Positions 1 to 64,000 of a stretch of 64,000 nucleotides of DNA are shown in pieces. A program made the translations under genes and the position numbers. Source of the stretch: a candidate division FCPU426 bacterium. GTDB taxonomy: Bacteria; Oederibacteriota; Muellerivitia; Muellerivitales; Muellerivitaceae. A model generated the notes under the pieces. That model had not been told where the DNA came from. It was given only the letters and a program-made list of their open reading frames with translations, and searched no databases. The stretch spans positions 1,248,001 through 1,312,000 of the forward strand of contig CAVRAL010000001.1 of assembly GCA_963719085.1 (NCBI GenBank), read 5' to 3'. The stretch's first letter is position 1. Each line of letters opens with the position of its first letter.

Positions 1-873
<873 letters not shown>

Positions 874-1427
874 AAGCCGCTTCAGAGACGTCCACTTTTC
901 CTCGAAAGACGTGAAAAAGGATCCGTCACGGATCCCTTAAAAAGCCTTTTAGGGACCCGGCTCCCCGGCCTTTTTTAAGCCCCAGTCCTTAAGTTGTTAT
1001 TCATCAGGCGGAATAAAAGAACCGTTGAATAGGCCCTTGGACGGGACTAAGTTCCACCGTGAATATTAAATTTTCCGGAAGAAGATTGGGTCTTTTAGGC
1101 GTTTTTGCATTTGAAGGCATTTTTTTTGAATGATTTTTAAAGGTCGCAAGCATCGAGACCCGCGGCCTTTTTGCTTTTCACGCTCTTGAACGACCTTTTT
1201 TCTTACCCCTTGCTCCAATGAAACAATCGCCCGAGAGCTTCTCAAACTCCGTTGAGCCTCGGAGGCCTCTGTTCGGCGAAGACCGGAGACCCTCGGCGAT
1301 CGTTCGCGAAGGCTGGTCCAGATGACAATTCGATCCAGCGTCGCATTTTAAAAGGGTTTTTAACTTGTTTCAGAGGTCCACTTGAAGACCTCAAGTAAAT
1401 CTTCGGGGTTGAAAGTCGGCCTTCGAA

Positions 1428-2171
1428 TCAACCTTTTGTCAAAACTTCCTTCAGGGACCGCCAATGAGACCCCATCGGGTGCCGCCAATAACGCCCTCGT
1501 TTCCAAAAAACCCGAAAGCCTCGCGCCGAAGGCTTACTGGTGATGACCCGGCACTTCTCGCCTACCACCTCGAACGCCGCGCAGTTGTCCAAAGCGATCG
1601 CCATACCCGGAAAAAACCGGGTCATCCGTTTAAGCTCAGGCTCCCGGTCCTTTTCCACGTTGTAGTGGGGGCAAACCATGGCGTCCAGAAGCCCTAAGCC
1701 CGTCACCTTGATCAGTTTCGCCTTTGGGTTTTTATATTTACGGGAATCCGAATTCCCTAAGCGGAACCAGCAGAGGGCGCCGGCGCTCGTCCCGCAAAGG
1801 ACCTTTCCCCGGTTTCCCGCTTGAATGAGAAGCCGGTCGAGCCCCAGCCTTTTCCACAGTCCCATCATTTTCAGGGTGTTGCCCCCGCCCACATAAATGA
1901 TATCCGCGCGGGCGACCCTTTTTTGAATCACGCGAAAGGCTGGCGGCGCCTTCCAAAGAAGGAGGCTTTCCACCCAGCAGCCTAATTTTCGAAAATGGGC
2001 CTCCACGGCCCGGACATAGGCCCTATCATCGCCGCTGGCCGTGGGCAGAAACAAGAGATGCGGATGGACTTTCCCGCTGAGCTTTAGAATTTCCCGGCTG
2101 ATGGGGGTCACTTCGGGCTTGGCGGCGCCAAAACCAACGCTTCCACCGCCGATGGCGATTATTTTTCGCAT
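1428..2171 (-). CDS. pepE: Peptidase S51 (dipeptidase E-like)
   Basis: IIAIGGG, FLPTAS, IYVGGGNT, nucleophile GTSAGA, CPHY. Start moved to MRKIIAIGGG behind an AAGAGG RBS. Confidence 0.85.
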   Translation of the reverse strand: MRKIIAIGGGSVGFGAAKPEVTPISREILKLSGKVHPHLLFLPTASGDDRAYVRAVEAHFRKLGCWVESLLLWKAPPAFRVIQKRVARADIIYVGGGNTLKMMGLWKRLGLDRLLIQAGNRGKVLCGTSAGALCWFRLGNSDSRKYKNPKAKLIKVTGLGLLDAMVCPHYNVEKDREPELKRMTRFFPGMAIALDNCAAFEVVGEKCRVITSKPSARGFRVFWKRGRYWRHPMGSHWRSLKEVLTKG

Positions 2172-2179
2172 AAGCCTCT

Positions 2180-2617
2180 TTAAGCGTTGGGCTTTTGCGA
2201 CCGACGCCAGCGGAGCCAATAGGGCCACCCCAGAGTGAACAGGGACAAAAGGACCGCGAAAAGGGAGAGACTATCTGAAAAGGTCCAGCCTTCCGCGGGG
2301 GCCCAGGGACCGGCGCGTTTAATGCGGTTCACAAATTCCCTCAAATCGGGATTATGGGGATTCAGTTTGAGGCTCAGTTCCATGTCCAGCAGGGCTTCGG
2401 TACGGTTCGAGGACTGGTAATAGGCCTCCCCCATAAATTGATAGGCCTGCCAATAGTCGGGCCGCTCCTGCAAAGCCGCCTGAAAATACTGGATGGCTTT
2501 TTCATTGTCCCCCTGTTTAAAAAGACCGAGCCCCGCGTTGAAATAATCCTCGGCCATGCCCGCGAAGGCCGCCGACGGAAGGCCGATCAAGATCAGAAAT
2601 CCCAATATCTTTTTCAT
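2180..2617 (-). CDS. Exported TPR protein with C-terminal membrane anchor
   Basis: Signal peptide MKKILGFLILIGLPSAAFA, two TPR-like repeats, hydrophobic C-terminal helix followed by a basic tail. Confidence 0.75.
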   Translation of the reverse strand: MKKILGFLILIGLPSAAFAGMAEDYFNAGLGLFKQGDNEKAIQYFQAALQERPDYWQAYQFMGEAYYQSSNRTEALLDMELSLKLNPHNPDLREFVNRIKRAGPWAPAEGWTFSDSLSLFAVLLSLFTLGWPYWLRWRRSQKPNA

Positions 2618-2702
2618 GTCAACCCCATGATTAAATTTGAAAAACAACGTGACGATTATAAGGATTTGGCCTTTTGTTGGGGAAGAAAGTCGTCGGGGAG
2701 AG

Positions 2703-3188
2703 TCAGTGTTCGGCCAGGACCTTTTCCACGTCCGGCGCGATGGCTTCCGGCGTGTCCGTGGGCGCGTAGCGGCGCAGGGGCTGCCCCTTTGGGTCCACCA
2801 GAAACTTGGTGAAGTTCCATGGGAGGTCCTCCGTCCCCGCGATTCCAGGCAAGGCCCGCTTCAAATAAGCGTAAAGGGGATGGGCGGAGTCGCCGTTCAC
2901 GTCAATTTTGCTGAAAAGCGGAAAGGTAACCCCATAGTTTAAGTCGCAAAAGCTTTGGATTTCGTCCTCCGAACCCGGTTCCTGGGCCCCGAACTGGTTG
3001 CAGGGAAACCCTAAAATCTCAAAACCTTGGGACCGGAGTTTTTGATAAAGCGCCTCCAGCCCCCGGTATTGGGGCGTAAAGCCGCAGTGGCTGGCCACAT
3101 TCACGATCAAAAGAACCTTGCCCTGATAATCCGACAGCTTGACTTCTGTTCCCTTGATCGATCGAACCTTGTAATCGTAAACGCTCAT
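2703..3188 (-). CDS. gpx: Glutathione peroxidase (Cys type)
   Basis: NVASHCGFTPQY, GFPCNQFGAQEPG, WNFTKFLVD. Confidence 0.95.
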   Translation of the reverse strand: MSVYDYKVRSIKGTEVKLSDYQGKVLLIVNVASHCGFTPQYRGLEALYQKLRSQGFEILGFPCNQFGAQEPGSEDEIQSFCDLNYGVTFPLFSKIDVNGDSAHPLYAYLKRALPGIAGTEDLPWNFTKFLVDPKGQPLRRYAPTDTPEAIAPDVEKVLAEH

Positions 3189-3209
3189 GGAAGACTCCTC
3201 GCCTAAAAA

Positions 3210-4931
3210 TCAGTCGACGGCCAATGGAATCGATAAGGTAAAACAGGAACCCTTGCCCTTTTCACTCTCCACCCAAATATCGCCCTGCTGGGCCTTCATA
3301 AAATTCTTAGCCACATAAAGCCCCAGACCGGCGCCGGCCCGGGAAGCTTCGGTGCCTAAAACCCTTTTCTGGGAAAAAAGCTGGGCCAAGGCGGCGTCGC
3401 TCATTCCGGTGCCCGTATCGGCGATCTTGAGTTCCACCTGACCCTTCACCACCCGGGCCGAAAGGGTGATGCCGCCCTTGTCGGTAAACTTAAGCGCGTT
3501 ACTCACCAAATTCCTCAACGTTTCCACTAATTTATCCCGGTCGGCCGTCACAAACACACCATAAGGCACGCCTTCTTTGGACAGGCTCAGGCCCTTGCGC
3601 TGAATGGTTCTTTCGTAATCCCGCAGGGCCATTTGAACCACCGCGGCGATCTCGCATTTTTCCAAATTAACCGCCACGAGCCCCCGGTCAATTTTAGAAA
3701 GACTTAAAAGATCCGAGATCAGGCGGAAGTTGTCCATGCCGATCTCCCGCATATCCATCAAATAGTCTTTTTGCCTGGCATTCAAGGGTCCGGCTAGACC
3801 GTCCACCATGTTCTCGATATAGCCGTTGATTTCCGCCACCGGGGTCTTGAGTTGGTGGGACACGATGGAGATCAGGCTGTATTTCATCTCCTCGATTTGT
3901 TTGCGCTCCGTGATGTCGCCAAATACCGACATGGCGTATAAAATTTCGCCGTTCACATCCCGTACCGGCGTGCCCCAAACCTGCAAAGGAACCACGGTCC
4001 CATCGGGCCGATGGACTTCCACGTCCTCAATTGAGGTGCTCTCCCCTTGCCAGGCCCGGACGATGGCCAGCTTTTCTTCCGGATACAGTTCTTTCGTTCC
4101 TTGCCGGTAGGCCTGTAAAAATAAAGCCGTGGAATCCCGGACTTCCCCTACGATGGTTCGGCCTAAAAGTTCTTTCCCTTTCCGGTTCAGGTAATAGGGC
4201 TGTTGGTTTTTGTCGACGATCAAAATACCCAGGGGAACCGCCTCCAGGAACTGAAAAAGCCGATGCTCATTCAACATGAGCATTTTCTGAAACTCGGCCC
4301 TTTTACCCGTCTCCCGCAGGACCATCCGGAAGGCCAACGCGCAAATCAATAGAGCCGCCGCCCCGCTGGCCAAGATGATCGCCAGAACACGGCCGGTGTC
4401 GGCTTCCTCGACTCTTTTACGTCGATCCAAAAGGTTTCGTTCCAAATCAACCACCGACCGGACAGACTCATCGATCTTTTGCGTTAGTTTTAAATTGTCC
4501 AGACTGTTGGAAAGATCAAACGCCTTTTTGAATTTCCCTTTGCCGCACAGGTCAATCCCCGCTTGGATATCCGCCATCCTTTGCCGAACCAGGACCTCGA
4601 CCTGGGCTAAGTTCTCTATTTGCTCCGAATTATCCGCGACCAAACTTTTAACCTCGGTCAAATCGGCCAGGGTGATCCCGGCGCCGGCCCGGTAGCGTTT
4701 CAAATCCTCGGGGTCCCGAAGCAAAAGATAGGCCCGGTATTGGACCAAGGCCTTGCGCAAATCCAAGACGATCCGCTGGGTCCCATCAATGACCGTCATC
4801 GAATGGCGCACCCACCTGGTGGAGTCTTCCAATCGGGTGATGCTGATATAAGAAAGGCAGCTGATTAAAAAAAGCGCCAGGAGGGATCCGCTAAAACCCA
4901 GGATGATTTTACGTCGAATAGTGAGCGTCAT
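3210..4931 (-). CDS. Sensor histidine kinase (CHASE3-PAS-HisKA-HATPase), no adjacent response regulator
   Basis: TM-CHASE3 (WVRHS..YRAYLL..LVADN..Q)-TM, PAS ending DITERK, H-box SHQLKTP, NLVSNALKFT, DTGTG, GAGLGL. Confidence 0.88.
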   Translation of the reverse strand: MTLTIRRKIILGFSGSLLALFLISCLSYISITRLEDSTRWVRHSMTVIDGTQRIVLDLRKALVQYRAYLLLRDPEDLKRYRAGAGITLADLTEVKSLVADNSEQIENLAQVEVLVRQRMADIQAGIDLCGKGKFKKAFDLSNSLDNLKLTQKIDESVRSVVDLERNLLDRRKRVEEADTGRVLAIILASGAAALLICALAFRMVLRETGKRAEFQKMLMLNEHRLFQFLEAVPLGILIVDKNQQPYYLNRKGKELLGRTIVGEVRDSTALFLQAYRQGTKELYPEEKLAIVRAWQGESTSIEDVEVHRPDGTVVPLQVWGTPVRDVNGEILYAMSVFGDITERKQIEEMKYSLISIVSHQLKTPVAEINGYIENMVDGLAGPLNARQKDYLMDMREIGMDNFRLISDLLSLSKIDRGLVAVNLEKCEIAAVVQMALRDYERTIQRKGLSLSKEGVPYGVFVTADRDKLVETLRNLVSNALKFTDKGGITLSARVVKGQVELKIADTGTGMSDAALAQLFSQKRVLGTEASRAGAGLGLYVAKNFMKAQQGDIWVESEKGKGSCFTLSIPLAVD

Positions 4932-5157
4932 GACTTCCTTTAGGTGTCGGTTGATATTACCGCATTCTATCAAACCCCATCCTGGCTTAAAAAACTCAAT
5001 CAAAAGACAAAACAGCCGATTTCATGGGGTTTAGCCCCGGTTTTGAAATACCCCTATCGCGGCCCCAAGCACGCCCCGAATTTTGATTAGACAAAAAACA
5101 ATGGATGCGGATCTATCCCACGAGTCTTGGAGCTTAAACTTTTTCAGGAGGATGAGG

Positions 5158-5391
5158 ATGCGACAAACGGACTATGTTTGGGGAATTTTCGGGGCCGCCC
5201 TTTTATCCATACCCTTTGGATTGATTTGGAACCACTTGGCGCCCCTTTACTTTTATCAACTGCCGGCGCTTTATCAACGGCTTCCCTTTTGGCATTGGAT
5301 GGGGCTTTTCGTCTTAGTGGCCATTCTGCGGACCCTGTTGTTTCCAGTCGGCCCGCCCGTCTGGGACTTTAAAAAACGCTTCAAGGACTGA
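5158..5391 (+). CDS. Small two-TM membrane protein
   Basis: AGGAGG RBS 6 nt before ATG 5158. Two hydrophobic segments. Confidence 0.55.
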   Translation: MRQTDYVWGIFGAALLSIPFGLIWNHLAPLYFYQLPALYQRLPFWHWMGLFVLVAILRTLLFPVGPPVWDFKKRFKD

Positions 5392-7486
5392 CACTCGGCC
5401 TTAAATCATACAAAACAAGTGAATTGTTTCGGCGTCCCCCACCGGTCCATCCGCCCGTCGCCGTCTCAATCGCCCGCGGGGATTGGGTCAAACGCCGGGA
5501 TGGTGGATCCGACCACCAAAGGGATTTTTTAACCGGCTTTCCATGCGCCTTCGCCCATCGGACGATGTCCGCTTGAAACCCGCCGCGAGGGCCGCCCCAA
5601 CCCGCCGGCCTTCCGGCCGGGTGAACCCTTCGTCCGCCGGAACCCGATTCCTGGATCAATAGGTATCGCAAATCACCGTCCCGGACCATTTGGGCGAATT
5701 GGGCGGCGGTCACAATCGGATCCGATCCCATGAACCCGCCTAATGCCACAAGGGGCTTCCCGGTTTGTATGATGATCGACGATATCAGCTGGCTGTTCGG
5801 GGCCGCCAGGAGGTATTTTTCACCCCGAGCGCGGGCCTCGAGAAACGCCAATAATTTCCCTGAATTCATCACGCGCCTAAACCCCGTGCGCGCGCCCTCT
5901 CCCGTCAAGAGATCGGGATTGGCCTCCACCGAGTTCCCGTCCCCCACAACCGGCGTCAAAGCCCATAAAGCCGGACAGATCAAAAGCCCGACCAGCGACA
6001 TCGCGAAAAAAACCGCGGCCCAAGAACGAAAAAGACCGATTCGAACCGAATGGGAAACCCATAAACCCGCCACCGCGATTCCCACCAGGATCCAGACCAT
6101 CGGGAGAATCAAACCCCGCCAATCCGGGTACTGGACCACGATGAAGCTTTGCCAAGCCGCCGTCAACGCTAAAACCGCCGTCAAAATGCCATTCGACTTT
6201 TTCCCCCCGGTTCGACACTCTTTCCAAAAAGCCCAGGCTCCAATCCCCGTCAAAGCCGCCGTGGCCGGCATCAGCAAGACCAAATAATAAGTATGCATGG
6301 CGCCTTGCATAAAACTCAAAACCAGCGCGTAGGCCGACAGCCAACCCACCCACAACCCCAAGGCCTGGTGCGCCGGCGCCCATCGAAGCTTTTGCGCGGA
6401 TCGGGCTTGCCGGAAAGCCGCCCCAAGGCCGGCCAATCCCAAGGGTAGAAGCCAAGCAAACTGCCCCGCCATTTGTTTTTCGGTCAACCGAAAGGGTCCC
6501 GGATCGCCGGCGCCCATCCCCATTCTTCCGTTTCTCTCCCGTCCCGGCGCCCCGGCAATTCCCGCCGCGGTGGAAACCCCGGCTTGATCCGCCCCGCTTT
6601 TCTCCAGTGGACCCGGATCTTTGCCGAAGCCCCGGCCCCGGTTCAGTAATCTTTGAAAGCCGTTCCAGCCCAAAGAAAGCCCAATCATGGAATTGTCGCG
6701 GCTGCTTCCCACATAGGGCCTTTGGGAAGGGGGGGTTAAATCCACGGCCAGGGGCCAAGACAGGGACACAAAAGCCAAAACTAGCGACGCGATTAACAAA
6801 TGTCCCGTCCGCCGCTTCCAACCGAGCGGCGCGGTGAAAAAATAAAGCGCGTAAAAAACAGGCAAAATAATAAAAGCGGCCATCATCTTGGTGTTGAACC
6901 CCACTCCCGCCAAAGCCATGGCCGCCAACAGATATTTCAACTCCCCTTTTTCGAACGCCAAGCTCATGGCCCCGGCCGATAAAAGCAGGACCAAAATTAA
7001 ACAGCTATCCACGTTATTGTAACGGTCCACGGCCACGCAAACCGGTCCCAGGGCCATCACTAACGCGGCCAGAAGGGCGGCCCCGGCCTCAAAGCGCCTG
7101 CGAACTAATCCATAAACCAAAGCCACCGAGGCGCATCCTTCCAATACTTGGGGCAAGATCAGGCTGAAACCCGAGTAGCCCAACCACCGCGCGCTGAGTG
7201 CCTGGAGCCAAAGCGCCACCGGCGGCTTGTCCACCGACACGAAACCCGCGGGATCAAACGAGACAAAGAAAAAATTATGCCAGCTCATCAGCATGCTGCG
7301 AACGGCCGCCGCGTAATAAGGATTCCCGGTTCCATTTTGGGAGAGATTCCAAAACCGTAAAAAAGCCGCCAATAGCAGGATCAGAACCAGCGCGGTTTTC
7401 TCGGCAAGGGTGGAAAAACCGGGGGTGGACCCGGGTTCACTCTTGGCGGGTTCGACAAAAAGAGACGTGGAGACGGTTGATTCCAT
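5381..7486 (-). CDS. GT39/ArnT-PMT family glycosyltransferase (YycA/YkcB-like)
   Basis: NPYYAAAVRSM..SWHNFFF.SFDPAGFVSVDKPP, RYNNVD, GFNTKM, GGFMGSDP, many TMs. Confidence 0.88.
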   Translation of the reverse strand: MESTVSTSLFVEPAKSEPGSTPGFSTLAEKTALVLILLLAAFLRFWNLSQNGTGNPYYAAAVRSMLMSWHNFFFVSFDPAGFVSVDKPPVALWLQALSARWLGYSGFSLILPQVLEGCASVALVYGLVRRRFEAGAALLAALVMALGPVCVAVDRYNNVDSCLILVLLLSAGAMSLAFEKGELKYLLAAMALAGVGFNTKMMAAFIILPVFYALYFFTAPLGWKRRTGHLLIASLVLAFVSLSWPLAVDLTPPSQRPYVGSSRDNSMIGLSLGWNGFQRLLNRGRGFGKDPGPLEKSGADQAGVSTAAGIAGAPGRERNGRMGMGAGDPGPFRLTEKQMAGQFAWLLPLGLAGLGAAFRQARSAQKLRWAPAHQALGLWVGWLSAYALVLSFMQGAMHTYYLVLLMPATAALTGIGAWAFWKECRTGGKKSNGILTAVLALTAAWQSFIVVQYPDWRGLILPMVWILVGIAVAGLWVSHSVRIGLFRSWAAVFFAMSLVGLLICPALWALTPVVGDGNSVEANPDLLTGEGARTGFRRVMNSGKLLAFLEARARGEKYLLAAPNSQLISSIIIQTGKPLVALGGFMGSDPIVTAAQFAQMVRDGDLRYLLIQESGSGGRRVHPAGRPAGWGGPRGGFQADIVRWAKAHGKPVKKSLWWSDPPSRRLTQSPRAIETATGGWTGGGRRNNSLVLYDLRPSVSP

Positions 7487-7492
7487 GGCCCT

Positions 7493-7521
7493 ATAGACGC
7501 CGATCTCCCGCGCTTTGTGTC
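7493..7521 (-). promoter_or_regulatory. Putative ECF-sigma promoter for GT39 (GACAC-N17-CGTCTAT)
   Basis: Same geometry as the divergent promoter at 7594-7622. Ends 6 nt before an ATG with no obvious RBS. Confidence 0.4.
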
Positions 7522-7593
7522 TTCCATCCCCACGCCCGGTTTGTACGTCCAACCGGTCGGGAACCTTTTGTCTTTGGGCCCGTTCCCACCGGC

Positions 7594-7622
7594 GAAACTT
7601 TTAAGAAGCCGCTCACGTCTAA
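7594..7622 (+). promoter_or_regulatory. Putative ECF-sigma promoter for spy-like gene (GAAAC-N17-CGTCTAA)
   Basis: Matches the general ECF pattern (AAC at -35, CGT at -10). Confidence 0.55.
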
Positions 7623-7667
7623 CCATCGAGTGGTAAAAAAAATCATCTTTTTCAACGGAGGTCGTTC

Positions 7668-8264
7668 ATGAAAAAATTAACCGGGTTTCTACTGGCAGGA
7701 AGCTTAACCTTTGGTCTTCCTTTTTTGGCTTTGGCCCAAGATCAAGACACCGCGCCCACGGATACGGCGGCGGCAGCCCAATCGGCCCCCGACCATCCTT
7801 CCAAGGGCCATTGGGATAACGCCCGCCACGGCGGCTGGAAAGGCCAAGACCGCTTCAAAGAAAAATACGCGCTGACGGACGATCAATCCGCCAAGCTCAA
7901 AGATCTTTTCAAATCACACCGGGAAGAAATGAGGCCCTTGAGGGAAAAAATGAGGGTCGAGATCGACACCCTGCGACTCGACGTTGATTCAAACGCCTCC
8001 GAGTCCCAATTGAAGGCCGCTTTGGATAAACTCTCGGCGGATAAAAAGACCTTGGAAGCTTCCAATGAGAGCTTCAAGGGAAAATTGCGGGCCATCCTGA
8101 CCCCCAAGCAACAGGCCCAAATGCTATTGGCGATGGGAGGCCGTTTCCAAGGCGGCTGGGGAGGTCATTTCCGGGGAGGCCGGGGCGCCATGGGACAGGG
8201 TTTCGGGCAGGACAAGCCTTCGGATGACGCTCAATCGCCGGCCGACACTTCCACCCAACCGTAA
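7668..8264 (+). CDS. Spy/CpxP family periplasmic chaperone
   Basis: Signal peptide, LTxxQ motifs (LTDDQ, ILTPKQ), helical core, GGAGG RBS. Confidence 0.8.
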   Translation: MKKLTGFLLAGSLTFGLPFLALAQDQDTAPTDTAAAAQSAPDHPSKGHWDNARHGGWKGQDRFKEKYALTDDQSAKLKDLFKSHREEMRPLREKMRVEIDTLRLDVDSNASESQLKAALDKLSADKKTLEASNESFKGKLRAILTPKQQAQMLLAMGGRFQGGWGGHFRGGRGAMGQGFGQDKPSDDAQSPADTSTQP

Positions 8265-8280
8265 TCCACACTCCAGCGGC

Positions 8281-8313
8281 GGCCCGTCGTATTTTTTACG
8301 GCGGGCCTTTTTT
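8281..8313 (+). terminator. Rho-independent terminator
   Basis: GGCCCGTCGTA / TACGGCGGGCC stem followed by a T run. Confidence 0.8.
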
Positions 8314-8423
8314 ATTTCCCCATCCACCACCCCGGCCGCGAAATTCAATTTTCAACCGTTTTTAGGCTTGTTTTTGGCCCGAAGGCCCTTATCCTTACCC
8401 TTCCATTTCCATCAAGGACCTTT

Positions 8424-10259
8424 ATGAGTATCCTGCTGAGCTGTCAAAATCTTTCCAAAAGCTACGGCCACCGGCCCCTATTTGAAAACCTATCCTTCGG
8501 CCTTTTCGAGGGCGAACGAACCGGCCTCATCGGTCCCAACGGCTCAGGGAAGTCGACCCTCATTAAGATACTAGCCGGACTGGAAAAATCGGACTCCGGC
8601 GTGCTTTCGGTCCGCAAAGGTCTTCGGGTCGGCTATTTGGCCCAACAGGATCATTTCGCCGAGGAAGCGGAAGGGTTGGATGTGCAAGGCGCCCTTCGCC
8701 GCGCGCTGGAAGGGCTGGGGTTGGAAGATTATGAGATCGACATTCGGGTGGACTCGGGGCTGGAAGACGCGGGTTTCACCGATCCCACCCAGTTGGTTTC
8801 CAAACTTTCAGGCGGTTGGCGCAAGCGGCTGGCGATTTTAGCCCAAGTTTTGCGCGAGCCCGACCTGCTTTTGCTTGATGAGCCCACCAACCACCTGGAC
8901 CTGGAAGCCGTGCTTTGGCTTGAGAACTACATGGAAACCCTGAACTTCTCCTTCCTCGTGGTCACCCATGACCGCCGTTTTCTGGAAAAGGTCGCCAACC
9001 GGATCATCGAGCTGAACAAGCAATATCCGGAAGGGTACTTCAGCAACTCCGGGAACTACAGCCAGTTTCTCGAGAAGCGGGAAAATCTTTTTAACTCCCA
9101 GGCCCAACGGGAAGACACCGTGGCCAATACCGTGCGCCGGGAAATCGAGTGGCTGCGCCGGGGCCCCAAGGCCCGCCAAACCAAACAACAGGCCCGCATC
9201 GACCGGGCCGGGGATTTGATGGGCGAGTTGGACGAGTTGAAGTACCGCAATTCCCAGGGTAAAAATGTCGATATCGACTTTTCGGGAAGCGGCCGGCAAA
9301 CCCAGCGCCTGGTGGCCGCCGATAAGGTGGTCAAAAGCCTGGGCGGGCGCAAGCTCTTCGGGCCGCTGGATCTTTTAATGACTCCCGGCGACAAGCTGGG
9401 CCTTTTAGGTTCCAACGGCAGCGGCAAAAGCACCCTGTTAAAACTATTGGCCGCGAAAATCCAGCCCGATTCGGGCACAGTCAAACAAGCCGATAAATTA
9501 CGCATCGTGATGTTCGACCAGCACCGGGACCAGCTGGAGCTGGACCAGCCCTTGCGCAAAGCGCTTTGCGAAAGCGGCGATTATGTACATTACAAGGGCC
9601 AGCCCATCCATGTGGCCAGCTGGGCCGCCCGCTTCCTGTTCTCCAAAGATCAATTGGACCGGCGCCTGCGGGAATTCTCCGGCGGCGAGCAGTCCCGCGT
9701 CCTGATCGCGCGGCTGATGCTCAAGCCCGCCGATCTTCTTTTCCTGGACGAACCCACGAACGACTTGGATATTCCCTCCTTGGAAGTCTTGGAGCAAAGC
9801 CTGACCGAATTCCCCGGAGCCTTGGTGCTGGTCACCCACGACCGTTATCTTTTGGACCGGGTCAGCAAAAATATTTTGGCCCTGGACGGCAAGGGCAACG
9901 CTGACTTTTTCGCCGATTTGGCCCAATGGGAAGCGTTTAGGGAAAATGAGATCGCCAAAGAAAAGAACAAGGGCAAGAGCCCGGCACCGGTGACCGCCGT
10001 GGCTTCCCCGGTTTCGGCGCCCCAAAAGAGCGCCCTCACCGCGAAGGAAGAAAAAGAACTGAAGGGCATGGACGCTTCCCTGCAAGCCGCCGAGACGGCC
10101 TTGAAAGCCGCCAAGGCCAAACTGGAAGACCCGTCGATTGCCGCCAACGTTTCCAAGCTATTGGAAAACCAAAAAGCCGTTGACGCCGAAAAAGCCAAAT
10201 TGGAAACCTTGATGAAACGCTGGGAAGAATTGGAAGCCAAGAAAAGCCAAAACGCCTAA
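8424..10259 (+). CDS. uup: ABC-F family ATPase (Uup-like)
   Basis: Two ABC domains (GPNGSGKST, LSGG, LLLDEPTNHLD; GSNGSGKST, FSGGE, DEPTNDLD), linker EIEWLRRGPKARQTKQQARIDR, C-terminal coiled coil ending RWEELE. Confidence 0.9.
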   Translation: MSILLSCQNLSKSYGHRPLFENLSFGLFEGERTGLIGPNGSGKSTLIKILAGLEKSDSGVLSVRKGLRVGYLAQQDHFAEEAEGLDVQGALRRALEGLGLEDYEIDIRVDSGLEDAGFTDPTQLVSKLSGGWRKRLAILAQVLREPDLLLLDEPTNHLDLEAVLWLENYMETLNFSFLVVTHDRRFLEKVANRIIELNKQYPEGYFSNSGNYSQFLEKRENLFNSQAQREDTVANTVRREIEWLRRGPKARQTKQQARIDRAGDLMGELDELKYRNSQGKNVDIDFSGSGRQTQRLVAADKVVKSLGGRKLFGPLDLLMTPGDKLGLLGSNGSGKSTLLKLLAAKIQPDSGTVKQADKLRIVMFDQHRDQLELDQPLRKALCESGDYVHYKGQPIHVASWAARFLFSKDQLDRRLREFSGGEQSRVLIARLMLKPADLLFLDEPTNDLDIPSLEVLEQSLTEFPGALVLVTHDRYLLDRVSKNILALDGKGNADFFADLAQWEAFRENEIAKEKNKGKSPAPVTAVASPVSAPQKSALTAKEEKELKGMDASLQAAETALKAAKAKLEDPSIAANVSKLLENQKAVDAEKAKLETLMKRWEELEAKKSQNA

Positions 10260-10378
10260 GCCACAAACCCCGCGGCCGCCGGCGGAAACAAACACCGGCC
10301 CATGACGCCACCCGAAGAAAGTCCGCCCGGGAAAACCCAGGGAGACGGCGTTTGGATTTTCCCGGACTTTCCCAAAAA

Positions 10379-10774
10379 CTAGGATTTAAACAATCCTTTG
10401 TAATATTTGTCCCAGTTGGCCCAAGCCAGGAAGATGGCCAAGATCACGTTCAAAATCGCGATCGGAAGACCCGACGGTTCCAAGAAACTATGGAACAATA
10501 AAATATTGACGATAATCGGGGCTAAAACCAAAAGCACCACCGGGGTGAATTGGTTGAGGATCAACAGCAATCCCATCGCCCCCTCCAAACCCTTCAGGAA
10601 TGGGAAAAAGTAACCGGAAGCCTTCAGCCCCGCGGCGAATTGTCCCATGGGCGTTGTGGTGTCAAAGGGCGGGATCTTCATGAAAAAATAACCCCAACCG
10701 AACACCAAAAAGATCAGCCCTAATAAAATCCTAGCTGCCGCCACCGCCACTCGAACCGCTTTCCCTTCTTTCAT
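10379..10774 (-). CDS. DoxX family membrane protein
   Basis: ARILLGLIFLVFG, SGYFFP, LAPIIVNILLFH. Start reset to MKEGK. Confidence 0.8.
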   Translation of the reverse strand: MKEGKAVRVAVAAARILLGLIFLVFGWGYFFMKIPPFDTTTPMGQFAAGLKASGYFFPFLKGLEGAMGLLLILNQFTPVVLLVLAPIIVNILLFHSFLEPSGLPIAILNVILAIFLAWANWDKYYKGLFKS

Positions 10775-10791
10775 CACCCGCCTCCTTAGAT

Positions 10792-11196
10792 TTAATCCTT
10801 TTCCTTCAGATAAAGAAATCCACCCAACCAGGCGCAAGGCAGAGCGGAAACCAACAAAACAATCGAATACCAGTGGGGCCCCAGCGGCGGGACGTGATTC
10901 CAGGTGGCCAAAGTGCCCGCCAATCCCAAAAAGAATCCCAGCGCCCCGATCACCAACGCGTGTTCCAAGGGTTTGTTCGGGGCCAGCCGCGCCGCCCAAT
11001 AACAGCCGACGACATTGAATCCCAGGCGGTAAACCGTCGGCACCCAAAAAAGGTCATCGTCCATCGGCTGGCCCCAAGGCGGAAACACGCCCAGGCGGTG
11101 CAACATTTCATCGGTTCCCAAGGACAAAACAGCGCCCGTTAAGAACCCGGCCAAGATCGCCCCCGCGCTGGGCCAAAAGTTTCCGCTTTTTTCCAT
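10792..11196 (-). CDS. Four-TM membrane protein of unknown function
   Basis: Hydrophobic helices, ARLAP..P..HAL, GPHWY. Lies inside the ArsR operon. Confidence 0.7.
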   Translation of the reverse strand: MEKSGNFWPSAGAILAGFLTGAVLSLGTDEMLHRLGVFPPWGQPMDDDLFWVPTVYRLGFNVVGCYWAARLAPNKPLEHALVIGALGFFLGLAGTLATWNHVPPLGPHWYSIVLLVSALPCAWLGGFLYLKEKD

Positions 11197-11206
11197 CAAG
11201 CCCGCC

Positions 11207-11749
11207 TTATTTCTTTCCGGCTTCGGCCAAGGCCTTCAACTGCGACAGTCCCCGCTCAAAATCCGGGGCCAACATCTTGTCCGTGTCGCAAACCATATGG
11301 AAGGCTTTCTCCGGTAGGTTCAGGGGCCCGCTCATGGACCAGGTCACTTGGGTTTCCTTGCCTTGTCCCCCGGGAGTGAAGGTAAACTCGGCCAGGTCAT
11401 TTCCCTTCATGGGTTTGAGGAATTCCAGTTGAATGTCGATCAGGCTCGAAGGTATGGACTTGATCAATGTCATCTTGCCTGATCCTACCTTGCCGTTGCC
11501 CGACCAAGCATAAGAAGCCCCCACTCCCGAAACCGGACCGTCATAGGCGGCCTGCATGCCCGGATCCATCTTGGCCCAAGGCGACCAGTCTTCCCAGATA
11601 TGAAAGTCATTCACCAGCTTAAAGCAGGCTTCGGGCTTGGCCTCCACCGTGATGGACCTTGAAAAAATGAATTGAGACGGCTGGAACGAAGCCACCAACA
11701 GGAATATGGCCACCGCGGCCGCCAAACCACCCAAAATCTTCCAAACCAT
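11207..11749 (-). CDS. SRPBCC family protein with N-terminal anchor
   Basis: VNDFH.W..WSPW..MDP, GVGA.Y.WSGN..VG.G, FERGL..LK. Confidence 0.88.
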   Translation of the reverse strand: MVWKILGGLAAAVAIFLLVASFQPSQFIFSRSITVEAKPEACFKLVNDFHIWEDWSPWAKMDPGMQAAYDGPVSGVGASYAWSGNGKVGSGKMTLIKSIPSSLIDIQLEFLKPMKGNDLAEFTFTPGGQGKETQVTWSMSGPLNLPEKAFHMVCDTDKMLAPDFERGLSQLKALAEAGKK

Positions 11750-11814
11750 GAGAACCCTCCCAAATTGCCACATATTATTCGCGTTTAGGCCCAAATGCAC
11801 CAGCGGCGCTTAGA

Positions 11815-12303
11815 TTACCCGATCTTGGCCAAATACTCCGCCAAATTGTCCAGTGTCATGTTCGTCCCCGGCCCCATTCCTTCCAGCATGGGCTCACAGC
11901 CCGGGTTGGCCTTTAAGACCTTCACACTCAACACCAATCCCGTCTCGGCGCCCCGATCCTCCAGCTCCACGGTCTGCCGAATCAAAAAAAATGGATTTCC
12001 TTTTGGGTCCGTCGCCGAGGCATCCATGACCAACCGGCGCGGCGGATCCACTTCCCGGTAGACGGTCACGCAATGGTGTTCCCACCCTTCCGGCGCGCGA
12101 AAGGTATAGCGCCAAAAACCGCCGGGCCGCAGGTCCACCTCGCAATGGGGCACTGTAAAGGGCTTGGGCGCCCACCAGTGGGCCAAATGTTCCGCCCGGG
12201 TAAAAACCTCGAAGACCAAGGCCCGGGGCGCCCGGACGGTGCGCTTCAACACTAAATCCTTGGAATGTTTCTTTCCCTCAAAATCCCCTATTTCCACCGT
12301 CAT
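11815..12303 (-). CDS. SRPBCC/AHSA1 domain protein
   Basis: RTVRAPRALVFE.FT..EHL..WW.P, DLRPGG.WRY, LDNLAEYL. Confidence 0.88.
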   Translation of the reverse strand: MTVEIGDFEGKKHSKDLVLKRTVRAPRALVFEVFTRAEHLAHWWAPKPFTVPHCEVDLRPGGFWRYTFRAPEGWEHHCVTVYREVDPPRRLVMDASATDPKGNPFFLIRQTVELEDRGAETGLVLSVKVLKANPGCEPMLEGMGPGTNMTLDNLAEYLAKIG

Positions 12304-12317
12304 CGAAATCCTCCCGG

Positions 12318-12830
12318 CTATTTTTTTGCCTTCGCGGCTTTTTGGAGACCCGCGATGTCCAACTTGCCCATGCCCATCATGACCGTCATCACTCGTTGGG
12401 CCTTCGCCCGGTCCCTGTCCCCCAGCAGACGGCTTAAGAGCGCCGGTACGATTTGCCACGAGAGACCGTAGCGGTCTTGCAGCCAGCCGCAACGGTCCTT
12501 CCGTCCGCCCTCGGAAAGTTTCTCCCAGAGCCGGTCGACTTCCGTCTGGTTCTTACAGTCGACGAACAAGGAAATGGCCGGGGTGAATTGGAAGTGTGGC
12601 CCGCCGTTGAGCGCCATGAAGTCCTGTCCTTCCAGGCGGAAGGTCACCGACATTACGCTTCCCGAGGGGCCCGGTCCCGCGTCACCATAGCGGGTCAGAC
12701 CCGTCACTTTCGAGTTTTTGAAGAGCGACACGTAAAAACGCGCCGCCTCCTCGGCCTGGGAGTCAAACCACAGAAAGGGCGTGATCTTTCGGCCGGGTCG
12801 GGCCGCTGGATTCTTGGCTTTGACACTCAT
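12318..12830 (-). CDS. VOC family protein (PhnB / 3-demethylubiquinone-9 3-methyltransferase-like)
   Basis: ITPFLWFD.QAEEAA.FY, ALNGGP.F.FT.AIS, CGWL.D.YGLSWQI. Confidence 0.92.
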   Translation of the reverse strand: MSVKAKNPAARPGRKITPFLWFDSQAEEAARFYVSLFKNSKVTGLTRYGDAGPGPSGSVMSVTFRLEGQDFMALNGGPHFQFTPAISLFVDCKNQTEVDRLWEKLSEGGRKDRCGWLQDRYGLSWQIVPALLSRLLGDRDRAKAQRVMTVMMGMGKLDIAGLQKAAKAKK

Positions 12831-13789
12831 GACTTTGCCCCCAAGTAATCTTCCAACGCATCAAAGGAACCGGTCCAACCGCCGGTCATGCCCGCGCGGG
12901 CCTTGACGAAGGTCTCGATCTCCACCGAGCTTGGGTTATCCGTCGGTTCCCAAGTCAGCGTCACCCGGCTCTGGTTTGGCCCCTCGGCGGTAAAAACCAC
13001 GGTCGTCAACAGGGTCTGGGGCCAAGTCGCCGACATGGGATGGCGGGAAACTTTGCCCTCGGCGTCGCAAAATTGCTGGGTATAGACCAGGCGGCTGGGC
13101 CTTTGGATCTCCAGATATTTTGTTTTCCCGTACATCGCCGGGCCGCCGGTCTCGGCGGACATGGAATAAAAGCCCTCGCCTCCCGGCCGCAGGTCCACCC
13201 GGATGAATTTCATGGTGAACCCCTTGGGCGCCATCCAAAGGGCCACCTGGTCCGGCTGGGTCCAGGCGTCGAAGAGTGTCTCCAGGGGGACCTGGAAGGA
13301 GCGATTGATGAAAAAGACTTCCTTTTTTGAGGAGTCTTTTTCCAAGTATTCGGCCAAGCGATCCCAGGTGGAATTGCCGTTGGCTTTTTTGATGATTTGG
13401 CGGGTCTGTTCAGCCGCCTCAGGAGTGGGAAGGGCCATGGTCATGTCCATGTGGGTCTTGCCGCCGATTTCCTTGAAAAGGACCGTGACCCGAAAGAGGG
13501 GCTTTTGCTCGTCATTGCCGCCGTGGTCATAGACCATCTTGGCGTAATTCTCGACTTCCAAATATCGGGTTTTGTTGACGTAGTCCACGCCATCGGGGCC
13601 GTGCATGGTGTAATGCCAATGGCCGCCGGCGCGGATGTCCTTGCTGTGGCTGGTAATGGTGAAGCCTCGGGGCCCCCACCATTGGGCGACTTGGTCAGGC
13701 TCGATCCAGGCGTCCCAAACCATCTTGACGGGCGCGTCATAAACCCGGATCAGTTTTATCTCATTGGACTTATTTTTTGTGGCGGACAT
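12827..13789 (-). CDS. Tandem SRPBCC/AHSA1 domain protein
   Basis: Two AHSA1 repeats (WWGPRGF..GG.W.YTMHGPDG; WMAPKGF..DLRPGG..GWTGSFD.L). Confidence 0.9.
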   Translation of the reverse strand: MSATKNKSNEIKLIRVYDAPVKMVWDAWIEPDQVAQWWGPRGFTITSHSKDIRAGGHWHYTMHGPDGVDYVNKTRYLEVENYAKMVYDHGGNDEQKPLFRVTVLFKEIGGKTHMDMTMALPTPEAAEQTRQIIKKANGNSTWDRLAEYLEKDSSKKEVFFINRSFQVPLETLFDAWTQPDQVALWMAPKGFTMKFIRVDLRPGGEGFYSMSAETGGPAMYGKTKYLEIQRPSRLVYTQQFCDAEGKVSRHPMSATWPQTLLTTVVFTAEGPNQSRVTLTWEPTDNPSSVEIETFVKARAGMTGGWTGSFDALEDYLGAKS

Positions 13790-14132
13790 TTTCCTTCTCC
13801 TTTTGCTTTAATTCCTTCAGGTAGGCGTCCAAGCGGTCCAACCGGTCTTCCCAAAGTTGTCGGTGGTGTTCCAACCATTCGGCCGCGTCCTTGATGGGTT
13901 GGGTCTTCAGCCGGCAAGGCCGGCTTTGGGCCACCCGGCCCCGCTCAATCAACCCGCTTCGCTCCAATACTTTTAGATGCTTGGAAATGGCGGGCAGGCT
14001 CATCTTGAAGGGCTTGGCTAATTCCTGGACCGAGGCTTCCCCCTTGGTCAGGCGGGCCACCATGGCCCGGCGGGTGGGGTCGGCCAGGGCCGAAAAGGTC
14101 TCGCTGAGTTGATCGGGTGTGGCGACGGACAT
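13770..14132 (-). CDS. ArsR/SmtB family transcriptional regulator
   Basis: FSALADPTRR, SLPAISKHLKVLERSGLI, WEDRLDRLDAYL. Heads the SRPBCC operon. Confidence 0.93.
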   Translation of the reverse strand: MSVATPDQLSETFSALADPTRRAMVARLTKGEASVQELAKPFKMSLPAISKHLKVLERSGLIERGRVAQSRPCRLKTQPIKDAAEWLEHHRQLWEDRLDRLDAYLKELKQKEKENVRHKK

Positions 14133-14137
14133 ATAGT

Positions 14138-14195
14138 TAACCTTTCAGTTACTTAACCTATTGGTTATATACAATCCCGCGCCCCATTTTGTCAA
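14138..14195 (-). promoter_or_regulatory. Sigma70 promoter with two tandem TAACC-N4-(G/A)GTTA operators
   Basis: TAACCtttcAGTTA at 14138-14151 and TAACCtattGGTTA at 14154-14167. TTGACA on the minus strand at 14190-14195. Confidence 0.65.
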
Positions 14196-14218
14196 CCCTG
14201 AATTTCAGGAAAGAAAAT

Positions 14219-14254
14219 AAAAAAAGCCTTGGAACCAATGGGTCTCCAAGGCTT
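14219..14254 (-). terminator. Rho-independent terminator after the S8 protease
   Basis: AAGCCTTGGA / TCCAAGGCTT stem with a T run on the minus strand. Confidence 0.75.
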
Positions 14255-14275
14255 CCGTCATCTCTCATCCCGGCT

Positions 14276-17164
14276 TCAACGCAGGACTAAGACCTTGAGA
14301 ATTTGACTGAAGGACTGGCTCCCTTTCACGCGGACCCTCAGGTAATAAAGTCCGTTAGCCACCGGCAGGTCCTCGTGATCCCGCAGGTTCCAACTCAGAG
14401 TGGTCTTTCCGGAAATTGGGAAGCTTGCGCAGCCGATCTTCCGGAAAGCGGTGGTGAAAACGTCAAAAGACAAAACCGCGTTTCCCGGCGCCTGAACGTC
14501 AAAATAAACATTCCCTCCCGTCGAAACCGGGTTGGGATAAGGGGGTCCCAGGGTGACTTCGACAGGCCCCAGGGTGGGACTGGGTGTGGGGCTCATGGTA
14601 ATGGTGGGGGTTGGGCTGACGGTCGGCGACGAAGTCATAGTGGGTGAAAACGTTAGGGTCGGCGTCAAGCTGGGGGTCGGGGTCCACGTGGCCGTAGGGC
14701 TTAAGGTAATCGTGGGGGTCGCCGTCGGGGTAAAGGTCGGGGTCCCTGTCGGCGTCAAGGTGGACAAGGCGCAGCAATTCGAGGTATAGGAGCCGGAAGC
14801 GCCCACGGACCAAACCTGTCCCTCATAGGAAAGGCTCACTTGCGCGAATTGGGAAACCGGACCAAAGGGCGTTTGCGCCAGGGTTTGGGTCCAATTGGCC
14901 CCGTCCTGGGAAACCCAAACATCCGAGACCGGCCCCGAAGCCGTTTGGCCCCCCATCACCCAAATGGAGTTCGCGCAAACCACCGCCAGGTGATAGGCCC
15001 GGGGGGAAAAAATCGCTCCCGGAGTCGTGGGATTGGATTGGGTCCAATTGATTCCATCTCCCGTCGACCATACGTCATTGGTCACTCCCCCGGCGGTTTG
15101 GCCTCCCAAAACCCATAACCGGTTGTTGAAGGCCACCACCGCCAATCCTTTGCGGGCTGAAAAAGGCGGCGTAGCCGCGGCGCTCCAAGAGGAACCGTCC
15201 GAAGAACTCCAAGCGTCATTGGTCAAGCCCGAGGCGGTTTGTCCGCACAACACCCATAAATTATTTTGGAAAACCGCCGATCCGAAATCCAACCGGCCGG
15301 CGAATCCCGCGTTGGAAGTTCCCAAGTTGTAGTGGAAGCCGTCGAATGAAAACCAAGTATCGTTTTGGTAAGTCGCGCCGTTCAAAAGCCCGCCCAACAC
15401 CCAAATGTAATTTTTAAAAGCCGCCACGTTATAGTGGATTCGGTTCAACAAAGGCGCTTGCGAGGTGCCGAACAGGCTCCAACCCATCGCGGGAATCCAA
15501 TGGGCGATCGTGATGGGATTGCTTAGGGCTCCTCCGCCTAACTCAAAAGGCCGGGGACCATTGCCGTCCCCCACGTCAAAAACCGCTCCGCCCACCGATT
15601 GCAGGTCGTAAGTGGTTTGAGGCGACCAAAAAGCCCCCGGTTGGGACAGGCAGGCCGCCGGGGTGGGCGTGGCGGTCGCCGGAAAAGGCGTGGGCGTGAT
15701 CGTTAAGGCGGGCTGGGCGCCCAAGGCCAAAGCGGATAAAACCGCCGCGTTCAAATCGAGCCGACCCCAACCACTGGTCTGGTTGTAGGTCCCCGGGGCG
15801 CCGATAATTTGGTGGGCCGTATTTTCCAGTATCTGAACCACCTGGGTGTTGGCCAAAGTCGGATTCAGGGCGAAAAGCAGGGCCGCCGCGCCCGCCACCA
15901 TGGGCGCGGCCAGCGAAGTCCCCGAAGCCACGGCGTAATTGTTGTCGCAGGGATCAACTTGAAAGGCCGTATCCACCGTCGGCGAGGGGCAATTGAGGAT
16001 GCAGCCAAAAAAATTATCAGCGGTATCAAAAGTATTGAAGAGGCTGACCAGCGCTCCGCCGGGCGCCACCATTCCCATGCCGGCTCCCGTTTGGGTGTAA
16101 GAAGTCACCGTATCGGCGGGTCCCACCGCGCCGACGCCAATCACGCCGGGAAAGGCCGCCGGATAACTTAAAGGCACCCCGTTGCCGGCGTTTCCAACCG
16201 CCGCCACCACCACGCAGCCCTGATTCAGCGCGAAGGTGACCGCTTGTCCTTCCAAGGGATCATTGGCGGTAGTCCCCAAAGACATATTGATGACCTTGGC
16301 TCCATGGAGCACGGCGTAATAAATCCCCTCGACCACCGTACCCGTGGTGAGCGAGCCCGTGGAATCGGCCCCCTTCACCGGCATGATCTTCACCAATCCC
16401 GGATAGCCGGCCACCCCCACCGTGCCGCCATTGAAACTACCGGCGGGAACCGTCCCCGCGGTACAAGCGTTTGTTCCGCCCGCGTTGTTCCACTGGGCCG
16501 CTAAAATGCCGGCCACCATGGTTCCATGGCCGTGATTGTCCACCGTATCGGTGGTATCCCCGCCCCAATCGCCGGAAGAGTTATAACCGGGGATAAAAAG
16601 CGAGGACGGAAGATCCGGATGCCGGGTTTGGGAATAGTCCGAGGCCACTCCCGAATCCAAAACCGCCACCGTCACCGGGTTGGCCGACGGACAAGCCAAA
16701 TTAGCCCCCAGTTGAGCCCAAGCCGACGGCGCGTTCACGAGAAGATAGGGCCAATTGACATTTCCGTTGCCGGTGACCACGCCGCAAGCCGGGCTGGGAA
16801 TAACGCCGGAGGTAAAGTAGGCGTCGGAGGCGGCGGCCGGAGGCGCGCAGCTTTGAAACAATTGATAGCGATAATCAGGCTGGGCCAGCGCCACGTCCCC
16901 GAGTGCCTTGACCAGTGCCAAGGCCCTTGGCACTGTCATCCCGCTCTTAAGATAGACTTGAAGAACGTCGGAGCGAAACGCGAGCGGCTGGTAAGTTCCC
17001 AAAAGGGACTGAACGCGGCCTAGGTCCAATGAGGAACCGTTCGGCTTGAATTGAACCAGGATTTCATCGGGCAAATAGGCGTCGGAAGTTGAAACCGCCG
17101 CGGCCGACGGCCAAGCCAGTGACAAGGTCAGCAGGATCAAAGCGAACCGGAGGATGAATACCAT
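14276..17164 (-). CDS. Secreted S8 serine peptidase with Kelch-like repeats, Thr/Pro linker and T9SS-CTD-like C-terminus
   Basis: Signal peptide. Catalytic triad VAVLDSG / HGHGTMVAG / SGTSLAAP. Repeated WVLGG...NDxW.S.DG..W. PTxT linker. PYPNP...GLYYLRV...KVLVLR. Confidence 0.88.
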
Positions 17165-17628
17165 AGGTGGCCAAATACCTTATTTGAAATAGGGAACCCT
17201 TTTAGGACCCGGCGATCAATATAAGGTCAATAATACCACTTTATCGCGGCCACACCCGCGGCAGATCCCGATCATTTGAAAATTAAACCCAAGGTTTGAA
17301 TTGGGCTGACTCCGTGAAAACAGGCCCCAGGCCATCTCAAAATAGGGCGATCGATATCTTAATCTTACGAAAAAAATCTTCCATCGCTTTTCCCCAAAAG
17401 TAAGTCGGGATCAAAAGCAATGTCAGGATTCCCTCCGAGCTCCACTTGGAAAACCGGGCGGCCTCCGAAAAGCCAATGCTTCCTATCCCAAAACACCAAA
17501 CAGCGGAAAACAATGAAAAACATCGCGGACCCACAATCCGGTATTTTTTTCCCCGCATTCCCGACAATCGATAAACGCCATCCATCGTCCCCAAGAACGC
17601 GGTTGAGTAAAAACCGCGAGGCTTTATT

Positions 17629-18147
17629 TTATTGATTTTTAACCGGGTTGAAAAGCAGCTGGCCGTAAGTGCCGTTTTTCGAGACGTCTTCGGAAGGCGC
17701 GGAATAGGCGCTCAGGAGAATCTGCCCCGCCCGATTCACTTGAAGGCTCTCCAAGAGGCGGTCGTAATCCGAATAGTGAAAAAACAGGCAGATCATCTTG
17801 CCCACGAGCTCATCCGCTTCCAGGCCGGCCTTAGCCAAGTCGCCCACCTTATCGTCGAAAAAAATCAAAAGCCCCACCGGCTGGTATTTTCCGTCCTGGT
17901 AGTTTAAAAGCGTGATCGAAGCCTTCACCTGATCAAACGAATGGTCGGGCGAAACGACGTAACGATAATCCGTGAGGGCGCTTCCCATTTTTACCTGCCA
18001 GGCGTTGAAGGCGCTCTGGGCCAGCACCGAAACCGATCGGGCGCCATTGCCTTCCAGCGGCGCGGAACCGGTCGCGAGCGGGGCCGCCTGAACTTTACCA
18101 GCCAAAAGCAGGAAAAAAATCGAGAAAATCAAAAGAATGTGTTTCAT
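17629..18147 (-). CDS. Exported hypothetical protein
   Basis: Signal peptide ending VQA, AGAAGG RBS, no recognised domain. Confidence 0.6.
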   Translation of the reverse strand: MKHILLIFSIFFLLLAGKVQAAPLATGSAPLEGNGARSVSVLAQSAFNAWQVKMGSALTDYRYVVSPDHSFDQVKASITLLNYQDGKYQPVGLLIFFDDKVGDLAKAGLEADELVGKMICLFFHYSDYDRLLESLQVNRAGQILLSAYSAPSEDVSKNGTYGQLLFNPVKNQ

Positions 18148-18296
18148 GATTACCTTCTTTTAGTTTGATGAATCCTTGCCTATGGTACCCTCCCCGATAA
18201 TTTTCCCCCACATCGATCTTCGCGTCTTTTTGATCGGTTTTTATCCCAAACACCTGAAAAACCAGGGATTGAGCATGGGGAAATAACGCCTAAAAC

Positions 18297-18332
18297 AAAA
18301 AAGCCCTTAAACATTTCTGTTTAAGGGCTTTT
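18297..18332. terminator. Bidirectional terminator downstream of the GH30 gene
   Basis: AAAAGCCCTTAAACA-tttc-TGTTTAAGGGCTTTT perfect stem. Confidence 0.8.
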
Positions 18333-18369
18333 AACTATTGGGCGGAGTTTTAAATCCGCCCGCTTCTTT

Positions 18370-21300
18370 TTATTTTACGATCGCGACTTTCACGGTCGAG
18401 GTGCTGGACTGAACCCCGGACTTCACCGTCACCGTCACGATATACAGCCCGCTGGACAAGGACTGGTTTTCCAAGTTCCGCTCGTTCCAGTAGAGGCTGT
18501 GGCCCGAGGACTCGAAACTGGTCTCCTCCACGGTCTTCACCCAGACCAATTGTCCGTCCAAGCTGTAAGCCCGGAAGGTCAGGACCCCGCTCGGATCAAT
18601 TCCCGGCGATGTGCTGACGGCTTTCGCCCCGATCGAGGAGGCGCTTCCGGTCACATTCACCGACAGGTTCACTCCGTTCCCCGTGGAAGGGTTCGGGAAT
18701 GCCACCACATTGGCCGTCTGCGCGGCCGGAGCCGTCACAACCGGTTCCTGTCCCCAAATCAGCGATCCGTTCAGATATCCGGTGATTTTGGTCGACAAGG
18801 TGAAGCTGGTCGAAGCCGTGTAGCTCCAGTCGTTATTCTGAAGCATGTTGCTCCAATCGCTCTTGTTGAAACGGCTTTGGATTTGCACGCTCTGGCCCGG
18901 CTGCAGCGTCAGGTTCCCCGCGAACTTATAGCTCACGTAATCGGTCTGGCCACCCAAAGTCGTGGCCACCACCGAGGTCAGCACATCCGCCGTGACCGTG
19001 CTTCCCGCGGGCATCCATCCCGCCCAGTCCACCCAGGTTTGGATCGATTGGCCCGTGCAGTCGCAGTTGAACCAGTAGCGCACTTCCACATTATTCAGGT
19101 TCAAAGGCGCCGTCCCCGTGTTCTTCACCTCAATCTGGGGATGGGGGCTGTTGGTGGTATTCGCCGTGACTCCCGACAACAAATACACCGTCAAGGATCC
19201 CGTGCCCGTAGGCGTATTCGTCGGAACCAAGGTGGGCGTCGAAGTCGGCGGCAAAGTCGCCGTCGAAGTCGGGGGCACCGGCGTATTCGTCTTAGTCGGA
19301 GTCGCCGTCGCGGTCGGAGGAACCGCGGTGGCTGTCCAAGTCTTCGTCGCTGAGGCGGTCGACGTGACCGTTAAAGTCGCGGTCGGAGGCACCGGCGTCG
19401 AAGTAAAGGTCGGCGGAACCGGGGTGTTCGTCGCCGTTGCCGGAACCATTGTCAGCGTCCCAATCGGCGTATCCGTCGTCGTGGGCGGCACGCTCGTGTC
19501 CGTCGGACTAGCGGTCGGCGTCAAAGTCGCCGTCAGAGTCGGCGGCACCGGCGTATTTGTCTTAGTCGCGGTTGCCGTCGACGTCAAAGTTGGAGGCACT
19601 GGCGTGGCTGTCGCTGAGGCGGTCGCGGTGGCCGTCGGGCTGGCAGTCGATGTACGGGTCGGTGTGGCGAGTGCCGGCTGCGGAATCAACTGCAAGGCCT
19701 CCACCATCGCGCTCGTGTCCGTACTGCTGGTCCCCAAGAACTGAATGGTGACCGCTCCCGCGCTGGGGGAGATATTGTTGATCACCTCGTTCAAGGCCTT
19801 ATTCGCGCCCACTTGGGCGAAAACATCCAGGTTCGTTAAAACCGTGACCCCGTTTACGGCAACATCGAACACCCGGTCGCCGACCGCCTCATCGCCCGAA
19901 TAGGTCTCGGCGAAAAGCAGGGTGGCTTGATAGCTCCCGGTCGGAACATGAAACACGTAGCTGAAATTGGAGCCGTAACGCTGGGTGTCATAAAGCGTCG
20001 AATCGTTGGTTCCCGCGATCGTCCCGCCTTCAGCGATGGTGCTGCCCGCCGTAAATTGGGTATCGGCCGACCAAGCGTTCCCGAGCGAATCGGTATAAGC
20101 CGGGCCGCCCGCGTTCACGCGCCAGGTGGAGGCGATAATCGGGGCCGGCGTGTTGGTAAAAGTCGCGGTTGGGGTTGGAGGAACCGCCGTAGCCGTCCTC
20201 GTTGGCGTGGCCGGCAAGGGTGTGGACGTCGAGGTGGCAACCGAGCCACCGTTGTTGACGGCCACAAAACTCGTCACACTGGAACCGGTCAAGCTATAGG
20301 TGAAGGAATTTCCCGACACCGGCACAGCCGACTTCTGGACTAGGTTGTTGCTGCCGTCGGTCACCCAGGGGATGACGGACGTGACATTGACCCCGTTCAG
20401 GCTGAAGGTCTGGCTGGTGGTCGAGCTGTTGTTGTTGATGGCCACGAAAACGATGGTCTGCGGTGAAGACGTATTGGTGTTCTTGAAGGCGCTGACCAAG
20501 ACGCCGGAAGTCGGGCTCGCGGTCGCCCCCATGCGGTAGTATCCGGGACGGATGAACTTGCTGTAATTACCAAGAACATAGGCCTTGATGGTCAGGGTGT
20601 TGTTGCTGATCAGGTCGGTAAGCCACCAATAGTGAAAAGCGTTCATGCCGGAATTGACCAGAGAGCTTTGGATCCAACCCGCCTCCTGCAGGGCTCCCGG
20701 AATATCGGTGGTATTCCCCGACATCTCGGTTTCCCACCATTCCTGGTTCGTCACATGGGTGAAGCCAAAGGAAGCCAGGGGCGCCGGATTCGGGGTGCCA
20801 TAAAGATGGGTTCCGATAATGCCGATCATGGGGGCCACGGTCGCATCGTCCATGGCGGTCGCGGCCAGGTTCATGCCGTCGGTATTGTCGGGCTCAGGAA
20901 GCATGATTTTGGTCGAAAGACCCGCGTTTTGGATGGCGTTATGGAAAGCCTGCGCGTAAACATCAAACTGGCCGGCCGTCCAAAGACAGGCTTCGTAAGT
21001 CGGGTTAAAGTTCGGCTCATTCTGGATGGAAAGGGCGTAAAGGTTGATCCCGTGGCTTTGGCAATACTGGATGAACGAGACTTGGTAAGAGGCCAATCCC
21101 GTGTCGGCGCTGTTGGGGGATCCGGAGCTGGCGCCCAGGAAAGTATCGTTGCTGGCGCCGCCATCGACGTTGTCATTGGCCTTGTATTGGGCCGGGGGGG
21201 ACCACTCGGTAGCCCATAAAAGCACGTTGGGATTGACCGAATGGGCCGTCACGAGACTATTCACTTCCGACGAGAAGTTATTGGTGGGATCGATCCGGGC

Positions 21301-21519
21301 CCGCAGGGAGCTAAGCCCGATATGCCCGTTCACGTTGTCGTCGGCGAACAGGGCTTGGCCCTGGCTTCCGATGGCGCTCCAGGCGCTGGAGGCCCCGATG
21401 CAATGGATGAATTGGTTGGTTTGGGTGGCGTCCACCGTACAGGTGCCCGCCCACGCTTTCGAAAAACTCGCTAAAACCAGAAGTAAAAAAGACGCGGTAA
21501 AAATTTTTTTTATTTTCAA
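18370..21519 (-). CDS. Secreted GH30 (glucurono)xylanase-like enzyme + malectin + Thr/Pro linker + CBM3 + CTD-like domain
   Basis: WSPPA..K, SIQNEP (acid/base), WWETE (nucleophile), YSKFIRPGY.R. Malectin (RVNAGG..YTDS.G..W.AD, LLFAE). CBM3 (NTG..PLNL..V.VRYWF, SDWSN..Q.NDWSY). AFPNP...GLYIV. TTG start behind GGAGG. Confidence 0.85.
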   Translation of the reverse strand: MKIKKIFTASFLLLVLASFSKAWAGTCTVDATQTNQFIHCIGASSAWSAIGSQGQALFADDNVNGHIGLSSLRARIDPTNNFSSEVNSLVTAHSVNPNVLLWATEWSPPAQYKANDNVDGGASNDTFLGASSGSPNSADTGLASYQVSFIQYCQSHGINLYALSIQNEPNFNPTYEACLWTAGQFDVYAQAFHNAIQNAGLSTKIMLPEPDNTDGMNLAATAMDDATVAPMIGIIGTHLYGTPNPAPLASFGFTHVTNQEWWETEMSGNTTDIPGALQEAGWIQSSLVNSGMNAFHYWWLTDLISNNTLTIKAYVLGNYSKFIRPGYYRMGATASPTSGVLVSAFKNTNTSSPQTIVFVAINNNSSTTSQTFSLNGVNVTSVIPWVTDGSNNLVQKSAVPVSGNSFTYSLTGSSVTSFVAVNNGGSVATSTSTPLPATPTRTATAVPPTPTATFTNTPAPIIASTWRVNAGGPAYTDSLGNAWSADTQFTAGSTIAEGGTIAGTNDSTLYDTQRYGSNFSYVFHVPTGSYQATLLFAETYSGDEAVGDRVFDVAVNGVTVLTNLDVFAQVGANKALNEVINNISPSAGAVTIQFLGTSSTDTSAMVEALQLIPQPALATPTRTSTASPTATATASATATPVPPTLTSTATATKTNTPVPPTLTATLTPTASPTDTSVPPTTTDTPIGTLTMVPATATNTPVPPTFTSTPVPPTATLTVTSTASATKTWTATAVPPTATATPTKTNTPVPPTSTATLPPTSTPTLVPTNTPTGTGSLTVYLLSGVTANTTNSPHPQIEVKNTGTAPLNLNNVEVRYWFNCDCTGQSIQTWVDWAGWMPAGSTVTADVLTSVVATTLGGQTDYVSYKFAGNLTLQPGQSVQIQSRFNKSDWSNMLQNNDWSYTASTSFTLSTKITGYLNGSLIWGQEPVVTAPAAQTANVVAFPNPSTGNGVNLSVNVTGSASSIGAKAVSTSPGIDPSGVLTFRAYSLDGQLVWVKTVEETSFESSGHSLYWNERNLENQSLSSGLYIVTVTVKSGVQSSTSTVKVAIVK
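18742..19202. repeat. CBM3-coding module, copy 1 (paired with 22005-22465)
   Basis: Colinear at constant offset 3263 with long identical runs, e.g. TCAATCTGGGGATGGGGGCTGTTGGTGGTATTCGCCGTGAC. Confidence 0.8.
19655..20216. repeat. Malectin-coding module, copy 1 (paired with 23053-23614)
   Basis: 562-nt colinear, highly similar copy with long identical stretches. Confidence 0.85.
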
Positions 21520-21623
21520 AACAGACCTCCATCTCAAATTACGGCGCCGGATAAATCAGCCTTAACCAGCAATGCCCGTTGCTTCCCTACCCCAACCACT
21601 TTCCCCCATCATCAAAAAATGAA

Positions 21624-24600
21624 TCACCTCAAAATCAGGACCTTCGTGCCAGCCGTACTGCTCTGGCCTTTTGATTTCACCGTCACCGTCACGTAATAAA
21701 CCCCATTGGCCAAAGACGCCCCGGCCAAATCCCTCTCATCCCAATAAATCACATGGTTCCCCGACGAGCCCAAACTGGCCCCGGTCACCGTGGTGGTCCA
21801 GATCTGCCGGCTCGCCAGCGTGAACACCCGGAATGTCACCTGCGCGTCCGGATCCACCACCGTGGGCGAGCCCACTTCCTGCGCGGACGCCCCCGAGGCG
21901 CCCGCGCCAGCGGTCAAGTTGACCGAGAGGTTGACCCCGCTCCCCGTGGAGGGATTCGGAAAAGCCACCACGCTGGCTGACTTCAAGGCCGAAGTCACGG
22001 CGGTCGGTTCTTGCCCCCACACCAGTACCCCGCCCAAATACACCGTGATTTTGGTCGTCTGGGTAAAACTGGTGTCCGCCGCGTAGCTCCAGTCGTTGCT
22101 CTGGGTCATGTTGCTGTAATCGCTCTTGTTGAACCGGCCTTGCACCTCAATAAACTGACCCGGTTGCAATACCAAGTTCCCGGAAAACTTGTAGCTGATG
22201 TAGTCGGTCTGCCCACCCAGAGTCGTGGGTTGAACCGTCGTCTGGACATCCCCCGTGACCGAAGTCCCGGCGGGCATAAGTCCGGCCCAGTCGACCCAAG
22301 ACTGCAGGCTTTGGCCCGTGCAGTCGCAATTGAACCAGTAGCGCACTTCCACGTTGTTTAGGTTCAAAGGCGCCGTCCCTGTGTTTTTAACCTCAATCTG
22401 GGGATGGGGGCTGTTGGTGGTATTCGCCGTGACCCCCGACAACAAATACACCGTCAAGGATCCCGCGCCGGCGGGAGTCGCCGTATTCGTCGGCGCCAGA
22501 GTGGGCGTTGAAGTCCACGTCGCTGACGCGGTCGGCGGCACTGGGGTCCTAGTTAAAGTAGCCGTGCTGGTGGATGTCGGAGGCACCGCGGTCGCGGTCC
22601 AAGTCTTCGTGAAGGTATTCGTGGGTGTCGCTGTCACAGTCGATGTCACCGTTGAGGTCGCGGTCGGCGGCACCGGAGTATGGGTCGCCGTGAACGTGGG
22701 CGGCAATGGGGTATTCGTCAAAGTTGGCGGCACCGGGCTCGAGGTCCAGGTAGGCGTATCTGACGCCGATGCCGAAGCTGTAGGCGAGGCAGTTTCGGAG
22801 GCGGTGGTCGTGACCACTAAAGTAGCGGTGCTGGTAACGGTCGGCGGCAAGGTCGCCGTCAGAGTCGGCGGCAAAGTCGCCGTCGAAGTCGGCGGCACCG
22901 GCGTATTTGTCCTAGTCGCGGTCGACGTCAATGAAGCCGTCGACGTTAAAGTCGGAGGTATCGGCGTAGCCGTCAAAGACGGCGTGGCCGTTTTCGTTGC
23001 CGTAGCCGTAGCCGAGGCGGTTGGGGTAGACGTCGCGCTAGCCGTCGCTGTGCGGGTCGGCGTGGCGAGCGCCGGCTGCGGAATCAACTGCAAGGCCTCC
23101 ACCACGGCGCTCGTATCCGGGCTGTTCGTGCCGATGAATTGGATCGTCACCGCTCCCGCGCTGGGAGCGATGTTATTGAGTACTTCGTTCAGGGCCTTGT
23201 TCCCTCCCACTTGGGCGAAAATATCCAGGTTCGAGATGACCGTCACCCCGTTCACGAGAACGTTGAAAATACGGTCCCCAGCCGCCATATCACCCGAATA
23301 GGTTTCGGCGAAAAGTAAGGTCGCCTGATAGGTTCCGGTTGGAACATGGAAGATGTAGCTGAAATTCGAGCCATAGCGCTGGGTGTCATAAAGCGTGGAA
23401 TCGTTGGTTCCCGCGATCGTCCCGCCTTCGGCGATGGTGCTGCCCGCCGTAAATTGGGTATCGGCCGACCAAGCGTTCCCGAGTGAATCGGTATAAGCCG
23501 GGCCGCCCGCGTTCACGCGCCAAGTGGAGGCGATAATCGGGGCCGGTGTGCTGGTGAAAGTCGCCGTTGGAGTAGGAGGAACCGCCGTAGCCGTCCTCGT
23601 TGGCGTGGCCGGCACGGGCGTCGGGGTAGTTGCCTTGTTCGCCTTGGAGGTCGCCAAGCCAAGCTGCCAGGGAATTAAGTTGTAGGAACTGGCCCCATTA
23701 TTGGGATTGTCGCCCTGGTAGAGAAAGGTCAGGTTGTTGAGGTTGATGGAATCGGTCTGGTCATCGCCGTCAATGACCGCCCCGCCGCTGCTGAAGTCCG
23801 AGGTCCAGTTCGAGACGCCGGAATTAAAGGTGACATTGTGCGAACCCAGAAAAGGGGTGTTGAGGTTCGCCGTATTGCCCAGCGGCGTCCAGGTTCCGCC
23901 CAGGCTGGTGGCGGTCAAGGCGCGGAAGAAGCGGTGGCCGTCGCTGCCGATGCACTCAATGTCGGCCAGATAGCCCCCGCCATTTTCCACAGTATAAACA
24001 TTGTCCGCCTCAAAGAGATTGAACTCCGTATCCGTGTAGACGATGACAGGCGTGTTAAATCCATTGGGAAAGTTCGCGAGCGAAGTTGAGCTACGGTAGA
24101 AGTTCCCGTTGTCCCCGCAGAAGAACAGGTAGGCGTTGGTGGAATCGCAGATGACCCAGAAATCTATCCAATTGCTCACGCTCGAGGGCTGAGACGCGAA
24201 GAAATTCTTAGGCGTCGTCCAATTTTGGGGCTGGGTCGGGTCGCTATTGGTGGAGTACTGGGGTTGTCCGCTCTGAAAGATCAGGTACCATTTGTTCTGG
24301 GGGGCGAAATAAAAAACTTGGGGCGCGGTGTGATAGCCCGAGAAACCGGCGGTGTTGTCCATGAAATAAGGCGTGGCGGCGCCGGCCTGGCTCCAATCGC
24401 TGAAGTGCAGGTATTCCATGCCGTAGTTGCCGGCCGAGTTGACCGAAGAGGCGTAAACGATGTATTGGCCGTTATAGAAGACCGTGGAAGGGTCCTTCAC
24501 GGCGATCATGTTGTGGGTGGAGTCGCTCTTGGGAGTGATGAGGGGGGCGGTCGATGTCCATGAAAAGGAGGTGGGAATGGTCTGGGCGTCGAGCGCGGAA

Positions 24601-24659
24601 ACATTCGCCCCGAGTAGTAGGATGATCAGGCTCGGCAGAGCCGCTTTTAAAGATTTCAA
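21624..24659 (-). CDS. Secreted GH62 alpha-L-arabinofuranosidase + malectin + Thr/Pro linker + CBM3 + CTD-like domain
   Basis: F.W.ST.PLI.PK.D, VKDPS, APQVFYFAPQNKWYL, WIDFWVICD, LFEA.NVY, FLYQG..P. Same accessory modules as the GH30 gene. Start is TTG 24659 or ATG 24665. Confidence 0.9.
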   Translation of the reverse strand: MKSLKAALPSLIILLLGANVSALDAQTIPTSFSWTSTAPLITPKSDSTHNMIAVKDPSTVFYNGQYIVYASSVNSAGNYGMEYLHFSDWSQAGAATPYFMDNTAGFSGYHTAPQVFYFAPQNKWYLIFQSGQPQYSTNSDPTQPQNWTTPKNFFASQPSSVSNWIDFWVICDSTNAYLFFCGDNGNFYRSSTSLANFPNGFNTPVIVYTDTEFNLFEADNVYTVENGGGYLADIECIGSDGHRFFRALTATSLGGTWTPLGNTANLNTPFLGSHNVTFNSGVSNWTSDFSSGGAVIDGDDQTDSINLNNLTFLYQGDNPNNGASSYNLIPWQLGLATSKANKATTPTPVPATPTRTATAVPPTPTATFTSTPAPIIASTWRVNAGGPAYTDSLGNAWSADTQFTAGSTIAEGGTIAGTNDSTLYDTQRYGSNFSYIFHVPTGTYQATLLFAETYSGDMAAGDRIFNVLVNGVTVISNLDIFAQVGGNKALNEVLNNIAPSAGAVTIQFIGTNSPDTSAVVEALQLIPQPALATPTRTATASATSTPTASATATATKTATPSLTATPIPPTLTSTASLTSTATRTNTPVPPTSTATLPPTLTATLPPTVTSTATLVVTTTASETASPTASASASDTPTWTSSPVPPTLTNTPLPPTFTATHTPVPPTATSTVTSTVTATPTNTFTKTWTATAVPPTSTSTATLTRTPVPPTASATWTSTPTLAPTNTATPAGAGSLTVYLLSGVTANTTNSPHPQIEVKNTGTAPLNLNNVEVRYWFNCDCTGQSLQSWVDWAGLMPAGTSVTGDVQTTVQPTTLGGQTDYISYKFSGNLVLQPGQFIEVQGRFNKSDYSNMTQSNDWSYAADTSFTQTTKITVYLGGVLVWGQEPTAVTSALKSASVVAFPNPSTGSGVNLSVNLTAGAGASGASAQEVGSPTVVDPDAQVTFRVFTLASRQIWTTTVTGASLGSSGNHVIYWDERDLAGASLANGVYYVTVTVKSKGQSSTAGTKVLILR
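22005..22465. repeat. CBM3-coding module, copy 2
   Basis: See 18742-19202. Confidence 0.8.
23053..23614. repeat. Malectin-coding module, copy 2
   Basis: See 19655-20216. Confidence 0.85.
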
Positions 24660-24920
24660 TTCCATCTCCTCAGTTCTTTTCACTTCTCGATCATGGCCTT
24701 CGAGGTCAGTGATCCAAATCCAAGGTCACCTGGATCCGGTCCTCCAAAAACGGTTTAAAATAAAATTTAAAAGTCAAACTGGGGCCCAACTGACAAAAGC
24801 CCTGACAGAATGGGTTGAGATGGCGGGGGCATGGTTCTGTCCAATAGATGGGTGTTTGGGGAAAAGACTCTATTCCCTAAAAACGATTAAAATTACGGAT
24901 TGAATGGGAAATCGGTAAAC

Positions 24921-26231
24921 CTAAGGGCTTTGCGGGTGGGCGGCTTCGTACTGGTCCAACCAAGCTTTCAACTTCACATCCGACGGGTTCAACCGGTAGG
25001 CCTGCTCCAAACATTGAACCGACAACTGGGTCTTCCCGGCCTTCCAATAAGCCAAGCCTAATTGATGCCAAGCCTCGGCATCCTGGGGATTGTCTTCGGT
25101 GGCTTTCTCGTATTGTTGAATCAAGGCCGCGGCCGCGAAATCCGTCACGGTGGCCGGGCCGCTGGCGGGAACCTCAAATAGCACCTTCACGGAAGATTTG
25201 GCCGGGCCGGGCGTGACCGCGGGCACAGGCGTGGGAACCGGCGTCACGAAAACCGTCACCGCTTTGACCGGAACGGGTGTTGGATTGGGGAAATCATAAG
25301 AAAGGCTGATCCGGTGGGAAGTCCCCAAGTCCCCATAGGGGACAAAAGCGTAATCCAAAGTGAGCGGCTCCAGCCGGATTCCCGCCCCCGCGCTGAAATT
25401 GGTAAAGCCCGAGACTTGGTTGTCCGAAAGCGGAAGTTGATAGCCCAGCCTCAAGAAATAGTTTTTTTGGAATCCCGCCTCGATCCCTCCCTGGAGCCGG
25501 CTCACCCCCTGGGGCTCGTAATCACCCGAGAAAGCCGTCAAAAAAGATAGGTCGCTGTTGAGATGAAAAAGACAGGAAAGGCCGCCTTTCAAATCGCTGG
25601 CGAGGGCTTGACCCGACACGGGCGTCCCAAAGCCGGAATAAACCAGGCCCAACCGAAAATCTTTCTCAGGGATCCACAACAACCCCGCTTCCCCGGCCAG
25701 GCTGGAGTAAAGTGAATCCACTATTTTTTGCTGGGTCCCATAAAGCGCCACGCCCATCGAAAAACCCTTCGCCCATTCCTTTCCCCATCCAATACTCAAT
25801 GCGATGTCGTTATCCAAGTAGGTACCCTGGTCGACCCCTGAGGAATCCCGCGCGTCCAGGGCTCCCCAAAAGACATATTGGAGCGCCCCCGCGAATCCGC
25901 CCAGGCCGCCCGCGGGCAGGCCCACTAAAAGGGTTTCCTCAAAGGTGCTTCCCAAGTAGCTGTTGTGGTTCAAGCTGATGCGGGTGTCGGCCAGGCCCGA
26001 GAGGCCCGCGCTGTTGAAAAACAAGGCCGAGTTATCATCGGCCAGACCCGCGAAAGCGTCCCCCATCGCGTCCGCGCGGGCGGAAGCCCCCAGCGCGCTT
26101 AAGGGCGTTACCAGCGACGCGTTGGGGGAAATTACCTGCCCCCAAACCACCGCGCCGAAAAAAAACAAAAACACTCCCCCGCGTCCCAACGAGACAAAAC
26201 CCGCGCGTAAAAAATAAAAAGAGCGCGTCAT
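24921..26231 (-). CDS. PorV/PorQ (UPF0164, FadL-like) outer-membrane barrel fused to a Pro/Thr linker and TPR
   Basis: SARADAMGDAFAGLADDNSALFFNSAGL N-terminal motif, alternating beta strands, DYAFVPYGDLGTSHRISLSYDF, then PTPVP and a TPR (NPQDAEAWHQLGLAY). Confidence 0.82.
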   Translation of the reverse strand: MTRSFYFLRAGFVSLGRGGVFLFFFGAVVWGQVISPNASLVTPLSALGASARADAMGDAFAGLADDNSALFFNSAGLSGLADTRISLNHNSYLGSTFEETLLVGLPAGGLGGFAGALQYVFWGALDARDSSGVDQGTYLDNDIALSIGWGKEWAKGFSMGVALYGTQQKIVDSLYSSLAGEAGLLWIPEKDFRLGLVYSGFGTPVSGQALASDLKGGLSCLFHLNSDLSFLTAFSGDYEPQGVSRLQGGIEAGFQKNYFLRLGYQLPLSDNQVSGFTNFSAGAGIRLEPLTLDYAFVPYGDLGTSHRISLSYDFPNPTPVPVKAVTVFVTPVPTPVPAVTPGPAKSSVKVLFEVPASGPATVTDFAAAALIQQYEKATEDNPQDAEAWHQLGLAYWKAGKTQLSVQCLEQAYRLNPSDVKLKAWLDQYEAAHPQSP

Positions 26232-27646
26232 TTTTTCACGGCCAGGATTTGGGTTTGGAACGACTGCGTTTGTCCCGAGTCATAATGAAGGACCACGTGA
26301 TAAAAATAATGGCCGGGCGCGAAGGAACGCACATCCAAGGAACTGGAAGCTTCCCCGGCGGCCTTAGCCTCATTGACCGTGGCCGCCAAGTTGCCCCAGG
26401 CATTCCAAACCTGGATGTCGGCTTTTCCCGGCTGGGCCATGGTGTACACAAAGGTGACCGTGGGACCCGAGGTCGGATTGGAGTAAACGTAAGGCTGGTT
26501 CACCGGCACCGGCGGGGTAGCCACGGGCGTGGGACAAGCGGAACCGATCGCCAGGCTGGCGTAAGCGGCGGTATTTAAATAGTCGTCCTCATTACCGTTA
26601 AGCATCATTTGACCGTCCCGGCAATTGCCCCCGTTGTGGTTGATATCCAATCCCACGTCAAATCCCAGCTCCGTTCCGTCCGAAGGCGTCATCCCCAAGG
26701 TCGTCCAAGGAATGGAGGCTTCCACAATGTACCCGCCCGCGGTCGTTGTGGTTTTCATCACCACGCCGGTTACGCGGCCGTTGCTTTCCACCGGCGTCGT
26801 GTCGCCCCACCGGAAAAAATACTCAAAATCATGGGACGTAATGGTCAGCGACTGGTCATTGGCGGTGTTCAAGTAAAGCTCCACGGTCGAGTTATGCCAA
26901 AGTGTGCCGGTTCCCGTGTTGGTCAATTGACTGTCCGTCACTTGGGCGCCGAGATAAAGGTTGCTGGAGTCCCATAAAAATTTGACCAGCGCCGAGGAGC
27001 CAAAACTCTGCCCGGAAACCGTCTTGGTGACCGAGGCGAAGGGGCTCCCGCTGTTCCAGGCCCAATCATCCAGGATCCCATCCACCACCGCGGTTTGTTG
27101 GCAGGCGTTGAGGATTTGAGGCGTGGGCGTGGGCGCCGGCAACGCGCCGGAAAAAAGATTCTCATGGGGGACGGGGCTCAAAGCTTGGGAAGCGCTTTGC
27201 CATATCAGTTGAATTTGGGGCGTTCCCCCGTTGGCGAAATAATCGACTTCAATCGGAACCTTGGTTCCCGCCGTCATCGGAACGGTTCCCGTAAAGGTCG
27301 ACAAGGTCGTGTTTTCAGTCCACTGGCTCACCAAGACTTGTCCGTTGACGATGACGCTCACCCCGCCATTGACATCCGCCGTGAAGGTGTAAGTCTCGCT
27401 ATAGTCCGCTTCAATTTGGCCGGTCCACTTGACCGAAAAGGCGCTGGGGGAAACCCCGGGATTGGGCGGACACCCTTGCCAAAAATACTCGACCGCGGGA
27501 TCCACTTCCGTCACCACCGCGGTGTTGAAATTGACGCCGTTGTAATAAACCGCTTGAAGGCCGTCCCCGTTGGTTTGGGAAAGTCCGAGGGAAGGAATCA
27601 TGGATAGGAAAAAGACGAGGAAAAACTCAAAACGTTTTAAATCCAT
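26228..27646 (-). CDS. Secreted non-catalytic PA14 + CBM9-like sugar-binding protein with CTD-like C-terminus
   Basis: GDGLQAVYYN..FSVKWTGQI..YTF (PA14). VDGILDDW..LWD..NLY..VTD..GYIVEASIPW..LG..LGFDV (CBM9-like). YVYSNP...PGHYFY...ILAVKK. Confidence 0.8.
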   Translation of the reverse strand: MDLKRFEFFLVFFLSMIPSLGLSQTNGDGLQAVYYNGVNFNTAVVTEVDPAVEYFWQGCPPNPGVSPSAFSVKWTGQIEADYSETYTFTADVNGGVSVIVNGQVLVSQWTENTTLSTFTGTVPMTAGTKVPIEVDYFANGGTPQIQLIWQSASQALSPVPHENLFSGALPAPTPTPQILNACQQTAVVDGILDDWAWNSGSPFASVTKTVSGQSFGSSALVKFLWDSSNLYLGAQVTDSQLTNTGTGTLWHNSTVELYLNTANDQSLTITSHDFEYFFRWGDTTPVESNGRVTGVVMKTTTTAGGYIVEASIPWTTLGMTPSDGTELGFDVGLDINHNGGNCRDGQMMLNGNEDDYLNTAAYASLAIGSACPTPVATPPVPVNQPYVYSNPTSGPTVTFVYTMAQPGKADIQVWNAWGNLAATVNEAKAAGEASSSLDVRSFAPGHYFYHVVLHYDSGQTQSFQTQILAVKK

Positions 27647-27713
27647 CGCAAGAAAAACCTCCCGAGGAATTAATCTTATTATGCTTCCAGTCGGAAAGTT
27701 AAACCCTAAAAAT

Positions 27714-28370
27714 TTATTTGAGATTGAGGCGGATAGCCTTAGTTTGGTGGGAATCCCCGGTTTGAACGTCAATCCTATAGTTCCCCGCGGGCGCCGGTTC
27801 CCCCGCCGAAAGATTCCCGTCCCACTGGAAAGCCCTTTGGCCCGGCTCCACAAAACCGGTGAATAAGTGCCGTACTTCTTGGCCCGCCGCGTCCAAAACC
27901 CGGACCGTCACCAATGACTTTTCCCGTGTGTCCACTACCACGCTTAATTCCTCGCCTTCCGCCGAAGGAGCGGTTGCTTCGGAGTGAACAGGCGCCGACG
28001 GGGATTTCAGGATGACTTTAGGCTCGAGAACCCGCGAAACAGGCGCCATCGGCGCGAGGGGCTGCGGCGCGGCCGGTTGGACGATTTCAGAAACCGGCCA
28101 GAATTTCCAGACCAACAGACCCACCCCGGCGGCGACCGCCGCCGCCAAGCCCGCCCAACCCAGGGCTCCCAGTTTTCCGGCCGCGGGCGCCCATTTTTGA
28201 AGCGAACCGGGCAATTCGGGCAAAGGCAGTCCCGTCGCCAAATAATGGGTCTCAAGCAAGCCCTCAAAGCGCAAAGCCGAGTCCGGGGATTCTTGCAACA
28301 GCTTCCCCAACAAGTCCGCCTCGGACTCGCTCAGTTCCCGCTCAAAAAACGCTTGGATCAGGTCAACCAT
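27714..28370 (-). CDS. Putative anti-sigma factor with periplasmic FlgD-Ig/CTD-like domain
   Basis: Overlaps the sigma stop. N-terminal helical ASD-like segment without Cys, one TM, Pro-rich linker, VTVRVLDAAGQEVR.L..WDG....AG.Y.I.V. Confidence 0.72.
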   Translation of the reverse strand: MVDLIQAFFERELSESEADLLGKLLQESPDSALRFEGLLETHYLATGLPLPELPGSLQKWAPAAGKLGALGWAGLAAAVAAGVGLLVWKFWPVSEIVQPAAPQPLAPMAPVSRVLEPKVILKSPSAPVHSEATAPSAEGEELSVVVDTREKSLVTVRVLDAAGQEVRHLFTGFVEPGQRAFQWDGNLSAGEPAPAGNYRIDVQTGDSHQTKAIRLNLK

Positions 28371-28935
28371 TTCGCCCTTCCTCAATCATCTGTTCAACGA
28401 GGATCTTCAAAGCCTTTTTGCACCGCGACAACCGGGACATCACCGTCCCCAGCGGAATCTTCATCGACTTGCCGATCTCGATATAAGTCTTTTCTTCCTT
28501 ATCGCGCAAAATCACGATCTCCCGGCACTCGGCGCCGATCTTGTCCAAGCCTTTGTCGATCAGCTGAAGCTTGGCGGCCTTGTCCTCATCCCGGGACTTT
28601 TGAGCCTCGCCCTCCAGGGACTTATGCCGCAAAAGGTTTTCCAAATCCGCTTCTTCTTGAACCACCATCTTGGCCCGCGACCGGTACCGGTTATAACAAA
28701 GATAGATGCAAATCTGCGTCAACCAAGTGCCCAGCGCCGACCGAAACTCAAAAGCCGGGAGCTTTCGAAAGGCGATCATAAAAGCTTCCTGCACCAGGTC
28801 TTCCGCCTCCGAATCCCGATAGCCTAAGAGAAACACGCAATCCTTATAGAGGCGTTCCCGGTATTGGACGTAGAACTGGGTCTTAGCCGCTTCATCGCCC
28901 TGGAGAATTTTTTGAACCAACTCCCGGTCTTCCAA
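28363..28935 (-). CDS. ECF RNA polymerase sigma factor
   Basis: DRELV..IL.GD..A, AEDLVQEAF, F..RS...TWL..I, region 4 Y.EI...M.IPLGTVMSRLSR. Confidence 0.92.
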   Translation of the reverse strand: MEDRELVQKILQGDEAAKTQFYVQYRERLYKDCVFLLGYRDSEAEDLVQEAFMIAFRKLPAFEFRSALGTWLTQICIYLCYNRYRSRAKMVVQEEADLENLLRHKSLEGEAQKSRDEDKAAKLQLIDKGLDKIGAECREIVILRDKEEKTYIEIGKSMKIPLGTVMSRLSRCKKALKILVEQMIEEGRNG

Positions 28936-28986
28936 ACATCCCCCTGAACATTAGCCTTTTGAAGAGGCCTTTTATTCCATTTTAAG

Positions 28987-29007
28987 GTGAAAAAAGTCTT
29001 TTTTCAC
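28987..29007. promoter_or_regulatory. Perfect inverted repeat upstream of the ECF sigma
   Basis: GTGAAAAAAG-T-CTTTTTTCAC. Confidence 0.45.
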
Positions 29008-29182
29008 GCGACTGAGGATGACGTAAAACCCGCCCTTTGCCTAGCTCAAAAATGCCCCAGCGTTAAAACCCAATATTTTTCGGGCAAACAAAAGGGTTTG
29101 AGGAATTAAAACATTCTAAAAAAAGAGGCGGGGTTTTCAACGCGGGAGGGACAAAACAGTCAAACCCATGGCCCAGTGAGGT

Positions 29183-29548
29183 TTATCCCGCCATCAACAA
29201 AACGAGCGGCATCACGAAACCCGCCGCGAGCAATGTCCAGATCACCCATCGGGGGCGGAAGTATTTAAACGCCATCACCAAGCCCAACCCCGTGCTGAAG
29301 ATGAACCCGGCGGACATCAGCAGAACAAATCCTTGGAGGGGCCAAGACGGCCGTGGCTGGGATGAGTCCGGCAATTTTTGATCCTTATGGATCTTCGCCA
29401 TGACCTTAAATATTTCAGGGGCCTGGTAGCCGCCTTTCACATCTTTGTGGAGCCGGAGTGTTTGGAAAGCCCCGGACAGGGTGAAAAAAAGCAAGGCGGG
29501 TGCGAAGAAGCATCCCAAAAGAAGGTGAACGCGGTTCAATCCGATCAT
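29183..29548 (-). CDS. Small membrane protein, PepSY-TM-like
   Basis: R.HL.LG.FFAP.LLFF.LSG, ..IHKDQ, three hydrophobic helices. Confidence 0.6.
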   Translation of the reverse strand: MIGLNRVHLLLGCFFAPALLFFTLSGAFQTLRLHKDVKGGYQAPEIFKVMAKIHKDQKLPDSSQPRPSWPLQGFVLLMSAGFIFSTGLGLVMAFKYFRPRWVIWTLLAAGFVMPLVLLMAG

Positions 29549-29591
29549 TCCGGCTCCCATCGATTAAAAACTCCGCCGCCCGGAATGATTT

Positions 29592-30353
29592 TTAATGGCT
29601 CTTTCGGGCGGCCCGGTGCGGGAAAAAAAGGACAAAAACTAAGATAAAAGCCAGCAGCGCCGCGGAAGCCGAATAACGGCTCAAAGCCAATCCCCCGTGA
29701 GCGATCGGTTTATCTAAAAAGTCGCCCAAGACGGCACCCAAGGGCCGGGTGAGGATGAAAGCCGCCCAAAAAAGAAAGGTTCGGGAAACCTTCGTCCAGT
29801 AATAAAGCCCCGCCAATACCGCTAAAAGCAGGAAGAACAAAACGCCGCCCCCCAGGTAACCCAAACCCGCCGAATCGGCGGTCCAATCCCCCAAGGCCGT
29901 GCCCAAGGTTTGCGAAAACATAATGGTGACCCAATAAAACATTTCAGATTTGGGTTCTTTGACCGTCTCAACCGCCACGGTTCCCAGTGTTCTATACCAA
30001 ATGAAAAGCGACCCCATCAACAGGCCCAAAAGAAGCGCGGAGCCTCCGGCGTAGCCAATCCCTAAGGACCGGTCGGCGAAATCGGCCAAGGTTGTTCCCA
30101 CGGTTGTCGTCGCGATGATCGTAAACCAGTAAATCAAAGGATGAAACCGCTCCGCCTTCATCTGAATGGTGACCGCGATAAGGAAAACAACCGCGAAAAT
30201 AGCCGTTCCCACCAGGTACCCCAGGTTCATCGACATCGAAACGGTATCCCCGCCGGTCTCGCCGAGCGTGGTGGCGGCGATTTTGATGAGCCAAAAAAGA
30301 ATCGTGATCTCGGGAACTTTGCTCAAAACACTTCCGCTTTTATTTTTTTTCAT
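29592..30353 (-). CDS. COG4705 (DUF347 repeat) membrane protein
   Basis: LSKVPEIT..FW.IKI.ATTLGETGGD, TT.GTT.ADF.DR, SQTLGTALGD, LTRPLGA..GD. Confidence 0.9.
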   Translation of the reverse strand: MKKNKSGSVLSKVPEITILFWLIKIAATTLGETGGDTVSMSMNLGYLVGTAIFAVVFLIAVTIQMKAERFHPLIYWFTIIATTTVGTTLADFADRSLGIGYAGGSALLLGLLMGSLFIWYRTLGTVAVETVKEPKSEMFYWVTIMFSQTLGTALGDWTADSAGLGYLGGGVLFFLLLAVLAGLYYWTKVSRTFLFWAAFILTRPLGAVLGDFLDKPIAHGGLALSRYSASAALLAFILVFVLFFPHRAARKSH

Positions 30354-30455
30354 GTTGATCCAGGAACGCGGGATTTTTTCGAGATTGAACGGCTTAGCTT
30401 AACACGGACTTCCGGGGCCGGCCTTCGCATTCCCATCCTTAAAAAGCCGGTCCAT

Positions 30456-31502
30456 TTATTTCCCGACCACGAGGATATGAAAGGTCCCCGGGACAATTTT
30501 CCGATGGGGTTTTGGATCGTCCTTCGTTGGCGCGGGCGCTTCTTCGCGCTTCGCCGTCGAAAGAAAAACCCGGCCCGTTTTCGAGTCAAACCCCAGGGTT
30601 TTCGCGCCTTCTTCGGTCACCAGGCTTTGCGCCAAGGTGTAGTGATTGGGTGAATCCTCATGGATCACCGTCAAGGTGCCATCCCCGTTGGAGCTGAAAA
30701 TCGTCGATGAGGCCGGGTCGAAATAGGTGCCGTCCACATGGTCGCCAATGGGCAAAGTCTGAATCACCTTCCCGTTCGCGGCGTTCATCACGACCAGAAG
30801 CTTGTTGTGGCAGCCGCTGAAAAGCCGTTTGTTGGCCGTGTCCATCGAAAGTCCGGACGGGGAAACGCCCGGCGCCAAGGGCCAGCGGCGGAGGATCTTC
30901 ATGGTTTTGGAATCGATCTTAAGAATCTCATTTTCACTTTCCAGATTATCAAACAGATGGCCTTTGCCGTCGGAAACAGCCACTTCCGGCGAGCCGCCCA
31001 AGTCCAGGGTCTTCACCACCTTGTCGGTGACGGGGTCAATGACGGTTGCGTTTTTGCTGTCGCCGTCAAAGGTCCAAATTTTCGATGACGCCTTGTCATA
31101 AATAATGACGTCCGCGTCCGGGGAAACCGGTATTTCGGAAACGCGTTTCAAGGTTTTCAAGTCAAAGACCACCACGCTTCCCGGCTCGCCGCTGGTGGCA
31201 TAGCCTTTGCCCAGTTCGTCCAAAACCACCACGCCATGGGGATGGGGGACATTTTCAATGGTTCCCACCAGTTTCAAGCTGTCCGCGTCAAGCACTTGAA
31301 CGCTGTCGTTATGGGTGATAAAAACCCGCCGGCTATCGCCGTCCACCATTAAGAAATCGAACCCGCCGTCGCCGGGCAGGGAAACTTTTTGAAGGATCTT
31401 ATATCCGCCGTCCGCGGCGGCCTCTTGCGCGCGGGCCGCGCCCGACACGCCTGTCCCCGCCGTCAAAACCCCCAACAGCAAAAACAGCTTGAGCTTATTC
31501 AT
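30456..31502 (-). CDS. YncE-like exported beta-propeller
   Basis: Signal peptide, PGDGGFD, HGV, repeated blades, GAKTLGFD, PGTF.ILVV. Confidence 0.85.
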   Translation of the reverse strand: MNKLKLFLLLGVLTAGTGVSGAARAQEAAADGGYKILQKVSLPGDGGFDFLMVDGDSRRVFITHNDSVQVLDADSLKLVGTIENVPHPHGVVVLDELGKGYATSGEPGSVVVFDLKTLKRVSEIPVSPDADVIIYDKASSKIWTFDGDSKNATVIDPVTDKVVKTLDLGGSPEVAVSDGKGHLFDNLESENEILKIDSKTMKILRRWPLAPGVSPSGLSMDTANKRLFSGCHNKLLVVMNAANGKVIQTLPIGDHVDGTYFDPASSTIFSSNGDGTLTVIHEDSPNHYTLAQSLVTEEGAKTLGFDSKTGRVFLSTAKREEAPAPTKDDPKPHRKIVPGTFHILVVGK

Positions 31503-31567
31503 TCCCGCCTCCGTTTGTAGTGATGAACCTTTTTTCAACCCATCGATTAGACGCCCCGGCCTGATTT

Positions 31568-32929
31568 TCAGGGCGCCGGGTTAAAATCAAAAGCGTTGTC
31601 CAAATTAACCGCCTGGCCGTCCTGGTCATTCAGGGGCGCCAGCCCGAACCGGTTCTCGATAAATTTCAGGATCGACGCCGTGGTATAGGTCGTGTGATCG
31701 ACGTAACCCTTTTTGGCGAAGGGCGAAATGATGATAAAAGGCACCCGGGTGCCCGGACCCCACCGGCCGCCCTTGAGGGGCGCCACATGGTCCCAACGGC
31801 CTCCGTTTTCGTCATAGGTGATCAGCACCGCGCAATCCTTGCCGTATTTGCTTTTCAATATCTTTTCCACCAATTCGGCCGAGTGACGCTGGCCCTGCAT
31901 CAAGGTCGAGTCATGGGGATGCTCATTGTTCGTGCCCATGAATTTCACGAAAGAAACCCGGGGCAATTCCCCTTGGCCGTCCAAGATGGACATCAGCTCC
32001 TTCGTGTCCCTCAAGTGCTCTTGATTGCCGGGGGTTCCATCGGCGAAATTTTTGAAATAGACGAAGGCTTGGTGGTGGAAAGTGAAATGCTTGGCGGGAT
32101 GACCCGCGAGGGCGTCGTTCCACCCTTCGGAGAACCAGGCCCAGGAAATTTTTTTGTCGCTCAAACGGTCCCCGATCGTGGGCATGGTTTGGGCGGGGAC
32201 TAAATTTTCCGCAGGGGTGTCCGCTTTATGGGGACCTTCGGCCGGATCCAAATCGTTGATAACGAAGCCATCGGGCGAGACGGGGCCGTCCTTCCCCGGG
32301 AGCGGCATGCCGTCGGATCCCACCTGCGCCTTCAGGGCCTCCGGCGCGCCCGGAAAAACCGGGGGAGCCAAGGCCACAAACAGGATATGGTTCAAAAGCG
32401 AGCCCCCGAAACCGCCGTGGAAATAATGGTCGCAGAGGGTATATTGGGCGGCCAATTTTCCTTCGGGCAGTTGGGCGGCGTCCACGCCGCTCATGACCAG
32501 GCCGCCGTTGTTGCTGGCGGCCACGAACTTATCCATCTTCCCCCCGTCGATCTGGACCTGTTCCTGGTAAAAGCGGTGATGCATGTCCCCGGTGACGGCC
32601 GTCACGGGGACATATTGGGTGAGGTCATAGGGTCCGACGGGCAGTGACTTCGGGAAACGATCGTCCCCGATTTTCTTTTTCGGGTCCAAATAAGGCTGAG
32701 GCATGGCGGTCAGTGGCTTCCCCGCCAGGTCCACCTGTTTCACCGCGTCCCCGGCCTCCGCCAGCCCATCGGCGCCGGGAAACTTGCCGAAAAGGCCGTC
32801 GAAGCTCCAGTTTTCTTGATAAATAACGATGATGTGCTGGATTTTTCCGTAATCCACCGGCCCCGCGGCGAATGCCCGGCCGCCTAAAGACAAAATCAAA
32901 CCCATCGCGATCAAGACCCGGCGCCGCAT
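31568..32929 (-). CDS. acpA: Phosphoesterase family acid phosphatase (AcpA/PLC superfamily)
   Basis: HIIVIYQENWSFD, HRFYQEQ.QI.GG.MD.F, FGGSLLNH (Ser nucleophile), TYDENGG.WDHV, GPGTRVP. Confidence 0.88.
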   Translation of the reverse strand: MRRRVLIAMGLILSLGGRAFAAGPVDYGKIQHIIVIYQENWSFDGLFGKFPGADGLAEAGDAVKQVDLAGKPLTAMPQPYLDPKKKIGDDRFPKSLPVGPYDLTQYVPVTAVTGDMHHRFYQEQVQIDGGKMDKFVAASNNGGLVMSGVDAAQLPEGKLAAQYTLCDHYFHGGFGGSLLNHILFVALAPPVFPGAPEALKAQVGSDGMPLPGKDGPVSPDGFVINDLDPAEGPHKADTPAENLVPAQTMPTIGDRLSDKKISWAWFSEGWNDALAGHPAKHFTFHHQAFVYFKNFADGTPGNQEHLRDTKELMSILDGQGELPRVSFVKFMGTNNEHPHDSTLMQGQRHSAELVEKILKSKYGKDCAVLITYDENGGRWDHVAPLKGGRWGPGTRVPFIIISPFAKKGYVDHTTYTTASILKFIENRFGLAPLNDQDGQAVNLDNAFDFNPAP

Positions 32930-32942
32930 AGAATCCTCCCGA

Positions 32943-33506
32943 TTAATTGAGCTTAAAGGAAATAGGAAGCCGCACCCGGCAATTCATCGGCTGTCCCGTC
33001 TTGTCCAGGGCCGGTTGGAACCTGGCGTCTTTCAGTTTGTCCAACACCACCGCGTTGAACGCCGGATCGGCGCCCTGAAGGATGGTCACTTGATCGACCT
33101 TTCCCTCGATATTGATCAGAAGCTCCACAATCACCCGGCCCTCTTTTTTTTGCTTGCGCATCTCCATCGGATAATCGTCCTCGTCGATCAATCCGCCCAC
33201 CCAAGAAGGCTGGCGGCTGGCCACGGCGACCGCCGCCTCCTCGGGAGTTGGCGTCGGCATGACTTTCGGCGGCGGCGCCTTCCCTTTTTTCGCCAGGATC
33301 CAGATCTCCGGAAGCGGGGTGGGTCGGGCGTCCACCGTCAAAAGAGGGACGTTGCTCTGGTCGACGTCGATCCGGTATTCGGCATGCGCTTCTCCCCAGG
33401 CGATAATCCCCAAAGCCCCGCCGAAAAGCCCGGCGTGCAACAGTCCGGATATCAGCATGCCCCGGAAAAGGCGGTCCCGCAGAATTTCGCCGAAAAGGCG
33501 TTTCAC
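32943..33506 (-). CDS. tonB: Energy transducer TonB
   Basis: TM with S..LH, Pro-rich linker, YP......EG.V.V.L.I...G.V, F.PA. Confidence 0.88.
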   Translation of the reverse strand: MKRLFGEILRDRLFRGMLISGLLHAGLFGGALGIIAWGEAHAEYRIDVDQSNVPLLTVDARPTPLPEIWILAKKGKAPPPKVMPTPTPEEAAVAVASRQPSWVGGLIDEDDYPMEMRKQKKEGRVIVELLINIEGKVDQVTILQGADPAFNAVVLDKLKDARFQPALDKTGQPMNCRVRLPISFKLN

Positions 33507-33910
33507 TATTCCCGATCCATCGCCAGGGCCACCTTTTGGACGCCCCCCAGCTTGATCGCGTCCAGAACCGCGGCCAGCTTTTCATAAGTAATGTTTTTAT
33601 CCGCCTTGAGGATCACCTTCACGTCGGGATCGGTTCCCGACTCTACCGCCATTTGCTGCCGCAAACCCTCCAGGTCGATGTCTTTTCGGTTGAACTTAAG
33701 TTCCCCCTCCTCACCCAAAGTGACCGTGAGGGCGGGCTGGGGGGCCTTTTCCTCTTTCACCACCTTGGGCAAATGCACTTGAAGCGCCTGTTCGCTGATG
33801 AATGAGGAGATCACCATAAAAATGATGAGCAGCACCAGCGTGATGTCGACCAGGGGAGTGACGTTGATGCCGGTGACCAGGTTGCTGTCGTCGGAGCTGG
33901 GCAGCATCAT
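33506..33910 (-). CDS. exbD: Biopolymer transporter ExbD
   Basis: INVTPLVDITLVLLIIFMV, ADK.I.Y. Confidence 0.92.
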   Translation of the reverse strand: MMLPSSDDSNLVTGINVTPLVDITLVLLIIFMVISSFISEQALQVHLPKVVKEEKAPQPALTVTLGEEGELKFNRKDIDLEGLRQQMAVESGTDPDVKVILKADKNITYEKLAAVLDAIKLGGVQKVALAMDRE

Positions 33911-34533
33911 TTCGCCTTTTCTTGCTTGAGATAGGCCAGCAGGATCCGGGAAAGGCCGTCGGTGTTGGTTTGGATTTCCTTTAAGCGGGTGAGGAAAAAA
34001 TTGTTGGCGATGACCGCCGGGATGGCCACCAAAATGCCGAAGGCCGTCGCGATTAAGGCGCTGGAAATACCCGACATCACCACGGCCACGCCGCTTTGGC
34101 CCGTCATTCCCAGATCATTAAAAGCCTTAATCACGCCCAAAACCGTCCCAAAAAGCCCGACGAAGGGGGCGTTATTGCCCAAGGTCCCCAGGATGATCAG
34201 GTACCTTTCCAATTCCATTTTTTCCCGCAGCCAATGGGCGACCATCACTTCTTCCACCGTCGCCGCGCCCTTGGAAAAGCTTTTCAATCCCGCCAGCGCC
34301 ACCCGGGCCTCGACCCTTTGGCTTTTTTCAGCCAGGGCGATGGCCCCGGGGATATCCCGTTTTTCCAGGCTTGCCGCCAGGCTGTCCATCAAGGAGGCCA
34401 GATCGCCCTTATTTTTATTAAAGACCTTCGCCCGCTCAATCATCACGCCGATCGAACCAACGCTGGCCAGGATCAGCAACACAATCACCCAGGTGTCGCC
34501 CAACAAGGCCAGATGCATGAAAATTAAGCTCAT
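33907..34533 (-). CDS. exbB: ExbB/TolQ proton channel
   Basis: LGTLG.NAPFVGLFGTVLGVI.AF, GISSALIATAFGI.VAIPA. Confidence 0.92.
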   Translation of the reverse strand: MSLIFMHLALLGDTWVIVLLILASVGSIGVMIERAKVFNKNKGDLASLMDSLAASLEKRDIPGAIALAEKSQRVEARVALAGLKSFSKGAATVEEVMVAHWLREKMELERYLIILGTLGNNAPFVGLFGTVLGVIKAFNDLGMTGQSGVAVVMSGISSALIATAFGILVAIPAVIANNFFLTRLKEIQTNTDGLSRILLAYLKQEKAK

Positions 34534-34705
34534 TTAAATTCCTTTGTTCGATCTTGATTCAAGGAAACGCGGGTTCCCTTGATGATAAAAAGCCAAAACC
34601 AGGCGCAAGGTTTCGATCCCTGAAATCGAAACCACGCGCCGGGTTGGCCGGGGGATTTTGGTTGAATCCCTTTGAGTCTTCAATTCAAGCTTTTTCAACC
34701 CTCGG

Positions 34706-37417
34706 TTAAAAGTCGACGACCAATCCGCCGTCGAAGGAGGGACCGTAATACTCATTTTGAATCGGGAGGTTGGACGACCCCTGGTAATAGCGGAGCGGTT
34801 CGTTATTTAGGTTATTGCCATCGGCGTAGACCGTGAAGTCCTTGGTGAAGGCGTACTGGACCTTCGCGTCGATCTGGAAATAATCGTCATAATAAACATT
34901 CGGCACCGGGCCGCCCAAGGAAGACGGCAGGGCTTGGTCCCCGATCAAGGACAGGTTTTTCCCGGTGAAGGAACCGCCGACATCAATCGTCAGCCCGTTC
35001 TTCTTGTAAAAGAGCCCGGCGTTCCAGATGAGGTCGGACTGGCTGGGCAGTTCGGTATAAACCCCCGGGGAAGTTTCCCCCTGGGACCACATCCTGGAAA
35101 CCGAGCCCCGGAAGCCCACTCCATCGAAGGGATCGGGCAGCATGGTGTATTGCTGTTGGTACTGGAATTCCAGCCCATAGATCTGCGAATAGGGGATGTT
35201 CGAGTAGGTGATGGTCGTCGTCACCCCGCCCGAATTGATCACCTCGGCGTAATCCGGCGCGAAGTAGTTGCTGATATCCTTCACGAACCCGTCGACGGCC
35301 AGGATGGCGCCCTTGGCCGGATAAAATTCCCAAGAGCTGTCGATGTTGTTCGAGACCATGGCCTTTAGGTTTGGATTACCGTAGGTGTTGGTGACGACCG
35401 GGTCCGCCGAGGAAGTTCCCCCGTTGTTGTTTTGTCCCAAGGTGGGCGAGGGAATATATTGGTTGTAGGTCGGGCGGGCCAGCGTCTCCGAAAAGTTGAT
35501 CCGGGTGGTGAAGTCGGGATTAAACACGTACTTCATGCCCAAACTCGGCAAGACATTGGCGTAGTCGATGGTTCCCCTCTCGTGTGTCGCCGCGCCCAAT
35601 TCCACGCTATCCACGGGGTAATCCGAGTAGGCGTTGTACCAGTCGTATTTAATGTCCGTCGCTTCCACCCGGACGCCGCCCATGACCGTCATTTGGCCCG
35701 AGGTCAGGGTATACATGGCGTAACCCGCGTAGACATTTTCCCAAGAGTCCCAATCCAAAGCCTTGTCGGCCACCGGATCGCTCTCAACCAGGGCGCTGGC
35801 ATAGGGGCTGGAAGGGCTATTGAGCAGGCTCGTCAAGGCGCCCAGACCCGGGACCGGGCCCATGTTGTAAATGTCGCCGGGATAGAAAGAAGGCAGTGAA
35901 AAGGGGCTGAAGTCCGCCATGGTGGCCGGGTTCAGGGTGTTGGGGGCGAAATTCTTATCGTTGTAATCGGCGAAACTCATGTTCGCGTCCGCGCCGAATT
36001 TGAGGGTGCCCTTATCATCGCCGCCGAGGGACATATCGGTTTTACCGTCGGCTTTGAAGCCGTATTGATTCACCGTATAGGCCGATTGTTCGTTCGTGAA
36101 ACCCGAAAGCGCGAAATTGGCCGGGTCATTCTCCCCGGTCATCGCGCTGTTGTCGAAAGTGGGGCTGTTGCCGTTGTTCGTGGAATTGTTATAAGTGATC
36201 GTCCCGCCCAGATTGCTGTTCTTGTTTTTAAACGCGTAGCCGTAATGCCAAGGCACGTTTTGATCCGAGTAGGAATAGCTGGCCTTATAATCTAAATCCA
36301 AGCCGTTGAGATTATTGTCGCCGCCCAAACCCAGCCCCAAGGTGCGGAACTGGGTCAATTCATAGCTGACCTTATCCGACAACTTGGTCCCGTCGGCGCC
36401 GACGTCAATCGTATAGCTTCCGTCCGGGTTCAAGGTGGCGTTCCCCGTGGTGGCGTCGATGTTTTGATAGGCCGTAGTCCACTTCGGGGTACGGTACTCG
36501 TCATAACCGCTGTACATCAAATCGGCGTAATACTTGTTGTCCTTGTCAACCGAGAGGTCGATGTTCGCCCCTAACCCGCCCCGGATGCGGTCATAATCAT
36601 AATATTGGAAGTCATATTCGTTGATGGAATTGGGGCCCAATTGCCCCGAGCCGGCGGGGGTATAGGTCTCTTCCAGGTCGTCAATCCCGAATCTTTTCTC
36701 ATCGCCCGAGGCCGTGAAAAGGAAGCCCAGTTTGGCCTGCCCCCCGAGGTTCAGGGTTTCCGCCCAGGTCAAGTCCGCGGCGTAGGTGGGATCCTGGCGC
36801 TCCGGGACATAACCCCCTTCGGCTTTGAGCTCGTGGAAGCTTCCGGCGTAATCAAAAGCCGACTTGGGAACGAGGTTCATCTGTCCGCCGACTCCCTGCC
36901 CGTCCATATCCGGCAGGATGGTCTTGAAAACTTCCATCTCTCCCACCAGGCCGGCCGGAATATCGTCGAGGTCCACCGACCGCGAAGAATCGTCATAAGA
37001 CGGAATGAGCGTTTCGTTGAAAGTGACGATGTCCAGGTTCGAGTCCGTCCCCCGGATGGAGATGTAGCGGGGTTCCCCCGTATCGTGCTGGACCCCGACT
37101 CCGGGCAATTGCTGGGACGCCTGGGCCACGGTTTTGGCCGGGGTTTGGTTGATCTGGTCCTGGGAAAGGATGTTCACTTTATTCAGGGAGTCGTGCATCT
37201 GGTCAAAGGCCGCGGCTTGGTCGATCCCGCGGGCCTTCACCGTGACTTCGGGAAGTTCCGAAACGCCCGTCACGGCGGCGGCGAAGGTGTTGGCTTGGCC
37301 TTCCACGGGGGTGGGCATGGTGGCGTCGTCGGCTTTGGCGTTGGAAGACAACATGAAAGAGGAAATAAGAAACAACCCAAACGCTAAAAGAGGGGAGACG
37401 GTCCACTGAATCCGCAT
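34706..37417 (-). CDS. TonB-dependent receptor
   Basis: Signal peptide, TonB box EVTVKA, plug LPGV...GEPRYISIRG, GNPNLK, NNLNNEP, terminal Phe. Confidence 0.93.
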   Translation of the reverse strand: MRIQWTVSPLLAFGLFLISSFMLSSNAKADDATMPTPVEGQANTFAAAVTGVSELPEVTVKARGIDQAAAFDQMHDSLNKVNILSQDQINQTPAKTVAQASQQLPGVGVQHDTGEPRYISIRGTDSNLDIVTFNETLIPSYDDSSRSVDLDDIPAGLVGEMEVFKTILPDMDGQGVGGQMNLVPKSAFDYAGSFHELKAEGGYVPERQDPTYAADLTWAETLNLGGQAKLGFLFTASGDEKRFGIDDLEETYTPAGSGQLGPNSINEYDFQYYDYDRIRGGLGANIDLSVDKDNKYYADLMYSGYDEYRTPKWTTAYQNIDATTGNATLNPDGSYTIDVGADGTKLSDKVSYELTQFRTLGLGLGGDNNLNGLDLDYKASYSYSDQNVPWHYGYAFKNKNSNLGGTITYNNSTNNGNSPTFDNSAMTGENDPANFALSGFTNEQSAYTVNQYGFKADGKTDMSLGGDDKGTLKFGADANMSFADYNDKNFAPNTLNPATMADFSPFSLPSFYPGDIYNMGPVPGLGALTSLLNSPSSPYASALVESDPVADKALDWDSWENVYAGYAMYTLTSGQMTVMGGVRVEATDIKYDWYNAYSDYPVDSVELGAATHERGTIDYANVLPSLGMKYVFNPDFTTRINFSETLARPTYNQYIPSPTLGQNNNGGTSSADPVVTNTYGNPNLKAMVSNNIDSSWEFYPAKGAILAVDGFVKDISNYFAPDYAEVINSGGVTTTITYSNIPYSQIYGLEFQYQQQYTMLPDPFDGVGFRGSVSRMWSQGETSPGVYTELPSQSDLIWNAGLFYKKNGLTIDVGGSFTGKNLSLIGDQALPSSLGGPVPNVYYDDYFQIDAKVQYAFTKDFTVYADGNNLNNEPLRYYQGSSNLPIQNEYYGPSFDGGLVVDF

Positions 37418-37516
37418 AACCACTTCCTTTCAAAAACCCAGGATCAAAGCGTGCGTGAATGTAGGGATCCGCCATGCCCCGAACGTTTCCAGTAGATTAA
37501 ATAAAGGTAACGATCC

Positions 37517-37544
37517 GATGACGAAATCGTCATCTTGCCGTCAT
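37517..37544. promoter_or_regulatory. CusR/CopR-box-like palindrome with a third half-site
   Basis: GATGACGA-AA-TCGTCATC at 37517-37534. CGTCAT repeats at 11-bp period (37528, 37539). Lies between the divergent TBDR and regulator genes. Confidence 0.7.
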
Positions 37545-37630
37545 TTCAACGATCATTTACGCCCCGGCGATCGCGCTCAAATCGCGGAATTTAACTTGCT
37601 ACTTTTCCGCGTTTGAAATTACATAGGCCC

Positions 37631-38305
37631 ATGAAAATCCTCGTCATCGAAGACGAACCCAAAACCCGGAACTATTTATCCAAAGGCCTGACCGAAAACG
37701 GCTATTTGGTCAATTGCTCGGGCAAGGGCGGCGAAGGTTACCACATGGCCCGGGTCGGCGCTTACGATCTGCTCATCTTGGACGTCATGCTTCCGGAAAA
37801 AGACGGCTGGTCGATCTTGGAGGATTTGCGGGGGTCGGGCCACCGCTTCCCCATTCTTTTTTTAACCGCCCGGGACGCCGTGGGGGACCGGGTGAAGGGC
37901 TTGGAATCCGGCGCCGATGATTACTTGGTGAAGCCCTTCGCCTTCGCGGAACTTTTGGCCCGGGTCCACTCGCTTCTTCGGCGAAGCCCGGCCCGGTCGT
38001 CCGAAAGGCTGAAGGTCGCGGATTTAGAAATCGACCCCATCAACCACAAGACCCTGCGGTCCGGAAAAAGGCTCGACCTCACGCCCAAAGAATTCGCGCT
38101 TCTCTTTTTACTGGCGACCCGCGCGGGCGACGTTTTATCCCGGACCCGCCTGGCGGAGCAGGTATGGGAGATGAATTTTGACAGCGACACCAATGTGGTG
38201 GATGTGCATGTGCGCCGGCTTCGCGCCAAAGTGGATGACCCCTTCAGCCGGAAGTTAATCCATACCGTCCGGGGGGTGGGTTATGTTCTCGAAGACCGGG
38301 GATAA
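37631..38305 (+). CDS. Heavy-metal response regulator (CusR/CzcR-like, OmpR family)
   Basis: LDVMLP..DGW, LFLTARD.V.DRVKGL, VWEMNFDSDTNVVDV.VRRLR.KVDD.F..KLIHTVRG.GY. Confidence 0.93.
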   Translation: MKILVIEDEPKTRNYLSKGLTENGYLVNCSGKGGEGYHMARVGAYDLLILDVMLPEKDGWSILEDLRGSGHRFPILFLTARDAVGDRVKGLESGADDYLVKPFAFAELLARVHSLLRRSPARSSERLKVADLEIDPINHKTLRSGKRLDLTPKEFALLFLLATRAGDVLSRTRLAEQVWEMNFDSDTNVVDVHVRRLRAKVDDPFSRKLIHTVRGVGYVLEDRG

Positions 38306-39719
38306 AAAAGAAAATTCAGCAAGCCCAGGCTCCCTGGCCACCCGCATGACCCTCTGGTACGCCCTTTGCGCCTTCGCGTTGGTCTTCACGGCCTCCGGAT
38401 TTCTTTACCATGCCCTGTCCGACGGCCTAAATCACGAGAACGACGTTCTGCTTTCCCAAAATTTTCAAAGTTTAACCTCGTATATGAACAAATCGCCCGG
38501 CGACCTTTATGACCTCCAGCAATTCGTCGGCCAAAGGCCCAAGTGGTACCGGACCACCTCTTTTTGGACGAGAATCCTGGATGGGAACCAGCTCTTGACC
38601 GAGACCCCCGGCATGTCGCGGTCCCTGCCCCGCGCCCTGTTTCAAAAAGGATACCCCAATGCCTGGAACTCCTCCGTCCGTTCCACCGAGGGAATTCCTT
38701 TCCGGGTCTTATCCACCCAAGGCGTTTGGCCCGGCTATATTCACCCCCAGGTCGCCATCCAGATGGCCATTGATATGAGCCCGGACGAAAAGATCCTAAA
38801 ACGATTCCGGAAAAAACTTTTGATCGTCTTGGCCGGTTCGCTTTTAGCCTACGCCTTCACGGGCTACTGGATCGCCCAACGGGGAATCCAACCGGTGAGG
38901 CTCATGGCGAAAACCGCCGCCCGGATCGGGTCCAGCACCTTGTACGAGCGCCTGGAGCGCGAAGGGCTCCCTTCCGAGCTTTCGGATTTAGCCGCCACCT
39001 TCAACGGCATGCTGGACCGCTTGGAGGATTCCTTCGCCCGGCTTTCCCGCTTCAGTTCCGACATCGCGCACGAGCTGAGGACGCCGCTCCAAAATTTGCG
39101 GGGGGAAGCGGAAGTGATATTGAGCAAAGAACGCGCTCCCGCCGACTACCAGGAGCTTTTGGGCTCTGCGCTTGAGGAATACCAGCGGCTCGCCAACCTG
39201 ATTGACCGGCTTCTTTTCCTCGCGCGGGCGGAAAATCCCCAGACCCATATCCAACGGGAGGAGCTGGATTTGAAGAAAGAACTGGGACTGCTTCAGGATT
39301 TTTACAACTTATCGGCGGGCGAAAAGGGCGTCACTTTGCGGGCGCAAGCCCCCGAGGGGCTTCAGGCGGACTTGGATCGGTCTTTATTCCAAAGGGCCGT
39401 GGGAAACCTGATTGAAAACGCCTTGAAATACACTCCCGCCGGCGGGGCGATCCACTTAAAAGCTTCCAGTGAAACCGGGAAAGTCCGGTTGGAAGTTTCC
39501 GACACCGGAAATGGAATACCACCCGAACAGGTTTCCCGTGTGTTCGACCGCTTTTACCGGGTGGACCCTTCCCGCTCACCCTTGTCGGGCGGCGCCGGCT
39601 TGGGACTTTCGATCGTGAAAAGCATCATGGACCTTCACGGGGGGACGGTGGAGATTAAAAGCGAGCCTTCCCGGGGAACCACGATCACCCTTTGGTTCCC
39701 GGTTCTCCAACGGGCGTGA
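38283..39719 (+). CDS. Heavy-metal sensor histidine kinase (CusS/CzcS-like)
   Basis: Two TMs and HAMP, FNGMLDRLEDSF.RLS.FSSDIAHELRTP, LLFLARAE, FDRFYRVD.SR. Confidence 0.92.
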   Translation: MFSKTGDKKENSASPGSLATRMTLWYALCAFALVFTASGFLYHALSDGLNHENDVLLSQNFQSLTSYMNKSPGDLYDLQQFVGQRPKWYRTTSFWTRILDGNQLLTETPGMSRSLPRALFQKGYPNAWNSSVRSTEGIPFRVLSTQGVWPGYIHPQVAIQMAIDMSPDEKILKRFRKKLLIVLAGSLLAYAFTGYWIAQRGIQPVRLMAKTAARIGSSTLYERLEREGLPSELSDLAATFNGMLDRLEDSFARLSRFSSDIAHELRTPLQNLRGEAEVILSKERAPADYQELLGSALEEYQRLANLIDRLLFLARAENPQTHIQREELDLKKELGLLQDFYNLSAGEKGVTLRAQAPEGLQADLDRSLFQRAVGNLIENALKYTPAGGAIHLKASSETGKVRLEVSDTGNGIPPEQVSRVFDRFYRVDPSRSPLSGGAGLGLSIVKSIMDLHGGTVEIKSEPSRGTTITLWFPVLQRA

Positions 39720-39721
39720 CT

Positions 39722-40234
39722 TTATTTTAAATGAACCGCGTCCCGCAGAAACTGGACGGTTCCTTGCGCGCCCGAGTAGCCCACTTGTTGGGTGGACTGG
39801 TCGTTGGGGTAACGGACCACTAATGTGGGAAAACCGCTGACACTGTACTTGCTTTGAAGCGCGGCGACTTCCGGCGGGTTTTTCCCGTCCTCTTGATAGC
39901 GGTCCATCACCCGCACCGGGATGAAATACTGGTTGATGAATTGGGCCACCGGCTTCACCTCGAAAACTTCGGCTTCCAAGATCTGGCAATAGTGGCACCA
40001 TCCCGCCGTGAAATCGTAAAGAATACACTTTTTGCTCTCTTTGAACTGGGCTTCCCCTTCTTGGACGGACAACCATTGGATGCTATCGCTGTATTGGCCC
40101 GGAATGGCCGGCGGGATTTCCGGAGGTTTGAAATAGTTGTAGCCGGCGATGATGGCCCAAACCACGAAGATTATCCCCGCCGCCTGGGCCAGGACGACCC
40201 AAATGGAAACCGATTCGGATTTTGAGCTCGCCAT
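39722..40234 (-). CDS. Membrane-anchored thioredoxin-fold protein
   Basis: TM, DFTAGWCHYC, Y.V.GFPT. Confidence 0.82.
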   Translation of the reverse strand: MASSKSESVSIWVVLAQAAGIIFVVWAIIAGYNYFKPPEIPPAIPGQYSDSIQWLSVQEGEAQFKESKKCILYDFTAGWCHYCQILEAEVFEVKPVAQFINQYFIPVRVMDRYQEDGKNPPEVAALQSKYSVSGFPTLVVRYPNDQSTQQVGYSGAQGTVQFLRDAVHLK

Positions 40235-40312
40235 TCCACCCTTCCTTTGTGGTTCCCGCCCGTTCCGGGCCAAAGCGCCACCCGGACATTGGGTCATCAA
40301 TAAATTGTCATC

Positions 40313-40328
40313 TATGTTCTAAATCATA
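40313..40328 (+). promoter_or_regulatory. Crp-family box TATGT-N6-TCATA
   Basis: Upstream of the degenerate GGDEF gene. Only a weak hexamer (GAAACT, 40350) at the class II position. Confidence 0.55.
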
Positions 40329-40378
40329 TAGCCAAAACCCGGAAGGAGCGAAACTAATTCCAATACAGGGAGGCCGCC

Positions 40379-41182
40379 ATGAAAAAACGTCAAGTTTACG
40401 CCTTGTCCGGATGTTTCGTGGGCGCGGGCGCGCCCTTGGGCGCTTTATTGCTTCAATACCTTTTTCAGCATCCCGGCATAGCCCCTATTTCATTCGTCGA
40501 CGCCCAATGGAACTCCCAACCTTTTTTTTACTGGTACATGCTCGTCAGCACTTGCGTGGTCCTCACGGTTTTGGGTTACTATCTCGGCCGCTACGAGGAC
40601 CGGGAACTCACTCATCTTCGTTGGGCCCAATATAGCGCCCAATTGGATCCGGTCACGGGCGTCGTCGGTCCCGTCCAATTCGAGGTTTTAACCCGGTCGG
40701 CTTGGGAAAACTTTCCCGCCCGAGGCTTTTACCTCGCCGGACTGGCGATACAAATCGACGGCCTGGAGGAGATTGATAAAAAGTACGGACACACCTTCGG
40801 CTTAGGCGTCCTGCGGGATGTGGCTTGGCTCCTTCATTTTTCCACCCGCGAAGGGGACCTGGTCACGCGGGAAGAAACCAAGTTTGTCTGCCTCCTCCCC
40901 CGTTGCGACGCCGCAGAAGCCGCCTCCATCGTCCGTCGGCTTCAAGAAAAACTCAGGGACCAAACCTTCCGGTACGAAAACGAAGTGGTCCACCTCACTG
41001 TGAGCGCCGGAATTTCGGTCACCGACTCCCCCTTGACCGGAAACCCGCGGGATCTTTTCAGACAAGCCGGCGAAAATCTGGCGATCGCGGCCAAGGGCGG
41101 TTTCGGCCAAATTCTGTCGAGCGCGATGAACCCGGCTTCCGGATCCATTCCGGGGACCGAGACCGTGGCGGACGCGTCATAA
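40379..41182 (+). CDS. Two-TM degenerate GGDEF protein (intact RxxD I-site)
   Basis: DPVTG, IDG...I..KYGH..G, REGD-LVTR-EETKF in place of GGDEF, TVSAGI. Confidence 0.8.
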   Translation: MKKRQVYALSGCFVGAGAPLGALLLQYLFQHPGIAPISFVDAQWNSQPFFYWYMLVSTCVVLTVLGYYLGRYEDRELTHLRWAQYSAQLDPVTGVVGPVQFEVLTRSAWENFPARGFYLAGLAIQIDGLEEIDKKYGHTFGLGVLRDVAWLLHFSTREGDLVTREETKFVCLLPRCDAAEAASIVRRLQEKLRDQTFRYENEVVHLTVSAGISVTDSPLTGNPRDLFRQAGENLAIAAKGGFGQILSSAMNPASGSIPGTETVADAS

Positions 41183-41199
41183 AATTTCAGGAGGCGGCT

Positions 41200-41433
41200 A
41201 TGTTAAATTTCAATCAATCAAACTCAAAAGACGCCGAATTAGGATCGGCCATCAGCCGCATGATCTCCGGGATGGCGTCGGGCCTGCATGTCAGCGCCGA
41301 GGCCGGCCATGTCACGATTTCCGGAATGGTGGATGACTTCGGGACCAAGCGGGACATCTCGGCCGCCGTCCAGGGCATGGGCGGGGTCAAGACCCTTTCC
41401 AACTGCATCCGGGTCACTCCCATCGGCGATTGA
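41200..41433 (+). CDS. Single BON domain protein
   Basis: AGGAGG RBS, D..L...I, V....G.VTISG.V, GVK.L.N.I.V. Confidence 0.75.
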   Translation: MLNFNQSNSKDAELGSAISRMISGMASGLHVSAEAGHVTISGMVDDFGTKRDISAAVQGMGGVKTLSNCIRVTPIGD

Positions 41434-41451
41434 TTTTTTAGGGCCTTCATT

Positions 41452-42642
41452 TCATTTTCCGGGCGATGAGTCCCGAAGACCCTCGTCGAGGAATTGTTTT
41501 TGGATCTCCCTCACCTTCTCATCGTTGAGGATAAGCGCGTTCACGCAATCCGCGTCCAGTTTGTCCACGGCGAGCTTTTTGAGCGCGGCATAGGCCTCCT
41601 CGTTGCTCCAAGCCCCCTTGTAGGACCGGACGCTGGTCAAGGCGTCAAAAATGTCGGCCACGGCCACGATCCGCGCTTCCAAGGGGATCTCCCCGCCTTT
41701 CAATCCCTTCGGATAACCCTTCCCGTCAAGCGTCTCATGATGGTACTGGGCGATGTTGCGAAGCAGGTCGAGTCCCTCCAGGTGCTCAAGCCCAAAGTTT
41801 TTCGCGATGTCCTCCACCATGGCCAGGCCGCGGGTGGTATGCGACATCATGAGTTCCCGCTCCTCGGGGGTCAGCGATCCCGGTTTTAAGAGCACCCGGT
41901 CGGGGATCCCGATCTTGCCCAGGTCGTGGAGCGGCGCGAACTCGAAGATACGGTCGATCATCCGGTCGTCGATGGAAGCGGCGCCCGAAGCGCCCAAGTG
42001 CGCCGCGATGAGCCGGGAATAGCGCGACATCCGGTCAATATGACCGCCGGTCTCCGGATCGCGGAAGTGGACCATACTGTCGGCGGTCCTTACCGCCGCC
42101 GCCAAAACCCGCACGGCCAGCATTTCGGACGCCACCAAGGCCCCGATGAGATGCCCATAAACATCCAGGAGCGGGAACCGGTCGGGCGTGAAGGCGTCCA
42201 ACCGGAAGGAATTGAAGAACACAAATCCCCAGAAAGAACCATCCTGGAAAATCGGGAGGGTATAACTGGACCGGAAACCGAGGCTCTGGATGGCCTGAGT
42301 GTGGAAATGCGCCCCCGAATGGAAAATCGCCAGGTCATTCACCACGCGGGGACGGCCCACGCTTAATATCTCCCGGAGGGCCGGCGAATCGGCCAGTTTG
42401 GAATCGTAGAAAACCAGGGTGTTCTTCGATTCACTGCTGGCGATGAAAGTTTTGAGCATATCCGTGGGCCGGTCATAACTCGCCACCGCGACCCGGTCCA
42501 CCGCGGAAAAGCCCGCCTTCAGGTGGGCATGAATGGCCTCAAGCTTCCGGCCCAGCGTCGCCGGGGTGTTGAGCAAACTCAAGGGGTCTTCATGGGGAAA
42601 GAGATTAGCCTGAGAGGCCGTGGTTTCAAGGCTCAAGAACAA
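41452..42642 (-). CDS. GAF + HD-GYP phosphodiesterase
   Basis: RDPETGGH..R, PLHDLGKIGIPD, HHE..DG.GYP, ADIFDALTS.R.YK. True start may be TTG 42636. Confidence 0.9.
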   Translation of the reverse strand: MFLSLETTASQANLFPHEDPLSLLNTPATLGRKLEAIHAHLKAGFSAVDRVAVASYDRPTDMLKTFIASSESKNTLVFYDSKLADSPALREILSVGRPRVVNDLAIFHSGAHFHTQAIQSLGFRSSYTLPIFQDGSFWGFVFFNSFRLDAFTPDRFPLLDVYGHLIGALVASEMLAVRVLAAAVRTADSMVHFRDPETGGHIDRMSRYSRLIAAHLGASGAASIDDRMIDRIFEFAPLHDLGKIGIPDRVLLKPGSLTPEERELMMSHTTRGLAMVEDIAKNFGLEHLEGLDLLRNIAQYHHETLDGKGYPKGLKGGEIPLEARIVAVADIFDALTSVRSYKGAWSNEEAYAALKKLAVDKLDADCVNALILNDEKVREIQKQFLDEGLRDSSPGK

Positions 42643-42803
42643 CTCCTTCCGCTTTTTTTACCCGCGCCTCTTTTGCGAATGGTGGCCCAAGCGATCGCCC
42701 AGGCCTTGTTTTTGGGGAGGCCTTTTTTCTCGTAGCCTTCCTCAATATGGGCGGCTTGTCGCCGTTCCTTGATGCTGTAATGGCGTTTGATCTTGGTTTT
42801 CAT
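42633..42803 (-). CDS. Small basic protein of the KxxRQAxHIEEGYE...AWAT family
   Basis: Y..KERRQAAHIEEGYEKKG.....A..IAWAT, AAGGAGG RBS. Confidence 0.75.
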   Translation of the reverse strand: MKTKIKRHYSIKERRQAAHIEEGYEKKGLPKNKAWAIAWATIRKRGAGKKSGRSCS

Positions 42804-42873
42804 GGGCGCCTCCTTCATTCCTATTCGGATCGGTCTTCCTTAAATCCAGCTTACCACTATCGGATTCCGGCAA

Positions 42874-42916
42874 TATGACCCAGCGCATAACACCCACGCG
42901 CGCCCTATCCTATGCT
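42874..42916 (+). promoter_or_regulatory. Crp-family box TATGA-N6-GCATA with -10 TATGCT
   Basis: Box at 42874-42889, hexamer at 42911-42916 (class II spacing), upstream of the SDR. Confidence 0.65.
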
Positions 42917-42955
42917 TAACTCGTCGGTTAAAAACACCCAACAGGAGTGGACCCT

Positions 42956-43747
42956 ATGGATTCCCATCAATTATTTGACATCTCAGGCAAGGCCGCCATC
43001 GTCACCGGCGGGGCTTTAGGCATCGGATTCGGCATCGTGGAACGCTTGGTCAAAGCCGGCGTGGAAGTCTTGGTGGTGGACACGAACGAGCAAGCGCTGG
43101 CGGATGTCCCCAACCGCCTTAAAGAGGGAAAGGTACGCACCCTGGGATTGGATGTTTCGAAGGAGGACGGCTGGGATAAGGCCGTCAAAGCCTGCGTGAG
43201 TGATTTCGGCAAGCTGGACATTCTGGTCAACAACGCCGGTATCTATCCTCAAGTGCCCATGCTGAAAATGGACCCCGCGGTTTTCGACAAGGTCTACGCC
43301 GTTAATCTAAAAGGTTTGGCTTTCCTTTCCAAGGCCGCGGCCCTGCAGATGATCAAGCAAGGCCGCGGAGGCCGCATCATCAACATCGCCTCGATCGACA
43401 GCCTGCATCCTTCCATGGTGGGATTGGCGGCTTACGACTCTTCCAAGGGCGGGGTCTGGAGCTTCACCAAAAACTTCGCGGTGGAAGTGGCTCCCCACGG
43501 CATCCTGGTGAACGCCGTCGCGCCGGGCGGCATCACGACCGAAGGCGCTTCCAAACCTCTGGAAGGCAGCGGCATGACGGACGCCCAAATGAAGGCCCAG
43601 ATGGACGCTTTTATGGTTCGGATTCCGCTCAAACGCATGGGAGTCCCCGATGATATCGCCAAGGTGGTGCTTTTCCTGGCGTCCAGCGCGGCCGACTATA
43701 TGACCGGTTCTTTGGTGGTGGTGGACGGCGGCATGCTGCTCGCCTAA
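42956..43747 (+). CDS. SDR family oxidoreductase
   Basis: TGGALGIG, LVNNAG, S...YDSSK, VNAVAPG, VDGG. Confidence 0.93.
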   Translation: MDSHQLFDISGKAAIVTGGALGIGFGIVERLVKAGVEVLVVDTNEQALADVPNRLKEGKVRTLGLDVSKEDGWDKAVKACVSDFGKLDILVNNAGIYPQVPMLKMDPAVFDKVYAVNLKGLAFLSKAAALQMIKQGRGGRIINIASIDSLHPSMVGLAAYDSSKGGVWSFTKNFAVEVAPHGILVNAVAPGGITTEGASKPLEGSGMTDAQMKAQMDAFMVRIPLKRMGVPDDIAKVVLFLASSAADYMTGSLVVVDGGMLLA

Positions 43748-43771
43748 AGATCGTCCAACAACTCCGGACGG

Positions 43772-44869
43772 CTAACCTTCGGCGCGTTGAAGCAATTCCC
43801 GAAGGATGGTTAAGTCTTCCCGGGCGCGGATCACCAGGATTTTGGTTTTGGAGTTTTTCGCCGAAATTTCCATGTCCGGGACCGCCGCGAGATTCGAGGT
43901 TTCATCCAGTCCAACACCCGCGTATGCCAAGGTGGAAATCAAATCCTGGCGCACCCGGGGCTGGTTTTCCCCGATGCCGCCCGTGAAAACCAAGGTATCC
44001 ATGCCGCCTAAGACCGCCATCATGGCGCCGATGGAGCGCCGGGCCGAAAGGATCAATTGCCCATAGGCCAGGATCGCCGACGACGAACCCTGATCCGCCG
44101 CGGCCATCACTTCCCTCAAATCGCCCGAGATGCCCGATACCCCAAGCAGCCCCGAGCCATGGGAAAGGGTTTCCAAAAGTTCTCGCGGTTTCAACCCGCC
44201 CCGTAGTTGAAGATGGAGCAGCAATCCGGCGTCGATGGAACCCGCCCGGGTGGACATCACCAGTCCTTCCAAAGGCGTGAAACCCATCGAGGTATCAATC
44301 GATCGGCCATTTTTGACCGCGGTAACGGAGGACCCGCTTCCCAAATGGCAGACCACCAAACGTTCCGGAACACGGCCCATCCATTCCGCCGCCCGCGCCG
44401 TCGAATAAGCCACGCTCAGACCGTGAAACCCAAAACGCCGGATCCCCCATTTTTTTATCCATTCGGGGGGCAAAGCGTATCCGGTGGTTTCGGGCAGGTT
44501 GGCGTGGAACGCGGTGTCGAAAGCGGCGAATTGGGGGAGGCCGGGGAACGCGCTCGTGATTTCGTCGATCCCTAAAAGCGCGGAACGCATATGCAGCGGA
44601 TCCAATTCCACCAAAGACTCCAATCGGGCCCGGGATTCCGGGTCGATCCGGATGGTCTTTTGAAACAACGCCCCCCCATGGACGATCCGGTGTCCCACGG
44701 CGTCCACCGGGGGAATTCCCCGCAACACGCCTCGGATGGTTTCTTGATCCTTGGGGTTCGCGCCGGTCAAGTTGCCCTGCCCCTCCAAGAGAACGCTCTC
44801 ATTGCCGGCGTCCAAAAGGGACCACTTCAAACTGCTCGAGCCGCAATTCAAGATGAGGACCTTTTTCAT
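43772..44869 (-). CDS. ackA: Acetate kinase
   Basis: [57 protein letters not shown]. Confidence 0.93.
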
Positions 44870-47217
44870 TCGGCCCATCTCCAATTTTTAATCTCCGGCA
44901 AGTCGTCTCCCCGCTCTTGGATATAGTTTCCGTGCTCAAACAGCTTATCCATCATGATCTGCCGGATATGCGCCGCCCGCGGGGCCAGTTTCGGCACTTG
45001 GCGGGCCGCATCGATGACCAGGTGAAAACGGTCCAAATCATTGCGGACAGCCATGTCAAAAGGAGTCGTGGTGGTGCCCTCTTCTTTATATCCACGCACA
45101 TGTAGATTTGGATGATTGTTCCGGCGGTAGGTCAGCCGGTGGATGAGGAAGGGATATCCGTGGAAAGCGAAAAGGATCGGCTTATCCTTGGTGAATAACG
45201 CGTCAAAATCCTTGTCGTCCAGGCCATGGGGATGCTCGCTGGAAGGTTGGAGCTTCATGAGATCCACCACGTTGACGACCCGGACTTTCAAGTCCGGGGT
45301 TAGGGACCGGAGGATTTTCGCGGCCGCCAGGATTTCCAAAGTGGGCACGTCCCCGCAACAGGCCAGCACCACGTCGGGCTCCCCGCCTTCGTCCGACCCC
45401 GCCCATTCCCAAATCCCGATCCCCAAAGCGCAATGCTCCGCCGCCGCTTTCATGGGAAGCCATTGAGGCGCGGGCTGTTTCCCCGCCACGATCACATTGA
45501 CGTAATTACAGCTTCGGAGGCAATGGTCGGTCACCGAAAGAAGCGTATTGGCGTCCGGAGGCAGATAAACGCGGATCACCTCGGACTTTTTATTGACCAC
45601 ATGGTCGATAAAACCCGGGTCCTGGTGGCTGAATCCGTTATGGTCCTGGCGCCAAACGTGGGACGTCAGCAGATAGTTGAGCGAGGGAATGGGCCTGCGC
45701 CAGGGAAGATGCCGGGTAACCTTCAGCCACTTGGCGTGCTGGTTGAACATCGAGTCAATGATGTGGATGAAAGCCTCATAGCATGAAAAAAATCCATGAC
45801 GGCCCGTCAAAAGATAGCCTTCCAGCCAGCCCTCGCATTGGTGCTCGCTGAGCATTTCCATCACCCGGCCGTCTTGGGCCACGTGATCATCGGTTTTCAG
45901 GATTTGCGCCATCGATTCCCGGTTTGTCACCTCGAAAACGTCGCCCCAGCGGTTGGACGCGGTCTCATCCGGGCTGAAAACCCTGAAGTTGTCGGGGTTC
46001 ATTTTGAGGATGTCCCGGATAAAAGCGCCTTGCACCCGGGTGCCTTCAGCGTCGGCCGCTCCCGGAACTTTCACGTCCACCCCGTAGGCGCGGAAGTCCG
46101 GTAGTTCCAAGGGCTTCATCAACAATCCGCCGTTGGCGTTCGGATTGGCGCTCATCCGTCGGTTTCCCTTTGGAACTAATTCCCTCAACTCTTTTTTCAG
46201 GCAGCCTTTTTCATCGAAGAGTTCCCCGGGCCGATAGCTTTTCATCCAGCTTTCCAAAATTTGAATATGCTCGGGCCGGTCCATCTCGCCCATGGGCACC
46301 TGATGGGCGCGGAAAGTTCCCTCGATTTGAATTCCGTCCACTTGCCGGGGGCCCGTCCAGCCCTTGGGGCTGATCAGGATGATCATCGGCCAACGGGGCC
46401 TCTCCCGGGATTCGCCCGAGCGGGCCTTGCGTTGGATTTCCTTAATTTGGTCGAACACCCGGTCCAACGTTTTTGCCATGTCCCGGTGCATGGAAGCGGG
46501 ATCGGAGCCTTCCACGAAATAAGTCTCATACCCATAACCCAGGAAAAGGTTTTTCAGCTCTTCCCGTGAAATGCGCGCCAAGACCGTGGGACCGGCGATT
46601 TTGTATCCGTTCAAGTGCAGGATGGGCAGCACCGCCCCATCCCAGACGGGGTTTAAAAATTTGTTGGAGTGCCAGCTGGTGGCCATCGGTCCGGTTTCAG
46701 CCTCCCCATCCCCGACCACACAGGCCGCGATGAGGTTGGGATTGTCAAAAACCGCCCCGTAAGCGTGCGAAAGCGCGTAGCCCAATTCCCCGCCTTCGTG
46801 GATGGAACCGGGAGTCTCGGGCGAAACGTGGCTGGGAATTCCCCCGGGGAAAGAAAATTGCTTGAAAAGCCTTTGGAGCCCTTGTTCATCCTGGGTGATC
46901 CGGGGATAAATCTCACTATAGGTCCCTTCCAGGTAAGCGTTGGCCACCGCGGCGGGACCGCCATGCCCCGGCCCCGCGATGTAAATCATGTCGAGGTCCC
47001 TTTCGCCGATGAGCCGGTTGAGATGGGCGAATAGGAAGTTGAGCCCGGGGGTGGTCCCCCAATGGCCCAGGAGGCGGGGCTTAATATGCTCGCGGCTGAG
47101 GGGGATTTTAAGCAGCGGATTGTCGAGCAAATAAATTTGTCCGACCGAGAGATAATTGGCGGCGCGCCAATAAGCGTCTATTTTCGATAGGGTTTCAAGG
47201 TTTATTTCGGCGGCCAT
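44866..47217 (-). CDS. xfp: Phosphoketolase
   Basis: [52 protein letters not shown]. Confidence 0.96.
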
Positions 47218-47257
47218 AAAACAAGCCTCCTGTCCAAAACGATTAACCGGCGCTGCG

Positions 47258-47704
47258 TCAATCAGCCCGCAAATCCAGGTTTCCCAGATCATATAAACAA
47301 TGCGGATCGGGATAGGTCATGGACGAATAGACAATGCCCAGTTCGGCCAATCCTTGGACCGTAAAAATTTTAAATATTTCAGCCGCGCGGTCCGCCCCGG
47401 CGAAAACGGCGATCGGCGCGTCTTTGTTCATCAGAATCAATGTAGGAAATTGATCAACCGCGTGGGCCTTCGCGATAGGAGCATAGCGGGCGCAGTCTAA
47501 AATTCCTACCCGGACAATCTTTTCCCATTTTTCCAGAAAACCCGCCGAATGGATGCTTTGCCGGAAATCCGCCTCATCCAGGGGCATTTCAAAATCCACC
47601 AAGGTGAGCCGGCCGGATTTTTTAATTTCTTCCGCCCAATTTTCATCCGTCAAAATTTCAATCATGTCGAGTCTCCTAAATCCCTCAGCTGGCCTGGTTT
47701 TCAC
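47258..47704 (-). CDS. Degenerate thioredoxin-like protein (no CxxC)
   Basis: LTDENW...LVDF, ..V..FPTLI. Active-site position reads MPLDEAD. Start uncertain. Confidence 0.6.
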
Positions 47705-48032
47705 CCGGATCTTGGCGCTCCATCAGCCACTCCTTCATCATTTCGACCCGCCGGGACCCGCCAAAAGCCTTGACCAGATGCCCGGCTTGGAAAAGCGCCA
47801 GGGTCGGAAACTCTTGTATCCGATATTGAAAAACCACCTTCGTAAAGCGGGCCACATCCACGCATCCAATCCTCACCAAATCCAGCCATTCCTCGCGGAG
47901 TTGCACCAAGCTTTGGCTTTGGAAAAGGTCGGGATCGCACCAAGGCGCGCGAAAATCGACCAACACCGGTTCCTCCGCGTCCAAAACCTGCCCGGCCCAA
48001 TTTTCCGCGCCGAACTTTTCTATCGATTCCAC
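47685..48032 (-). CDS. Degenerate thioredoxin (WCDPD)
   Basis: PVLVDF.APWCDPD, VDV, Y.I..FPTL.LF..G. Confidence 0.72.
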   Translation of the reverse strand: MESIEKFGAENWAGQVLDAEEPVLVDFRAPWCDPDLFQSQSLVQLREEWLDLVRIGCVDVARFTKVVFQYRIQEFPTLALFQAGHLVKAFGGSRRVEMMKEWLMERQDPGENQAS

Positions 48033-48202
48033 GAAAGAGCCCCCTCGCCGCTTTTCCCGCCGGCCGGCTTGACCCGCTCGAAATGGGCGATTAAAAACAA
48101 GGGATTGGAAAATCGGATGCGGGGGGCCGCGGATGACGCCATCGCCCTCAACCGCCCCGAGGATAAAACAGGTTGATGTTTTTTATTTTTCACTTGTTCC
48201 AT
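48020..48202 (-). CDS. Small hypothetical protein
   Basis: AAAGGAGG RBS. Fills the gap between the crp-like gene and the thioredoxin-like gene. Confidence 0.45.
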   Translation of the reverse strand: MEQVKNKKHQPVLSSGRLRAMASSAAPRIRFSNPLFLIAHFERVKPAGGKSGEGALSWNR

Positions 48203-48247
48203 CGCCAGCCTCCTTTGATTTCAAGATGTTTCCCGGATGATTTCCGC

Positions 48248-48943
48248 TTAGTTTTCGCCCAGCCGATCCGTCAATTCATCCAAATCCGGAATCGTGATCT
48301 TTCCCCGTTCCGTGGCGACCAGGCCTTCTTCTTCCAGTTTGGAAAAGGTGCGGATGGAAGTTTCCACGGTCGTCCCCACCATCTCGGCGATTTCACGGCG
48401 GGTTAAGGGAATGGTCGGGCCGAACTCCCCGGTCAAATCCACCAAAACCCGTAGGATCCGCTTCTCAACGCTTTCCTGCTCAAACACCTGGGCTTCCATC
48501 GAATGGCGCAGGCGACCGGACAATTGAATCGCCAATTTTGAGGCCAAAGCCTGGTTTTTCGAAAGGATCGAAAGAAAATCATCCATCGGACAAGACACCA
48601 CGGTGACATCGCTTTCCGCGAGCGCCTGGCACACATAATGACCCTTCCCCAAAGAACAACAGGAACCGAACATTTTCCCGGGCCCCACCAGACAGAGCGT
48701 CTGGCACCGGCCGCTGGCCGCGTGGGTTTGGGTTTTTACATGGCCCGACTTGACGAACCAAACAAATTCGGCCGGATCGCCTTCCAAAAGGATTGATTCG
48801 TGCTTGGCGAATTTTTTCTCCACCAAACACCGGCCCAATTCAGCCAGATGGGTCGGCGGAAGACCCTCAAAAATATCCATGGAGGCCAAAAAACTTTTCG
48901 GCATGGTTGGGCGGACCGCTTGGTTCTTTTCGATCGTCTTCAT
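48248..48943 (-). CDS. Crp/Fnr family regulator, Cys-rich
   Basis: cNMP-type domain (EGDP...V.SG.VK, PG.MFG), HTH LTR.EIAEMVGTTVETSIR.FS, seven Cys. Confidence 0.9.
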   Translation of the reverse strand: MKTIEKNQAVRPTMPKSFLASMDIFEGLPPTHLAELGRCLVEKKFAKHESILLEGDPAEFVWFVKSGHVKTQTHAASGRCQTLCLVGPGKMFGSCCSLGKGHYVCQALAESDVTVVSCPMDDFLSILSKNQALASKLAIQLSGRLRHSMEAQVFEQESVEKRILRVLVDLTGEFGPTIPLTRREIAEMVGTTVETSIRTFSKLEEEGLVATERGKITIPDLDELTDRLGEN

Positions 48944-48963
48944 TTTCTTCCCCCTTGGGACCT

Positions 48964-49398
48964 TCATAAAAGTGTTTGGGGGGACTTCCCGTCCCCCCGC
49001 AAATATTGCGAAATCAATAGCGGCAAAAAAACAGTGTCGATCGGTTTGGTGAAATAACCGTTGCAGCCGGCTTCCTGAGCCCGCGTTTCCTGGCCCTTTA
49101 AATCGTAGGAGGTCACGATCAGGATGATGATGTCGCGGGTTTTGGGATCGGCCTTCAGTTGGCGGGTCAGCTCAATGCCGTCTTCCCCCGGCATCTGCAA
49201 ATCCATAAGAATGAGTTCCGGTTGAAAGCCCTCGAGCCTTCTCAAGGCCTCGTCCGAACTCTGGGCGGTTTCCACTTGATAACCTTCCAGTTCCAACAAA
49301 AGACGGGCCAATTTCAAATTCATGGGGTTGTCATCCACGATCAAAATCGGCTCCTGCCCGCTCTTTTTGAAATCTTCCGAAACAACCATGGTTGTCAC
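48964..49398 (-). CDS. Single-domain response regulator (DivK-like)
   Basis: ILIVDDN..NL.L, LILMDLQMPG.DG, AGC.GY.TKPID. Confidence 0.9.
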   Translation of the reverse strand: MTTMVVSEDFKKSGQEPILIVDDNPMNLKLARLLLELEGYQVETAQSSDEALRRLEGFQPELILMDLQMPGEDGIELTRQLKADPKTRDIIILIVTSYDLKGQETRAQEAGCNGYFTKPIDTVFLPLLISQYLRGDGKSPQTLL

Positions 49399-49414
49399 CT
49401 CTTGGCTTCATTAA

Positions 49415-49430
49415 GGCAATGGTTGTGCCA
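49415..49430 (-). promoter_or_regulatory. Sigma54 -24/-12 promoter
   Basis: TGGCACAACCATTGCC on the minus strand (GG-N10-GC). Confidence 0.8.
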
Positions 49431-49489
49431 GTCAAAAGCGGTGTAAAACGGGCCTTTATTTGAGTCGGGGCGGGGGGAAACAACCCCGG

Positions 49490-49507
49490 TATGGCGCCCA
49501 CGCCATA
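49490..49507. promoter_or_regulatory. Putative enhancer (UAS) TATGGCGCCCACGCCATA
   Basis: Palindromic, about 61 nt upstream of the sigma54 GG. Near copy at 56869. Confidence 0.6.
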
Positions 49508-49562
49508 GCGGACCCGCCAGGGGCGCATCGACCGGCAACCGCTTCGGCGCCCTTTGCGCCTT

Positions 49563-49605
49563 TATGACCGCGGTCATAGGGGCAAAAGCGCCCGGGCGTT
49601 AAATT
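49563..49605 (+). promoter_or_regulatory. Crp-family box TATGACCGCGGTCATA with -10 TAAATT
   Basis: Perfect palindrome at 49563-49578, hexamer at 49600-49605. Confidence 0.7.
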
Positions 49606-49634
49606 GAAATCATGGAAGGGACAGGAGAGACATC

Positions 49635-49847
49635 ATGCGAAACCAAAAAACCATCATCGAGGAATACTTCACCCAACGATTAAAACTAAGACGGGAACGC
49701 CTGGCCCACCATTTGACGGCGCCGTTGGAGCTCAATTTCTATTTTCAATCCACGCCGATCCCGGACAAGTGCCCCAAGATCGACGATACCCCAGCGGACG
49801 AAAGGAGCCATTCATGGACGCCCAAATCGAAAAACCCGGGTGGGTGA
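49635..49847 (+). CDS. Small hypothetical protein
   Basis: AGGAG RBS. First ORF after the class II promoter. Confidence 0.45.
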   Translation: MRNQKTIIEEYFTQRLKLRRERLAHHLTAPLELNFYFQSTPIPDKCPKIDDTPADERSHSWTPKSKNPGG

Positions 49848-50086
49848 AAAACCTCACCCCGGAGTCCGAATTATTCGTTGATATGAACCGCTTCCTGCGT
49901 TACGGATTGGAATCCTTGCCCGAAGTGGAAAATCTTTTGAAAGAACTTCGGCCCTGCCAGGTCCTGCACCTTTGCGCCTTGAAAGAACCTACCATATTGG
50001 ATGACATGTTGCGGTTGAGGGGCTATGAGAGTTTCGCCGAATATAAGGATAAGAGTTGGCATCTCTATTTCAAAAAATGTCTCTAA
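49814..50086 (+). CDS. DUF2249-like protein
   Basis: AAAGGAG RBS, VD......G.E.L..V...L..L.P...L.L....EP..L...L...GY...W..YF. Confidence 0.65.
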   Translation: MDAQIEKPGWVKNLTPESELFVDMNRFLRYGLESLPEVENLLKELRPCQVLHLCALKEPTILDDMLRLRGYESFAEYKDKSWHLYFKKCL

Positions 50087-50102
50087 AGCACGGAGGCCGC
50101 CA

Positions 50103-50738
50103 ATGAACCATCAATTGCTGGCCCGTTATGGTTGGATCCTTATCCTACGGGGGGCCTTCGGACTTCTTCTGGGAGCGGCCGCCGGCGCCCTTGGATTATC
50201 CTTAGCCGGGTATCCCGCTGTTTTTTGGGGACACCCCTTATGGTTTCATTCCCTTTGGGTGCTTTCGGACCTCATCCTGATCTTGGGCCTTTACGCCCTG
50301 ATGGACGGTTTTTTCTGTGTCCTATTCGGAACCCGCCAGGACGGCAGCGGACGGTATTGGTGGGCCTTTATCGTGGAGGGCTTGGGCGGCATCGCCTTGG
50401 GAACCTTGACCCTACTGCGCCCGGAGATAAGCCTGTCGTGGTTATTGCGGTGGATCGCCTTTTGGGCCCTGGCCACCGGACTTCTGGAAATGAACCAAGC
50501 CCTTTCCTTCGCCGAGTACCGCGAGAGACGTTGGCCCCTCTTGATCGCAGGGGCGCTTTCCGTTTTGTTCGGTTTCGGGCTGGTCTTTTTCGACCTTCCG
50601 GCGCTGGCATTGATCGGCTGGGTGTCGGGCTACGCCATCGGGTTCGGCGCCTGCTTGTTTTATCTCGGGATACGCCTGCGGGTGTTTTTCAACCGTTACC
50701 GGCGCCAAAACGAAAGGCATGCCGCGTCCCTGACTTGA
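50103..50738 (+). CDS. HdeD/DUF308 family membrane protein
   Basis: W.LILRG, GLYAL.DG, WW...VEG, IAFWAL.TG.LE, G.LSVLFG, G.YAI.FG. Confidence 0.85.
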   Translation: MNHQLLARYGWILILRGAFGLLLGAAAGALGLSLAGYPAVFWGHPLWFHSLWVLSDLILILGLYALMDGFFCVLFGTRQDGSGRYWWAFIVEGLGGIALGTLTLLRPEISLSWLLRWIAFWALATGLLEMNQALSFAEYRERRWPLLIAGALSVLFGFGLVFFDLPALALIGWVSGYAIGFGACLFYLGIRLRVFFNRYRRQNERHAASLT

Positions 50739-50766
50739 GTCCATCAAAAAAAATAAGGAGTTGAAT

Positions 50767-50940
50767 ATGCGCGCCCGTTCCAAAACAAAAACCGCTTCAC
50801 CCAATAAAAAACAACCCCGCCGGAAATTACCCAAAACCCCCGAGGCCGACCAAGCGCCGGAAGTCCGGCGCGTCCTTTCTTCCGAGGACGATGAGCGGAT
50901 CCTGGAGAATGTTCTGGACCAGGATCCTGAAAGGGCCTGA
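50767..50940 (+). CDS. Unannotated 57-aa protein (basic N-half, acidic C-half)
   Basis: TAAGGAG RBS 6 nt before ATG. MRARSKTKTASPNKKQPRRKLPKTPEADQAPEVRRVLSSEDDERILENVLDQDPERA. Confidence 0.6.
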   Translation: MRARSKTKTASPNKKQPRRKLPKTPEADQAPEVRRVLSSEDDERILENVLDQDPERA

Positions 50941-50941
50941 G

Positions 50942-52339
50942 CTAAGCGCCGGGATCCTGGAGTCCGTATTTTTTGATCTTCACATGGAGCGTTTTATAGT
51001 CGGTCTTGAGGATCTTGGCCGCTTGGCTTTTGTTGCCGCTGGTTGATTTTAGGACGCTCCGGATCGCCTGTTTTTCCGATTCTTCCACGGCCCGCTCGGC
51101 GATTTGCTTGAGGGATTGCCCCGGCAAGACCGGCACTTCCACCGGGCCCGGCGATTCCGCGGGGCTTTTGGACTTGCCCAAAAGGCTTTTCACCTGCTCG
51201 GCATGGAGAGTGGTGTCCGGGGTCAACAACACGGCCTGACGGATCACGTTGCGAAGCTCACGGATATTTCCCGGCCAAGCGTGGGCCAAAAGCCTTTCTT
51301 CCGCCTCCGGCGCGATGCCGGTGACGGTTTTTTTGAGCTCGGCGGACGCCTCTTCCCGGAACCGTCCGGCCAAAATCGGGATATCCTGCCGCCTTTCCCT
51401 TAAGGGCGGGATTTGAACCGTGAATTCCGCCAACCGGTAATAAAGGTCCAGCCGGAAACGCCCCGCCTTCGCTTCCGCTTCCAAAGGCGCGTTGGTGGCG
51501 GCGACAAAACGAACGTCGATCGATTTTGTTTTTTCAGCCCCCACGGATTTCACTTGCCTTTCCTGTAAAACCCGGAGCAGTTTGGCTTGAAGACCCAGGG
51601 GTAGGTTTCCAATTTCATCCAAGAACAGGGTGCCGCCCTCGGCTAGGACCAATTGCCCCTCCTTGCGCCGGTCCGCGCCGGTGAAGGCGCCTTTCTCGTG
51701 CCCGAAGAGTTCGGATTCCAAAAGGGTTTCGGTCAGCGCGCCGCAATCCACGGCGATGAAGGGCCCCTGATGCCGCGAGCTTTCTTCATGCAGGGCCCGG
51801 GCCGTCAATTCTTTGCCCGCCCCGGTCTCGCCCTGGATCAAAACCGTCATGGAGGAAGCCGCCACTTTGCGGATTTGATCGACTAAGTCCCTCAAACCCG
51901 GGCTGGTCCCGCCCATGCGGGAAAGCGCCGGACCCTTGCCGGCCTTTTGGCGGAGCTCCTCCATTTGGGACAACATCTCGTTTTTTTCCAGCGCATGGCC
52001 CAAAGTCAAAAGCAGGTGGTCGTTCTCGAACGGTTTGGTTAAATAATCGTAGGCCCCGGCCCGGGTGGCCTCGACGGCTTTTTGAACGTCCGTCACGCCC
52101 GTCAACATGAGAACGGGCAATTGGGGCCGGGATTGATGAAGCTCCGCCAATACTTCCAAGCCGCTCATATCCGGAAGCTGGAGGTCCAGGATGACGGCCT
52201 CCACCGAAGCCACCGCGCGCTCGATTCCCAAGCGGCCCGTTTCCGCCGTGATCACCTCGTAACCGGCCACCTTGCCCAAAAGGGTCTGAAGCAGGCGCCG
52301 CTCGATGGGATCGTCATCCACCACCAATATTTTTTTCAT
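50942..52339 (-). CDS. Sigma54-dependent response regulator (NtrC/AtoC family)
   Basis: REC domain, [38 protein letters not shown], Fis-type HTH. Confidence 0.95.
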
Positions 52340-52385
52340 GGAACCATCCGGATTAAAGAATGAACAAAGTCCGAGGACTATTAAA

Positions 52386-52757
52386 TCAGGTTTCCAGGTA
52401 TCGCGCGATGATTTGGGGAAAAGCCTGGACATCGATCGGTTTGGGGATATAACCGTCGCATCCCGCCGCTGTTATTTTTTCCTCATCCCCCTTCATGGCG
52501 TAAGCCGTCAGGGCCACGATTTGGATGGCTTTTGTGTCCGGAGCGGCCTTCAGCCTCCGGGTCAATTCAAGACCGTCCATGCCCGGCAATTGGATATCCA
52601 TGAGGATCAGCCGGGGTTTGAAAGCTTGAAGCGTCTTCAGGGCCTCTTCGGCGTCGGGGACCGTCCTTACCTCATAGCCTTCTTTTTGAAGAAGGACGCG
52701 GGCTAGTTTCAAGTTGATGGGATTATCATCCACAATCAGGATCGGTTCACCGGCCAT
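52386..52757 (-). CDS. Single-domain response regulator (DivK-like)
   Basis: [40 protein letters not shown]. Confidence 0.93.
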
Positions 52758-54315
52758 CGGACTCTGCCTTCCATTCCAAGGGAAAGATGGCGAAAAAAAC
52801 GCTTCCTTTTCCCGCTTCGCTCCTCACCCCCACCTGGCCGCCCTGGGCCTCCACCAAACGCTTGGTCAAGGCCAGCCCCAGTCCCGTTCCGGCGTATTTT
52901 TTCGTCGAGCCCGAATCCAATTGCTGGAACTCGATGAATAGCCGGCGCAAATCCTCCGGTTTGATGCCGATTCCATTATCTTCCACTTCCAGGCGGAACC
53001 AACCGGTCTTCTCGGGCTGGATCCGCACCTGTATGATTCCCCGCTCGGGAGTGAACTTAATGGCGTTGGAAAGATAATTATAGAGAACTTGTTTAAACTT
53101 CGAACCATCCAAGATGACCTTGGGGAGTGAATCGTCCACCTTTACCTCGACCGTGATTTCTTTGGCCGCGGCCAGGCCGCGCAAGATATCGCGCACCTCC
53201 GCCGTCACCCTCAAAAGATCCAGCAACTCGGGGCGGAATTCCATCTTGCCCGCCTCCACCTTGGTCAAGTCGAGCACGTCGTTGATCAGTTGGAGCAGAT
53301 GCCGGCCGCTGGTCAGGATATCGCCCAGGTATTCCTTGTGGTCCGCCGAAACCGGACCCACCTTTTCGTGGTACATCAACTCCGAGAATCCGATGATGGC
53401 GTTCAAGGGCGTGCGCAACTCGTGGGACATATTGGCCAAAAACTCGCTCTTAAGGCGGTTGGCTTCCTGCATGCGCCGGTTTTCCTCTTCCAACAGCCTT
53501 TTTCGTTCGGTGGTATCGCGGATGGCCGCGGTCACAAAATCCCCTTCGGGAAGTTTCATGGGACTCAGGCTGATCTCGGCGGGAAACTCGGTGCCGTCCT
53601 TGCGCAAGGCGAAAAGCTCCAGGCCCGCCCCCATGGGCCTTGGTTTGGAGGAGGCGAAATAACCGTCCCGGTGGCCCGGATGGCTCGGGCGGAACCGTGG
53701 AGGAATCAAAACTTCGATTTTTTGGCCGACGAGTTCTTCACGCCGATATCCGAAAAGCTTCTCGACTTGGCCGTTGACCATGTCGATTTCGCCCTTCCGG
53801 TTCACGATGACCATGGCGTCCGGCGCGGACTCCAAAAGTCCCCGGAATTTGTCCTCGGCCTTTTTAAAATCGGTCACGTCCCGGGTGACCTTGATGAACC
53901 CGCGCGATTTTCCTTTTTCGTCCGTCAAGGCTGTGATCACCACGTCGGCCATGAACCGGGACCCGTCCTGGCGCACCCGCCAGCCCTCATCCTCCACCCG
54001 TCCGTCCCGCGCGGCGGCCCTCAGCAAGTCTTGGGGATGCCTTCTTTTCTGATCCTCGGGCGTGTAAAAAACCGAAGAGGGCTTCCCAACGATTTCCCCG
54101 CGCTTGTATCCCTTGATCCTTTGCGCGCCCTGGTTCCAGGTGAGTACATTCCCCTTGGTATCCAAAAGAATGATGGCGTAATCCTTGATGCTTTCAATGG
54201 CCCTCGCCTCATCCAGACGCGCGGTTTCCTCCGGAATAATTCCGGTTTTGGAAAGCTTGGGTTTCCCCGTCTTGGGGCCGATCCGCTTAGCCGGCTTTTT
54301 TATTTTTTTCTTCAT
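52747..54315 (-). CDS. Cytoplasmic PAS-PAS histidine kinase
   Basis: DYAI..LD..G....[41 protein letters not shown]. Confidence 0.93.
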
Positions 54316-54424
54316 TTTTTTCAATGGATGGCATCCCTTCGAGTTGAGCAATTCTAAGGGTTTTAGGAGGGCGCAAACAATAAAAGAAGCTTAATAAATA
54401 GGCCGTCTTTAATGCATTCTAGAG

Positions 54425-54450
54425 GGGCGCGCTGTGGCGCGCCCTTTTTT
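54425..54450. terminator. GC hairpin, possible terminator
   Basis: GGGCGCGC-tgtg-GCGCGCCC. The T run lies on the plus strand although the flanking genes are on the minus strand. Confidence 0.45.
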
Positions 54451-54985
54451 ATTTCCCGGCTTCCCCATGGTAACGCCAAGCGCACCAAACCGGGGTGCCA
54501 TCCCGGTCCAATAACCGCAGTTCCCCATCCTCCCGCTCCACCAGGGCGGCCACGATGACCGACCGGCCGTCCCAGGAGGAATAATAGCCATGGACCACCA
54601 CCGCGTCACCCTTTCGAAGGCTGTCCGCCTGCCGGTCTAAAAACCAAACCGGGCCCAACTGAAACCCAAAGAAACCCCGATCGGTCGCCCAAAAAAGCTG
54701 GACGCTTTCATCCTTGATCCGCGGGTCCTCCTGGTATTTTTCTGTTTTTTCGACGGTTTCTTTATAGATTTGCCATCCTTGAGAATCCACCCCCGTATAA
54801 AGATTATCCTCGCAAGGGGCCCATCCCGACTCCATCCGGGAGCCTAGAGCTTCCCCGTCGGCCCAAAGGGGGCGTAAGGAAAAAAGTTGAATAGACGCGC
54901 AAAAAACCACCAAAATAAAAAAAATGTTCCGGCCGCAGGACAAAAGTTTCACGCCCCCCATTCCAAAAATCTTCTCAACAACCAC
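54449..54985 (-). CDS. Exported OB-fold-like hypothetical protein
   Basis: Hydrophobic N-terminus, LGPVWFL, L.KGD.V.V.G, IVA..V, L.L.D.DG.PVW. Start uncertain. Confidence 0.55.
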   Translation of the reverse strand: MVVEKIFGMGGVKLLSCGRNIFFILVVFCASIQLFSLRPLWADGEALGSRMESGWAPCEDNLYTGVDSQGWQIYKETVEKTEKYQEDPRIKDESVQLFWATDRGFFGFQLGPVWFLDRQADSLRKGDAVVVHGYYSSWDGRSVIVAALVEREDGELRLLDRDGTPVWCAWRYHGEAGK

Positions 54986-54991
54986 CAGCCC

Positions 54992-56356
54992 TTAATGGGT
55001 CGTTTCCTTCCAAGTCGATAAAAGCGGCCACCAGGTTTCCACCCGGGTTCCCTTTCGCGTCTGGCTGTCGAGGACCACCTTGCCCCCATGCCAGGCCAGG
55101 ATGCGTTGGACGATCGCCAATCCGAGGCCGGTTCCGAATTTTTCCTTGGCCTTCGCGTTGGAAGCCCGGAAAAACTCGCCGAAAATCTTTTTTCGCTGCG
55201 ACTCTGGGATTCCAATCCCCTCATCCTGGACCGATACCACCATCCATTCGGGCTTCATTTCAACCTCAATCGTGACCGGCCCGCCCGTCTCCGGGCTGTA
55301 CTTGACCGCGTTTGAGATGAGGTTATCCATCACCCGCCCAAAAGCGGCCTTGTCCGCCCATAGCCGGACGTCGCTCCCTCCATGCAGTCGAAATGAAATT
55401 CCCTTGGCCCTCGCCTGCGGCTCCTGGGCCTGAATCCGGCTCAAGACAGTCTTATAAACCTCGACCGTTTCCTTCTTCAAAGGCATGTCTTTTACCTGGA
55501 GCCGCGAAAGCCAGAGTAGATCATCCATGGTGGATTCCAGTCCCTGAACATGCCGGCGGGCGTCCCGGACCGACTCCCGCTCTTTCATGGAATTTTCAGG
55601 CAGGCTTTTTTCCAATTGGGCCAAGCGCTCTTCCACTTCCAACGTCGGGGTCTTCAAGTGGTCGGCCAATTGGTGGAGGAATTGGTTTTTAAAAACATCC
55701 AATTGTTCCAGCCCTTCCTTGGCCTCCTTCAGTTGGGCGGTTTTCCGCTTTAATTTCCATTCATTGATCCGCACGTCCAGGGAAAGCCTGGAAAGAAAAA
55801 TCCAAAGACCCGCCACGGCGGCCGAATAGGCGATCAAAAAGGCCCTTTCATAACCCAAGGAAGGGCCGCCGGCGGGACCCCAAAAATCAGCGATGGAAGG
55901 CCGGGCCGTTTGAAGCGCGTAAAGCATCCAGGGCAGGACAATTGCCAGGGGGGCGTAAAAAAAACTTTCGGCCACGGGAAAAATGTAGGCTCCGATGGCC
56001 AGATGAAATAAATAAAAGAGAACCAGCGGATTCCCCGCGCCGCCGCTGAAATAAAGGAGGGCCGTCAAGACCAGGAAATCCCCCGCCATTTGAAGGTGTA
56101 AAAGATTGCCACCGGACTTTTCCAGGTCGAGCCCCGCCGCGCCCGATCCCCGAAGCTTGTTCCAAACCGCCAAATAAGTCCCGTTCAACACCGCCAAAAC
56201 CACCAGGCAGACCACGATCGGGCCATAAGCGACCCGAAAGGAAAAAACCAAGGATCCCACTAAAAGGATGACGCCTCCGCCCAAGATGGCCGCCCAACGC
56301 AAATGGATGAACCACACCAGTCTTTCAATTTTGGCTTCTTGCTCGACGATCACCAT
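54992..56356 (-). CDS. RegB/PrrB-like multi-TM sensor kinase with atypical H-box
   Basis: LRWAAI.G, LLYFSGGAGNPL, H-box LADHLKTP, NLISNAVKYS, DEGIG, GTGLGL. Confidence 0.82.
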   Translation of the reverse strand: MVIVEQEAKIERLVWFIHLRWAAILGGGVILLVGSLVFSFRVAYGPIVVCLVVLAVLNGTYLAVWNKLRGSGAAGLDLEKSGGNLLHLQMAGDFLVLTALLYFSGGAGNPLVLFYLFHLAIGAYIFPVAESFFYAPLAIVLPWMLYALQTARPSIADFWGPAGGPSLGYERAFLIAYSAAVAGLWIFLSRLSLDVRINEWKLKRKTAQLKEAKEGLEQLDVFKNQFLHQLADHLKTPTLEVEERLAQLEKSLPENSMKERESVRDARRHVQGLESTMDDLLWLSRLQVKDMPLKKETVEVYKTVLSRIQAQEPQARAKGISFRLHGGSDVRLWADKAAFGRVMDNLISNAVKYSPETGGPVTIEVEMKPEWMVVSVQDEGIGIPESQRKKIFGEFFRASNAKAKEKFGTGLGLAIVQRILAWHGGKVVLDSQTRKGTRVETWWPLLSTWKETTH

Positions 56357-56417
56357 AAAGGGTCTCCTTGAACCGGAATTGGACCATTTCAGTTTCCCGC
56401 CGAAATCCATTCCGGCT

Positions 56418-56460
56418 TATGACTGGCGTCATAGTGGGTTGGTTTTGGCGGGAGTAAGGT
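56418..56460 (+). promoter_or_regulatory. Crp-family box TATGACTGGCGTCATA with -10 TAAGGT
   Basis: Box at 56418-56433, hexamer at 56455-56460. Confidence 0.65.
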
Positions 56461-56487
56461 GGCGGCATCTTTCCATCGGAGGCTTGG

Positions 56488-56586
56488 ATGAAAAAAATAA
56501 TTCACAATGTCCCCGCGCCGCTTTGGTTCTTTTGGGGCGCGATCTTGCTTTTTGGCGGGACGCTGATCCAATCGATCATCCGTTAA
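56488..56586 (+). CDS. Unannotated 32-aa single-TM small protein
   Basis: GGAGG RBS. MKKIIHNVPAPLWFFWGAILLFGGTLIQSIIR. Directly follows a class II promoter. Confidence 0.6.
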   Translation: MKKIIHNVPAPLWFFWGAILLFGGTLIQSIIR

Positions 56587-56767
56587 AGCGTTTTGACTTA
56601 AACCCCAGACGCCGGGCGATTTTCCAAAGGCGGTTTTTAACCCCGCCCCACGCGTCCACCCGGTACAAGCCGCACTTGGGGCATTGCCCCGGTAAATCCG
56701 AGTCCTGTTCGGGGTGCATGGGACAGCCATAACGCTTTTTTCGTTTTCCAAAAATTAGATGAGTCAT
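56576..56767 (-). CDS. Small heavy-metal-binding domain protein
   Basis: YGCPMHPEQDSDLPGQCPKCG, AAGGAGG RBS. Confidence 0.8.
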   Translation of the reverse strand: MTHLIFGKRKKRYGCPMHPEQDSDLPGQCPKCGLYRVDAWGGVKNRLWKIARRLGFKSKRFNG

Positions 56768-56791
56768 ACCCACCCTCCTTCACTTTTCCCC

Positions 56792-56834
56792 AAGCTATCG
56801 TTTCGAGACTTTTTTCATGATGACGCCTATCACA
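56792..56834 (-). promoter_or_regulatory. Crp-family box (TGTGA-N6-TCATC on minus) with -10 TAGCTT
   Basis: Box at 56819-56834, hexamer at 56797-56792 at the same class II spacing. Confidence 0.55.
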
Positions 56835-56868
56835 TAAAGGCTTTTTTTAATTGGCTTGGCGCCGCGAC

Positions 56869-56886
56869 CATGGCATCCACGCCATA
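56869..56886. promoter_or_regulatory. Putative enhancer (UAS) CATGGCATCCACGCCATA
   Basis: Near copy of 49490-49507, about 62 nt upstream of the sigma54 GG. Confidence 0.6.
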
Positions 56887-56946
56887 AACACCCTCTATGA
56901 GGCTCCCGCGCCCCGCGCAAATCCTGATTTAAGGCCATTTCGCCCT

Positions 56947-56962
56947 TGGCACCCGGGTTGCA
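56947..56962 (+). promoter_or_regulatory. Sigma54 -24/-12 promoter
   Basis: TGGCACCCGGGTTGCA (GG-N10-GC). Confidence 0.8.
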
Positions 56963-56997
56963 TTAGCCATTTGAAATTTATTTTTGGAGGTTTCACC

Positions 56998-57711
56998 ATG
57001 CACAAACTATCAGTCCTGATGACGGCCATCGCCTTCCTAGCCTTTGCCCCCGTCCTATTGCGGGCCGACGGCGGATTCAGCGGCAACCAGCTCACCCAGG
57101 GTTATACCCCTTGGTACGCGAAGGCCGCCTCGATCACGGGTCCGGTCACGGACACGAAGCCCTTGGCGGGAAGCGGCGCCACACTCACCCTTCAGCCCGG
57201 CAGTTCCTTGTATCTGGAAGGGGACTCCACCCTGCACAAATACCAAATGCGGGCCGGTTCACTGTTGGGTTCCGCAAAGGTGGCTACTCTTCCCGAATCG
57301 AACCTGGTCGCGCTTCAAATCACCCAAGCATCCCTCGTAGTGCCGCTGGCGGACTTCAAGTCAAAGGAATCGGGCCTGGATAACAACGCCTATAAAGCCC
57401 TCAAGTCGGCCCAAAATCCCGAGATAAGCTTTTCACTCTTAAAAGGCCTGGTGACGGCCGGAGCCGCTCCCGGAACCTATACCTTCACGGCCCAGGGCAC
57501 GCTGTCGGTGGCCGGCCAAAGCGCCCCCATCACGCTGAGCGCCGACGCGTCTCTCAAGAACGGGGCGATCCGCTTGAAGGGCGTCCAGAAACTCAAGATG
57601 ACCGATTTCGGCGTAGCGCCCCCGTCCATTTCCCTCGTGGTGACTTCCATCACCTGCACCGATGAGATCGAAATTCACTACGACGTGACTTTCGCCGTGT
57701 CCCCAAAATAA
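56998..57711 (+). CDS. YceI family periplasmic lipid/isoprenoid-binding protein
   Basis: Signal peptide, S.L...G.STLH, VP....KS..SGLD...Y.ALK....P.I.F, G.L.VAG, MTDFGV.PP. Confidence 0.82.
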   Translation: MHKLSVLMTAIAFLAFAPVLLRADGGFSGNQLTQGYTPWYAKAASITGPVTDTKPLAGSGATLTLQPGSSLYLEGDSTLHKYQMRAGSLLGSAKVATLPESNLVALQITQASLVVPLADFKSKESGLDNNAYKALKSAQNPEISFSLLKGLVTAGAAPGTYTFTAQGTLSVAGQSAPITLSADASLKNGAIRLKGVQKLKMTDFGVAPPSISLVVTSITCTDEIEIHYDVTFAVSPK

Positions 57712-57752
57712 GGGCGCGGCTTCATTTGTTAAAAAATAAAGGAGGTAGGGCG

Positions 57753-59120
57753 ATGAAAAATCTTAAGAAACTAGCTTTGGGGGTGGCGCTGTTGGCCGGC
57801 CTCCCGATGCGCGGACACTCAGCCGAAATTTTCCAGAACGACGACTTGACCCTCAGCTTGGGCGGCCGGTTCCAGGAACTGGGCGAGTTGGAATTGGTGA
57901 CGAACGACCCGACCCGGGAACATACCCGGATCTATTTGTTCAACGTCGAGGACCGCTTGACCACTTCGGGGCAATTCCAAGGCTACAAGTGGAACTTCGA
58001 GTTGGGGCTCGGCGGCGAGGCCATCAACAGCACCAACAATCAAATCAACCTGAAAGAATTTAACGCCGATATCCCGATCATTCCCGACATGGTCTATGTG
58101 AAGGTCGGACAATTCAAGGTGCCGACCAACCTGGAAAGCGCGGTCTATGAGGGCAACCAGCTCTTCACGGAAAAATCCCTCATCTATAATATGTTTTTCA
58201 ACACGGGCTACGACAACGGCTTGTCCCTTTATGGCCAGATGGGTCAATTGGATTTCGCCGGCGGTGTTTTGAGCGGAGCCCCCAATTTGCCCCAACGGTA
58301 CCTGCCCGAAACCTTTAATTTCCCCCCCCTGATGTTCCTGAGGATCGGGATTGACGACGGAATCACGAAGGATCCCTTTCACCAAGCGCAGACCGGATTC
58401 GTCAAACCGACGAAGACCGAGTTCGCCCTGCACTTGAACGGCATGTATGAGATGGACAGCAACGCGGGCCATTCCACCGATCTGGCCCTTCAAAGCGGTT
58501 ATACCGGCGCCTTTGACGCCAACAGCGACTACGGCAACATGATGCTGTACGGCGCCTGGAACCCTTTCTTGGGAAAAACGGCCGCTAACTTCGGACCCGT
58601 CCACGCCCAATATTGGACCGCAAGCCTGGACACCCAAGTCCGGGCGCCCCTGGGCGACACCACCTTCACCCTGACGGCCCAGGCCAACCTGGCCCATTTT
58701 GACGCCTGGGACTTCGCGCCCATGGTCATCAATGGTCAAACCGTCACCTCCGGCCAGATCAATATCGGCGGCGCCGAAGTCATCGCTTCCCTGGGGGACA
58801 ATCCGTGGGAAATCGCCGGACGTTTCGCCTTGGTGGTTCCGGATAATTCTTTCCGGGTCACCCCGGCCGCCGGCACGGTTTATCCCTCGATCACGGGCAG
58901 CAAAGTGCTTTATGAGTTGACCCTGCCTTCCATCACCTGGCACATGAACTCGAACGCCAAACTGGTGGCCGAGGCCATGTGGATGATCAACGCCCCGGAA
59001 GTCTTGGGCAACGACGGCATGTACGTCTTGGCCGAGATGCCCAACCAAGTCGCCGCCACCGGCCTGGGCAGTGTTTCGCTGGTTCCGGCGGGACGCATGA
59101 TGTTCCAGTACTCGTTTTAA
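57753..59120 (+). CDS. Outer-membrane porin (OprO/P-like features)
   Basis: Signal peptide, LGGRFQ, VKVGQFKVP..LE, amphipathic strands, C-terminal FQYSF. Confidence 0.72.
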   Translation: MKNLKKLALGVALLAGLPMRGHSAEIFQNDDLTLSLGGRFQELGELELVTNDPTREHTRIYLFNVEDRLTTSGQFQGYKWNFELGLGGEAINSTNNQINLKEFNADIPIIPDMVYVKVGQFKVPTNLESAVYEGNQLFTEKSLIYNMFFNTGYDNGLSLYGQMGQLDFAGGVLSGAPNLPQRYLPETFNFPPLMFLRIGIDDGITKDPFHQAQTGFVKPTKTEFALHLNGMYEMDSNAGHSTDLALQSGYTGAFDANSDYGNMMLYGAWNPFLGKTAANFGPVHAQYWTASLDTQVRAPLGDTTFTLTAQANLAHFDAWDFAPMVINGQTVTSGQINIGGAEVIASLGDNPWEIAGRFALVVPDNSFRVTPAAGTVYPSITGSKVLYELTLPSITWHMNSNAKLVAEAMWMINAPEVLGNDGMYVLAEMPNQVAATGLGSVSLVPAGRMMFQYSF

Positions 59121-59130
59121 GGAAGACGCG

Positions 59131-59787
59131 ATGAAAAGGCTTAAAGCGCTTCACACACCTTTTCGCGGGGGTTTCCTGGCCGCCGCCTGCGCCGCTCTCT
59201 TGAGCGGCGCGGGCTGGGCGGCCGAACCTGTTTCCATGACATTCCAGTCGAAGGACGGCTATTACCGCGTCAATTCCAGCTTTGACGTCGCCGCCGATCC
59301 TTCGGTGGTTTGGGATGTGCTTACCGATTTCGAGCACATCCCAAACTTCATCAGCAGCATGAAAGAAAGTAAAGTCGTCAAACGCGATGGATTGGGGATT
59401 TACCTGAGTCAAAGGGCCGAAGGCGGCTTCCTTTTCTTCACCCAAAGCGCCCGGCTTCTTTTGTTCGTCCGGGAAACTCCGGGCCAATCCATCACTTTCC
59501 AGGACATGGACCGGAAGGATTTCGATCTGTATTGGGGCGATTGGAGCATCGTTTCGTCCGGGGACGAAAAAAAACGGGTGGAAGTCGCCTACCGCCTTTT
59601 CGTACATCCTAATTTTTCAGCCCCCTTGGCCGGGGACATCATGCACGGCAGTTCGATGGATATGATGAATTCCGTCCGGCGGGAAATCCTGCGGCGCCAG
59701 GCCCTCAAGGACAAGCAAATTCCGATCCAGGTAACCCAATCCACCCCCGAGACGGCGCCGACGCCCCTTCCCTCCAGCTCGAATTAA
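59131..59787 (+). CDS. Exported SRPBCC/START (cyclase/Coq10-like) protein
   Basis: Signal peptide, A.P..VWDVLTDFE..P.FI..M..S.V, DF..Y.G.W.I. Confidence 0.8.
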   Translation: MKRLKALHTPFRGGFLAAACAALLSGAGWAAEPVSMTFQSKDGYYRVNSSFDVAADPSVVWDVLTDFEHIPNFISSMKESKVVKRDGLGIYLSQRAEGGFLFFTQSARLLLFVRETPGQSITFQDMDRKDFDLYWGDWSIVSSGDEKKRVEVAYRLFVHPNFSAPLAGDIMHGSSMDMMNSVRREILRRQALKDKQIPIQVTQSTPETAPTPLPSSSN

Positions 59788-59797
59788 AACCTCCCAA

Positions 59798-59840
59798 TAT
59801 GTTCCGGATCATAATGAACCCGCGAAGGAAGGCATAGGCT
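59798..59840 (+). promoter_or_regulatory. Crp-family box TATGT-N6-TCATA with -10 TAGGCT
   Basis: Box at 59798-59813, hexamer at 59835-59840, upstream of the hemerythrin gene. Confidence 0.65.
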
Positions 59841-59877
59841 GGGTCAAGGTAAGCATCCGATAAAACCAGGAGCCATC

Positions 59878-60375
59878 ATGACCCTTCCTCTTTCCGCGCC
59901 CACCCTTCGGAGCCTCAACTATTTTCACCAGGACTTGGAAGATCTTTTCCAGCAGTACCGGTCCAGCGTCCTGGATAAAGACCTTAAAAAAGCCCGGACC
60001 CTTTGGGAAGTTTATGAGCGGGCGCTCTTGGGCCATATCCGGGAAGAGGATGAGATACTGCTCCCGATTTACCGCCAAAGGGCGGCGCCCCAAAGGGGCG
60101 GATCCCCCGACCTCTTCGTGGGCGAACACCAAAAAATCGTCGAATGGCTGGGCCGGTTGAAACTGCGCTTGTCCCGGCTTATCCCCTCTTCTCCCGCCAA
60201 GGACATCCTGGCCCTGTTAGACGATCAGGCTTTTTTTAAAAAACTTTTGGAACACCACACCCAGCGGGAAAACCACATCTTTTATCCTGAATTGGACCGG
60301 TTGGTCAGCCCGGAAGAAAAAACTGCCCTGTTGCGCTTATTGTCCTTTAAACTCGGGGATGAAGATCCCGCCTAG
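59878..60375 (+). CDS. Hemerythrin-like (HHE) protein
   Basis: H..LE.LF, HI..EDE.LLP, EH..I, HH..RE..IFYP. Confidence 0.82.
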   Translation: MTLPLSAPTLRSLNYFHQDLEDLFQQYRSSVLDKDLKKARTLWEVYERALLGHIREEDEILLPIYRQRAAPQRGGSPDLFVGEHQKIVEWLGRLKLRLSRLIPSSPAKDILALLDDQAFFKKLLEHHTQRENHIFYPELDRLVSPEEKTALLRLLSFKLGDEDPA

Positions 60376-60384
60376 GAGGCCCTC

Positions 60385-61206
60385 ATGAAAAAATCCGCCG
60401 CTCCCGCTCCGCCGACCAAATTCCACGCCCTTTTTCATCCGCCCCACTCGCCCTGGATCATCGCCGGCTTAGGCTTGTTGATCCTCATTCTGTTGGTCCT
60501 CCGCTCCTGGTCCAGTCCGGTGAAGATTCATCCCAAAATCGGCGATATGGTGGAAGCCGTCTATGGCATAGGCACCGTCACTGCCCGCCATACCTTTGAT
60601 TTAAAACTCGGGGTCTCCGACACCCTTGAAAAACTTTATGTCCAAGAAGGGGACGCCGTGTTGAAAGGCGCTCCCCTGGTGGCGCTGGCCGATCTTCCCG
60701 CCGTGCGCGCCCCCTTCGCGGGCGTTGTGACTTCCCTTCCTTTCAAGGAAGGCGAAACCCTCTTCCCCCAGATTCCCGTCCTGACCCTGACCGACGTGAA
60801 AAATCCCTATATCGTCGTCTCCTTGGAACAAGAAGGGGCGCTTCGGGTCCGCCAAAACCAATCCGCCATCATCAGTTTCGAGACCTTGCGAAGTGACCGC
60901 TTAAACGGAACCGTCTCCGCCGTCTATCCCAAGGACGGGCAATTCCTGGTGAATATTGAGGTGCCCCAGATGCCTGAAGGCGCGTTGGTGGGTATGACCA
61001 CCGATGTGGCGATCCAAGTGGAAACCCGGAAACAAGTCCTTCAAATACCCGTGGCGGCGCTGGACCAAGGCGAGGTCAAACTAATAAGGAACGGGAACAC
61101 CCTAAAGGTCCCGGTCAAGCTTGGCGCCGAGGACGGGACTTGGGCCGAGGTGACGGACGGGAGTATCCAACCGGCGGACCTCATCCTGCTTCCAAGGAAA
61201 CCCTAA
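60385..61206 (+). CDS. Periplasmic adaptor (HlyD/MacA-like)
   Basis: TM, V.EGD.V.KG.PL, VRAPF.GVV, GMT.DV.I, IPVAAL, V.LG. Confidence 0.82.
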   Translation: MKKSAAPAPPTKFHALFHPPHSPWIIAGLGLLILILLVLRSWSSPVKIHPKIGDMVEAVYGIGTVTARHTFDLKLGVSDTLEKLYVQEGDAVLKGAPLVALADLPAVRAPFAGVVTSLPFKEGETLFPQIPVLTLTDVKNPYIVVSLEQEGALRVRQNQSAIISFETLRSDRLNGTVSAVYPKDGQFLVNIEVPQMPEGALVGMTTDVAIQVETRKQVLQIPVAALDQGEVKLIRNGNTLKVPVKLGAEDGTWAEVTDGSIQPADLILLPRKP

Positions 61207-62453
61207 TGCTCTTTCTGGCCATCAAACAGCTCTTAGCCCGGCCCCGTCAGACCCTTTTGGCGCTGATGGGCATTATTTTCGGCACGGCGGCCTTTTTGAT
61301 CTTGTCCGGCATGATGCTGGGATTCCGGGAATATTTCATCCAGCGCCTGATCAATTCCACCGCCCATATCAGCATCTCGGCGGAGGACACCCAGTTGGAG
61401 GAACATTCTTTGGACTCCGTTTTTTTTCCGGGCGCCTTGGTGCGTTGGATCGCCCCCCCGGTCAACCACGACGTCACCCCGCATATCGAGTATCCCCAGG
61501 GATGGTTTGACCGCCTCGAAGCCGACGACCGGGTCCAAGCCTATGCCCCGGAAATGACGACCCAAGCCCTGATCACCCGGGGAAAACTTTCACGGACCAT
61601 CAGCCTGGTCGGCGTGGAAGCCCGCCATCAAATCCAGGCGACCGACGTCTTGTCCGACATGGTTTCGGGGAATTTCCTGGACCTGGACAAAGGCGGCTTC
61701 CAGGTGGTGATCGGCCAGGCCCTCGCCCAAAAGTTGGGGCTCAGGGTCAACGACACCCTCATCATCGTCAATACCCTGGGGCAAACCGTCCCCGCCAAAG
61801 TGGCCGGCCTGTTCAACACCGGCATCGACCAAATCGACCAGACCACGGCCTACGCGCCCATCCACTATGTCCAGCAAATCAACCAGACGCCCGGACAGGT
61901 CTCCCAAATTATCGTCAAATTGAAGGACATCACCCAAGCCCGCCGGGTGGCCGACCAATGGGCGGCCCTCAGCCGGGAAAAGGTGCAGAGCTGGGACGAG
62001 GCCAACGCCAACTTTTTCACGGTCTTCAAGATGCAGGACATGATCCGCTACATCCTCAGCGCCGTGGTGCTCATGATCGCGGCCTTCGGCATCTACAATA
62101 TCCTGAATATGATCGTCCTTCAAAAACGCGGGGAGATCGCCATCCTCCGCTCCATGGGCTTTGAGGCCTCCGACATCATCCAACTGTTCCTCTCCCAAGG
62201 ATTGATCCTGGGATTTATCGGCGGACTCTTGGGCCTGGGCGCGGGCACCTTGGTCTGCCTTTATGTCCAATCCATCAAGCTCGCGACCGGCATGGGGGTC
62301 TCTTCCGTCGACCATATGCTCATCGCCTGGCACCTTTATTTCTATGAAATGGCTTTTTTGCTGGCCTTCCTGTCGGGGCTTTTCGCGGGTTTCCTGCCCG
62401 CCCGCTCGGCCAGCCGCATGGATCCCATCGACATATTGAGATCGGAGGGCTGA
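61206..62453 (+). CDS. ABC transporter permease (LolE/MacB/FtsX family)
   Basis: R.RQT.L.L.GI.FG, IAAFGIYNIL.M.V.QK..EIAILRSMG, PAR.ASR.DP.DILR. Start overlaps the previous stop. Confidence 0.9.
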   Translation: MLFLAIKQLLARPRQTLLALMGIIFGTAAFLILSGMMLGFREYFIQRLINSTAHISISAEDTQLEEHSLDSVFFPGALVRWIAPPVNHDVTPHIEYPQGWFDRLEADDRVQAYAPEMTTQALITRGKLSRTISLVGVEARHQIQATDVLSDMVSGNFLDLDKGGFQVVIGQALAQKLGLRVNDTLIIVNTLGQTVPAKVAGLFNTGIDQIDQTTAYAPIHYVQQINQTPGQVSQIIVKLKDITQARRVADQWAALSREKVQSWDEANANFFTVFKMQDMIRYILSAVVLMIAAFGIYNILNMIVLQKRGEIAILRSMGFEASDIIQLFLSQGLILGFIGGLLGLGAGTLVCLYVQSIKLATGMGVSSVDHMLIAWHLYFYEMAFLLAFLSGLFAGFLPARSASRMDPIDILRSEG

Positions 62454-62454
62454 C

Positions 62455-63129
62455 ATGGGTTTGAAAGCGCAAAGCCTCGTCAAATCCTTCGGGAATCCCC
62501 CCACCATCGTGCTCAAGGGCCTGAGCTTTGAGATAAAAGACGGCGAGTTCGTGGCCATCACGGGTCGGTCGGGCTCGGGCAAAAGCACCCTGCTTTATTC
62601 CCTGAGCCTTTTGGACCGGCTCAGTTCGGGCAAGTTATTGCTCGACGGCCGGGACACGACCTCCCTGACCCCAAAAGAAAAACACCGGTTCCTGAATCAA
62701 AAAATGGGATTCGTCTTCCAATTCCATTACCTTTTGCCCGAAATAACCTGCGAGGAAAACGTGCTCTTCCCCGCCCGCAAAACCAACCGGCACGAGGAAC
62801 TTCGAAAAAAAGCCATCCGGTTAATGGACCAATTCGAGATTGGTCCCATCCGCGCCAAGCTTCCCGGGCAAATCTCGGGGGGTGAAAGACAGCGTGTCGC
62901 CATCGCCCGGGCCCTCATCATGGAACCCCAATATCTTTTCGCCGACGAACCCACCGGCAACCTGGATTCGGTCAGCGGCGAAAAGGTGATGGAAATTTTC
63001 CAGCGAACCAACCGCCAATCCAAAACCACCATCATCATGGTGACCCACGATCTGGGCTACGCCAACCGGGCCAAGCGGCGGATCGGGCTCAAGGACGGCG
63101 CCATCGAATTCGACCGGCGCAAGGGTTGA
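62455..63129 (+). CDS. ABC transporter ATPase (LolD/MacB-like)
   Basis: [46 protein letters not shown]. Confidence 0.93.
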
Positions 63130-63154
63130 TTTCGCGCCTCAGAAAGGACCCGCC

Positions 63155-63952
63155 ATGAAAAAGGCTACCGCATTCGGTTTATTGGGCGCGGCGCTGGGCC
63201 TGGGCGCGCCCCTGGGGGCCTTCCTAGTCCGCGGCCTGATGGCGCCCCCGCCGCTGCTCGGCCACCTGGCGGGCGAATGGGGCCAATACGGTTTTTTTTA
63301 TTCTTACATGCTGTTGGGAACCTGCTCGGTTTTCGGTGTTTTCGGTTTGTACCTAGGCCGCCAAACCGACCGGGTCTTGACGCTCAACCGGGAACTTTCG
63401 AACGAAGTCGTGACCGATCCACTGACCGGGCTGGGCAACCACCGTTTCCTGCACGACTTCCTCAAGATTGAATTCCGCAAAACCTCCGTCCCTTCGAGGC
63501 CTCTTTCCTGCCTGATGATGGATTTGGACTTTTTCAAAAGGGTCAACGATACCTACGGCCATCCCTTTGGGGACCGGGTATTGGTGGGTTTTTCCAAGAT
63601 CGTCCAACAGTGCCTCCGGCAGGGCGATGTGGCCACCCGCTACGGCGGCGAGGAATTCCTCTGTATCCTGCCCAACTGCGACGAAAAGGACGCTTTAAAG
63701 GCGGCCGAACGCATCCGCGCCGAGACTCAAAAGGCCGTCTTTCGGGACGGAATCCACGAAACCCAAATCACCGTCAGCATCGGGGCGGTCACCCTGCCCC
63801 GCCCTTTAGGGTTGGACTATCAAGCTCTCATTGACGCGGCCGACAAAAACCTTTACGAGGCCAAGGGCCGGGGCCGAAACCAGGTCGTGCTGCGTACCTT
63901 GGATGCCCCGGTTGCCCCTTGTCAAGAAAGCGGCCAACAGCGCGCAATATGA
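63155..63952 (+). CDS. Two-TM diguanylate cyclase
   Basis: TDPLTGL.N.R, DLDFFKRVNDTYGH..GD, RQGD I-site, RYGGEEF, AD..LY.AK..GRN. Confidence 0.93.
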   Translation: MKKATAFGLLGAALGLGAPLGAFLVRGLMAPPPLLGHLAGEWGQYGFFYSYMLLGTCSVFGVFGLYLGRQTDRVLTLNRELSNEVVTDPLTGLGNHRFLHDFLKIEFRKTSVPSRPLSCLMMDLDFFKRVNDTYGHPFGDRVLVGFSKIVQQCLRQGDVATRYGGEEFLCILPNCDEKDALKAAERIRAETQKAVFRDGIHETQITVSIGAVTLPRPLGLDYQALIDAADKNLYEAKGRGRNQVVLRTLDAPVAPCQESGQQRAI

Positions 63953-63990
63953 CCCAAGTCATAAAATCGAGTCTCCCGCTCCTTTAACAT
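63948..63990 (+). promoter_or_regulatory. Crp-family box TATGACCCAAGTCATA with -10 TAACAT (target beyond the window)
   Basis: Box at 63948-63963, hexamer at 63985-63990. Confidence 0.65.
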
Positions 63991-64000
63991 CAAACTGTTC

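Follow-up and report, generated by a model that had tools for sequence, protein, structure and literature searches.

A conserved, apparently undescribed sigma/anti-sigma module with a PorV-family barrel beside xylan-degrading enzyme genes in a candidate division FCPU426 bacterium

Introduction

Literature searches found nothing resembling the four-gene module described here; the nearest known system was PorA-PorV-PorXY-SigP of the P. gingivalis T9SS. In the accounts cited (PMC7712824; PMC12152298), PorA is a small CTD protein with a lectin-like passenger that binds PorV and acts upstream of an autoregulated ECF sigma factor, the CTD itself being the active part of the signal. As those accounts have it, P. 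gingivalis signals through a two-component system (the PorY kinase and PorX) with no known anti-sigma factor, its PorV is a general shuttle without a TPR tail, its genes are dispersed and its output is the secretion machinery. In contrast, the module studied here has its genes in one compact operon, its barrel-plus-tail is a dedicated one and its membrane anti-sigma factor bears an Ig domain; it exists in several substrate-specific copies, and its predicted output is glycan-degrading enzymes, in a genome that gave no matches to GldK, GldM or PorU (the GldM control also matched nowhere).

The FecA-FecR-FecI and Bacteroides SusC-like PUL systems, as described in the sources cited (PMC2709373; ECF239/240 and ECF243, PMC7826278), likewise combine an outer membrane barrel, a periplasmic anti-sigma domain and an autoregulated ECF sigma factor that turns on neighbouring uptake or degradation genes, with several substrate-specific paralogues per genome. 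In family searches, however, the module here lacks a TonB-dependent receptor, an N-terminal signalling domain and a FecR domain; it has instead a 14-strand PorV/FadL-type barrel, a separate CTD-tagged ligand binder, and a periplasmic TPR tail and Ig domain. The SigI/RsgI pairs of Clostridium thermocellum (PMC6852018, PMC10328401, PMC4711584) are, in the accounts cited, multiple paralogous pairs devoted to one polysaccharide each, which use CBM or PA14 sensor domains and drive enzyme genes, but the sensor sits on the anti-sigma RsgI itself, in a monoderm, and the sigma factor is SigI-type rather than ECF. In the present diderm the presumed sensor, PA14-CBM9, forms a protein of its own that is associated with the outer membrane. 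Finally, the Dma dual membrane-spanning anti-sigma factors of the Bacteroides thetaiotaomicron ECF21 sigmas are described (PMC13088901) as having an N-domain, one TM helix and a long disordered tether towards an outer membrane beta-barrel that is fused to the anti-sigma factor, whereas the tether of the present anti-sigma factor terminates in an Ig domain. The barrel here is a separate protein that has a TPR tail and a tether of its own, and there is a CTD-tagged partner besides.

We propose, with a probability of roughly 0.6, that the locus encodes a self-contained surface module by which a plant polysaccharide, xylan in this case, is recognized and the adjacent enzyme genes are transcribed in response.

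Results

Four co-oriented genes occupy positions 24921-28935 on the minus strand of the window (the whole stretch of 64,000 nucleotides that was analysed). They encode an ECF sigma factor, an anti-sigma factor with a FlgD-type Ig end, a PA14-CBM9 protein (protein X) and a TPR-tailed barrel of the PorV family. Two enzyme genes lie downstream on the same strand, both with the standard cargo tail.

28363..28935, minus strand: ECF sigma factor, 190 aa, conserved TTG start (Pfam r2/r4, TIGR02937)
27714..28370, minus strand: anti-sigma factor, ATG start (the longest ORF begins at TTG 28385)
26228..27646, minus strand: protein X, with a signal peptide, PA14 (27173-27565), CBM9 (26561-27085) and a dedicated tail, CTD* (26231-26509)
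24921..26231, minus strand: PorV-family protein with TPR (NF033709, AF2, Foldseek, tail alignment)
21624..24683, minus strand: GH62 arabinofuranosidase-malectin-CBM3, predicted regulon gene (standard CTD HMM, 91.4 bits)
18370..21537, minus strand: GH30 (XynC-like) xylanase-malectin-CBM3, predicted regulon gene (standard CTD HMM, 71.8 bits)

An earlier reading of this DNA, made from the sequence only, had proposed this gene content upstream of xylan enzymes, and the Pfam, TIGR and NF033709 matches together with GH62 and GH30 bear it out. The 8-nt overlap it saw between the sigma and anti-sigma genes holds with the ATG at 28370 as start, and the PA14-CBM9 and PorV genes do share ATGA. The sigma factor matches Sigma70_r2 (E 1.2e-10) and r4 (E 9.6e-8) in Pfam and TIGR02937 at 78.6 bits against a cut-off of 42.9. 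Domain identities and folds of the module are established in silico.

The anti-sigma factor is predicted to span the inner membrane, in four parts:

28197..28370, minus strand: cytoplasmic three-helix N-terminal domain without a zinc motif, residues 1-58 (AF2)
28104..28166, minus strand: transmembrane helix, residues 69-89 (AF2 helix; hydrophobic stretch in the alignment)
27957..28103, minus strand: Pro-rich disordered periplasmic tether, residues 90-138 (pLDDT about 50; alignment gaps)
27726..27956, minus strand: periplasmic FlgD-type Ig domain, residues 139-215 (Pfam, AF2, Foldseek)

The N-domain (helices 4-10, 15-27 and 29-46; pLDDT about 90 in AF2) matched none of the curated anti-sigma families, which counts against the model; the only lead, a weak one from Atlas (score 0.91), pointed to a cluster with zf-HC2 in 39% of its members. 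Tether length varies among paralogues, as seen from alignment gaps. FlgD_ig is present in 127 of the 131 members of at least 190 aa among 350 cluster representatives of the family. The sequence-only reading had set an Ig fold at this C-terminus as a test; the fold is found (FlgD_ig at residues 146-210, E 3e-13 in Pfam; an Ig sandwich in AF2, pLDDT 93-98), and the reading therefore does not fall on this point. The top Foldseek matches are to FlgD, with PorZ, PorU and a T9SS substrate CTD also among the matches; 7eh9 scored E 4.6e-5, and a PDB profile search also returned FlgD (E 1.6e-9).

The same reading had taken this end for a CTD mimic like the C-termini of the neighbouring enzymes. That likeness stands at the level of profile and fold (hhalign probability 93) but not in pairwise BLASTP (E 0.56 and 0.51). 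The Ig domain has no match to the type A CTD models TIGR04183 and PF18962, and no cargo tail (at most 44.7 bits) comes nearer to it than the genome's genuine flagellar FlgD does (52 bits). It is a generic FlgD-type Ig domain, and the mimic idea is weak.

Carbohydrate binding is frequent among Ig-like sandwiches. The Foldseek list for the Ig domain includes GbpA and the Wzt carbohydrate-binding domain, and the barrel next to it belongs by Foldseek to the FadL/PorV channel superfamily. The barrel might then admit oligosaccharides captured or released by X, which the Ig domain would bind in the periplasm much as glycan-binding RsgI sensor domains do in the account cited (PMC6852018). We regard such direct sugar sensing as very improbable: the conserved Ig positions W183, D184, G185, G190, G196 and Y198 are identical in xylan, pectin and propeller-type modules, with no substrate-specific divergence seen, and neither the conserved barrel tail nor the modules whose X has no passenger would be given a role.

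The third gene carries a feature overlooked in the sequence-only reading, namely CTD*. Protein X matches PA14 (E 8.9e-20) and CBM9_1 (E 1.4e-27) and weakly a type A CTD (TIGR04183, 24.8 bits against a cut-off of 23), while PF18962 stays at 20 bits, under its Pfam cut-off of 27. Strong matches to a CTD* HMM in this genome are the X proteins of its three modules only (117-138 bits). The dedicated C-terminal tail is the constant part of the third gene, and the passenger can be a CBM, a pectate lyase or a propeller, or be absent altogether; the claim that the PA14-CBM9 protein has no catalytic domain is right here, where 26228-27646 leaves no space for one, but fails as a general rule, as the pectin-module paralogue has a pectate lyase. 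The passenger follows the neighbouring genes: PA14-CBM9 occurs with GH30/GH62/GH44, PL1-malectin with GH28, a lectin-like protein with PL4 and an NHL propeller with NHL proteins. CTD* showed no relation to the anti-sigma Ig domain in hhalign (probability 11.5), and is a likelier PorV ligand than that domain.

The fourth protein matches PorV_fam (NF033709, 99.9 bits against a cut-off of 90) and, as the sequence-only reading had it, adds TPRs to the barrel. A 14-strand barrel (25293-26102; Foldseek PorV 8gl6_F, E 3.2e-13, and 6h3i_F, E 1.5e-10) is followed by a linker of roughly 50 disordered residues and a periplasmic tail (24924-25199) with a conserved strand motif and two TPRs.

The arrangement of the four genes is far beyond chance; it recurs three times in the genome and throughout the GTDB family. 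The three paralogous modules of this genome share 30-48% identity (46-48% between the sigma factor and its paralogues in modules B and C). Of the 30 further family genomes, all contain the anti-sigma factor and 29 the PorV-TPR protein; full-length anti-sigma copies have a PorV-TPR gene within 8 kb in 68 of 77 cases, always on the same strand. All 24 inspected modules are complete, with a single CTD* protein and a single anti-sigma Ig domain apiece, in three gene orders (12, 6 and 6 cases), one of which has X-PorV upstream of the sigma gene. The expectation that the genes would stay together in relatives was thus confirmed. Strict co-inheritance of the four parts and the one-to-one pairing of CTD* with modules are established in silico.

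X and PorV-TPR could instead be the first regulon members of an ordinary envelope-stress-type sigma/anti-sigma pair, X being a surface protein, PorV-TPR its private anchor or shuttle, and the Ig domain sensing something else. The genome has 22 PorV_fam matches, and pairs of a PorV-like barrel with a CTD protein do exist without a sigma pair, e.g. the paralogue adjoining a CTD-bearing sedolisin at C4:241999-245441. We nevertheless consider the absence of a signalling link improbable, given co-inheritance of the parts in three gene orders, including the one with X-PorV upstream of sigma, and the limitation of strong CTD* matches to modules. The full tail, moreover, was found only where the anti-sigma family occurs, i.e. 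in the GTDB family and the distant family G039. In G039 the protein encoded after a sigma/anti-sigma(Ig) pair bears this tail but lacks a PorV barrel and has a different membrane anchor; the tail, and not the barrel, is therefore tied to the switch.

Co-divergence in a mirror-tree comparison was strongest for the barrel and CTD* (r 0.86; partial r 0.73 given sigma), and the Ig domain gave partial r values of 0.02 with the TPR tail, 0.45 with CTD* and 0.39 with the barrel, for only 16 modules, short domains and linked genes with a common history. Because of the low Ig/tail value, the comparison favours a putative Ig/CTD* or Ig/barrel contact rather than an Ig/tail contact, a point against the model. 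The difference between 0.45 and 0.02 would also suit a PorA-like gauge of export, in which CTD* of X would serve in the periplasm as protein ligand of the Ig domain, or alternatively of the tail, and X itself would be drained to the surface by the cognate barrel. Sigma would then report the efficiency of X/barrel export, or the rate at which X is shed onto substrate, and no conformational change would be relayed through the barrel. X consists of a signal peptide and CTD* alone in three modules, and so CTD* itself would carry the function; orders 1 and 2 place X in the sigma operon, which would make a feedback loop. This account is possible but rather unlikely, in that an export gauge does not need a passenger that follows the substrate of the neighbouring enzymes, and the conserved barrel tail and the barrel-less tail of G039 stay unexplained. 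The lack of relation between CTD* and the Ig domain speaks against it too, though binding partners need not be homologous.

Two promoter-like motifs and two hairpins were found at the locus:

28951..28978, minus strand: P1, ECF-type promoter-like motif just upstream of the sigma gene (GGAATAAA, 16 nt, GCTAAT)
24841..24876, minus strand: P2, second promoter-like motif, upstream of GH62 (GGAATAGA...CAAACACCCATCTATTGG)
18299..18362, minus strand: two hairpins after the GH30 stop, the second followed by a T-run

An ECF-type promoter-like motif (GGAATAAA with a module-specific -10) precedes the sigma gene and recurs ahead of neighbouring enzyme genes, at this locus GH62-GH30; the sequence-only reading had overlooked both sites. 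The P1 pattern occurs twice in the window against 0.29 expected, and in the whole genome the xylan-type motif is found at P1 and P2 only. P1-type motifs are kept upstream of 22 sigma genes in related modules, and the -10 region of P2 is identical to that of an orthologue (L039:13692). The position of P1 predicts autoregulation, but the mere 14 nt or so between P1 and the sigma TTG start would leave a very short leader, which counts against the model. GH30 has no promoter motif of its own after its 86-nt gap to GH62, and the hairpins likely end the transcription unit.

Over 432,143 bp of module loci GGAATAWW occurs 130 times, 44 of them in upstream intergenic positions, as against a mean of 2.6 and a maximum of 11 for 59 composition-matched control words. 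A second site lies ahead of a neighbouring gene in 21 of 24 modules (19 by one rule, with the window and L041 added separately). With neighbour promoters chosen by position and -35 box, -10 agreement between sigma and neighbour promoters was 8.38 of 12 within loci (n=21) and 6.76 between loci (n=336), and 0 of 5000 permutations reached the within-locus value. A common promoter type with module-specific -10 boxes is established in silico. Against the model, X and PorV-TPR in gene order 3 are not obviously behind a GGAATA site.

Discussion

In the surface module that we propose, X (PA14-CBM9) would be exported and anchored at the outer membrane, where its cognate PorV-like barrel would retain it by CTD*, with its glycan-binding domains probably facing outwards. 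As regards the passage of CTD proteins across the outer membrane, the lack of GldK, GldM and PorU matches in the genome speaks against the model. The disordered linker and tail of the barrel (strand motif and two TPRs) would lie in the periplasm, into which the Pro-rich tether of the anti-sigma factor would extend the Ig domain from the inner membrane. Glycan binding by X, the presumed input, may alter the X/barrel/tail assembly, and the Ig domain would detect the change, presumably through periplasmic contacts. The anti-sigma factor would then be inactivated, probably by regulated proteolysis, and the freed ECF sigma factor would transcribe from P1 (its own operon, in positive feedback) and from P2 (GH62-GH30). 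A precedent for such logic, in the accounts cited, is the CTD protein PorA, a ligand of PorV that signals to an ECF sigma factor (PMC7712824; PMC12152298). The comparison with SigI/RsgI drawn in the sequence-only reading holds for the logic only, because here the sensor domain belongs to another protein than the anti-sigma factor.

Because of their synteny and their common promoter type with module-specific -10 boxes, we read the four genes as a regulatory module that spans the envelope, is conserved and apparently undescribed, and is linked to polysaccharide enzymes. In this uncultured plant-fibre degrader, the four-gene unit most likely senses extracellular xylan and turns on the adjacent genes for xylan-degrading enzymes.

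Gene content and conservation of the module

The window's minus strand carries six co-oriented genes, for a sigma factor, a predicted anti-sigma factor, a secreted protein (X), an outer-membrane barrel with a TPR tail (PorV-TPR) and the enzymes GH62 and GH30. The gene coordinates bear out two junctions pointed out in the sequence-only reading, the 8-nt overlap of sigma and anti-sigma and the ATGA shared by X and PorV-TPR. A tblastn search with the first four proteins against the organism's own genome (G000, 3.04 Mb) gave two more copies of this set, modules B and C; the window copy is module A.

Features of the window and of the two paralogous modules
28978-28951, minus strand: P1, promoter-like motif 5' of the sigma gene
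28363-28935, minus strand: ECF sigma factor, regions 2 and 4 only, about 190 aa
27714-28370, minus strand: anti-sigma membrane protein, 218 aa, overlapping the sigma gene by 8 nt
26228-27646, minus strand: secreted protein X, 472 aa, with PA14, CBM9 and a type A sorting tail (marginal)
24921-26231, minus strand: outer-membrane PorV-TPR, 436 aa, with an ATGA common to the X gene
24876-24841, minus strand: P2, second such motif, between PorV-TPR and GH62
21624-24683, minus strand: GH62-malectin-CBM3
18370-21537, minus strand: GH30-malectin-CBM3, with two hairpins 3' of the stop
C4:1039158-1043670 (G000): module B (pectin): sigma, anti-sigma, pectate lyase-malectin-tail protein, PorV-TPR, then GH28
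C4:937169-941307 (G000): module C, with X and PorV-TPR ahead of sigma and anti-sigma

Module B lies in a large island (G000:C4:997964-1054020) where 13 or more ORFs carry a standard cargo tail; a polysaccharide deacetylase, GH28 and a pectate lyase are encoded there.

Among 99 genomes of the phylum, the full-length anti-sigma was found in all 30 other genomes of the GTDB family, with 1-10 matches each, and was rare outside it, one case being G039, a genome of another family. PorV-TPR is present in 29 of the 30 (109 matches in total), and for 68 of 77 full-length anti-sigmas a PorV-TPR match lies no more than 8 kb away, sharing the contig and, in every case, the strand; most of the nine others lie on short contigs. 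A search for related loci was dominated by barrel-only PorV relatives, which come from many candidate phyla.

Gene order was compared in 24 modules, which come from 19 relatives' loci, the two further loci of G000 and the window; of 20 loci fetched, L050, from another family, was left out. For the 20 further loci, module genes were assigned from blastp and HMM hits alone. All 24 modules have a single anti-sigma Ig protein and a single X, ordered sigma-anti-sigma-X-PorV (12 modules), sigma-anti-sigma-PorV-X (6) or X-PorV-sigma-anti-sigma (6). The joint conservation in relatives on which the initial proposal depended is thus seen in the pairs as well as in the modules, and by this genomic evidence the four-gene arrangement is a module and not a coincidence.

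An ECF sigma factor with a predicted promoter

The sigma factor consists of regions 2 and 4 alone, as in ECF (group 4) sigma-70 proteins (PF04542, E 1.2e-10; PF04545, E 9.6e-8; PF08281, E 6e-7), and scores 78.6 bits with TIGR02937 (cut-off 42.9); every NCBIfam equivalog model scored far under its cut-off. In silico it is also predicted to have the co-transcribed cognate anti-sigma and the autoregulated promoter of ECF factors: the two genes overlap by 8 nt, and a conserved motif lies directly 5' of 22 sigma genes. This motif comprises GGAATA(A/T)(A/T), a spacer of about 16-18 nt and a -10-like box (GGAATAAA / -10). Transcripts from P1 would have a very short leader, of about 7-10 nt.

The pattern GGAATA-N17-19-CTMA occurs twice in the 64-kb window against 0.29 expected; the second site, at 49661-49689 on the plus strand (GGAATA-N19-CTAA), is compatible with chance and was not retained as a promoter. 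The -10 region of P2, CAAACACCCATCTATTGG, is identical to the one that precedes the orthologous enzyme gene in a relative's locus, L039, and a whole-genome search of G000 gave no xylan-type sites beyond P1 and P2. GH30 is read as co-transcribed with GH62, since no GGAATA site was found before it. Downstream of the xylan genes, a subtilase (S8)-Kelch fusion with the standard cargo tail (14276-17164, minus strand) likewise showed no GGAATA site 5' of it.

The module loci together span 432,143 bp and contain GGAATAWW 130 times, with 44 copies in intergenic positions ahead of an ORF of the same orientation; 59 composition-matched permutations of the word average 49 occurrences and 2.6 upstream placements, with a maximum of 11 reached by words overlapping the motif. 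At least one such site precedes a neighbouring non-sigma gene in 21 of the 24 modules (19 by an automatic rule, plus the window and L041), the exceptions being L039a, L043 and L048a. Sites of one module share their -10 box, and each module type has its own: ACAC(C/T)AAT in the xylan type, CTAAG in the pectin type, CGTC(T/C)T in module C and L047, and CCCACTAAC in L045. The best -10 match averages 8.38 of 12 within a locus (n=21) versus 6.76 between loci (n=336), and the within-locus agreement was reached by none of 5000 permutations, the neighbour sites in this comparison having been chosen by position and -35 box.

We read each paralogous sigma as probably controlling its own gene and the adjacent enzyme genes. 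Outside module B, two pectin-type promoter-like sites (GGAATAAA...CTAAGCC) lie at G000:C4:38124 (+) and C4:1167881 (-); their CTAAGCC -10 is the same as that before GH28, and they possibly mark distant members of the regulon of sigma B. In silico support for the output side of the module is good; the input side, treated next, we infer.

Protein X ends in a dedicated tail

A feature overlooked in the sequence-only reading is the constant C-terminal tail of X. The passenger differs between modules and the last ~90 residues do not (...FAPGHYFY.V.L.YDSG....VLAVKK); we call this tail CTD*. PA14-CBM9 passengers adjoin GH30/GH62 or GH44, PL1-malectin adjoins GH28, DUF11/lectin-like passengers adjoin a PL4 lyase, and NHL/SBBP propellers adjoin NHL proteins. 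In three modules X is passenger-less, 118-142 aa long, and made of a signal peptide and the tail alone. At the extreme C-terminus CTD* is predicted to be a T9SS type A sorting domain: the window protein scores 24.8 bits with TIGR04183 (cut-off 23) and 20 bits, under the cut-off of 27, with PF18962, and the orthologues in loci L049 and L045 reach 28-32 bits with the Pfam sorting-tail model.

Strong matches to a CTD* HMM in G000 are confined to the three module X proteins (117-138 bits; next 42.6 bits), and 43 ORFs carry an ordinary cargo tail (...LANGLYYV...KLLILR). By hhalign the ordinary tail is related both to CTD* (probability 94) and to the anti-sigma Ig domain (93), and CTD* and the Ig domain are unrelated to each other (11.5).

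The 42.6-bit match (C4:242964-245441) was ruled out as a fourth module, being a sedolisin-type peptidase with an adjacent PorV that lacks the TPR and with no sigma pair. At this locus (L133, G000:C4:241672-245429) the TPR-less PorV paralogue lies directly downstream of the sedolisin/kumamolisin-type peptidase with its type A tail, and a PAS hybrid histidine kinase adjoins the barrel-plus-tail pair. A metagenomic protein of 604 aa (P0103) carries CBM9 and the PorV-TPR family in one call, whether by genuine fusion or because the ATGA joining X and barrel was read through.

A PorV-like barrel with a predicted periplasmic tail

PorV-TPR scores 99.9 bits with the PorV/PorQ family model NF033709 (cut-off 90) and 39.3 bits with the T9SS PorV equivalog NF033710, far from its cut-off of 250. 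In its AlphaFold2 model a signal helix and an N-terminal hatch precede 14 strands, and a linker of ~50 disordered residues leads on to a tail of four helices that form two TPRs (pLDDT 95); this upholds the extra TPR first noticed in the sequence. Two PorV chains from the Flavobacterium translocon are the best Foldseek matches, 8gl6_F at E 3.2e-13 and 6h3i_F at E 1.5e-10, and the FadL family comes next. Family score, model and structural matches place the protein in the PorV/PorQ family with a predicted 14-strand FadL-like barrel, and the tail would be periplasmic because the number of strands is even.

Only in the GTDB family and in G039 is the tail complete, with both a V.V.F..P strand motif and the two TPRs that hold a conserved QCFE. 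In G039 (L050:7888-10201), a sigma and an Ig anti-sigma are followed by a 347-aa protein with a signal peptide, Gly-rich hydrophobic segments and the same tail (hhalign probability 99.1 against PorV-TPR, over the tail only) and no PorV barrel; no CTD* protein was seen near this variant module. Since the barrel-less variant keeps the tail after the sigma/anti-sigma pair, it is the tail and not the barrel that appears to travel with the switch.

A single in-frame stop (TAA, TGA or TAG) interrupts 13 of the 109 PorV-TPR matches of relatives, for example G048:C11:325368-326684, G068:C26:279811-281031 and G050:C14:72247-73533; these copies may be decaying paralogues or assembly errors.

G000 is 99% complete and has 22 PorV_fam and 45 FlgD_ig matches. 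Its expanded PorV/PorQ barrels include C1:750759-751907, C4:42846-43991, C1:530373-531713 and C1:779863-780816, and several share an open frame with FlgD_ig; database relatives also carry OmpA. GldK has no match in G000, nor has GldM, whose model is also silent in all control genomes, and the PorU match is limited to the CTD/tail part, so the canonical type IX motor and sortase appear to be absent. A SprA-like ORF of 1966 aa (C1:945192-948674) scores below the cut-off. PorV-like barrels may serve as general anchors for tail-bearing proteins in this organism.

The predicted anti-sigma factor is tipped with a FlgD-like Ig domain

The AlphaFold2 model of the anti-sigma (20-sequence alignment, mean pLDDT 79.7) is confident at both ends and in the transmembrane helix. 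Three N-terminal helices (residues 4-46) and the transmembrane helix (69-89) are followed by a Pro-rich, disordered tether (pLDDT about 50) and an Ig sandwich at residues 139-215 (pLDDT 93-98). The nearest solved fold of the sandwich is flagellar FlgD (7eh9, E 4.6e-5), with PorZ, PorU and a T9SS substrate tail ranking lower, and a PDB profile search also returned FlgD (E 1.6e-9). The C-terminus is therefore an Ig fold, as was first suggested.

The further suggestion was of a membrane-tethered 'CTD mimic' that would engage PorV or the translocon. The cargo likeness behind it is not supported: TIGR04183 and PF18962 are silent on it and only FlgD_ig and FlgD equivalog models match. BLASTP gives E 0.56 against the GH62 tail and 0.51 against CTD*, and an HMM of the Ig domain gives the genuine flagellar FlgD of G000 52 bits, more than any cargo tail. 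Given the silent sorting-tail models, the insignificant BLASTP values and FlgD outscoring the cargo tails, the domain is not specifically cargo-like; its closest relative in G000 outside the modules is the genuine FlgD. That protein, the fourth match of the Ig HMM (C1:1237581-1238456), was excluded as another anti-sigma as it lies beside FlgE. The flagellar FlgD and hook protein FlgE genes (G000:C1:1237578-1240266; L134:7578-10266) are about 8-10 kb before the window, and from its gene content the organism seems to be flagellated.

Residues 1-95 have no Pfam or NCBIfam match. The zinc motif HxxxCxxC of the class I anti-sigma domain (ZAS, PF13490) is absent from the N-domain and cannot form there, because residues 1-49 hold no Cys and one His. 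PDB profile and Atlas searches with the N-domain gave nothing usable past a single weak Atlas lead (score 0.91), to a cluster with zf-HC2 on 39% of its members. Of 1.84 billion searched, 350 cluster representatives belong to the N-domain family at E <= 1e-3, and FlgD_ig is present in 127 of the 131 that are at least 190 aa long. The public names of anti-sigma and PorV-TPR proteins are only 'hypothetical', 'FlgD Ig-like domain' and 'tetratricopeptide repeat protein'.

Which parts of the module may interact

In a mirror-tree comparison of 16 modules, the distances of barrel and CTD* co-vary most (r 0.86; partial r 0.73 given sigma), which fits a private pair formed by the two. The same comparison, a weak test at 16 modules, gives the Ig domain partial r values of 0.45 with CTD*, 0.39 with the barrel and 0.02 with the tail. 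These indirect clues to the partner of the Ig domain conflict, as the G039 variant points to the tail and the mirror-tree away from it.

Two reports describe how the CTD of PorA binds PorV at the surface and also the sensor PorY in the periplasm, activating SigP (PMC7712824; PMC12152298). This precedent keeps alive the main rival account of the switch, in which CTD* would itself be a periplasmic ligand.

A bolder reading, to which we give slightly less than even odds (roughly 0.45), is that the module is a third independent route to insoluble-polysaccharide sensing besides TonB-dependent transducers and RsgI. The receptor would be a PorV-type barrel with an exchangeable CTD-tagged lectin or enzyme, T9SS-style CTD-PorV recognition having been co-opted without the canonical T9SS motor. 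The strand-plus-TPR tail would wire the barrel to the Ig-tipped anti-sigma, and an own -10 box for each paralogous sigma would make the modules insulated, substrate-specific switches.

Relation to known systems and significance

The logic of the module is like that of FecA-FecR-FecI and of the Bacteroides SusC-like/anti-sigma/ECF systems. FecR/FecA signalling uses a TonB-dependent transducer with a signalling domain and an anti-sigma with a FecR domain, and no such match was found in the four module proteins. The analogy with SigI/RsgI drawn in the sequence-only reading stands for the logic but not for the defining features: there, the sensor CBM or PA14 is fused to the anti-sigma and the sigma is of SigI type, whereas here PA14-CBM9 belongs to a secreted protein of its own and the sigma is of ECF type. 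By its parts the closest system is PorA-PorV-PorXY-SigP, in which a histidine kinase and a response regulator stand between CTD protein and sigma; the module has a membrane anti-sigma instead, and a family scan of the four-gene modules in the window, L001 and L002 found neither kinase nor response regulator. The tethered anti-sigma resembles the Dma family of B. thetaiotaomicron (PMC13088901). The module lacks defining features of the FecA/FecR, SigI/RsgI, PorA-SigP and Dma systems alike.

In the literature searched, no description of the module was found, and PorV together with an anti-sigma and an ECF factor was met for P. gingivalis only. The module is real and conserved, and is apparently an undescribed form of ECF cell-surface signalling.

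To our knowledge, little has been established about how insoluble plant polymers are sensed by diderms that belong to neither Bacteroidota nor Proteobacteria, and we know of signalling by CTD-PorV recognition only from PorA of P. gingivalis. The module is a directly testable candidate: it consists of just four small genes, its two predicted promoters have a specificity code that can be read from the -10 box, and nature provides versions of it for xylan, pectin and other substrates. If it is confirmed, CTD-PorV signalling would also operate in a new architecture and in a lineage that lacks canonical type IX machinery, and ~350 protein clusters (50% identity) now called 'hypothetical' or 'FlgD Ig-like' would gain a function. 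The sigma factors and their promoters would then supply a family of orthogonal pairs, and enzyme regulons and substrates would be predictable from MAG sequence alone.
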